DNA of 39,746 nucleotides from Bacteroidota bacterium (GCA_025363505.1 JANYDV010000019.1:1-39746); one strand, 5' to 3'. Numbered from the stretch's first letter, positions 1 through 39,746 are shown. A program made the numbers and translations. The notes: generated from the letters alone by a model not told the origin.

Positions 1-1409
1 GACGCATTATCACTAATATCATCATTTACAGTAGCTAAATTATTTGCAAATAATGCACCAGAATTAGATATGCGTACTTTTTCATTTGTTGTATTACCTT
101 TTGCATTTGCTGCATTAACCATAATACGAAGTGTACCATTAAAATTACCAAAATCACCGGATTGCAAGTAGCAAGAACGCCATTCATTTGAATTTATGGC
201 TGCTGCTGGATCACTTGCGAACTCAAGTCGTGCAGGTTTAAAAGTACCACTTACACTTGACTGAATTCTTACCGTTGCCGGTTTAAAGCTACCCAGTCCT
301 AATACGGGTGTTGCGTTTACATGGAGAATTGATTTTGGCATAGTAGTCCCAATTCCAACGAAACCGTAATCATTGTTATCTCCAGCTATATTTTCTCCAG
401 CAATTATAGTCATAAGTATATTCCACGAATTATCATTGAAAAGTCCATTTGTATCACCATTTGGGTTTGTACAAGAACTAGTTGAATGACCAGCACCACT
501 AAAAGTAAATCCAAAGCATGGGTTACTTGAACCTGCTGAATATGTGGGAGTATTAGTAGTCATTGCAAATCGTAGTGCCCCACAACAACCATCTTGGAAC
601 TGGTAGGAATTATTTGCTTGACTAAATGCTCGTTCAGAAATAAATGCATTATGTAAAAATTCTGTTTGATAATCTTGACACACAGTAATTCCCCCAGAAT
701 AATTTTTATCCTGAAGCCACCCACCAGCTCCAGCCTGTGTTCCTATTCCAATTTTTTCAGTAGATGATGAAACATTTGATCGAGTGAGGCGCATATCGCC
801 ACCTGTAACATTAAATCTTGTAATAGGAGTGACCGTACCTATTCCTACATTTCCATTCGGAAGCATTGCACCAATATCCCGAGTCATTGTTGCATCACAA
901 CAATCCTCATGTCTAAAAACGAATTTTTCATCCGAGTTGTCACCCCAAACAAGATACGCATCATTAGCGTCCGTACTCCCGAGGTTTTTCATACCTAAAA
1001 ATACGGCATCAGTACTTTGACTAACTTTCAAACCATAGTAATTTGCATTATTAGGTTGCCATGATGGTGAAAGATTCGGTTTCCCGATTAACGACCATGT
1101 CGATCCTAAATCAGTGGCCCCGAATGTTCCGCTTTCTACCTGTCCAATCCTTCCTCCGGATACAATAAACAAATCATTTGGGGTTGAAGTCCCTACCCCA
1201 ACATTACCAGACGGGTCAATTCTCATACGTTCGACATTTGAAGTAATTAGTGGGAGAGGCAATGAATTTGTTGTCCCGAGAACATCACCAGATGATGAAG
1301 CATTGCCGGTTGTTAGCCATTGTGAATATGCTGCCTTAGAATGAATAGAAACTAAAACACATATAAAAAATACGAAGTGTATCCTAAAAATGACAGAATC
1401 TTTACGCAT
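1..1409 (-). CDS. Secreted GNVGIGT-repeat (tail-fibre-like/adhesin-like) protein; 3' end runs off the window
   Basis: Hand translation from ATG at 1409 (AGGAG just upstream) is open to position 1: MRKDSVIFRIHFVFFICVLVSIHSKAAYSQWLTTGN...ERMRIDPSGNVGVGTSTP...PNGNVGIGTVTP...KIGIGT...GFVGIGTTMP...EKVRISNSG. It has an N-terminal signal peptide and repeated ERMRI/GNVGIGT units. Absent from the ORF track because there is no stop in the window. Confidence 0.85.
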   Translation of the reverse strand, partial: MRKDSVIFRIHFVFFICVLVSIHSKAAYSQWLTTGNASSSGDVLGTTNSLPLPLITSNVERMRIDPSGNVGVGTSTPNDLFIVSGGRIGQVESGTFGATDLGSTWSLIGKPNLSPSWQPNNANYYGLKVSQSTDAVFLGMKNLGSTDANDAYLVWGDNSDEKFVFRHEDCCDATMTRDIGAMLPNGNVGIGTVTPITRFNVTGGDMRLTRSNVSSSTEKIGIGTQAGAGGWLQDKNYSGGITVCQDYQTEFLHNAFISERAFSQANNSYQFQDGCCGALRFAMTTNTPTYSAGSSNPCFGFTFSGAGHSTSSCTNPNGDTNGLFNDNSWNILMTIIAGENIAGDNNDYGFVGIGTTMPKSILHVNATPVLGLGSFKPATVRIQSSVSGTFKPARLEFASDPAAAINSNEWRSCYLQSGDFGNFNGTLRIMVNAANAKGNTTNEKVRISNSGALFANNLATVNDDISDNA

Positions 1410-1630
1410 AATATTCTCCTTTGAGGGAATGAATAATTTGTTTCTGTCCAAACTATTTGAACAGGTGGATTTCTATTCCAACTTCGCAAATGAGATTTGA
1501 TGTATGCTAAAAATTGTCTACTTTATCTCTTAGCTATAATGTTGACAAATGCGATTGTAAATATAAACCTTAATTAGGAATGTATTTCCTCAGCCAAAAT
1601 CCGACATCGGTTTTAAAATAATTGAATTTT

Positions 1631-2130
1631 TTAATTAGAGGCTACCCCACACCCCCGTTTTTTCGCTATTTTCATCAATTTTGTCATAGCACGTTGGTAT
1701 CTTTTCTCGATTGCTTTAGGGTTTTTCCCGCTTTGATAGGCAATTTCTATAAGTGTATATCCCTCAATCTGATTTTTCCAAATAATATCTTTTCTACTTC
1801 TGAAATCTCTTTTAGTAAAATTTGTAGTGTTTCGTACACAACAAGTTGTTCCGCATCATTATCTACTGAAGCAAAATCAACTCCATTTTCTTGAAGCATA
1901 TCGAGTGACCTTTTCCTTCGTTCTTTTTTTGATCTATTAAGCCAAAGATATTCCATGGTTTGGATAAACCAACTTCGTAAAGCAGGTTCTTCTATTTTTT
2001 CAAGTTCATCTAATTTTCCTAAGTAGATCATTGTTGCATCTTGCAGAAGATCATTTACTTGATCATTGCTAATGCTGGGGTGCTTCCTGCTAAACCAAAG
2101 CCTTGCATTTTGAATAAGTTTTTGTTTCAT
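1631..2130 (-). pseudogene. ECF-type sigma-70 factor split by a -1 frameshift (pseudogene, recoded gene or sequencing error)
   Basis: ORF 1747..2130 has region-2-like DLLQDA...LRSWF...YLWLNRSKKERR. One extra A in the A4 run at 1790-1793 continues it as EKDIIWKNQIEGYTLIEIAYQSGKNPKAIEKRYQRAMTKLMK...SN* (region-4 HTH), stop at 1631-1633, giving 166 aa. Confidence 0.8.
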
Positions 2131-2207
2131 AGGAATTTGAATCGGACTAAGTATATAAGTAAAAAACCCCTGAAAATCTATTTTGTTACATTAAATTGAT
2201 AAAAAAA

Positions 2208-3440
2208 ATGAAAAAGTTTAGATTTTTTTTTACTTCACTCACTTTAACACTATTATTTACAACAAGTTATGGGTCAATTAAAACTGGTCTCGATGTTATC
2301 TCAACATCAAAGACTTCGGTCTTGATGTCGAAACGAATAGGGTTAATTTGTAATCAGACTTCACGGACGCACGATGGGAAGTTTGGTCCGGATGTGTGTC
2401 TGAGAAAAAAGTTGAAATTGGTTGGATTGTTTTCACCCGAGCACGGATTTTCGGGCGTACGCAAAGCAGGTGCAACGAGCGATACGGCAACCACCTATAA
2501 TAACATTCCCATCTATTCGCTCTATGGCACCACGCGCAAGCCGACAAAGAAAATGCTGCGCGGAATTGATATCTTGGTCTTTGATATTCAAGACATTGGT
2601 GTCAGACCATATACATATCTTTCAACAATGATACTGGCAATGGAGGCTGCTGCGGAGGCGAAGATTGAGTTTGTGGTGCTCGATCGCCCCAATCCGCTCG
2701 GTGGCGAGCGCATCGAAGGAAATATACTTGATACGACGCTTCGATCATTCGTCGGGCAAGTTGCTATCCCCTATATTCACGGAATGACACTCGGTGAAAT
2801 TGCAAAGATGGCAGTGGGTGAGCGTTGGTTCAAGTCCGCAGCGAAGCTCAAGCTGACAGTGATTGCAATGACTGATTGGAAACGCACAATGACATGGCAT
2901 GAAACCGGACTCGATTGGACACCACCCAGCCCAAACATTCCGACATTTGAAAGTGCAGTAGGTGCGGCAATGTTTGGCGCCATTGGCGAACTTGGTGTGC
3001 TATCGGTTGGCATTGGTTCGGACACACCATTTCTCCGCCTCGGCTCACGACTTGTTTCGAGAGAGATGCTTTTTGATGCAACAAAAAAATCACTCTCTGC
3101 CGAGTTATCGGTTCGTGCAGAAGATTATACTGTACCTTATGCCGACTCACAAAAAACTTACCACGGTGTTGCACTCACACTTCCAAAAGATATTAATACA
3201 GTTAAATCACTATACCAAGCGCAATTCAAAATATTCTCTGCACTACTCAAGGATACAAATTTTTCCAAATCGTATACGGCGGTAGTGTTTTCATCGAAAC
3301 GGATGTTTGAAAAGGTTACCGGGACGACCGCTCTCTTAAAAGCCTTCCAAACCGCTTCCACCCCTGACTCCGTAATAGCATTATGGAAACAGGATGAATC
3401 TCGTTTTCGTACACTTCGCAAAAAATATTTATTGTATTAA
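2208..3440 (+). CDS. namZ: Exo-beta-N-acetylmuramidase NamZ / DUF1343 (YbbC) family, secreted
   Basis: Motifs GLICNQTS, LFSPEHGF, IYSLYG, DIQDIGVRPYTY, LDRPNP, HGMTLGE, WTPPSPNIP, plus a signal peptide. ATG 2208 preferred over TTG 2196. Confidence 0.9.
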   Translation: MKKFRFFFTSLTLTLLFTTSYGSIKTGLDVISTSKTSVLMSKRIGLICNQTSRTHDGKFGPDVCLRKKLKLVGLFSPEHGFSGVRKAGATSDTATTYNNIPIYSLYGTTRKPTKKMLRGIDILVFDIQDIGVRPYTYLSTMILAMEAAAEAKIEFVVLDRPNPLGGERIEGNILDTTLRSFVGQVAIPYIHGMTLGEIAKMAVGERWFKSAAKLKLTVIAMTDWKRTMTWHETGLDWTPPSPNIPTFESAVGAAMFGAIGELGVLSVGIGSDTPFLRLGSRLVSREMLFDATKKSLSAELSVRAEDYTVPYADSQKTYHGVALTLPKDINTVKSLYQAQFKIFSALLKDTNFSKSYTAVVFSSKRMFEKVTGTTALLKAFQTASTPDSVIALWKQDESRFRTLRKKYLLY

Positions 3441-3820
3441 TGGCAAATTCGTTTACCTATCATCCGGGCGTTTGTAATATTGATCAGCGCGGAGTTGCGA
3501 TCCGTCGCAAACTTGCATACGCGACGATCATCGGCGGCATTGTTACCTATATAGTATGCTCATATTTCGGTGTTGCTCCGATCTTCAGAGCTATTACTGA
3601 GGCTGGGTTCGGATTCGCTACTGCCCTAAATCTTTTTCAAGCAAAAGAACAATTTTGTGTAATCAATGCTTCGATGAGAACCACAGAAATGGATTTAGTA
3701 AAAACGAAAATTGTTGACGATCTCTATAAAACATTAGACCTAAAAAAACGAAATGCCATGCTGTTGAAAGCAATGGCATTTGCAATAATTATCGGGACAG
3801 TTGCGTATTTACTGCCGTAG
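3440..3820 (+). CDS. Small membrane protein of unknown function (YxPGVCNI...RR, FCV)
   Basis: Start overlaps the namZ stop (TAATG), three hydrophobic segments, two Cys. Confidence 0.75.
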   Translation: MANSFTYHPGVCNIDQRGVAIRRKLAYATIIGGIVTYIVCSYFGVAPIFRAITEAGFGFATALNLFQAKEQFCVINASMRTTEMDLVKTKIVDDLYKTLDLKKRNAMLLKAMAFAIIIGTVAYLLP

Positions 3821-3823
3821 CGA

Positions 3824-3922
3824 TTATTTCGCGAGCTTCTTCTTTTCTGCCCACACGTCCTTGAAGCAGACATATACGATGCCTACCATTGACAGCACCA
3901 TCACTAAAAAGAATATTACCAT
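3824..3922 (-). CDS. 32-aa single-TM microprotein MVIFFLVMVLSMVGIVYVCFKDVWAEKKKLAK
   Basis: ATG 3922 to TAA 3824 fills the intergenic gap, with a hydrophobic helix followed by a basic tail. Below the ORF-track cutoff. Confidence 0.55.
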   Translation of the reverse strand: MVIFFLVMVLSMVGIVYVCFKDVWAEKKKLAK

Positions 3923-3985
3923 AGTCGTAATGTAATGTTAATCATCCCAATAAACCGCAAAAGATGAGCATTAGTTTTCGTCTGG

Positions 3986-4471
3986 TTATTCTGCTTTTGG
4001 CTTTATCGGGATCCAAAGCTCTTCTTCCGATTCGGGGTCATCGTTCTTGTATTTTTCTCCGAGAATATCAAAGTGGGGTCGGGCGTCGAGTTCGTAGCTT
4101 GAGTTAGGCAGCCATTCGGTATGGATGTATTGGTAGCTTGATCCGGCGGCACTTGCGGCTCCTTTGTAATCAAAAACAACATAGAGACCGCCGACCAATA
4201 TGAAGCTTTCCATTTCGGTCGGAATTGTACCAAAATCGGTTACTTCAATAGCCGCCCATTTTTCGAACTCGGTCTTTGGGTTGAAATTACGAAAGAACAT
4301 CGGCGGATAGATTTGCACCGAGTACAAATCAGTACCGATATTATTTTGAATCTCCTTTCGACGAGGCATAAACCCACGCCAAAGATCGCGCGTAAGATTG
4401 TTCGAAAAAGACATCACCATTCTTTTCCCGATCAACTTTTTTTCAGGGAGAGTTTCGATTCGTGAATGCAT
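3986..4471 (-). CDS. Stand-alone GyrI-like small-molecule-binding domain protein (AraC effector-binding type)
   Basis: RIETLPEKKLIG...EFEKWAAIEV...GGLYVVFDYKG...YIHTEWLPNSSYELDARPHFDILGEKY...EEELWIPI. ATG 4471 avoids overlap with the upstream ORF. Confidence 0.85.
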   Translation of the reverse strand: MHSRIETLPEKKLIGKRMVMSFSNNLTRDLWRGFMPRRKEIQNNIGTDLYSVQIYPPMFFRNFNPKTEFEKWAAIEVTDFGTIPTEMESFILVGGLYVVFDYKGAASAAGSSYQYIHTEWLPNSSYELDARPHFDILGEKYKNDDPESEEELWIPIKPKAE

Positions 4472-4488
4472 ACTACTGTAAGATTTTC

Positions 4489-4707
4489 TTATCTTCGAAA
4501 AAATGCACCGCCGAAGAACGAGGCGGCAAAGAAACAGGCGACGGCGATGATGCGATATGCCCACATCCAAAATGTTACCGAGGCGCCTTTATCGCCGAGG
4601 AATGCGGCGTGGTCGCGCATATAAGTACTCTCGATATAGGCGAAGATCGAGCCACAGAGGAAAATCAGGATCAGTGCAAGTCTTGGTAACATTTGCTTCG
4701 GTCTCAT
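4489..4707 (-). CDS. 72-aa two-TM membrane protein, unknown function
   Basis: Fills the gap between photolyase and the GyrI-like gene on the same strand, with two hydrophobic segments. Confidence 0.6.
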   Translation of the reverse strand: MRPKQMLPRLALILIFLCGSIFAYIESTYMRDHAAFLGDKGASVTFWMWAYRIIAVACFFAASFFGGAFFRR

Positions 4708-4715
4708 TACGTGTT

Positions 4716-6150
4716 TTACAAGCGTTCTTTCAACGCTTCAAACATTGCTTTTGCCTTATCTCGTTGCACATAATGATCGACTATCGGAAACGGGTAGTCT
4801 TCGCCCAAAACACAACTATAGTTTGCTTGGTCGAGCGGGGTCATCAGATGAGGTTCGTGAAGAAATTTGATCGGCAGATTTTTTAGCTCAGGTACATATC
4901 GTTTAATGTATTCTCTATCGGGGTCGAAGCGTTTTGCTTGCAGATATGGATTAAAAATTCGGTAATATGGTTGTGCGTCGGTGCCGGTCGAAGCCGACCA
5001 TTGCCAGCCGCCGTTGTTTTGTGCAATATCGCCATCGGTAAGCCAGCGCATAAAATGTAATTCGCCTTCTTGCCAACTAATCAGCAAGTCTTTGGTCAGA
5101 AAACTTGCGACGATCATCCGTGCACGGTTATGCATCCAACCTGTTTCGATCAGTTCACGCATCGCCGCATCAATAATCGGCACACCCGTCTTACCTGATT
5201 TCCATGCTTCAAGAAAAATATCGTTTTGCTGCCACCGAATCCCATCATATTTTTTCTGAAATGCAGAGTATTCGACTTCTGGAAACGACATTAAAATATT
5301 ATAGTAGAACTCGCGCCAAAGCAATTCACTAAGGTAGGTGTTAGCGCCTTCGGAATAATCTACATCTTGCGAAAGCAATAATGCCTCACGGGCAAGTTTG
5401 CGAATCGAAATCGTCCCGAATCTTAAGTGTGGAGAGAGCTTTGAAGTGCCGCCACTCAAAGCAAGACCATCACGGTTGGCTTTGTAGTTTTTTATTCCCA
5501 ATTCTTTAAAGCTACCCCAGCTTTTTTGTGCTTCGATGCTTCCACCAATTTGCATTCTCTTCGGAGAATGTTGATTGTTCGAACGATGAAAGATCAGGCA
5601 GTGTATGGGTTTCAAGGGAGGCAATATTTTTTGTCGGCTTCAAATTGTTTGGACAGATCGTTTCGGCAGACTCGGCGGCAATTCTTTCCCAGACTGATTT
5701 TTTGAATGGCGTAAAAACAGTATACGGTTTCCCTTCTTTTGTTTTTACTTCGCCGCTATCGAAGAGCACGTTCTCTTTTATTTCAACGAATGCCACACCA
5801 AGCTCAGCAAGTATTTTTTTGCAATCGCGGTCGCGTTTGATTTCATGCGATTCATAATTACGGTCGATATACACTTCCGTTGCGCCAGTTTCTTTGATGA
5901 GCTTTGTAAGTTCATCGTTGACATTCCCATTACGAATGACCAGACGCGAACCAGCTTTCTCGAAGGCAGTGATTAACTCAGCGACCGATTCACTGATAAA
6001 CCCAAGTTGATTCGGAGATTGATTTGCACTAAGCACACTATCCCACAAATACAATGGTACGACTTGTTCGGACTCGTGTACTGCACGAGCGAGAACGTTG
6101 TTATCATCAAGACGAAGATTGCGACGGAGCCAAACGATAGATATACTCAT
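4716..6150 (-). pseudogene. phrB: Class I CPD DNA photolyase split by a frameshift (ORFs 5512..6150 and 4716..5624)
   Basis: N-half: IVWLRRNLRLDDN, YTVFTPF. C-half: TSKLSPHLRFGTIS, ELLWREFY, WKSGKTGVPIIDAAMREL..TGWMHNRARMIVASFLTKDL, NNGGWQW.ASTGTDAQPY.RIFNP. The frames switch in the interdomain linker (about 5540-5620). Confidence 0.88.
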
Positions 6151-6192
6151 AGAAAATAAAAAATCGCAAACGGTGAACCACCGTTTGCGATT
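6151..6192 (-). terminator. Rho-independent terminator after the 6213..7034 gene
   Basis: Perfect 14-bp stem AATCGCAAACGGTG / CACCGTTTGCGATT (6162-6192) with a T-run on the minus strand. Confidence 0.8.
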
Positions 6193-6212
6193 ACAGTGAA
6201 CTTCTATGGTAG

Positions 6213-7034
6213 TTAACGCGAAATGATCTTCAACGGATTGCCTGACGGTATGCCATTGATAAATAATCGGACAAAAAATAAGCCGTGATCATTCGTCATA
6301 AACTCGAATGAATGTAAGCCTTCATTTTGATAGCCAAGATCGGCGCGTCCGTGCTCAATGCCATTTACATCAACGATCAATAATTCAATATTTCCGCTCT
6401 GCATTAGCGAATAATCAATTATTGTCTTCCCCTCGAACGGATTGGGATAGTTTAGTCTGATGCCGGAGCGTTGTACACTTATTTGGTTTTGAGTGACACC
6501 GGTAATATCAAATGTATCCTCGACGAGTGCAACGGCATCGATCGAATAACTTTTTGCACCGTTCGAAGTGCCAAGCCCCGGAAGACTAAATTCCATATAG
6601 GAAAATTGACTGTCGGGTACTTGATAAATATTTATACCATCTTGTAAATAAAAAGGAGTTAATTCGGTTGAATATTCCAAAGCGCCGAATTGGTCAGTTT
6701 TATAGAGTGTCATTTGTCCGGCAGAGCTATCGACTTCTTTGTCCTTTCTTCCCCAAATGACAATTTTTGATTTTGGTAAGATCGGGATGAGGATCGGCTT
6801 TGCAATAATCCCGTTATGGCGCCGAAATGCAAGATCAAACAGCGGTGCGTTGCCACTGATAACAGCAAACTTATTGTCCGGCTTCCCGAGTGCATTTTCA
6901 GGCGAGCTTACACCGGAAACACCTTGTGCATAGATCGAATCTGCAAAGACCGAGTCGATCTTTAGGCTTGTTGCTGATGCAACTGAGCAACACATACTGA
7001 CGAACAGAAATGCAAAAATGTATAAACTTTTCAT
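6213..7034 (-). CDS. Secreted protein with C-terminal T9SS type A-like sorting domain
   Basis: Signal peptide, SPENALGKPD motif, and C-terminal LNYPNPF...IDYSL...G.H...GLFFVRL...LKII. Confidence 0.75.
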   Translation of the reverse strand: MKSLYIFAFLFVSMCCSVASATSLKIDSVFADSIYAQGVSGVSSPENALGKPDNKFAVISGNAPLFDLAFRRHNGIIAKPILIPILPKSKIVIWGRKDKEVDSSAGQMTLYKTDQFGALEYSTELTPFYLQDGINIYQVPDSQFSYMEFSLPGLGTSNGAKSYSIDAVALVEDTFDITGVTQNQISVQRSGIRLNYPNPFEGKTIIDYSLMQSGNIELLIVDVNGIEHGRADLGYQNEGLHSFEFMTNDHGLFFVRLFINGIPSGNPLKIISR

Positions 7035-7084
7035 AGGATTACGATTTTAGTAGTTATTGAATAACTTCACTCCTTTCCCAAAAG

Positions 7085-7597
7085 TTACAACACACCTGCG
7101 AGAATATTCTTAAAAATCTGTGAAAGTTGGCTATGTTGGCTTTGCATATCCTCGGAGACCATTTTAATATCAGCAATGGTGGGCATAAAATTGGTATCAC
7201 CATTCCAACGTGGGACGATATGCCAATGCAAATGATCTTCGATACCGGCTCCGGCGGAGCGACCGATATTCATTCCGATATTGTATCCGTGAGGTGTCGA
7301 AAGTGTCTGCAATGCTTGTTGGCTTACTTGCAGAAGATTAGTGCATTCAGCAAGCTCGGAAATACTCAGGGATGAAAAATTTGCTGTATGACGGTTAGGG
7401 ACAATCATCAAATGTCCGCTATTATACGGATACAAATTCATTATAACGAATGCTTCTGTTGAGCGATGGATCACAAGACGTTCTTCATCATTGGAGCCGG
7501 CAAGAGCCGAGCAAAAGATACAGCTGTTTTCGGTCTCGGACTTTCCTTTGAACGTGTCAATGTATTTGCTTCTCCAAGGTGAGTAGAGGCGTTCCAT
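7085..7597 (-). CDS. HIT-family hydrolase (Ap4A phosphorylase/hydrolase-like)
   Basis: LYSPWR, CIFC, NLYPYNSGHLMIVP, GMNIGRSAGAGI, histidine triad HLHWHIVPRW.GDTNFM. Confidence 0.92.
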   Translation of the reverse strand: MERLYSPWRSKYIDTFKGKSETENSCIFCSALAGSNDEERLVIHRSTEAFVIMNLYPYNSGHLMIVPNRHTANFSSLSISELAECTNLLQVSQQALQTLSTPHGYNIGMNIGRSAGAGIEDHLHWHIVPRWNGDTNFMPTIADIKMVSEDMQSQHSQLSQIFKNILAGVL

Positions 7598-7603
7598 TTC
7601 GAT

Positions 7604-8581
7604 TTATACTTTGTTTGCTGCCGCTTTGCGTTTAGCAAAGAATCGTGTGAATGTTTCGCTGCCGAAGAGCCCTTGCGGACGGGCAATCATTAACACGATC
7701 AGCATCAGCGAATAGATGATCATTCGATATTCCGAGAACTCACGGAGTGCTTCGGGCATAATAGTAAGTAATATCGCCGCAAGAATGACACCGTAGGTAG
7801 ATCCCATTCCACCGAGGATCACCATCACAACGATCTCGATTGACTTCAGGAATGTAAAATTGTCGGGCGTGATGTATTGAATAAAATGTGCGAATAATCC
7901 ACCGCCGATTCCGGCAAAAAAAGAACCGATCACGAAGGCACGAACTTTGAAACGCGTTGTATGCACCCCCATTGCTTCGGCGGCGACTTCGTCATCGCGT
8001 ACCGCAAGAAAGCCGCGACCGTAGGTCGAGTTGATCAAATTCTCGACAAAATAAATTGCAACCAGCGCAATGCCGAACACCCACAAGAACGAAGAAAGCT
8101 GTGGCACTGCAAAACCGCGTGCACCACCGACGTAGGATATACCGTCGATCTTAAAATCTACGTTCTGAATGATGACGCGGATAATCTCATTAAAGCCGAG
8201 TGTAACAATTGCAAGATAATCGCCTTTGAGACGTAAACTGGGTATGCCGACGGCGAGTCCTGTTAATGCGGCGGCAAGACCACCGACTAATAACGCAATT
8301 GCCATCACGGGTACACCGCCCATCACCTCCGTGCCTAAGCCGTGTGTCGTAAGAAAAGTGGAAGCGATAGCCGAGACATACGCCCCGACGCCCATAAATC
8401 CCGCATGACCAAGTGAGAACTGACCGGTGAAACCGTTGATCAGATTCAGGCTCGTTGCCATCGTGATGTTGATGCCAATAAAAATAATGACCGTGTAATA
8501 ATACGGATCAATTTTACCGGTTACTAGCGAAAGCCCGATGAGACCGGCGAAGATCAATGCGAATATGAGTTGTGGTCGCAT
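7604..8581 (-). CDS. livM: Branched-chain amino acid ABC transporter permease LivM
   Basis: LNLINGFTGQFSLGHAGFMGVGAY, LRLKGDYLAIVTLGF, AVRDDEVAAEAMGV, MVILGGMGS, RPQGLFG. Confidence 0.93.
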   Translation of the reverse strand: MRPQLIFALIFAGLIGLSLVTGKIDPYYYTVIIFIGINITMATSLNLINGFTGQFSLGHAGFMGVGAYVSAIASTFLTTHGLGTEVMGGVPVMAIALLVGGLAAALTGLAVGIPSLRLKGDYLAIVTLGFNEIIRVIIQNVDFKIDGISYVGGARGFAVPQLSSFLWVFGIALVAIYFVENLINSTYGRGFLAVRDDEVAAEAMGVHTTRFKVRAFVIGSFFAGIGGGLFAHFIQYITPDNFTFLKSIEIVVMVILGGMGSTYGVILAAILLTIMPEALREFSEYRMIIYSLMLIVLMIARPQGLFGSETFTRFFAKRKAAANKV

Positions 8582-9486
8582 TATACTTTTTCCACTTCGT
8601 TCTTGCCCAGAATACCGCTCGGTTTGAATATTAAGATGCCGATCAAAATCGCAAAGACGATCGCATCACGATAGGTCGAAAGAAAGGTACCTCCGATAAA
8701 CGACTCAACAATACCGATGATCATTCCACCAAGTGCCGCACCGGTAATATTTCCGATACCACCCAGCACAGCCGCTACGAATGCCTTGAGTCCGGGTAAG
8801 ATACCCATCAATGGGTCAATGCTTGGATATTGTGCTGCATAAAGCACTCCGCCGGCAGCCGCAAGCGCAGAGCCTGTCATAAACGTAAACGTAATCACTT
8901 TTGAGATATTAATACCCATCAAGCTGGCGGCTTGTTGGTTGAAACTGACCGCGCGCATTGCAGTGCCGATTTTTGTTTTCATGACGATCACTCGAAGCGC
9001 AAGCATCAATGTAAAGGAAGTGATGATCACGACAGCACCAACAACATCGATCGTTACGGCTTTTGATTTAATGAGTGCATGGTTCGAGATGATCTCAGGG
9101 AATCCACGGGGTGTAGCACCGAAGAGTAATTGTGAAAGATACTCCAAAAAAAGCGAGACTCCGATAGCAGTAATAAGTACGGTAAGCTTGGGGCGTTTGC
9201 GAAGTGGTCGGTAGGCGAGGTACTCAATCAAGGCACCAAGCAAGGCACAGATAGTCATTGACGCAACAAACACAACGATGACAGCACCAATACTACCGGT
9301 CGGCAAAATGTGCGAGACAGCATTAGCCACAAAATAACCGGAGAAAGCACCGATCATAAAAATATCACCATGAGCGAAATTAATGAATCGGAGTACACCA
9401 TAAATCATCGTATAGCCAAGCGCTATCAACGCGTAGATCGCGCCAAGCGAAATGCCATTTACCAGCTGCTGGAGTATTTCTCCCAT
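8581..9486 (-). CDS. livH: Branched-chain amino acid ABC transporter permease LivH
   Basis: NGISLGAIYALIALGYTMIYGVLRFINFAHG, GTAMRAVS, GLKAFVAAVLGGIG, KPSGILG. Confidence 0.94.
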   Translation of the reverse strand: MGEILQQLVNGISLGAIYALIALGYTMIYGVLRFINFAHGDIFMIGAFSGYFVANAVSHILPTGSIGAVIVVFVASMTICALLGALIEYLAYRPLRKRPKLTVLITAIGVSLFLEYLSQLLFGATPRGFPEIISNHALIKSKAVTIDVVGAVVIITSFTLMLALRVIVMKTKIGTAMRAVSFNQQAASLMGINISKVITFTFMTGSALAAAGGVLYAAQYPSIDPLMGILPGLKAFVAAVLGGIGNITGAALGGMIIGIVESFIGGTFLSTYRDAIVFAILIGILIFKPSGILGKNEVEKV

Positions 9487-9508
9487 GTATTACACAAAAT
9501 ATTACTAA

Positions 9509-9516
9509 CAAAGATA
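9509..9516 (-). promoter_or_regulatory. Bacteroidota-type -7 promoter element (TATCTTTG) for livH
   Basis: Exact TAnnTTTG match 22 nt upstream of the livH ATG and downstream of the livK terminator. Confidence 0.6.
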
Positions 9517-9664
9517 CCAATAAATCGAGATGGGATCCTCAGATTCTTGCCTCAGAGGCACACGAGATTATACATTCCGAAGTAATCTTAACGCTTCTAC
9601 TCCATTAGAACATTTGGTTCTTCGCTTGTTGTGAATGAAAATATCATTACATTTTTGAAGCAAT

Positions 9665-9694
9665 AAAAAAGGGCAGTGTTTGCACCGCCCTTTT
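9665..9694 (-). terminator. Rho-independent terminator after livK
   Basis: AAAAAAGGGCAGTG-TTTG-CACCGCCCTTTT hairpin with A/T tracts. Confidence 0.8.
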
Positions 9695-9713
9695 GATCGT
9701 AATAGAAACAAGT

Positions 9714-10922
9714 TTATTTCGCGGGGGCTGTCACCGGAGTGTCGCCGGTTTTGAAGTCGGTTTGTGTTTCGCCGTTTGGTCCAATACGTTGTGCGAAGTG
9801 ATATTTACCATTAACAATTTTTAGAATGGTGATCGGTTTTTCTGCATTTCGTTGTGCATTGAGGGTGATCTTGCCGGTGACGCCGTTAAAGTCTTTTGTT
9901 GCAGCGATAGCATCACGAAGCTTAGCAGCATCGGTTGAGCCGGCACGGGTGATCGCTTGGGTTAAAATGCGAGCCGCATCATAGCCAAGAGCTGCCATAG
10001 CATCCGGATCTTTTTGGAATTTGGCTTTATATTTCGTTACGAAATTTTGAACCGCTGCATCCGGATCTTCGACCGAGAAGTGATTGGAAAGATAGGTGTT
10101 GTTGAACTGTTGTTCGGCACCTTTGGTGAGTTCGTCGGAGTCCCAACCGTCGCCACCCAATAGCGGCACGGTGATGCCAAGCTCACGAGCCTGACGAACG
10201 ATCAACGATACTTCATTATAATATCCGGGAATAAAAATCACATCGGGGTTGGTAGCACGAATAGATGTCAAAGCAGAGCGGAAATCTTTATCACCCGATG
10301 AGTAGGCTTGCTCGCTGACGACATCGCCACCGCTTTTACGGAATGTCTCACGGAATGCATTCGCCAAACCGATAGAGTAATCTTGTTTGGTATCTTGCAA
10401 TACAGCAGCGCGTTTTGCACCAAGCGATTTTTTTGCAAACGATGCAAGGGCATTGCCTTGGAATGGATCAATAAAACAAATACGGAAAATATAATCGCCG
10501 ATTTTCGTAACGTCTTCGTTAGTCGAAGCCGGTGAAATCATCGGGATTTTACTTTGCTGGGCAATCGGTCCGCCGGCTTTCGAACGGCTCGAAGCAACTT
10601 CGCCGAGCAACGCGATCACTTTGTCGCGGTTGATCAATTTTTGTACAGCAGCAGTAGCATCTTCGGTCTTTGATTGGTCGTCCTCACTTTTGAGTACGAT
10701 TTTCTTTCCGATGATTCCGCCGCCCTGATTAATTTCGTCAATCGCCAGTACCGCACCGGCATGAACCGACTGCCCAAATGTGGCAGTCTGTCCGGTCATC
10801 GAGGCATATTCTCCGATGATAATATCATTGCCTTCGGCGACACCTTCTTTTTTGCAAGACGAGAGAAACGTTGCTGATGTAAGTACAACAACAGCGGTAA
10901 CAACTGAAAAATATTTATTCAT
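9714..10922 (-). CDS. livK: Branched-chain amino acid ABC substrate-binding lipoprotein (LivK/LivJ family)
   Basis: Lipobox LSSC, IIIGEYASMTG, EIN..GGIIGKKI, PMISPAST, YIFRICFIDPFQG, GGDGW, ALGYDA, F.GVTG.I. ATG 10922 preferred, because the longer ORF overlaps the next gene. Confidence 0.9.
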   Translation of the reverse strand: MNKYFSVVTAVVVLTSATFLSSCKKEGVAEGNDIIIGEYASMTGQTATFGQSVHAGAVLAIDEINQGGGIIGKKIVLKSEDDQSKTEDATAAVQKLINRDKVIALLGEVASSRSKAGGPIAQQSKIPMISPASTNEDVTKIGDYIFRICFIDPFQGNALASFAKKSLGAKRAAVLQDTKQDYSIGLANAFRETFRKSGGDVVSEQAYSSGDKDFRSALTSIRATNPDVIFIPGYYNEVSLIVRQARELGITVPLLGGDGWDSDELTKGAEQQFNNTYLSNHFSVEDPDAAVQNFVTKYKAKFQKDPDAMAALGYDAARILTQAITRAGSTDAAKLRDAIAATKDFNGVTGKITLNAQRNAEKPITILKIVNGKYHFAQRIGPNGETQTDFKTGDTPVTAPAK

Positions 10923-11002
10923 ACGATGGTTTTCATTAAAAAAATGATAACAGGATAAAAGTAACTTCGCAATGCTCCGGAACATTCCGTATATCACCGA
11001 TC

Positions 11003-11653
11003 TTATTGTACACCCAATTTCTTGAGTGTCTTGCCATATTGTGTCGTCGGATACTCGGCGCGAAGGCGGTCGTACCACATCGAAGCTGCTTGAGTATTGC
11101 CAATGGTATAATTTGCACGAGCCAGTTTATAAAATGCTTGCTCACGCTTATAATTGGGTCCGGCTTTGGTGGTATATTCAAAGTAGGGCAATGCATCGGC
11201 ATATCTGCCGAGCGCATAGTAGCTTTCGCCGATCCAGTAATAGGAATTCGGTACTAATTCCGGTGGGCGGCCGCTGGTTGCGATCTGTGATAGTAAGCCG
11301 ATCGATCGGTCATAGTCGCCACCATTAAATGCTGCAAGTGCTGCTTCATAATTAGAGTAAGCTGTCAAGTCGGGGCGAGGGACATAATTCGCACCCCACG
11401 GAGTACGTGGGTAGTCTTCGGATTTGATATGTGCAACATCAAGTTCGGAGGCGGAAAGTGCATTCACTTTTGCAAGGACACTATCAGCACGATTCATTAC
11501 TTGCGCCGCTGTGGGCGAGTTCGATGGTGGTGTGGTTGGTTTTTGTTGCTGTTTTGTATTCTTAGCAGTTTTTGCACCCCTCGGTCTGCAAGAGTCGCAA
11601 CTGACAATCAAGACTACACAAAGGAGCAAGAGAGAAAAGCGATTGATGTTCAT
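11003..11653 (-). CDS. TPR lipoprotein, CpoB/YbgF C-terminal-like
   Basis: Lipobox IVSC, Q/P/T-rich linker, YEAALAAFNGGDY...NSYYWIGESYY...AFYKLA...LRAEYP. Confidence 0.8.
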   Translation of the reverse strand: MNINRFSLLLLCVVLIVSCDSCRPRGAKTAKNTKQQQKPTTPPSNSPTAAQVMNRADSVLAKVNALSASELDVAHIKSEDYPRTPWGANYVPRPDLTAYSNYEAALAAFNGGDYDRSIGLLSQIATSGRPPELVPNSYYWIGESYYALGRYADALPYFEYTTKAGPNYKREQAFYKLARANYTIGNTQAASMWYDRLRAEYPTTQYGKTLKKLGVQ

Positions 11654-11665
11654 ACGTTTGCTCCT

Positions 11666-12505
11666 TTAATAAAGATTAATCTTAAAACCAAGACTGAGTG
11701 CAACATTTGATCCCGTACGAGCAGGGTCGCCGGTGGTTTTAGCAACGGTACTTGTTCCGTCGAACGATGTGTAAGTATATTGGTAGATATAATTAGTAAC
11801 CTCACTCAAGCGAAGTTGTGCAAATAAGTCTATCGCACTATTTCCGTCTTCCGGTGAATACAGCAGTGGCAACTCCATACCAATAGCACCATAGAGTTCA
11901 AACGGCAATGGCGGATCGTAAGTAACTTTTGCAGTTTGAGTCGAATTTGAATAGGAAATATTATCCTCATAGATACCTTTGATATGAATACCACCACCGA
12001 CACCGATATAAACCGAGGGCAACCCTGCGCCAAACGATGTCCGGGCATTAAAGCCAAGGGTGATTGGAATATAGGTACTCGTACGAGTGGTGGTCACAAA
12101 ACCGCCCGAGGGAAGTTGATCGTTGGTGGTACCACCGATCGAAAGATGATAGCCGGTTGCAAATTCGAGTTCAAGCCCGACATACGGTATCTTTTCAGGT
12201 CCGTAGGCTTCGCCATCGGAATTGAGCAAATCAATAGGAAGCAATGGGATATCAAATGCCATATCCATCTTTGCCCCTTGACCGGTGCTCCAAAAGATTT
12301 TGTCGGCTCCGTTGTTGCCATATAATTGTCTGCCCCGACCGAGCCCATAGCCCCCGGAAAGTTTTACTGAAAAGAGTGTCGGCAGTGTCGAGCTTTCCTG
12401 AGGATCAAGCACATCGCCTTGTTCTTGTGCCGATGCCACTGAGCTAAGCGAGATGATCGCACAGCAGAATGTCAGGACAACGATGAATTTTGAATGGTTC
12501 TTCAT
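11666..12505 (-). CDS. Putative outer-membrane beta-barrel protein
   Basis: Signal peptide (ASA/Q), amphipathic strands SVKLSGGYG, YIPITLG, VYIGVGGG, YGAIGMEL, and a C-terminal aromatic strand VALSLGFKINLY. Confidence 0.7.
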   Translation of the reverse strand: MKNHSKFIVVLTFCCAIISLSSVASAQEQGDVLDPQESSTLPTLFSVKLSGGYGLGRGRQLYGNNGADKIFWSTGQGAKMDMAFDIPLLPIDLLNSDGEAYGPEKIPYVGLELEFATGYHLSIGGTTNDQLPSGGFVTTTRTSTYIPITLGFNARTSFGAGLPSVYIGVGGGIHIKGIYEDNISYSNSTQTAKVTYDPPLPFELYGAIGMELPLLYSPEDGNSAIDLFAQLRLSEVTNYIYQYTYTSFDGTSTVAKTTGDPARTGSNVALSLGFKINLY

Positions 12506-12517
12506 TGCTAATATCAG

Positions 12518-13282
12518 TTAATTTAATTTCTTGAGCCGAGCTTCTGCTCTTGCCCGGTACTCAGTATCGGGAAACGAAAGCAATAAACGCTGATAGGCAG
12601 CTTTTGCATTCGTACGTTCGCCCATTTTTTCATAAGCTGCGGCGATCTTAAATTCAGCATCATCGGCTTTCATTGATTCCGGAAAATTATCTAACAATTC
12701 GTGAAATGCTCTGATCGATTCGCTATACTCGCCCATTGCATACAGCGATTCGCCTTTCCAATAAAGATAATTCGGCGCAAGTGGTGAGCTGCGGTCTTTC
12801 CGATAAAGATCATCAAATGCAGTTAGTGCATCATTATATTTGCCGTTATTAAATTGTCTCAGCGCAGAAGTATATTCGTCATTTTGCGGTGTGGTTGTCA
12901 CCATAGCCTGTGGTGGCGGTATCGGAGCACCGGTGACATTACGATCGGGCTGAGCTTGCTGGAGAGAGCCGGATGGCGGAAGTGACGGAGCTGTAACTTG
13001 ATTGCCATTGAGTGCTCGTTCTTCGATGATACTCTTTAGCTTCATTATCTCACGCTCAAGCTCGGAGATGCGTTTGCGATCTTGACTGATGATGCCTGAC
13101 ATAGTATCAACAACCGTAATGAGCTTGTTTTGCACCATCAAGAGCGAATCCATCATTTTGGTTTGAGACGCTACTGCACCTTTGGCTTGCGACTGATCCC
13201 CGCGACGGGTCTGTTGCGAAGGACGACATCCGGAGATCACAACCAGTGCCGTAAGAAATACTAACGTCGATCTAATGGTCAT
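12518..13282 (-). CDS. CpoB/YbgF-like protein (lipoprotein signal, coiled coil, TPRs)
   Basis: Lipobox ISGC, coiled coil RKRISELEREIMKLK, EYTSALRQFNNGKY..A..AF, LAPNYLYWKGESLY, FPESMKADDAEFKIA, A...YQRLL..FP. Confidence 0.85.
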   Translation of the reverse strand: MTIRSTLVFLTALVVISGCRPSQQTRRGDQSQAKGAVASQTKMMDSLLMVQNKLITVVDTMSGIISQDRKRISELEREIMKLKSIIEERALNGNQVTAPSLPPSGSLQQAQPDRNVTGAPIPPPQAMVTTTPQNDEYTSALRQFNNGKYNDALTAFDDLYRKDRSSPLAPNYLYWKGESLYAMGEYSESIRAFHELLDNFPESMKADDAEFKIAAAYEKMGERTNAKAAYQRLLLSFPDTEYRARAEARLKKLN

Positions 13283-13344
13283 ATTGTAACTATAAATATA
13301 CCAAAATTCTATCAGGGTAGAAATCCCTTACAAAACAATATAAA

Positions 13345-13352
13345 CAAATCTA
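13345..13352 (-). promoter_or_regulatory. -7 promoter element (TAGATTTG) for the cpoB-like/OMP/TPR operon
   Basis: CGTAGATTTG on the minus strand about 60 nt upstream of ATG 13282. Confidence 0.6.
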
Positions 13353-13452
13353 CGAAGGAAAACCCCAACTCAGCCGTGAAGAAGCCCTAAATCTTTGTTT
13401 GCGAATTTGATGTGGGGTTATCTTTCCATTGGTATTTTTGTTAGACACAACT

Positions 13453-14862
13453 ATGCGCGCAAATCAACGAACGATAAAAAAGGTCGTACGGCTCGAAGGT
13501 GTCGGTCTTCATACCGGCAATTCCTGTACGATGGAGTTTCACCCTGCGGCTGCCGATTACGGTATTCGCTTTGTCCGTCGCGATCTCGAAGGCGTACCGG
13601 AAATACCGGCTCTAGCAGATTTCGTCACGGATATTTCTCGTGGGACTACCCTCTCACATAACGGGGCAAGTGTTCATACGGTCGAACACGTCTTAGCCGC
13701 CGTAGTTGGCTTGGAGATAGATAACCTTCGGATTGAACTCACTGCAAATGAGCCTCCTGTCGGAGATGGCAGTGCCACACCCTATGTTGACTCATTGCTC
13801 AGCGCAGAATTTGAAGAGCAAGACGCGCCACGAGGTTATCTGGTCATTGACAGCACCATCTCTTACTCCAACGAAGAAAAGGGCGTAGAGATCGTCGCAT
13901 TGCCGTTGCCGAACGATTACCGGATGACAGTGATGGTTGATTATAATAATCCCGCACTCGGCAGCCAGCATACGGGGTTGTTCTCGCTCGAAAAGGAATT
14001 TATTACTGATTTTGCCCCTTCACGGACGTTCTGCTTCTTGCACGAAGTCGAAATGCTTCGCGATCAAGGACTGATAAAAGGCGGCAATCTTGATAATGCA
14101 ATTGTCATCGTTGATGGAAATCCGACCCAAGCAACAATAGATGCACTGACAAAACGTTTGGGTCTTGAAGGCTCTGTCATCTTAGGTCAGCATGGTACAC
14201 TGAATAATAAACCACTTCGTTTCAAGAACGAACCGGCTCGTCACAAACTCCTTGACCTTCTTGGTGATCTAGCGCTCGTGGGGGCTCCCATACAAGCACA
14301 GATCTTGGCTGCCCGACCGGGGCATGCATCGAATGTAGAGTTTGCAAAAAAACTTCGGACAATCTTAAAGAAGAAAAAGCATCTAAAGAAATATACTCCC
14401 GGTGCACCGATCTTTGACATCACTGCGATCGAGCGCATTATGCCGCATCGCTATCCCTTCTTACTGGTTGATCGAATTCTTGAACTTGACCTTGAGCCCG
14501 GCGCCGAGCGCATTGTGGGCATTAAGAATGTCACCTATAACGAGCCATTTTTCACCGGACATTTCCCCGGCAATCCTATTATGCCCGGTGTGCTCATTCT
14601 CGAAGCAATGGCACAAACCGGTGGAATGCTAATGCTTGGTTCGCTGGGCGACCCAAGCTCGAAGTTGGTATATTTTATGGCGATCGACAAAGCTAAATTT
14701 CGTAAGCCTGTCACACCCGGCGATCAATTAGTCTTCGAAGTAAAGTTGATTCGCAACAGAGGAAAATCTTTTCAACTCTCCGGACAAGCGTTTGTCGATA
14801 ACCAACTTGTCGCCGAAGCCGAGTTAATGGCTGCCATTGTTGATCGTGAGGAAGCGAAATAG
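13453..14862 (+). CDS. lpxC-fabZ: Bifunctional LpxC-FabZ
   Basis: LpxC: QRTI...[38 protein letters not shown]. FabZ: [55 protein letters not shown]. Confidence 0.96.
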
Positions 14863-15674
14863 TGGCAACGAAGATCCATCCGACGGCAATTGTTAATCCC
14901 ACAGCAGAACTTGCTGATGGAGTAGAAATTGGTGCTTATGCAATCATTGATGGGGATGTAGTCATCGGCGAGGGAACGAGCATTTCACATCATGCTTTCA
15001 TCGCCTCGGGTGCACGAATCGGCAAAGAATGTGTGGTCCATCATAGCGCAGTTGTTGCAAATGTCCCACAGGATCTCAAATTCAGCGGTTCGGAAAAAAC
15101 GTATGTCGAGATTGGCGATCATACTACTATCAGAGAGTTTGCTACGATCCACAGAGCAACCGTTCATTCGACAACTTCAAAAGCCGGTACACACGACTCT
15201 ATCACCAAAGTGGGAAGTAATTGCTTAATTATGGCATATTCTCATATTGCACATGATTGTTTGATCGGCGATCACGTGATTCTTTCGAATGCCGTTCAAG
15301 TAGCCGGGCATTGCACGGTTGGTTCATTCGTAACGATCGGCGGTCTTACCGGTGTTCATCAATTCTCAATGATCGGTGCGTACTCAATGGTAGGTGCTGC
15401 GTTAATGCTCACCAAAGATGCACCGCCTTATTCGTTGATCGCAGACGAACCCCCGCGTTTTGTTGGTGTCAATAAAATCGGATTAGAGCGCCGAGGATTT
15501 ACGAAAGAGGCTATTCAGAACATTCGGGATGCATATAAAACTATTTATTTCGCAGGTTTGAATTTCACTGATGCAATGACTACCATCGAAACAAATCAGC
15601 ATTTGAATATTGCTGAGGTACAAGTGATCCTCGATTTTTATCGTAACTCCGATCGTGGTGTAATTGGCGGATAA
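14862..15674 (+). CDS. lpxA: Acyl-ACP--UDP-GlcNAc O-acyltransferase
   Basis: IHPTAIV, hexapeptide repeats, PQDLKF, IREFATIHR, MAYSHIAHDC, HQF, DAPPY, N.IGLERRGF. Confidence 0.96.
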   Translation: MATKIHPTAIVNPTAELADGVEIGAYAIIDGDVVIGEGTSISHHAFIASGARIGKECVVHHSAVVANVPQDLKFSGSEKTYVEIGDHTTIREFATIHRATVHSTTSKAGTHDSITKVGSNCLIMAYSHIAHDCLIGDHVILSNAVQVAGHCTVGSFVTIGGLTGVHQFSMIGAYSMVGAALMLTKDAPPYSLIADEPPRFVGVNKIGLERRGFTKEAIQNIRDAYKTIYFAGLNFTDAMTTIETNQHLNIAEVQVILDFYRNSDRGVIGG

Positions 15675-15734
15675 ACTCCTTCTTGATTAATTATACTTTA
15701 TTTTCATTTCCTTTTCTATTTCATTTCTTTTAAA

Positions 15735-15774
15735 AACAAAAAAGCCCCACTCGTAATGAGCGGGGCTTTTTGTT
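15735..15774. terminator. Bidirectional Rho-independent terminator between convergent lpxA and the large surface-protein gene
   Basis: AACAAAAAAGCCCCACTC-GTAAT-GAGCGGGGCTTTTTGTT. Confidence 0.88.
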
Positions 15775-15791
15775 AATGATCTCTTGAGCGA

Positions 15792-18700
15792 TTATTTCGA
15801 CAAGTTCATCTTACGGGTCGCTGTGTAGGATCCGCTATTGATCTTGTAGAGGTACGAACCACTTGCGAGTTCGTTACCGGCATCGTCTTTCGCGTCAAAA
15901 TGAACGGTTGTAGTACCGGTCTTGACATAACCATCGACAAGCGTACGGACGACCTGACCAAGCGTGTTATAGATCACGAGTTTGGTTGGTGCGCCTTCAG
16001 GCAATGTGAAGCTGATGTCAGTTGACGGATTGAACGGATTCGGATAGTTCTGTTCCAACGTAAAGTTCGTTGGAGCACCGATCTCAACATTAACCGTATT
16101 GGTGACATGTTGGCTACCATCAAGATCCATCTGGGTCAAGCGATAGGTATATGTACCAGGTGTGACGTTGCGATCAACGAATGAATATCCGGTTTCGGTA
16201 TTAGAGTTAACCTTACCATTGACGAATGAAATCTTTTCGAAGAATCCGTCAGCTTGGTCAACACGGCGGCGTTCTACGAAGAAGCCTTGGTTGTTCTTTT
16301 CCTGAGCGGTAGCCCATGTGAGAACAGCTTTGCCGTTATCGTTTTTGCCATGCAAGTAAGTAAGCTCGACCGGCAAGATACCGGTTTGGCTAACCATTGT
16401 ACGAATCATAGGATTGTACGAACCTGCATTGTTCCAATAGAACGGTGCAAAGAATCCATCTCCGCAAGGATTACAGATATAAGTACCCCATGCGAGGTAG
16501 TTGCTGAATGCCGATGGATACATCGGAGGCCAGAAGCCGCTACCCGGTGTCCAAAGTGCCCAGTTACCACTGTTGGCAATATTTTCCATTGCATAGACGC
16601 AAGAGATATCACCAATGTTGAGATCCTGACCAATATTCGTTCCGAACGGATCACTATAGATCGGCGGAATGATTGGTACCTGTGGGCTTGTGACAACGAT
16701 ACGACCACCACCACGAGAGATATCAGCACCCATAAAGTAGTTGTTCAAAGACAACTGACTTACAGAAGCCCAATAAATACCAGGTGCCAATACGATCGGA
16801 GTTGGGAAGTAATACGGCCAGTATTGATCGAAGAGCTGACCTTTACGGGTCTCTGGGATCAATGCATTGAATACGGTATCCTGTCCTGGGATACAGCTTC
16901 CTTCTTTACCCTTGAAGATCGTCAAACGGATCGGATCATCTGCCTGGTTACCGGCTGCGAAGTATACGCGAAGACCATAGAGAGTATCTTTGGTGATCAA
17001 ACGGAACTTCATAGCCATACTACCAGAAAGATCATGATAACCAACACCACGTGACTGTTGCTGTGAAATGATTCTTGCAGAACCACTACCTGATGCAGTC
17101 AAATCAACAAGTGCTGTTCCAGGAGCGTCGTTGCTACCGTCATCATAAGCAAATTCTTGCGGTGATCCCGGCTGACCGGCATCAAGGAAGAAGTCTGTGT
17201 ATGTACCATTATCCTGTGTATAAGAATCATACGAAGATGTAGCAAGGAATGCATGGATACGGAACATACCGCCCGTACCGGCATTCTGAGCATTCCAAGC
17301 CGGCATCGTGATTGTTGTATCAGTACCTGCGCGGAGCGAGGTAACAGTCTGCAACGCCCAATACACCGTGTTTTGGTTCGGATCAAGGATCTGAACGCGA
17401 ACAGGGAATGCGATAGCCACATCAGAAGAATTATTTGCTAAGTGCACATAGACCGGAAGCGAAACCGCTTGTGACATTGGTAAATGTGTGTAAGGCGTGA
17501 CAGCGCGAACCCACATTACTTCAATCTCTGGTTTACGTGGTACTTGCAAAGAAAGATTATCGACGAACCATGCATCCGGATCATCATCCGGAGGATATGC
17601 GCCGTTATCGTTTGCCTTCAAGCGAAGACGGAAACGGAAATTATTCGTCAAATAAGTAAATGACGGAGTACTGAATGCATCGAGACGTACACTATAGTGC
17701 TGGAACTCGAAATCATTACCACCATCAATCTGACCAACTTGTACCCAACCACCCGCTGACGGGTTACAGGCAGGCTCAGCAGGTTTTTTGAATTCGATAA
17801 TCATTGAATCACCGGCACGAACTACTGAGTTGCTGGAGTTCAACATTGTTTTTTCCGCACCCTGAAGTACGTTTCCATCCCAATAGAGTGGGAAGTTGAT
17901 CTTACCGGTTCTCTGATAATCAAAAGCAACAGAGCCTTTGGTCTGACCACCGATATTGAACGGGAAGCTGATGAGTGTATCACCGGTACGTGTACCGCTG
18001 TAAATATTACCAGCTTGATCAAGACGATCGAACATAATCACAGGATCCAACATTTGGTTGGTTCCTACGCCGCTACCTGCTTCATAACGTGGTGGTGGCG
18101 GATCAAAAGTATTAATATCACCTTCTTCTACGGTCGGTCCGATAGCAACCCACTTCGTTTGGTCAGGAAGTGCAAAGTTGATCGTTGCAGCGTAGTTATC
18201 TGAAGGATCGTTAAACGGAAGTGCTGTTGTACGAATACCGAATACACGAATACAAACGGTATCGTCAAAAGGCCAACGGTCACCGATATAGTTATCGTTA
18301 CCATCATAGCTCGTAGCAACTGCGCAAGCATTGAAGGTTCCGAGCTGGTTCAAGATGTTCGGGTTGGTTGCATAGGTAGCAAAATCACCCGTTGCAGTTG
18401 AAACCTGACCTGAAGGTAATACACTATTAAGGGTAAACACACGACCATATACAGCAACGCCTGTTACAACGTTACGAATCTGGAATTTCACTTTGAACGT
18501 TTGCGTGTTCAAACTGACGTTCTTGTATGTTGCCTTCGGAGCGACTGTTGTTCCGAGACAGATCTCGTAGTTACGTGTCGGGAAATCAACTGAGATAGCG
18601 CGAACAATGTTTTTCCAACGAACAAGCTTTACAGCATACTGTCCGCCTTGTTTGAAATCTTTGTTACAAATCTTACAATTGATATTCGATGTTGCATCCC

Positions 18701-19607
18701 AACGACCTTTACCAGAATGGGTTCCGGTATTGACCGATGTGAATTCTGCACGGGTCTCATTCATTACACCGATTGTTGAGTTGCGCTGGAATACACGAGC
18801 AGCAGTAACAACAGGCAATGTAAAGATCTGACCGGCGAACGGACCATAGTTGATCTGAACGCTTGAGTCAGTACGAGTAAATACGACCTGCATCTTTTGG
18901 ATGAACAGAGCATCTCTACCACGACCGTTTTCGATGAAGTTCTGATGACCAGATAACGTGCTCATACGTAAATTATAAAAATTTACATAGAATGTATCAA
19001 GCGCAGGGCTGGTACGAACGTAGACTTTTGTTGAGTCATTGCCGGTGACGAATGCAAGATCAGCAAACATTGCAGCAATGATACCTTGAGGAACTCCGCT
19101 CGGCGTATTCTTCATATCAGCGATCGGAGACTGTTTATTCGGCTGTGAATATAACGGTGGCGAACCGGCTAAGCCTTCAGAACGTGGACGGAACCCAAGA
19201 TACCCATTTGAAGAAATGGTGACCGAGTCATAATTTTGACTAAAGAAATTAAAGGTAAATCCGATAGGAAGCGGACCTGCCAAGCAATTGTCAATAGTAT
19301 CCATCGTGTTGAGATTCGCGACTTGATCCGGACGATAGAAGAAATAATTCTGTTCGCCTGGAGCAGAGAACTGACGCGGACCGCTTCTGACACGATGCCA
19401 GAGGAAAGGTTGATACGAAGTATCAACAAAGTAATAGTTCGGGCGCCATGGCAATGGAGCGTCATCGTCCGTATCAACAGCATAGTAGCCTGTTGAAAGA
19501 ACGTTGGGCTCACCGCGGCGGCTTCCCTGCGCAAACGAACGATCTGCTCCGAAAAGCATTACGCTCACCAACGCCAGAAGTGCAAGAGATAGTAGCCGAT
19601 TTTTCAT
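15792..19607 (-). CDS. 1271-aa secreted multidomain surface protein with T9SS type A/FlgD-Ig-like C-terminal domain
   Basis: Signal peptide (SFA/Q), nidogen-like motif LPIGFTFNFF...YDSVTISSNGYLGF, Ig/CARDB-like segments, LPVEL + LTWATAQEKNNQGFFVER Ig module, and C-terminal LEQNYPNPFNPST...LVIYNTLGQVVRTLV...LASGSYLYKI...TRKM. Confidence 0.88.
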   Translation of the reverse strand: MKNRLLSLALLALVSVMLFGADRSFAQGSRRGEPNVLSTGYYAVDTDDDAPLPWRPNYYFVDTSYQPFLWHRVRSGPRQFSAPGEQNYFFYRPDQVANLNTMDTIDNCLAGPLPIGFTFNFFSQNYDSVTISSNGYLGFRPRSEGLAGSPPLYSQPNKQSPIADMKNTPSGVPQGIIAAMFADLAFVTGNDSTKVYVRTSPALDTFYVNFYNLRMSTLSGHQNFIENGRGRDALFIQKMQVVFTRTDSSVQINYGPFAGQIFTLPVVTAARVFQRNSTIGVMNETRAEFTSVNTGTHSGKGRWDATSNINCKICNKDFKQGGQYAVKLVRWKNIVRAISVDFPTRNYEICLGTTVAPKATYKNVSLNTQTFKVKFQIRNVVTGVAVYGRVFTLNSVLPSGQVSTATGDFATYATNPNILNQLGTFNACAVATSYDGNDNYIGDRWPFDDTVCIRVFGIRTTALPFNDPSDNYAATINFALPDQTKWVAIGPTVEEGDINTFDPPPPRYEAGSGVGTNQMLDPVIMFDRLDQAGNIYSGTRTGDTLISFPFNIGGQTKGSVAFDYQRTGKINFPLYWDGNVLQGAEKTMLNSSNSVVRAGDSMIIEFKKPAEPACNPSAGGWVQVGQIDGGNDFEFQHYSVRLDAFSTPSFTYLTNNFRFRLRLKANDNGAYPPDDDPDAWFVDNLSLQVPRKPEIEVMWVRAVTPYTHLPMSQAVSLPVYVHLANNSSDVAIAFPVRVQILDPNQNTVYWALQTVTSLRAGTDTTITMPAWNAQNAGTGGMFRIHAFLATSSYDSYTQDNGTYTDFFLDAGQPGSPQEFAYDDGSNDAPGTALVDLTASGSGSARIISQQQSRGVGYHDLSGSMAMKFRLITKDTLYGLRVYFAAGNQADDPIRLTIFKGKEGSCIPGQDTVFNALIPETRKGQLFDQYWPYYFPTPIVLAPGIYWASVSQLSLNNYFMGADISRGGGRIVVTSPQVPIIPPIYSDPFGTNIGQDLNIGDISCVYAMENIANSGNWALWTPGSGFWPPMYPSAFSNYLAWGTYICNPCGDGFFAPFYWNNAGSYNPMIRTMVSQTGILPVELTYLHGKNDNGKAVLTWATAQEKNNQGFFVERRRVDQADGFFEKISFVNGKVNSNTETGYSFVDRNVTPGTYTYRLTQMDLDGSQHVTNTVNVEIGAPTNFTLEQNYPNPFNPSTDISFTLPEGAPTKLVIYNTLGQVVRTLVDGYVKTGTTTVHFDAKDDAGNELASGSYLYKINSGSYTATRKMNLSK

Positions 19608-19841
19608 CTTGTTCTGTGATTAATTGTACTGATGAAGTTATGAATTAGAAAATTTTCGTGCCTTAAGACCCAATGATCATCCAGTACAGTTTAGGATCAT
19701 TCAAGTCAAAAAACCCGTTTCGTGGCTTTATTCACCGATTTCCGTGTGGAGCAGGCGAATTTTGAAATACTAAAATACGCAAAAAACTCTACCCCACCAT
19801 ACAAAAGACCACTTGACCCCCAAAAGGTTACAAACTATTTT

Positions 19842-20966
19842 TTAAAAAATAATGGAAAAGTGTTTTCCGGGTAATTGCCGGATAACATCATTGAACTCTA
19901 ATTCCAATAGTTGTACCAGTGCTGTTTGGACATCAACACCGCTTCGTTCTACGACAGCATCTATATAGATTGGTTCACCGGCAAGATCAAGAATAGCAAC
20001 GAGTTGCTCCTGAATTGCCGACAACCCAACACGGTTGTTTTTCTTAGGTTTTTGGGTGTTTTTTGAGTCTGAATCTAGCCATTCCATCGCCTTTAAGATA
20101 TCAACAGCGGAGCGAAAAGGTCTTGCCCGGTTCTCGGAAAGTAATAAATTGGGTCCTCGACTCATCGGACGGTCAACATCTCCGGGAAGTGCGAAGACCT
20201 CTCGATTTTGGTCAAGGGTGATCGAAGCGGTAATCATTGACCCTCCTCGATCATCACTTTCGATAATAACGCTTGCCGAAGCAAGTCCGCTGACAATTCT
20301 ATTGCGCCATGGAAAATTCTTTGCATCGGGTCGTGCCCCGTAAGCAAGCTCGGAAACGATTAAGCCTCTCCCGGAGGCGATCAACTCCTTGGCAAATGAT
20401 TTATTAGATGCCGGGTAGATCACATTTATTCCTGAACCAAGCACGGCAATGGTCGAACCACCCGCATCAAAAACAGCTCGATGTGCAACGGTATCGACTC
20501 CTGTTGCGAAACCGCTGGTGACCGTGACAGAGTGTTGTGCAAATGTTTTGCATAATTCTGTAGTGATACGTCTGCCATAATCGGTGATCGTTCGAGTACC
20601 AATAACCGCAATATTTCTATCTGACGATAGCAAGTCGATATTTCCGCTATAGAACAATAATGCCGGGGGATTAAAAATATTTCGGAGTGTCTCCGGGTAT
20701 GCTTGATCAAAAAAAGTAAGAATAGAAATATCTTGAGTTATCATATCTAAATGATTCTCAGCAGTTTCGAGTGCCTCGGTTTTTGAGGCAACACATTGTT
20801 CTGCAAGGTTGGGACCAAAGCCCGGGGTTTTTTCGAGTTGTTTAGCCGAAGCTTTAAAGGCACGCTCTGCATCCCCAAAATAGGTTCTGAGGGCGATCAA
20901 TCGTTGTGCGCCGATACCGTCGCAAAGATATAATGCATAATAATACCGAAGCTCGTCTGGGCTCAT
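19842..20966 (-). CDS. dprA: DNA-processing protein DprA
   Basis: YPETLRNIFNPPALLF, IAVIGTR, SGFATGVDT.AH, TIAVLGSG, FPWRNRIVSGL, GGSMITA, REVFALPG, GPN.L, C-terminal winged helix LLELEF. Confidence 0.95.
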   Translation of the reverse strand: MSPDELRYYYALYLCDGIGAQRLIALRTYFGDAERAFKASAKQLEKTPGFGPNLAEQCVASKTEALETAENHLDMITQDISILTFFDQAYPETLRNIFNPPALLFYSGNIDLLSSDRNIAVIGTRTITDYGRRITTELCKTFAQHSVTVTSGFATGVDTVAHRAVFDAGGSTIAVLGSGINVIYPASNKSFAKELIASGRGLIVSELAYGARPDAKNFPWRNRIVSGLASASVIIESDDRGGSMITASITLDQNREVFALPGDVDRPMSRGPNLLLSENRARPFRSAVDILKAMEWLDSDSKNTQKPKKNNRVGLSAIQEQLVAILDLAGEPIYIDAVVERSGVDVQTALVQLLELEFNDVIRQLPGKHFSIIF

Positions 20967-20981
20967 ATTAGAGAGACATTT

Positions 20982-21782
20982 TTATTTTCCTTGGAATTGA
21001 GCTTTGCGTTTTTCAAGGAAAGCAGACGTGCCTTCATGAAAATCAGCGGTGGTGGTAAGCTGTCCGAAACATTCGGCTTCTCTGCCAAGACCCTCATCAA
21101 TAGATTCATCTATTCCTTCAACGATACATTCGAGAGCAGCACTGATTGCCAGTGGTGCTTTCGATGCTATCGTCATTGCCATTGACACAGCCGTCGGGAG
21201 TAGGTCGTCGATAGGGACCACACGAGCAACGAGACCTTGTTCGAGTGCTTCGCGAGCATCCATTTGCCTTCCGGTTAAGATCAGATCAGTAGCCATTGTT
21301 CTGCCGAGAACACGCGTCAGGCGTTGGGTGCCGCCATACCCCGGAATAATACCGAGATTTACCTCGGGCTGTCCGAATTTTGCATTGTCCGAACAAATTC
21401 TAATATGGCAAGCTAACGCTAATTCACAGCCTCCGCCAAGAGCAAATCCATTGACGGCGGCGATAAATGGTTTTGGAGAAGTCTCGATCAAGCTAAAAAC
21501 GGACTGTCCCATCAGCGCAAATTCTCGCCCTTCTTCGGGATCATTGAGTGCTGCGAGTTCTGAAATATCAGCTCCGGCTACGAAAGCCTTTCCGCCTTTG
21601 CCGGTAATAATGACTGATCGGACGTCGTCGCGCATTCTCAAATCTGTGACTAAATGTCGCAGATCATCAAGTACTGCCGACGAAAGTGAATTTAATTTTT
21701 CCGGACGGTTGATCGTGATCGTCGCTACGAGAGCATCAATCGAACATTCAAGTGTTTGGTAGTCACCAATAGTGTTTGGCAT
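20982..21782 (-). CDS. Enoyl-CoA hydratase/crotonase
   Basis: ITINRPEKLN, KAFVAGADI, AAVNGFALGGGCELALACHIR, FGQPEVNLGIIPGYGGTQRL, EG..AFLEKR. Confidence 0.93.
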   Translation of the reverse strand: MPNTIGDYQTLECSIDALVATITINRPEKLNSLSSAVLDDLRHLVTDLRMRDDVRSVIITGKGGKAFVAGADISELAALNDPEEGREFALMGQSVFSLIETSPKPFIAAVNGFALGGGCELALACHIRICSDNAKFGQPEVNLGIIPGYGGTQRLTRVLGRTMATDLILTGRQMDAREALEQGLVARVVPIDDLLPTAVSMAMTIASKAPLAISAALECIVEGIDESIDEGLGREAECFGQLTTTADFHEGTSAFLEKRKAQFQGK

Positions 21783-21824
21783 TTGGGTACGATGTAAAAA
21801 ATATAGTAACGAATTTTGGTATAA

Positions 21825-22811
21825 CTACTTCTGCGCCTTGCGAAGTTTCTCTTCTAATATCCGCACTCTCTCCAGAAGGTCAGGAAGCATACGGAGAGCG
21901 GCTTCTTGTCGAAATGCTTTTCGCACTTCTTTTGCCGGTGCTCCTTGATAAACTCCGGGTTTCGTTAAAGATTTTGATACTCCCGATTGTGCGATGATCG
22001 TAACTCCATCTGCTGTATGGATATGTCCGATCATTCCGACCTGGCCGGCGATCTGATTTTCTTTACCGATCTTTGTGGAGCCGGAGATTCCTGTTTGCGC
22101 GGCAATGACAGTATCTTCACCAATTTCGACGTTATGAGCGATATGCACCAGATTATCAAGTTTCACACCACGACGAATAATGGTGTTGCTTATCGCAGCT
22201 CTATCTATTGTACAGTTGGCGCCGATCTCGACATCATCTTCGATGACCACGCCTCCGGTTTGAGGTACTTTGAAATAACTTCCGTCACTACTTTTCGCAA
22301 AACCAAACCCATCATAACCAATGACAGTCCCTGCGCCGATGACTACATTCGCTCCGATTGTTACGCCGTCATAGATAGTGCAGTTCGGATGGATGACCGT
22401 TCCTTCGCCGACCACAACATTATGTGCAATAAATGTATGAGCCCCAATGGTAGCTGTCAAAGCGATTACGGCATCGGGGTTGATCACGGCAGTTCGGTCA
22501 AGCCGCTCTGAAAAAACCGATATTCTCGGATTTAATATTGCCGATGCTTTTGCAAAGGCTAAATATGGGTCTTCGCACCGGAGTAATCGAGGTGTTGTAC
22601 CAGATTTTTCAGGCATGACAAATTCTAAACCGACAATAACAGCACGAGCATTCGTCTCGGAAATAAAATGTTCGTATGTCGGATTTGCAATAAAACTGAT
22701 AGTATGTTCATTCGCATCGGTAATCGTTGCGACCGAAGTAATCTCAATGCCTTCGGCATTTCCGTCAATTCTTACGATGTCAATCTTTTTTGCAAGCTCG
22801 TGAAGTAGCAT
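21825..22811 (-). CDS. lpxD: UDP-3-O-(3-hydroxyacyl)glucosamine N-acyltransferase
   Basis: [66 protein letters not shown]. Confidence 0.96.
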
Positions 22812-22822
22812 AACAATACGTT

Positions 22823-23515
22823 TTAGTGCGGCTGTGCTTGCGGGTCAAGTTGAATTGGCGGTCTTCTTGAGGGGTCGGTTTGTGACGGCGGCTGTGGCTG
22901 ACCACGTTGGTCCGGCGGAGGCATATTTGTCTGTTGTTGCTGTTTCGTGTTATTAATCAACGGAACACTGAAAATATCGTTTGTTTCAAGACCGAGTTTT
23001 TTTGCGACGGCATTTGTCAGGTCAAATTTTGCATTGGTGTAGAGCAGGGCAATCTCTTTCGAACTTTTGTCGAAAACGTAATCATACTTTGATTCAAGAG
23101 CAACATCTTCAATAGCTTTGAGTAGTTTATCGTATGCCGGTTTCATCAGCCCTTCTTGTTGAGTAACCAGTTCGCCGTTCGGTCCGTATTTTGTCTGGCG
23201 ATATTGATCAATACGTTTTTTTAATTCTGAAATATCCAGTTCGGCTGCGGAGCGTTCGGGGTCACTCATAATTAATTTTTTACGTTCATAGTCTATCCGC
23301 TTGCGGTTGAGTTCGGTTTCCAGATCGGCTACCTCTTTGTTCCATTGCGAAACGAACTGGTTCAGATGCGACTCAGCATCCATCGCTTCGGGAAGTTGCT
23401 TTAAGAGCTTCATAGCATCAACGTAGGCGATGCGGTTTTGTGCAGATGCTTGCTGCTGAAGAATAAACAGCAACGCTATTACACCCAGACAGTTAAAATA
23501 ACGACGAAGATTCAT
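22823..23515 (-). CDS. skp: OmpH/Skp family chaperone with Q/P-rich C-terminal tail
   Basis: AQNRIAYVD, coiled coils, [15 protein letters not shown]...LLY.....DLT..V. Confidence 0.9.
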
Positions 23516-23541
23516 ACGATAATAAAATTAACGACTAAGGA

Positions 23542-23584
23542 GAAAATCAAAACGCGTTTGCTCCTATAGTAGAAGCAAACGCGT
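23542..23584 (-). terminator. Stem-loop/terminator between the two skp genes
   Basis: ACGCGTTTGCT...AGCAAACGCGT 11-bp stem (23552-23584) followed by TTTGATTTT on the minus strand. Confidence 0.65.
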
Positions 23585-23625
23585 CTTAAAAAAATGCCCG
23601 TAAAATAGGGAAGAAAGGTCTACCC

Positions 23626-24153
23626 TTACTTCAATGCTTTCTTTACGTCATCGGTAATGTCGGTAACGCCATCAGCGTTCACGTAAACGACATTGCCTTT
23701 ATCAAGGATCACATCAAGCTTTTTCTTCTTGGCGATCGAAGCAACAGCAGCCTGAATCTTTTCGAGAATTGGCTTTACCATTTCGTTTCTTGCCTTCAGA
23801 ACCAAACCATCCTGTTGGTTGAATCTTGAATTTTGGTAATCTTGAATGTTACGACCTAAGACATCAAGCTCAGCCTGAGCTTTTTGCTTAGCGTCCTCAG
23901 ACATTGTGGAAAGAATTTTCTTGTAGCCTTCAGCTTTTTCCTGAGCGGCTTTGTTCATCATGGTCAAGGTGTCGGTATAGAGCGCACTGATAGCTTTGAT
24001 CTTTTCGTCTGCCTTTTTGGCATCTTCGAATGATCCGAGCACATCGTTACCACTTACGACACCGATTTTCTGTGCGTATGTCTTGATCGAGCCGGTTGAG
24101 AGCAAAGCAGCAATAACGGCTGCAAAGAAAAATAAACGTTTAACGGATAGCAT
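23626..24153 (-). CDS. skp: OmpH/Skp family chaperone
   Basis: AQKIGVV, coiled coil, KPILEKIQAAV..IAKKKKLDVILDK..VVY.....DITDDV. AGGAGG upstream. Confidence 0.9.
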   Translation of the reverse strand: MLSVKRLFFFAAVIAALLSTGSIKTYAQKIGVVSGNDVLGSFEDAKKADEKIKAISALYTDTLTMMNKAAQEKAEGYKKILSTMSEDAKQKAQAELDVLGRNIQDYQNSRFNQQDGLVLKARNEMVKPILEKIQAAVASIAKKKKLDVILDKGNVVYVNADGVTDITDDVKKALK

Positions 24154-24333
24154 TGTAGGTTTTTCCTCCTAAAGTTGCGTTAATAAACAGGGTCTAACCC
24201 CATTGAAAATTGACGCTTGTAAAGTGATTTTATATGGCAAAAGTTTCATTTTTTTGCCTGCTCATACCCTTACGGGAGCTTTTGGCAAGGGTTACAAGGG
24301 TGAATAATTAGTAATGCTATACCCTCAAGGGGC

Positions 24334-24966
24334 TTAATGAATCTTAAAAATATCACGAAGGATCGGCTTCAAACCAGCAAAAAACCACTCTACGGCTATC
24401 ACCATTTCGATGAGTCCCATAAGGCGGAGCACTACTTTGTTGCCACTTTCACCGACGAGTTTTAATATTTTATTGCCACTGATGAGTGCTACAAATCCCA
24501 GCGAGACAATCAAAAACGTCATTCCCAGAACTATTGACTGCTCAGCAACAGTCTCCCCTTGGTTCATTAATACGATAATGGTGGTGATAGCCCCCGGACC
24601 GCAGATCATCGGGATACCGAGTGGGGTAATAGCAATATCTTGCATATATTGCTTTCGGGTTGTCTGCTCGTCGTAGTTAGTTCTCGTCAGACGTGCCTGA
24701 AGCATCTCGTAGCCCATAATAAAGAAGATAACACCCCCGACCAAACGAAAGCTGTGGATAGAAATTTGAAAGAACTTAAAAACAAATTGTCCGGTAAGTG
24801 CAAAAAAGATTAGGGTGATCAGGGCTGTAATTGATGCACGCAGTGCCACCCTCCTAACTTCTTTCGGGGTCAGCGATGCAGTCATCGAGTTGAACACGGG
24901 GATAATACTGATGGGATTGACCATCGTAAAAAGCGACACAAAACAGAGTAATGTAAAAGCAAACAT
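24334..24966 (-). CDS. MarC family integral membrane protein
   Basis: LFTMVNPI, FRLVGGVIFF, IAITPLGIPMICGPGAIT, RLMGLI..IAV. Confidence 0.93.
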   Translation of the reverse strand: MFAFTLLCFVSLFTMVNPISIIPVFNSMTASLTPKEVRRVALRASITALITLIFFALTGQFVFKFFQISIHSFRLVGGVIFFIMGYEMLQARLTRTNYDEQTTRKQYMQDIAITPLGIPMICGPGAITTIIVLMNQGETVAEQSIVLGMTFLIVSLGFVALISGNKILKLVGESGNKVVLRLMGLIEMVIAVEWFFAGLKPILRDIFKIH

Positions 24967-24969
24967 ACG

Positions 24970-26415
24970 TTATTTTACACTCCAAGTCGTTGTGCCATCT
25001 TTTGCATCTTCGAGCAATACCCCTGCTGATTCGAGGTCGTTTCGAATAGCATCACTCATTTTATAATCTTTGTTGATTCGAGCTTCTTTGCGCCAGCTGA
25101 TGATGGTCTCGATCACATTATGAAGCACGTCGTCGTTTTGAGCATTGCCAGATTGCTCGTTTGGTATAATGCCGAGGATTCCACCTCCGAGAACATTCCA
25201 GAGGTGAAACAACGATCGTAAAGTCTTTGGATCACCGTCTGACAACAATGCTTCGTTGGTAATTCTCGAAAGATCGAAGAGCTGTGCAATGCCTTTCGGA
25301 GTATTGAAGTCATCATTCATATCATCGACAAATTGCCGGACAATGGGATGGGCAAGCTCTTCGGTTGTGAGCGTACCAATCTCGACAACGCCAACTTTAT
25401 CGCGGAGCTTCGCAAATGTTGCAAGCAATTTTTTGTACCCGGTATCAGCCGCAACGATCGCCTCGGTCTTGAATTCGGTGGTACTGCGATAGTGTGACTG
25501 AAGAAGAAAAAAGCGAAGTGTCATGGGGTCGAATTGCTGAAAGAGATCTTTCAGATAACTCGAATTACCTAATGACTTCCCCATTTTTTTGCCATCGACG
25601 GTCACCATATTATGGTGCATCCAATAATGGACAAATTGTTTGCCGGTTGAGGACTCACTTTGGGCTATCTCGCATTCATGATGCGGAAACTGATTTTCTA
25701 TTCCACCACCGTGAATATCAAATGTCTCGCCGAGATATTTCATGCTCATTGCCGAACACTCGATATGCCACCCCGGAAATCCATCGCCCCAAGGCGAAGC
25801 CCACCGCATGATATGTCCTTGTTCGGCTTTTTTCCAGAGTGCAAAATCTTGCGGGTTGCGCTTGTCGCTTCGGGTCTCGACTCTGCCGGAGGCTTCCTGA
25901 TCATCGGCTTTGCGACCGGAGAGTTTTCCGTACTCTGCATCTTTTGAGACTTCGAAATATACATTACCACCTGCTTCATAGGCAAACCCTTTGGCGATGA
26001 GGTCTTTGATAATTTCGATCTGTTCTATAATATGACCTGATGCTCGCGGAGCAATATCCGGTGGCAACACATTGAGTCTTGTCATCTCGTCGAAGAAAGA
26101 CCGAGTGTAGGTCTCGGCGATCTGCATCGGGTGTTGCTTTGTTTCGATGCCTTTCTTTACGAGCTTGTCTTCGCCTTCGTCTGCGTCGTCGGTCAAGTGC
26201 CCGACATCGGTGATGTTTAAGACATAGGTAACTTTATAGCCCAGAAAGCAAAGATAACGACGAACAACATCGAATGTAATGTAACTTTTAGCATGTCCGA
26301 TATGGGTATCTGAATAGACGGTTGGTCCGCAGACATACATTCCGACCTTGTTCGGTTCGATCGGTTGAAAAGTCTCTTTGCTTCGACTGAGGGTGTTATA
26401 TATAGATAATGCCAT
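24970..26415 (-). CDS. cysS: Cysteine--tRNA ligase
   Basis: IYNTLSR.KE, MYVCGPTVY..HIGH, NITDV, DFALWK, GFPGWHIECSAM, DIHGGG...FPHHECEIAQS, KMGKSLGN. Start is ATG 26415 or GTG 26424. Confidence 0.97.
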   Translation of the reverse strand: MALSIYNTLSRSKETFQPIEPNKVGMYVCGPTVYSDTHIGHAKSYITFDVVRRYLCFLGYKVTYVLNITDVGHLTDDADEGEDKLVKKGIETKQHPMQIAETYTRSFFDEMTRLNVLPPDIAPRASGHIIEQIEIIKDLIAKGFAYEAGGNVYFEVSKDAEYGKLSGRKADDQEASGRVETRSDKRNPQDFALWKKAEQGHIMRWASPWGDGFPGWHIECSAMSMKYLGETFDIHGGGIENQFPHHECEIAQSESSTGKQFVHYWMHHNMVTVDGKKMGKSLGNSSYLKDLFQQFDPMTLRFFLLQSHYRSTTEFKTEAIVAADTGYKKLLATFAKLRDKVGVVEIGTLTTEELAHPIVRQFVDDMNDDFNTPKGIAQLFDLSRITNEALLSDGDPKTLRSLFHLWNVLGGGILGIIPNEQSGNAQNDDVLHNVIETIISWRKEARINKDYKMSDAIRNDLESAGVLLEDAKDGTTTWSVK

Positions 26416-26545
26416 AGACGACACTCAACGTTTGGGAAGCTGTTTCGGGTTCAGATATTGCTCTGTTGCGCCAAAGGATGCGCTAGGGAGGCGGCAAGTA
26501 TGAGGAAAGTACGTCAAATTTAGGTGAAACGCTTTTTGCGGTTTT

Positions 26546-26577
26546 TTTGTCTTAGGTCGGCAAATTCCGTATATTTG
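26546..26577 (+). promoter_or_regulatory. Bacteroidota-type -33/-7 promoter (TTTG-N20-TATATTTG) for the small lipoprotein
   Basis: TTTG at 26546-26549 and TATATTTG at 26570-26577, canonical spacing. Confidence 0.7.
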
Positions 26578-26691
26578 CAACTGAGTGTTTTTAATTAAGA
26601 AGTTATGCACAACTGAATCCCTATCATCAAAAGTAGGGAATAGGGGTGTATTACTTGTTTTTTTCACTAATAAATGATTGAGGTAATTACA

Positions 26692-26910
26692 ATGAGGCTT
26701 CGTAATATCCTTGTGCTTTGTGCTTTGACAGCTATGTCTGTTGGTGTTATTTCATGCGGTAAAAAGGCTGAAGAAGTCAAGCCCGCTGATTCTGTAATGG
26801 TTGCACCAGCTCCGGCTCCTGCAACAACTACAACAACAACTACGACTACTACGGTTGTTGACTCGACCAAAAAGGACGAGATGAAAAAAGACGAAATGAA
26901 GAAGAAATAA
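26692..26910 (+). CDS. 72-aa low-complexity lipoprotein (PA repeat, Thr10, KKDEM repeats)
   Basis: GAGGT upstream of ATG 26692, lipobox VISC, with its own promoter and terminator. Confidence 0.85.
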   Translation: MRLRNILVLCALTAMSVGVISCGKKAEEVKPADSVMVAPAPAPATTTTTTTTTTVVDSTKKDEMKKDEMKKK

Positions 26911-26932
26911 TTTTCTTTCAATTTGTTCTAGT

Positions 26933-26962
26933 AAAAAGGCTCCGAGTGATCGGAGCCTTTTT
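26933..26962. terminator. Bidirectional Rho-independent terminator
   Basis: AAAAAGGCTCCGA-GTGA-TCGGAGCCTTTTT perfect stem between convergent genes. Confidence 0.9.
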
Positions 26963-26989
26963 CTGTTTAAAGAATTATGAAGTAGTCGA

Positions 26990-27340
26990 TTATTTTATAA
27001 CAGTCACTTTTACTGTATCAACACCAAAAGTACTGGAGATACGCAATAGTGTTTTCAGGGTATCCACCAATAACTTTGAGCGATCAATTTGAATTGGAAC
27101 AGAGCTATTATCCCAAGTTCCGGTGGTATCTTTGAGCACCCCGTTCGGAGGAACGACCGCGACAGTCCAGTTGAATGGGCAAGTGCATGTATGAGTAATC
27201 GAAAGTGTTTTCGTCGTTTCACCCGATTGATAGGTCAGTACTTTCGGGCTGATGACCATCCTATTAACGATTACCTGAGTGCCGGTATCATTGCAGCCAA
27301 ATATTGTGATAGCAACTAAAACCAATAACAGCGTACGCAT
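26990..27340 (-). CDS. Small lipoprotein, probable single Ig/BACON-like beta domain
   Basis: Lipobox IFGC, ISPKVLTY...TLSITH.CTCPFNWTV, beta-rich. Confidence 0.7.
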   Translation of the reverse strand: MRTLLLVLVAITIFGCNDTGTQVIVNRMVISPKVLTYQSGETTKTLSITHTCTCPFNWTVAVVPPNGVLKDTTGTWDNSSVPIQIDRSKLLVDTLKTLLRISSTFGVDTVKVTVIK

Positions 27341-27404
27341 AATGTGAAATAAAAAAATATTTGTTCATCTATACTACTTAACTCTTAACATAAGAAGTTC
27401 CGTC

Positions 27405-28796
27405 TTAGGCTTCGAGTGCTTGCTTCATAATATCGAGGGAGATAGTTCTCGAACCGGTTTGTTCGGCAATTTGTGAGAGGCTCGGAAGTTTCCGGACAAA
27501 GTGAAAGGTGAGACCTGCCACCACAAATAATACTGCCGCATCAACCCACATCGAGACGCCGACACTATAACTATGAGCCAAGAAGCCGGCAAGCAAACTA
27601 CCAAAGGGAAACAGCCCTGCGAATGAAAGTGAATAGATACCCATCACTCTGCCACGCAGTTCATCGGGTACGAAACGTTGGATCGTGGAGTTGGCAGTGA
27701 TAAAAAATGTAATAATACTCCACCCGGTCATTCCGAGCAAGATTAGTATTGGAATGATCGTCGCGAAGAGTGGTATCAATGAAATTGAGATCACAAACAC
27801 CAAGATCGAAAAATAAATAACGTACCGTGCACGTAAACGTGGTCCGAATGCCGCTTGTGTCAGTGCCGCAAGCAAAGCGCCGACTCCGTTTGCCGATAGT
27901 AATGCACCATAAGTTGACGAATTTCCGTGTAATACTTCGACGGCGATCACCGGAAGATGAACAGTATAGCTCCAGGCAAATAGTGTCATCGTAACGACCA
28001 AGACCATTAATGCACGATAATTTGGAATGTCATAGAGATAGTTGAGACCTTCGCGCATTGCTGTTACTCTGGAGACAGCCCTGACCTTTTTTTCACGTTG
28101 GATATTTTTTGGCAAGCGCATCATCCATAAGCCAAGAATGACCGCAAGGAAAGAAATTCCGTTGAGCAAAAAGCAGATCTCAATCGAGATTGCTGAAATA
28201 ATAATTGCCCCCAAAGCCGGACCGATCAAACGAGCTCCATTAAAAATAGCGGAATTCAATGCAACGGCATTTGTCAGATCTTCACGACCCACCATCTCAA
28301 CGACAAATGCTTGCCGAGTCGGTAGATCGAACGCAATTACAATTCCGGTCAATAAGTTTATCGACCCAAGAAGCCAGATCTGTGTCCAACCCAAGCCAAC
28401 AAATATTGCAAGAGCGATCGCAAATATCCCTGCGAATGATTGTGTCCAGATCAGGATAGTGCGTTTTGGGTATTCGTCAGCAACAGTGCCGGCATAGATA
28501 CCAAATAGCAGAATAGGAACAGCACCAAGAAAGCTCATCAGACCAAGGGCTCGTGAGTCATGGGTTAATTGATAGACCAACCATGCGAGAGCTGTATTTT
28601 GAAGCCACGTACCCACAAGCGAAATACACTGTCCAAAAAAGAACAGCCGGTAGTTACGATGGCGGATAGAACTAAATGTAGTTCGAACCGCATCAAGAAA
28701 AGGTTTGGAATATCGCTCCGGTATTACTAACATTGGGTGATTGATTGAACGTAAAATTGGCGTTGAAGTTACTGTCTTGTTTTTCTTCGGCGACAA
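27405..28796 (-). CDS. MFS transporter (MFS_3/DUF894-like)
   Basis: RHRNYRLFFFGQ.ISLVGTWLQ, GTVADEYPKR, FDLPTRQAFVVEMVG..DL.NAVALNS..FN.ARLIGP, Q..VPDELRGRVMG. The true start may be internal. Confidence 0.92.
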   Translation of the reverse strand: MSPKKNKTVTSTPILRSINHPMLVIPERYSKPFLDAVRTTFSSIRHRNYRLFFFGQCISLVGTWLQNTALAWLVYQLTHDSRALGLMSFLGAVPILLFGIYAGTVADEYPKRTILIWTQSFAGIFAIALAIFVGLGWTQIWLLGSINLLTGIVIAFDLPTRQAFVVEMVGREDLTNAVALNSAIFNGARLIGPALGAIIISAISIEICFLLNGISFLAVILGLWMMRLPKNIQREKKVRAVSRVTAMREGLNYLYDIPNYRALMVLVVTMTLFAWSYTVHLPVIAVEVLHGNSSTYGALLSANGVGALLAALTQAAFGPRLRARYVIYFSILVFVISISLIPLFATIIPILILLGMTGWSIITFFITANSTIQRFVPDELRGRVMGIYSLSFAGLFPFGSLLAGFLAHSYSVGVSMWVDAAVLFVVAGLTFHFVRKLPSLSQIAEQTGSRTISLDIMKQALEA

Positions 28797-28848
28797 TCAA
28801 TATCACCCCCCTTACTCAATAATCCACGAATTTTACACCGTGCTCTAC

Positions 28849-28863
28849 AATTCCGTATATTTG
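28849..28863 (+). promoter_or_regulatory. -7 promoter element (TATATTTG) for the oxidase subunit III operon
   Basis: AATTCCGTATATTTG, identical to the 15-mer in the 26563-26577 promoter. Confidence 0.65.
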
Positions 28864-28899
28864 TACTTCGTTATTCACAATTTCTGAAATACTCACGCC

Positions 28900-29730
28900 G
28901 TGTCAGAGATAGCTTTACACAACACTCATTCCGAAGAGCATCACGCAGAAGCTCCGGTCTATACCAGTACCGGAACCCCAATGGGAAAAGTCTTTATGTG
29001 GCTTTTTCTTTGTCAGGATGCCTTGATGTTCATGGGCTTTTTTGCGGCATATATTTCCGTCCGCATCGGTGCCGGCGACCTTTGGCCCGGTCCGGAAAAT
29101 CACGCTCATGGTATCGAGCATTACCCACTCGATATTCCGTTAACAGCTATCAACACCTTTGTGCTGATCTGTTCGAGCGTAACGATGGTAATGGCAGTTC
29201 AGGCGGCGACCTTCAAGAATATCAAGAAAACAATTATGTGGCTCTTGGTCACCGTAGTCGGTGGCTCGATCTTCTTGGGTGTTCAGTATGGTGAATACTC
29301 CCATTTGATTCTCAAAGATCATATGGGTATGGGCAATAGCCTTTTTGATGCCACATTCTTTAGTTTAACGGGCTTCCATGGAATCCATGTGTTTTCGGGA
29401 GTGCTGTATTTATTAGCCCTGACGATTGCCCTCTGGATGGGACCACTTGATAAGCATAAGAAAGATAACTATTGGTTTATTAATCTCTTTCGATTGGTGT
29501 GTCTCGGTGTAACAGTCTTTTTATTTATCGGACCGACAAAAACATGGCCCGGCTTGCCTCACGTACTTATTCCGTTGGTCGCCGGTGCTGCTCCGTATAT
29601 TTTTGTTCGAGGAATTAGCTGGTTCCGTAAACGTCAGGATACAGCTGAAGTTGTCGAAATTGCAGGATTGTATTGGCATTTTGTCGATCTGATCTGGATT
29701 ATTCTTTTCACACTCGTTTATCTCATCTAA
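28900..29730 (+). CDS. ctaE: Heme-copper oxidase subunit III (with an insertion)
   Basis: MWLFL..D..MF.GFFAAY, NTFVLICSSVTM..AV, FLGVQYGEY, FFSLTGFHGIHV..G, E..GLYWHFVDLIWI.LF.LVY. Confidence 0.92.
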   Translation: MSEIALHNTHSEEHHAEAPVYTSTGTPMGKVFMWLFLCQDALMFMGFFAAYISVRIGAGDLWPGPENHAHGIEHYPLDIPLTAINTFVLICSSVTMVMAVQAATFKNIKKTIMWLLVTVVGGSIFLGVQYGEYSHLILKDHMGMGNSLFDATFFSLTGFHGIHVFSGVLYLLALTIALWMGPLDKHKKDNYWFINLFRLVCLGVTVFLFIGPTKTWPGLPHVLIPLVAGAAPYIFVRGISWFRKRQDTAEVVEIAGLYWHFVDLIWIILFTLVYLI

Positions 29731-29746
29731 CTAGATAATAGCGGTT

Positions 29747-30043
29747 ATGGAACACGCTCCTGTAAATCATACGAAGACATACATCACGATTTTCATCGCG
29801 CTTGCGGTGCTCACCCTTATTGAGGTCGGGATGACGATGGTCGGTATGCCTAAGACCCCAATGGTTATTTTGTTGATCGCTCTTGCTTTGGTCAAAGCGG
29901 GGTTAGTGGCGGTATATTTTATGCATTTGAAGTACGATTCAGGTTTTTTATCGGTGATTGCCTATGCACCGCTTGCGGTTGCCAGTATTTTAATCTTGAT
30001 GTTATCGCTTGAGTGGGCATTCCAACCCCACTGGATATTTTAA
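29747..30043 (+). CDS. ctaF: Prokaryotic cytochrome c oxidase subunit IV family
   Basis: YITIFIALAVLTLIEV, LALVKAGLVAVYFMHLKYD. Directly follows subunit III. Confidence 0.9.
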   Translation: MEHAPVNHTKTYITIFIALAVLTLIEVGMTMVGMPKTPMVILLIALALVKAGLVAVYFMHLKYDSGFLSVIAYAPLAVASILILMLSLEWAFQPHWIF

Positions 30044-30058
30044 CAACCAAAGAGCGCG

Positions 30059-30184
30059 GTGTTACCGGCTCCCCCTCTGACAAACCGTGAGCGTAAATTC
30101 CGATTCGTAATGATCGGCATCGGTATCTGGGTCTTCTTCATTTTTTTCTTTTTATTGCTTGTGATCTTGATAGATTGGCATTAG
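30059..30184 (+). CDS. 41-aa single-TM microprotein MLPAPPLTNRERKFRFVMIGIGIWVFFIFFFLLLVILIDWH
   Basis: GTG 30059 to TAG 30184, 15 nt after the subunit IV stop, with a basic N-terminus then a long hydrophobic helix. Below the ORF-track cutoff. Confidence 0.6.
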   Translation: MLPAPPLTNRERKFRFVMIGIGIWVFFIFFFLLLVILIDWH

Positions 30185-30223
30185 GAATAGTGCACCATTG
30201 CAATACTTCCTGCTAAAAGACTG

Positions 30224-30231
30224 TACCTTTG
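30224..30231 (+). promoter_or_regulatory. -7 promoter element (TACCTTTG) for the Moco oxidoreductase/cytochrome b operon
   Basis: TAnnTTTG 26 nt before ATG 30258, which supports that start over TTG 30198. Confidence 0.55.
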
Positions 30232-30257
30232 TTCTGCATCTTTGTTTAGAAAAGAAC

Positions 30258-30953
30258 ATGATAAAAACCTTATATTTTTTTGGTGCTGTTTTTTTGAGTA
30301 TACTCTTGTGCTCTTGTGATGCAACACCTTCGGGCAAGATAGAACAAGGACTTCGCAGTTTTCAAAAGTTCAATGATGGTGTTCAGCAAGCTGCTTTTAG
30401 CAAGAACAAACTTGCCCCAAAGATCGAAGATAAAGATCTGACCCCTGAATCACAATTTCGAGTCAATGATTATGATACTCACACCCCACCGTCGGATACG
30501 ACCGAAAATTGGCGGCTGTTTGTGACGGGGCTTGTTAAACATCCCGGATACTATTCTCTTGCTCAGATCAAAGAGCTTCAGAAACAAGTACAAAATTCCA
30601 AACACGTCTGCGTTGAAGGCTGGAGCCAAAATATCAAGTGGGGCGGTGTTGCATTATGGTATTTCCTTGATTGGGTTGGTGCTGATTCGACCGCAAAATA
30701 TATCGCGGTCGAATGTGCAGATAAATATTACGAGGGTTATGATATGGAAAGTGCTCGACACCCCGAAACACTTCTGTGCTACGAAGCCTTCAACAAACCA
30801 CTGACACTTCAGCATGGTGCACCTTGTCGCATTGTCATGCCAACGAAATTAGGGTATAAAAGTGCGAAGTGGATATTAAAATTGGTCGTCACCAATACGA
30901 AGCCCGGGGGATATTGGGAAGACCAAGGCTATGATTGGAATGCAGGACTTTAG
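30258..30953 (+). CDS. Molybdopterin-dependent oxidoreductase, sulfite oxidase family (MsrP/YuiH-like)
   Basis: WRLFVTGLV, HVCVEGWS (Mo-ligating Cys), WGGV, HPETLLCY....PL...HGAPCRIVMPTKLGYKSAKWI, GGYWEDQGY. Lipobox LCSC. Confidence 0.9.
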   Translation: MIKTLYFFGAVFLSILLCSCDATPSGKIEQGLRSFQKFNDGVQQAAFSKNKLAPKIEDKDLTPESQFRVNDYDTHTPPSDTTENWRLFVTGLVKHPGYYSLAQIKELQKQVQNSKHVCVEGWSQNIKWGGVALWYFLDWVGADSTAKYIAVECADKYYEGYDMESARHPETLLCYEAFNKPLTLQHGAPCRIVMPTKLGYKSAKWILKLVVTNTKPGGYWEDQGYDWNAGL

Positions 30954-30959
30954 GCGCGT

Positions 30960-31595
30960 ATGAAAATCTCACCCGCCAAAGTGTTTCAGCACCCATTGAT
31001 TATTCGAGTCACTCATTGGCTCAATGTTATTGCATTGTTGATTATGGTCTCAAGCGGAATGCGAATCTTTAATGCATCACCGCTTTTCGATTTCAAATTT
31101 CCCCATTGGATTACTCTAGGTGGTTGGCTTGGGGGCGCGAGGCAGTGGCATTTTTTTGCGATGTGGATCTTTGTCGTTAATGGTATCATTGCTGTTATCT
31201 ATAATGTGGTAACTCGTCACGGCAGAAAAACGACGATCTTTTCACCAAAAGATATTCACGGATTGTTGCCGATGATCAAATACTATCTTCGGATTACAAA
31301 GAAACATCCCACCGTAGAAAAATATAACTCCCTTCAAAAGCTTGCGTATACCAGCGTACCCTTTCTTGGTCTGGGTGTGACACTATCAGGTTTGGCAATG
31401 TATATGCCTGTTACATTTCAAGAAATAGCATTTATCTTTGGTGGTTATGACCTTGCAAGGTGGTTTCATTTTATCTTTATGGCACTGTTTGTTTTCTTTT
31501 TTCTTGGACATATATTTATGGTGGTGATTTCAGGGTGGTGGAATTTCTGGTCGATGATCACCGGATGGAAACGCGTGTCACCAATACAGAAATAA
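30960..31595 (+). CDS. Di-heme cytochrome b (Ni-hydrogenase cyt b/YdhU-like), partner of the Moco enzyme
   Basis: RVTHWLN, SSG.RI.NA.P, LGGWLGGARQWHFFAMW, KYNSLQKLAY, ARWFHF, GHIFMV, SMITG. Confidence 0.9.
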   Translation: MKISPAKVFQHPLIIRVTHWLNVIALLIMVSSGMRIFNASPLFDFKFPHWITLGGWLGGARQWHFFAMWIFVVNGIIAVIYNVVTRHGRKTTIFSPKDIHGLLPMIKYYLRITKKHPTVEKYNSLQKLAYTSVPFLGLGVTLSGLAMYMPVTFQEIAFIFGGYDLARWFHFIFMALFVFFFLGHIFMVVISGWWNFWSMITGWKRVSPIQK

Positions 31596-31616
31596 TACTA
31601 CAGTCATTCTTAATTT

Positions 31617-32339
31617 GTGAAACAACAACAAAAAATTCTCCTGGTTGTCGGCGTTGTCATTGCGGTCATGATTGTTTATCTCATCGTTTCAAAACGCACG
31701 ACTGATGCTCCGATCCCGGCTACCGCACTGTCAGTTCAGGCTCCGACGACATTTCATGGCTTCGGACCTGAAGGCACCGGCGGCGATCCTTTACTCAATA
31801 AACAAAAGAATCGATGGTCGGCACCCCAATCATTCCGTGATGTATCGGTAGATGACATTCTCAGTTTTCCACATACAGAACTTGATATGGTCGGAAAAAA
31901 GTATCGATCAAAGTGGGGTAGTTCGGCAAACAATCAACTCGAACAGTATGAATCACAGGGCGTGCGTGTGACGGGTTATCTTGTTGCAGCCAAAGAATCG
32001 GGTCCCGAAAGTTGTAATGGGCACAGTGATTCACTTCGAGATTATCATCTTTGGATCACGTCCTCACCTAATGTCAATAAAAATACCGGTGTGATTGTAG
32101 AAATGACTCCCTATTGGAAAGAACAATTTCCGGAGTGGCGGCTTCGTTACATTCAAGCACTCGTCCGCAATAATGCAAAAGTCCGGATTTCGGGCTGGGT
32201 AATGTGGGACCAAGAGCACCCGGACGAAGTTGGCAAATCACGCGGGTCACAATGGGAAGTGCACCCTGTGACACTGTTCGAAGTACAAAGTGGAGGTTCC
32301 TGGCGCCAACTCAATGGTGATCTTGCGGAAGTTCGGTAA
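31617..32339 (+). CDS. Membrane-anchored hypothetical protein, probable OB-fold (WEVHPV motif)
   Basis: N-terminal TM helix, VRVTGYL...ESCN...DYHLWI...VIVEMTP...VRISGW..WDQEH...WEVHPV. Confidence 0.7.
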   Translation: MKQQQKILLVVGVVIAVMIVYLIVSKRTTDAPIPATALSVQAPTTFHGFGPEGTGGDPLLNKQKNRWSAPQSFRDVSVDDILSFPHTELDMVGKKYRSKWGSSANNQLEQYESQGVRVTGYLVAAKESGPESCNGHSDSLRDYHLWITSSPNVNKNTGVIVEMTPYWKEQFPEWRLRYIQALVRNNAKVRISGWVMWDQEHPDEVGKSRGSQWEVHPVTLFEVQSGGSWRQLNGDLAEVR

Positions 32340-32389
32340 CCTATTATCACCGTTTTCGGTTTTGAGAATTCAACTCTATCAATTTAAAT

Positions 32390-33040
32390 ATGAAAGCATT
32401 TGTTGTAGTAATGATCTTCTGCTGTACCTTGGTAGTGACTGCACAAGCACAAAAAGAAAAACCGGGTCGTAGCGTCGCTCGCGAAGAGCTGAGTAATTCA
32501 TACAAAGACAGTATTGAGTATGCCAAGACTTTTAAACAGCTCTATGCGCTGATCGGACCGCAAAAAACGGCGTACATCGATGCCCAAGAATTCTATAATC
32601 GCATCAGCCGTACATTTACCGTGCAAGGCATTGATACTGCTGTGGCACATAAACTTGCTTTGACCGGTATTGATAATAATGCTTACGAAAAAATTTATTA
32701 CTCAATGTACCGTGAGCATTTAGACTTACCCGATCTGAAAAAGTTTTTAGAATTTATTAAAACACCTGAAGGTATGAAGGTGTATCTGGCACTTCCACAA
32801 TTGCAACGCGCCACTACCGAGACCAGCAGTTATGTGACTCGTACGGTGAATGCTAATTTAGCGCCACTCCGCCAAGAAGCACTTCAGAAGATGCAAAAAG
32901 AACGCCCACCGGTGCTAAACCAAAAACTTCCGCCCGGTATGAAGCTTGACTCAGCCGGTCACCCGATTCGCAGAGCACCCGGAGTTCATATTGAAGAAGT
33001 TGCTCCGCATAGTGATTCTTCTTCGTTGAAGCAGAAATGA
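32390..33040 (+). CDS. Secreted protein, DUF2059-like
   Basis: Signal peptide (AQA/Q), Y.EHL...DLKKFLEFIKTPEG.K. Confidence 0.65.
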   Translation: MKAFVVVMIFCCTLVVTAQAQKEKPGRSVAREELSNSYKDSIEYAKTFKQLYALIGPQKTAYIDAQEFYNRISRTFTVQGIDTAVAHKLALTGIDNNAYEKIYYSMYREHLDLPDLKKFLEFIKTPEGMKVYLALPQLQRATTETSSYVTRTVNANLAPLRQEALQKMQKERPPVLNQKLPPGMKLDSAGHPIRRAPGVHIEEVAPHSDSSSLKQK

Positions 33041-33849
33041 TCGAGTCTTCAATCGGAGTCTTTGATTCGGGTATCGGCGGTTTGACCGTCGTTCATGAGT
33101 TGTTCGAACAACTCCCGAATGAACGTATCGTCTATTTTGGCGACACAGCTCGTGTTCCGTACGGCTCGAAATCAGTGGAGATCATTCGTCGCTATGCTAG
33201 CGAAGATACTGAACTCCTGTTACAGTATAACCCGTCTCTGATTGTTGTTGCTTGTAATACCGTCAGTGCCGTTGCACTTGACGTTGTAAAGGCGACCGCC
33301 GGGAATATTCCTGTTATGGGAATGATCGGACCTGCTTGTCTTGAAGCTGTAGCGACCACAACCAACGGTCGTATCGGCATCATCGGTACACAAGCGACAG
33401 TGACAAGCAAAGCCTATGATAATGGCATTAATGCAGTCGCTTTAGGAAAAAATATCCGGACATTTTCCCAGGCTTGCCCGCTCTTGGTGCCGCTTGCCGA
33501 AGAAGGTTGGCAAGACCATCGTGCAACAACACTTATTGTTGAAGCCTATCTAAGCCCATTAAAAAAAGCTGAAGTCGATACCCTCATTTTAGGTTGTACT
33601 CATTATCCTGTCCTTTCAACAGTGATCGGAAATTATATGGGTCCTGATGTTACACTGATTAACAGTGGTGCTGTTGCGGCTCGGAATATTAAAGGATATA
33701 CAACGAATACAACTAATCTTTCTGCTGAACATCTATTCCTTGTCAGTGATGTTCCGTCAAAATTTCAATCGGTCGGAGAGCGTTTTTTGGGATATAAACT
33801 TCCCCTTACCAAACAAGTAATCTTCAAAGAAGCTTGGGTTGTAGTATAA
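33037..33849 (+). CDS. murI: Glutamate racemase
   Basis: IGVFDSGIGGLTV, YFGDTARVPYGSKS, VACNT, LILGCTHYP. Confidence 0.97.
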   Translation: MIESSIGVFDSGIGGLTVVHELFEQLPNERIVYFGDTARVPYGSKSVEIIRRYASEDTELLLQYNPSLIVVACNTVSAVALDVVKATAGNIPVMGMIGPACLEAVATTTNGRIGIIGTQATVTSKAYDNGINAVALGKNIRTFSQACPLLVPLAEEGWQDHRATTLIVEAYLSPLKKAEVDTLILGCTHYPVLSTVIGNYMGPDVTLINSGAVAARNIKGYTTNTTNLSAEHLFLVSDVPSKFQSVGERFLGYKLPLTKQVIFKEAWVVV

Positions 33850-33905
33850 AACACCTTTTATATTTCTCTTTTCTCCCTTATCACTTCTCCGCCCTATATT
33901 TATCG

Positions 33906-33913
33906 TAGATTTG
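33906..33913 (+). promoter_or_regulatory. -7 promoter element (TAGATTTG) for floA
   Basis: CGTAGATTTGTAC 23 nt upstream of the floA ATG. Confidence 0.6.
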
Positions 33914-33936
33914 TACTCTATTTATCTTACTTTGAA

Positions 33937-34962
33937 ATGGAAAATATGAACCCCATAGGCAACCTCACACTTGGCATTGTTATTGCCGCTTTTTTCTTTT
34001 TGATCATTTTGCTCTCGATCATGCGATTGGGTCTTTGGATCACCGCGCTTTCCTCAGGCGTTCATGTCCGTATTTTTGGCGATCTCGTCGGAATGCGTTT
34101 TCGCAAAGTACCGGCAGATGTCATCGTTCGGGCGAAGATTACGGCTACCAAAGCAGGTATCCCGGTTGAAATTCCGCTGCTCGAAGCCCATTATATGGCT
34201 GGCGGCAATGTCCCACGAGTGATCAATGCGCTTATTAGTGCTCACAAAGCGAACATTGATCTCGATTTTGATCGTGCAGCAGCTATTGATTTGGCTGGGC
34301 GTGATGTACTTGAAGCAGTGAAGCTTTCGGTGAATCCGAAAGTGATCGAAACCCCGCCGGTGGCTGCTGTTGCAAAAAATGGTATCCAAGTGACGGCAGT
34401 GGCGCGTGTGACAATCCGTGCTAATCTCGAACGTCTCGTCGGTGGTGCCGGTGAAGCGACTATTCTTGCACGTGTTGGCGAAGGTATTGTTACCACCATC
34501 GGTTCGAGTCAGTCGCATAAAGAAGTACTCGAAAGTCCGGATAATATTTCGAAGACCGTTCTCAATAAAGGTCTTGACTCCGGCACGGCATACGAAATTC
34601 TTTCTATTGATATTGCTGACGTTGATGTCGGACAAAATATCGGGGCGAAACTGCAGAGCGATCAAGCAGAAGCCGAACTGAAAATTGCTCGTGCAAAAGC
34701 CGAAGAGCGTCGTGCATCGGCAATAGCATACGAGCAAGAAATGAAAGCGAAAGTTCAAGAAATGAGGGCAAAAGTTGTCGAAAGCGAAGCGCTCATCCCG
34801 ATTGCGATTGCCGAAGCATTTCGTAACGGTAAGCTTGGGGTAATGGATTACTACAATATGCAAAATGTGCAGTCAGATACGGCAATGCGCAAATCGATCG
34901 CCGAAAGTTCATCGAGCGATATGAGTGCCATGGGTGGCTCATCGACTACAGGCAACGCATAA
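33937..34962 (+). CDS. floA: Flotillin-like protein FloA (YqfA/UPF0365)
   Basis: [112 protein letters not shown]. Confidence 0.95.
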
Positions 34963-35013
34963 TATTTTCAATTCGCGGGGCTCTTGGAGCCACCTCTATT
35001 GATGTTGTGTTAC

Positions 35014-35050
35014 AGAAAGAGATGGATGCACTTGTGTCCATCTCTTTTTT
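35014..35050 (+). terminator. Rho-independent terminator after floA
   Basis: AAAGAGATGGATGCA-CTTG-TGTCCATCTCTTTTTT. Confidence 0.8.
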
Positions 35051-35068
35051 AATATATCACACCTTACT

Positions 35069-36430
35069 GTGCTTATTCGCTCCATCTCGGGCCTTCGCGG
35101 GCTCACTGATTCTCAAACCGGCTTGACCGACGATGTTATTATTGCTTATGCATCATCATTTGCAACAATAATCGGCAACTCGGGCATTGTTGCACTTGGC
35201 TTTGATGGCAGAGTCGGAGGCAAACGTATCTTCGATCTTGTCGCAGCCACCCTCTGCGCAGCAGGTTGCGATGTTCTCTCATTAGGCATGGTCCCGACTC
35301 CGACGGTAATGTTTGCTGTAGAGAAGAATAAGAATGTGCTGGGCGGTATAGTCGTCACGGCAAGCCATAACCCACAGCAATGGAATGGAATGAAGTTTAT
35401 TAATTTCAATGGTCTTTTTCTTGATGCAGATGAAAATGCCGACTTATGGAAGTTCGTTGACACCGGTTCATGGAAACTTCAGACTGCTCAAGGAAAAATC
35501 ATTGACGGAAATGAAACGATCGAATCGCACATAGCATCGGTTCTGGCAATTCCATTTCTCGCCCTTGAGGATATCAAGAAAAAGAAATTTCGCGTCGTTC
35601 TTGATACCGTCAATGCAAGTGGTTCGTACATCCAACAAGAATTGCTGAAGCGTCTTGGTGTTGCTGAAGTGATCGGTCTTGCTACCGATGGTTCAGGGAT
35701 ATTCCCTCATTACCCCGAACCGGTACCAGCAAATCTTACTTCGCTTTGTGAAGCTGTGGTGTCAAATAATGCCGATCTCGGTATTGCTATTGATCCCGAT
35801 GCTGACCGGTGCGTGTTGATCACCAATGCCGGCGAGCCGTTCATCGAAGAAAATACTATTGTTCTTGCTGCCGAAGAAGTACTTTTTAATATGGATCGTG
35901 GTCAGAACGTTGTGGTGAATCTCTCTACCACCAGAGCCATCGACGATATTGCCGAGCAATACGGAGCGACAGTACATCGTACTGCGGTCGGCGAGATTAA
36001 CGTTGCCAAGAAAATGATTGATACTTCTGCGGTCATTGGCGGCGAAGGTTCGGGCGGAGTAATTTTTCCGGCTGTCCATATCGGTCGAGATTCATTGGTC
36101 GCTGTCGCGTTGGTGCTCAGTAACCTTGCCCGTAGCGGAATGACTGCCGCCGAAAAGAAACTGTCGCTACCTCAATACGAGATAGTCAAAAACAAAATCG
36201 AACTCTCAAGCAAAGAACAAGCAAGTGAGATGATAGCCGGGATCAAAACAAAGCTTGTATCGTCGGCTCTATCATATAACGAAGAAGATGGCTTGCGTCT
36301 GGACTTCGAGAAGAGCTGGCTTCACGTCCGTTCATCAAATACCGAGCCGATCATCCGTCTCATAGCCGAAGCCCCCACCAAAACCGAAGCCGAAGCACTC
36401 ATCGCCAAAGCGACAAAATCTAAGAATTAG
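35069..36430 (+). CDS. glmM: Phosphoglucosamine mutase (alpha-D-phosphohexomutase family)
   Basis: LIRSISGLRG N-terminus, TASHNP (phosphoserine), DPDADR, VGE.NV, GGEGSGG, DGLR, VRSSNTEPIIR. PMM/PGM specificity is not excluded. Confidence 0.82.
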   Translation: MLIRSISGLRGLTDSQTGLTDDVIIAYASSFATIIGNSGIVALGFDGRVGGKRIFDLVAATLCAAGCDVLSLGMVPTPTVMFAVEKNKNVLGGIVVTASHNPQQWNGMKFINFNGLFLDADENADLWKFVDTGSWKLQTAQGKIIDGNETIESHIASVLAIPFLALEDIKKKKFRVVLDTVNASGSYIQQELLKRLGVAEVIGLATDGSGIFPHYPEPVPANLTSLCEAVVSNNADLGIAIDPDADRCVLITNAGEPFIEENTIVLAAEEVLFNMDRGQNVVVNLSTTRAIDDIAEQYGATVHRTAVGEINVAKKMIDTSAVIGGEGSGGVIFPAVHIGRDSLVAVALVLSNLARSGMTAAEKKLSLPQYEIVKNKIELSSKEQASEMIAGIKTKLVSSALSYNEEDGLRLDFEKSWLHVRSSNTEPIIRLIAEAPTKTEAEALIAKATKSKN

Positions 36431-36459
36431 CTAAAAACGTGAGTTCCAAATGTTTCAAA

Positions 36460-36596
36460 AGCTCCGAAGGAGCGAATTACTCGCAGCCCAGGGTGGAGCG
36501 AAGCGGAACCCTGGGAAAGGGTATGAATAACATTTATAGCCCTGAAAGGGCGAAGTGACCTTCGTGGCTTTTTATCCCATGCCTCGGCAGGGCGAA
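36460..36596. repeat. REP-like cluster of GC-rich palindromes
   Basis: AGCTCC-GAA-GGAGCGAA (36460-36476), CCCAGGG...CCCTGGG (36487-36515), AGCCCT-GAA-AGGGCGAA (36538-36554), and degenerate GCCTCGGCAGGGCGAA (36581-36596). Confidence 0.7.
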
Positions 36597-36599
36597 AGC

Positions 36600-36616
36600 T
36601 TGGCACGCTATTTGTA
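36600..36616 (+). promoter_or_regulatory. Sigma54 (RpoN)-like -24/-12 promoter
   Basis: TTGGCACGCTATTTGTA versus consensus YTGGCACG-N4-TTGCW. The -24 box and spacing are perfect, and -12 has GT for GC. Confidence 0.55.
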
Positions 36617-36790
36617 CAATGTAATGGTAGTGTAAATTATTTAAGACACGACTATTATGCATGCCCTCAATTAAATGACCAATCGCTGCTTTCCTTGGAG
36701 CCAATAGTTGGCTTATTAGGAGCACGGCTATACTGAGAAAGTTTTCTTTCTTGGAATAGTGAAGTTCATTTAAAATATGAGGGATAATGT

Positions 36791-37147
36791 ATGAAAAGGA
36801 TTAAGGATTCGGCTCAGTTGTCACTATTTGATATTGAGCCAGCCAACGAAATCAAGATAGATCGCAAACGTGTACGCAAGGGAGATGCTTCAAGCTATCC
36901 CGCCCAATTAGACCTCTTCCATCATGTTGATGGATTCAAAAACCCCGACGGAGAGCCCGATCGGGGTTCTTCTTTTTATTCAAAATATTTAAAATCCTCG
37001 ACAAGCATTCGATATATCTCTTCCTTCACTTTTTTTGTCCTTGTGCTGATTTGTGCAAATAAATCAAGAAGGTCAGCCGCGTTTTCCATCTCAGCATATT
37101 TTTTGATTTGTATTAGACCAGAGTTAGGGGTTAGGAATGGAGCATAA
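36791..37147 (+). CDS. Small protein with two beta-clamp-binding motifs (QLSLF, QLDLF)
   Basis: GAGGGA upstream of ATG 36791. The first ~60 codons lie in otherwise unoccupied DNA, and the last 172 nt overlap the convergent gene in antisense. Confidence 0.65.
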   Translation: MKRIKDSAQLSLFDIEPANEIKIDRKRVRKGDASSYPAQLDLFHHVDGFKNPDGEPDRGSSFYSKYLKSSTSIRYISSFTFFVLVLICANKSRRSAAFSISAYFLICIRPELGVRNGA

Positions 37148-39746
37148 AGGAAATATTTGAAATATGGCTCATCTTTTAAACCCTCGTATTTCAGTACTTG
37201 CCCCTTACAATATACTTGATTCCAAACAGAATATAATTCTTTTATCTTGTTAACCAGTTGAATTGCTATTACTGAACTTGGAGAAATAGAAGGTTCTAAT
37301 GTCGTTGACCAAAATGAATCAGGATTATTTGGTGACAAGGGATTGTCTACAAAAACTTCGGGTGCTTCAGGTATCGGATTCCCAGCTTCGAATTTAGTCA
37401 CGATACAATTATTATTTGAAAAGCCAAAAGCAAAACAGAGTGAATAAAAATAATTTTCTTTGTCCACCTGTATTTGCGGAGCCCATACATCCATTTGATT
37501 CGCCCAAACGGGATATACGCCATTAATTGCTTTTGTTATTGCAAACCAAGTAAAAGTAGTTTGAGCGGAGTTTATATCAAATGCACAATAACTTCTATTG
37601 TCAGAAGGTCCCGATTGCATTCTTGTTCTATTAACGCCTTTAAAGTCTTCATCAAGTCTAAACCAAACTCTATTTGGCTGGTTAGTTATTCGTCCTTGAG
37701 TATCCGCCTTTATTCTTACAGGTGTAGTATCATCCATAAACCCAAGGTAGATAGAGTTTGCAATACCGTAGGTTTTCTTATTTCCGCGTCGTTCGTCATT
37801 AAGCGATAATCCTCCATATACACTTCGTGACTCTATTTCTTTTTTTGTTGGGTCTCTCTTAAAATCATACATTGATTGATTTGCCCACTCCTTAATGGAA
37901 ATTCGCCTCGCTGAAAGATTGACCAACTTTGCTTGTTTACAAATATCAACCAGTTGAGTATTGATGATTTTTGCTTCGGCATTCCAATTTAGAACCAAGT
38001 CATTTTTTTCTAACGGAGTCAGATCTAATACTTTAACTTCATTTTTGTTGCCGTTTTCATTTCGTACATAACTCCAGATCGTAAAAGATATTGGGAATCT
38101 ACCATCAATCTTAAAAAACTCATTCCCAGTAATTAAAAAACCTTTTTCAAATTTAAAATACTTATCAAATTCTTCCCTAAAAGCTCTATACGTGGGTCTC
38201 GGAATCAGCCAAGATGTAGGTGTGAAAATCATGATCAAAGGTGTCTCCTTCTTGTCATTCCGCAGTTCTTGATCTATTTGTATATCCATTAAATCCATCT
38301 GCTCCACAGGACGATCACCCATTTGGAGGCGAGCAATGTTAACGATTTGTGCAAGAAAAGCAAGATACCTTTCTTTTCCGGCGTCATCTCCTGTTAGTTG
38401 TAAAATAGACGGGTCTATTTGATACACAGCATTTGCAGCTATGCGAACATTTTCATTTTCATCTGTATTCTTATAAGGCGGGTTAAGAAGAAATGCAATA
38501 GGTTTATCAAGTTTTAAATTTTTTTCCCGAAGACCATTTAACAGTACTTGCAGGTAACTCTCGGCAGACTTATCCAGAAAGTTGAGCCCTTCTTTTTCAC
38601 TGGTTTTTGGTATAATTGTAAATCCCGCTTGTATTTCTTGGGGATCGAGTTTCATACGTTGTTCGATCGTTCTTAAGAGATCGGGCTGTAGTTCGGAAAC
38701 AATTTTATGTTTTAGATGTCCGCGCCAACTTGTCACTAAATTGCCTGACCCACCGGCAGGATCGAGAACAATATATTTATCGCTTAGTTTTTTTTCATAG
38801 TATTGATGAACGAACCACAAAGCAAATTTACTAAGATTATCATCAGTAAAGAAGATACCGTGTTGAATTGCGTACTGCTCATCTAATCTTGAGATTACTT
38901 CATCAAATCTACTAAAGTAATAATCCGCGGTTAATCCACTACCCGAATTTACGAATACATAATGATTTTGAACAAACTTCTTAAAAGTCTCATGAAAGCG
39001 CGGAGAAATTTTTAATGTTTCGCTACTTCTTTTCTTTCGTAGATCTATTAATTGCAGATCATCTGAATTGGCAACTTCCACAACTTCAGAATTAACATCC
39101 CAATAGCCAACCATTGCATAAAAGCAGTGAATTGCAGAGAGCGCATTATTTTGCGGGAAAAATCTTTCAAGTTGTTGAATTTTAGTTATGAAGTTTGATG
39201 GTCTAATTTGTAAACGTCCAGCCTCAAGGTTCTTTAAGTAATCTGAAAATTGGGACAATAATATTTTTGGGTCAGTAACAAACAATTGATTTTCAAATTC
39301 ATGGGGAAGTATTTTGAAGGCAGCGCTTTCCAAAATTTCATTTTTTTGTCCTTGATTTGTTTTTTTTGCATTTATTCTGCCTACTTCATTTGGTGCTTTT
39401 TGATTATCTGAGCTATCGGCATACTCGTTTACAAAGTTTGGTAAATCTTTTATTCTCCAAAGCCCTATAAACTTCTGCGAAATTACACAAATTGAAGTAA
39501 ATGTTAAACCTCGTGTATGATAATGCAATCCTTGATACAATCCAGCATAAATATCTTTTGCATCAGTCTTCAACTCAATAATTAATTTTCCTTCTACATA
39601 ACCATCTGCATCTAATGCCTCTGAGGCTCGAGTATATTTTCCGGGAAATATTTCTCTAAAATAGCTATGGACAAAATCGTCACTGGAGTTTTCAGTACCT
39701 GCCGAAAGCAAATACTTTTTCAATTGTTCTATTGTCTTTGGGTTCA
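36976..39746 (-). CDS. Single-chain restriction endonuclease-amino-methyltransferase (Type IIG-like); start probably just off the window edge
   Basis: N-terminal nuclease motifs ADG...IIELK and QGLHY (QxxxY). MTase motifs HGIFFT (X), VLDPAGGSGNL (I) and NPPY (IV, 38473-38484) in gamma order, followed by a long C-terminal TRD-like region. The frame is open upstream of TTG 39723 to the edge (nTG AAC CCA AAG ACA ATA GAA CAA TTG), suggesting a start at 39747 or beyond. Confidence 0.8.
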   Translation of the reverse strand, partial: NPKTIEQLKKYLLSAGTENSSDDFVHSYFREIFPGKYTRASEALDADGYVEGKLIIELKTDAKDIYAGLYQGLHYHTRGLTFTSICVISQKFIGLWRIKDLPNFVNEYADSSDNQKAPNEVGRINAKKTNQGQKNEILESAAFKILPHEFENQLFVTDPKILLSQFSDYLKNLEAGRLQIRPSNFITKIQQLERFFPQNNALSAIHCFYAMVGYWDVNSEVVEVANSDDLQLIDLRKKRSSETLKISPRFHETFKKFVQNHYVFVNSGSGLTADYYFSRFDEVISRLDEQYAIQHGIFFTDDNLSKFALWFVHQYYEKKLSDKYIVLDPAGGSGNLVTSWRGHLKHKIVSELQPDLLRTIEQRMKLDPQEIQAGFTIIPKTSEKEGLNFLDKSAESYLQVLLNGLREKNLKLDKPIAFLLNPPYKNTDENENVRIAANAVYQIDPSILQLTGDDAGKERYLAFLAQIVNIARLQMGDRPVEQMDLMDIQIDQELRNDKKETPLIMIFTPTSWLIPRPTYRAFREEFDKYFKFEKGFLITGNEFFKIDGRFPISFTIWSYVRNENGNKNEVKVLDLTPLEKNDLVLNWNAEAKIINTQLVDICKQAKLVNLSARRISIKEWANQSMYDFKRDPTKKEIESRSVYGGLSLNDERRGNKKTYGIANSIYLGFMDDTTPVRIKADTQGRITNQPNRVWFRLDEDFKGVNRTRMQSGPSDNRSYCAFDINSAQTTFTWFAITKAINGVYPVWANQMDVWAPQIQVDKENYFYSLCFAFGFSNNNCIVTKFEAGNPIPEAPEVFVDNPLSPNNPDSFWSTTLEPSISPSSVIAIQLVNKIKELYSVWNQVYCKGQVLKYEGLKDEPYFKYFLYAPFLTPNSGLIQIKKYAEMENAADLLDLFAQISTRTKKVKEEIYRMLVEDFKYFE

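Follow-up and report, generated by a model that had tools for sequence, protein, structure and literature searches.

A small bacterial protein with two consensus clamp-binding motifs that probably occupies both client clefts of a single sliding clamp

Results

A small reading frame between glmM and a convergent gene

The window, i.e. the whole stretch of 39,746 nucleotides analysed here, is an entire contig (C131) of a Bacteroidota genome (G000; 2.57 Mb in 330 contigs, 93.6% complete). It carries glmM (35069-36430); beyond it come a stretch with a hairpin repeat, the small gene that is the subject of this work, and a gene for a protein of 915 residues, which extends to the contig end. The features in and around the small gene are the following, with the basis of each assignment in brackets:

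36719-36790, plus strand: conserved stretch 5' of the gene, presumed to hold a promoter and a short A/T-rich leader (similarity to the nucleotide-level relatives X5 record 10 and X5 record 15)
36791-36919, plus strand: conserved coding core, codons 1-43, with start codon, motif 1, basic linker and motif 2 (sole open frame; homologue alignment)
36815-36829, plus strand: clamp-binding motif 1, QLSLF, residues 9-13 (sequence, alignment, model)
36863-36880, plus strand: basic patch RKRVRK in the linker, residues 25-30 (sequence, alignment)
36881-36904, plus strand: conserved lead-in GDASSYPA before motif 2, residues 31-38 (alignment, model)
36905-36919, plus strand: clamp-binding motif 2, QLDLF, residues 39-43 (sequence, alignment, model)
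36920-37147, plus strand: unconserved tail of the frame, 75 codons in the window copy, overlapping the end of the neighbouring gene on the opposite strand (variable tail lengths)
36938-36976, no strand assigned: bidirectional terminator hairpin, preceded by an A run and followed by a T run, common to the small gene and the convergent gene (terminator scan, fold, repeats)
36976-39723, minus strand: convergent neighbour of 915 residues, unnamed family, nuclease- and N6-adenine methyltransferase-like (Atlas leads); given as context only

The ATG at 36791 opens a plus-strand frame that translates as MKRIKDSA-QLSLF-...-RKRVRK-...-YPA-QLDLF-HH. A preliminary description of this DNA had listed the first 45 residues, which match the translation exactly, and its account of the motifs was borne out: QLSLF and QLDLF are exact and lie in the same frame, their starts are 30 residues apart, an alanine precedes each, and they are encoded by different codons (CAG TTG TCA CTA TTT for motif 1, CAA TTA GAC CTC TTC for motif 2). 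Across 36791-36919, every other frame of both strands stays open, from stop to stop, for 30 codons at most. The gene end, which had been placed at 36976, had to be moved: no stop codon is found at this position, which is the last base of the convergent gene, and the small frame runs to a stop at 37145-37147, giving 118 residues in the window copy. A terminator-like hairpin thus lies inside the small frame, upstream of its stop. As 36491-37087 was recovered with 0 differences in a contig from a separate run of the same study (X3 record 7), the absence of a stop before the terminator is not an assembly error.

Terminator, RNA fold and expression signals

The arms of the terminator hairpin (36938-36948 and 36961-36971) are 91% complementary; the terminator scan called a stem at 36950-36972, followed by TTTTTATTCA, and the hairpin is also present in the minimum-energy fold. 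It is G+C-rich and, when read in the small frame, yields KNPDGEPDRGSSFY, which is nearly identical in the homologous protein P0002 described below. Since this part of the tail is simply the hairpin read in frame, it is probably conserved at the DNA level. Folded as RNA, the unit is modestly more stable than its shuffled counterparts (z = -2.21, with 3 of 200 shuffles as stable), and part of this stability is due to the terminator hairpin. The only internal hairpin of note, at about 36811-36840, is broken up in X5 record 15, which has insertions at 36838-36839, and in P0002 its 3' arm encodes different residues. An Rfam search over the unit gave no match at E ≤ 1.

A sigma-70 scan of the plus strand upstream of the small gene called no promoter, although the promoter type of the organism itself may differ. 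Shine-Dalgarno sites were found at 142 of 1360 gene starts, compared to 7.3% of random 17-mers; as the genome hardly uses such sites, the GAGGGA 5' of the ATG carries little weight. Two 14-nt direct repeats (36765-36778 and 36975-36988, 86% identity) were considered as flanks of the unit and set aside as probable chance matches, because they are A/T-rich, occur in two copies only, and the similarity to the relatives extends past them.

A very small protein family with conserved motifs and spacing

An exhaustive HMMER search of 1,835,955,588 representative proteins (E ≤ 1e-3) returned five proteins including the query itself, of which three are true homologues: P0002 (66 residues, E = 1.2e-14), P0004 (60 residues, E = 7.3e-8) and P0005 (85 residues, E = 6.5e-4). 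The remaining match, the 988-residue repeat protein P0003, was discarded as a low-complexity artefact. A profile search of a 5.8-billion-cluster collection recovered the same four family proteins, from one contig each, those of P0002, P0004 and P0005 measuring 7,982, 16,941 and 3,485 nt. It should be noted that the three homologues were drawn from protein databases, which biases them towards open frames.

The homologues, at 53-66% identity, retain the motifs, as a check proposed in the preliminary description had called for. Each motif is exact in three of the four family proteins, P0002 and P0004 carrying both exactly and P0005 the variants QLFLF and QLDLP, and the linker between the motifs comprises 25 residues in one pair of proteins and 26 in the remaining pair. 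Invariant in all four are M1, D6, Q9, L10, L12, F13, P17, R27, R29, D32-Y36 and Q39-L42. By manual count on the alignment, six lysines or arginines precede GDASSY in each of the four, although at differing positions, and all insertions and deletions among the family proteins in this alignment comprise whole codons. Total lengths (60, 66, 85 and 118 residues) differ via the tails; that of P0002 is in the same frame as in the window copy, with the stop three codons past the ...GSSFY common to both.

That the segment might be the N-terminal remnant of a longer known enzyme, a possibility raised at the outset, was not supported: neither the word-seeded search for longer proteins nor the exhaustive HMMER search yielded a longer relative, no long protein contains the segment, and the homologues have just 60-85 residues. 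Word-seeded protein searches at near and longer lengths returned the query alone, and a 62-residue query against 60 relatives gave a best E of 0.039, with no credible match. Outside the window genome, a profile of the four proteins found none of 34 genomes of the order and none of 400 of the class to contain a match; an alignment-based search of genome, metagenome and viral contigs confirmed no locus, and the best ESM Atlas score for the peptide, 0.77, is at noise level. Judging by these searches, the family is very small and patchily distributed, comprising four predicted proteins and two nucleotide-level relatives.

The protein was also right to be called a member of no described family, as far as Pfam, NCBIfam, PHROGs and PADLOC are concerned. 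At E ≤ 10, no Pfam family was matched by the peptide or its three homologues, PADLOC yielded no family for the small protein, and PHROGs gave just weak matches to three different families (E = 0.057, 0.029 and 0.61). A phage or plasmid origin was considered and rejected: when 50,697 phage records and 72,556 plasmid records were searched with tblastn, the lowest E was 2, and the best phage match, Basilisk gp15, is devoid of the motifs.

Nucleotide-level relatives delimit the conserved unit

Contigs from a second study (activated sludge) were compared with the window over 36300-37300. The closer relative, X5 record 10 (a 7,613-nt contig, ~90% nucleotide identity), aligns to 36412-36530 and 36589-37270; the second of these segments, 682 nt in length, shows 71 differences and one gap. 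It retains the intergenic DNA, the small frame with its hairpin and approximately the last 100 codons of the convergent gene. Among the differences listed for codons 1-43, two are synonymous (L12, V28) and two are replacements (D6N, S7P), which fall outside both motifs. A 1-nt deletion at 36920 shifts its frame directly after motif 2; the shifted frame corresponds in the window to one that stops at 36990-36992.

The more distant relative, X5 record 15 (a 1,244-nt contig, ~80% nucleotide identity), matches only 36719-36919, with 35 differences and 10 gap letters. The matched span starts 72 nt 5' of the start codon and ends on the final base of motif 2. Insertions at 36838-36858 amount to a net gain of 6 nt, so that the frame between the motifs is kept.

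Because the tails vary and the relatives lose either frame or similarity after motif 2, we take the upstream stretch together with codons 1-43 as the conserved unit; by this comparison, the sequence past codon 43 is the terminator and whatever the frame happens to read. In view of the in-frame insertions and deletions, the basic charge kept without fixed positions, the shared start codon and the exact motifs, we favour a translated product.

Genomic context

In the closest genome available for comparison, G002 (locus L025), glmM (81% nucleotide identity) is followed by a 291-residue frame, which reads like undecaprenyl diphosphate synthase (uppS), and then by another, which reads like an outer-membrane protein. 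As G002 thus has other genes 3' of glmM, the small gene lies in accessory DNA, the far end of this insertion being beyond the contig.

The 915-residue protein encoded by the convergent gene has no sequence match in Pfam, NCBIfam, PHROGs or the PDB, and a weak PADLOC match only (mad2, E = 0.0027). Its nearest named Atlas clusters are N6_Mtase/Eco57I/MmeI, with scores of 0.89-0.96, which serve as leads only. The protein contains DPAGGSG and NPPY, which we take to be methyltransferase-like motifs, and near its N-terminus a D...E-x-K pattern that is presumably nuclease-like. Relatives at 53-57% identity occur in two metagenome-assembled genomes. An obligatory pairing of the small gene with this neighbour was rejected as a rule, because the loci of these two relatives (L023 and L024; 6.9 and 8.7 kb) contain no QLxLF frame and the similarity of X5 record 15 ends at motif 2. 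No antitoxin-like partner or conserved neighbour was found beside the small frame in the window or in the nucleotide-level relatives; the only nearby small frame, on the minus strand (36534-36725), is disrupted in X5 record 10, where 58 nt are replaced by 15 nt.

The stretch 3' of glmM contains a dispersed hairpin repeat (36456-36559), short copies of which occur at several places in genomes of the same genus. Part of it (36460-36515, minus strand) gave a sub-threshold match to Acido-Lenti-1, with 29 bits compared to a gathering score of 37. The segment 36485-36517 is covered by many metagenome contigs, at depths of up to ~105-180, and assemblies break there.

Rarity of the motif pair

The whole 2.57-Mb genome, translated in six frames (5,129,390 residues), contains QL[SD]LF seven times. 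Two of these seven are in the small frame, and the remaining five sit in stop-to-stop frames of 19-64 residues. None of the 2113 frames of at least 150 residues in the whole window genome contains an exact QL[SD]LF; QLxLF was found seven times in such frames, with I, K, T, M or P as the middle residue, and QAGIF, QVSLF and QAGVF are candidate client motifs near C-termini. As the long frames hold no exact consensus, the clamp clients of the host itself appear to use weaker, non-consensus variants of the motif.

On the genome counts, the expected frequency of two motifs lying no more than 45 residues apart is about 3 in 10,000 per genome, and by the same arithmetic about one such chance pair could arise across ~250,000 windows, so that the motif count alone is not decisive. 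What settles the non-chance nature of the pair, on the sequence evidence, is its conservation in the homologues. A wider class of tandem-motif microproteins was sought with a back-translated pattern of two QLxLF-like words 45-120 nt apart in 401 genomes of the phylum, with a reversed control, and was rejected, since the pattern matched 120 of the 401 genomes, approximately the rate of the control. Among the matches listed and 30 translated loci, the window alone has two strict motifs in one open frame. The same pattern search came upon a 405-codon frame on the minus strand of locus L041 (G614:C1), which starts M-QLNLF-D and has QFELF 31 residues on.

Docking model with DnaN

The dnaN gene of the window genome is split over two contig ends (C36:2608-3121 and C97:1-564). 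The pieces were left unjoined, and the intact 371-residue DnaN of G002 was used as a stand-in; it is 96% identical to the C-terminal piece and, by visual reading, has two mismatches to the N-terminal piece. Two copies of this DnaN and one of the peptide were modelled with ESMFold2, using small alignments (three further DnaN relatives and the peptide family).

The preliminary description had proposed modelling with the DnaN dimer, on the idea that the protein could occupy both pockets at once. The placement held: the two motifs were modelled in the two clefts with scores of 0.69, 0.68 and 0.64 in the individual runs (median 0.68), compared to 0.01 for the best control. In the calibration, which is only roughly valid for small custom alignments and a three-chain job, 2 of 110 mismatched pairs attained the mark applied, compared to 58 of 80 solved complexes. 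The runs have at least 74% of contacts in common, with a partner pLDDT of at least 51. Peptide residues 6 and 8-13 contact residues 173-178, 242-247, 277-280, 321, 345-347 and 363-370 of DnaN copy 1, and peptide residues 33-34, 36 and 38-43 contact the same residues on copy 2. One peptide is thus predicted, in a confident model, to span both clefts of the DnaN dimer. The linker and its basic patch are not confidently placed; a pLDDT of 51-54 for the peptide in the complex model and the absence of a domain match are consistent with disorder. Clamp-peptide complexes have already been solved structurally and the model may remember them. The result is therefore to be read as likeness to known motifs and not as a demonstration of binding.

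Discussion

Relation to known clamp-binding proteins

The consensus of the clamp-binding pentapeptide is QL[SD]LF (PMC12867686, PMC11139829), and by consensus and conservation the small protein would belong with the clamp clients that carry it, a functional class rather than a homologous family. In PMC11139829, QLDLF is the strongest pentapeptide clamp binder reported, QLDLF-based peptides are studied as clamp inhibitors, and the client cleft is a validated antibacterial target. Single-motif clients include Pol III alpha with an internal motif, Pol IV, Pol V, Hda and RK2 TrfA, the latter with QLSLF at residues 134-138 (PMC11139829, PMC8034659 for the clients; PMC8034659 for the TrfA position). 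As described there, they present the same pentapeptide in a flexible segment, which docks between domains II and III of DnaN; in these clients, however, the motif tethers an enzyme or initiator, whereas the small protein is essentially two exact motifs alone.

The closest published principle is MuC of phage Mu, of the Mor/C late-transcription activators, a small protein with two near-consensus motifs that binds DnaN through both; its overproduction is lethal because the clamp is tied up, and either motif is needed (PMC12867686). Given MuC, a two-motif clamp protein is not without precedent. MuC has about 140 residues, carries its motifs on either side of a folded DNA-binding domain and activates transcription by way of the clamp (PMC12867686). 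The small protein, in contrast, has no domain, exact-consensus motifs just 25 residues apart and no similarity to named families: a Mor/C DNA-binding domain, of the ~130-140-residue type, is absent, with no Pfam family at E ≤ 10 and a conserved core of 43 residues.

SocB of Caulobacter and RipA of S. pneumoniae are small toxins that arrest replication at the client cleft of DnaN, which marks cleft blocking as a biologically used strategy (PMC12795458). Both belong to toxin-antitoxin modules under ClpX/ClpXP control, whereas the small frame has no conserved partner gene. No similarity to either emerged from the exhaustive HMMER search, which returned only the family of 60-118 residues and one junk match. 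Gp168 of phage Twort is likewise a small clamp inhibitor from a mobile element; it forms a folded dimer, which obstructs the DNA channel of the clamp and makes no use of a cleft-binding motif (PMC8565349), whereas the small protein is predicted to use the two clefts instead. Word searches of open-access full texts yielded no domain-less tandem-motif clamp protein.

A proposed domain-less ligand of both clamp clefts

The best-supported explanation of the sequence data sees in 36791-36919 the conserved core of a gene for a stand-alone microprotein, representing a rare new family. Its product is best read as two consensus clamp pentapeptides joined by a basic, presumably disordered linker of 25-26 residues, without a folded domain, and this small protein probably engages the two client clefts of a single clamp dimer. 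One peptide would bind one DnaN dimer via both motifs, one in each hydrophobic client cleft, and avidity would hold the clefts against the polymerases, the clamp loader and other clients. Since the clients of the host appear to be non-consensus, the peptide would therefore compete as a clamp blocker or sequestering agent. Once expressed, it would slow or stop replication; from there, the roles named in the preliminary description (brake, dormancy, abortive infection, tether) may be inferred for the small protein. That it is a new domain-less bivalent ligand of the clamp clefts, most likely a competitor or competitive blocker, is a reading to which we give slightly less than an even chance.

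Several points stand against this reading. With no in-frame stop before the terminator, a terminated transcript of the window copy would be a non-stop message, and its product may be unstable or absent. The family is tiny, and P0005 is changed in each motif. The docking result, obtained with a stand-in DnaN, may reflect the solved clamp-peptide complexes. Finally, the missing antitoxin-like partner or conserved neighbour sits awkwardly with a strong replication poison.

Alternative explanations

A real clamp-binding microprotein could instead serve as an adaptor or regulator, for example by holding clamps on DNA via the basic patch, by altering loading or unloading, or by tuning client access. 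The evidence from motifs, conservation and docking applies to it just as to a blocker. The six basic residues are kept in four of four proteins and make no contacts in the model, an antitoxin-like gene is missing beside the frame, and MuC is a case of a two-motif protein that uses the clamp productively (PMC12867686). We nevertheless consider this unlikely, as no third interaction surface or domain for recruitment could be assigned (0 families) and, with both motifs in both clefts of one ring, no cleft would be left for a client.

An untranslated unit, i.e. a small RNA or a promoter-terminator cassette in which the frame is open by accident and the motif pair is functionless, would account for a short unit that ends in a strong terminator, for the varying position of the stop relative to this terminator (with none before it in the window copy) and for a fold energy somewhat below that of shuffled sequences; the homologues from protein databases are, moreover, biased to open frames. 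It is distinctly unlikely, given the failure of Rfam to match the unit and the fate of the internal hairpin, which is interrupted in X5 record 15 while the frame survives by virtue of its +6 nt and whose 3' arm encodes different residues in P0002. The common start codon and the basic charge kept without fixed positions also speak for coding, and at 56-63% overall identity, ten exact motif residues are unexpected under drift.

Alternatively, the family could be real and the window copy decaying or silent, its stop-less message being subject to trans-translation and its product tagged for degradation. This would fit a frame that continues for 75 codons beyond motif 2, through the terminator, without an assembly error as the cause, when P0002 stops three codons after the shared ...GSSFY and X5 record 10 shifts at 36920 into the frame that stops, in window coordinates, at 36990-36992. 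Yet the core is intact with both motifs exact, and tail length varies throughout the family anyway. Termination is rarely complete, and any message that extends past the hairpin would include the stop at 37145-37147. We regard decay of the window copy as very unlikely.

A chance co-occurrence of the motifs in a spurious open frame, for which the yield of about one such pair in a very large scan and the lack of a relative among 60 relatives, 34 order genomes and 400 class genomes could be cited, is largely refuted by homologues that retain both motifs, the spacing and the lead-in at 53-66% identity, and by two nucleotide-level relatives from another study that retain the core.

Significance

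The blocker reading extends to a more tentative one, namely that the protein is the first natural, genetically encoded 'clamp staple': a domain-less peptide of ~43 residues that pairs two optimal motifs with a tuned linker of 25-26 residues and would fill both clefts with high avidity and act as a switchable replication-arrest factor of an accessory island. The window copy of such a staple may be restrained by its stop-less message, via trans-translation. Natural clamp-targeting proteins known so far are folded inhibitors (Gp168), toxins of toxin-antitoxin modules (SocB, RipA), or a regulator with a domain between its motifs (MuC). A natural peptide consisting of the motifs only, with conserved spacing, would reveal the route by which evolution arrived at bivalent clamp capture, and this spacing would supply a ready linker length for inhibitor design; if true, the clamp staple would offer a template from nature for antibacterial peptides that block the clamp bivalently. 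With such a peptide, the accessory islands of environmental bacteria would also gain a new type of small replication modulator.
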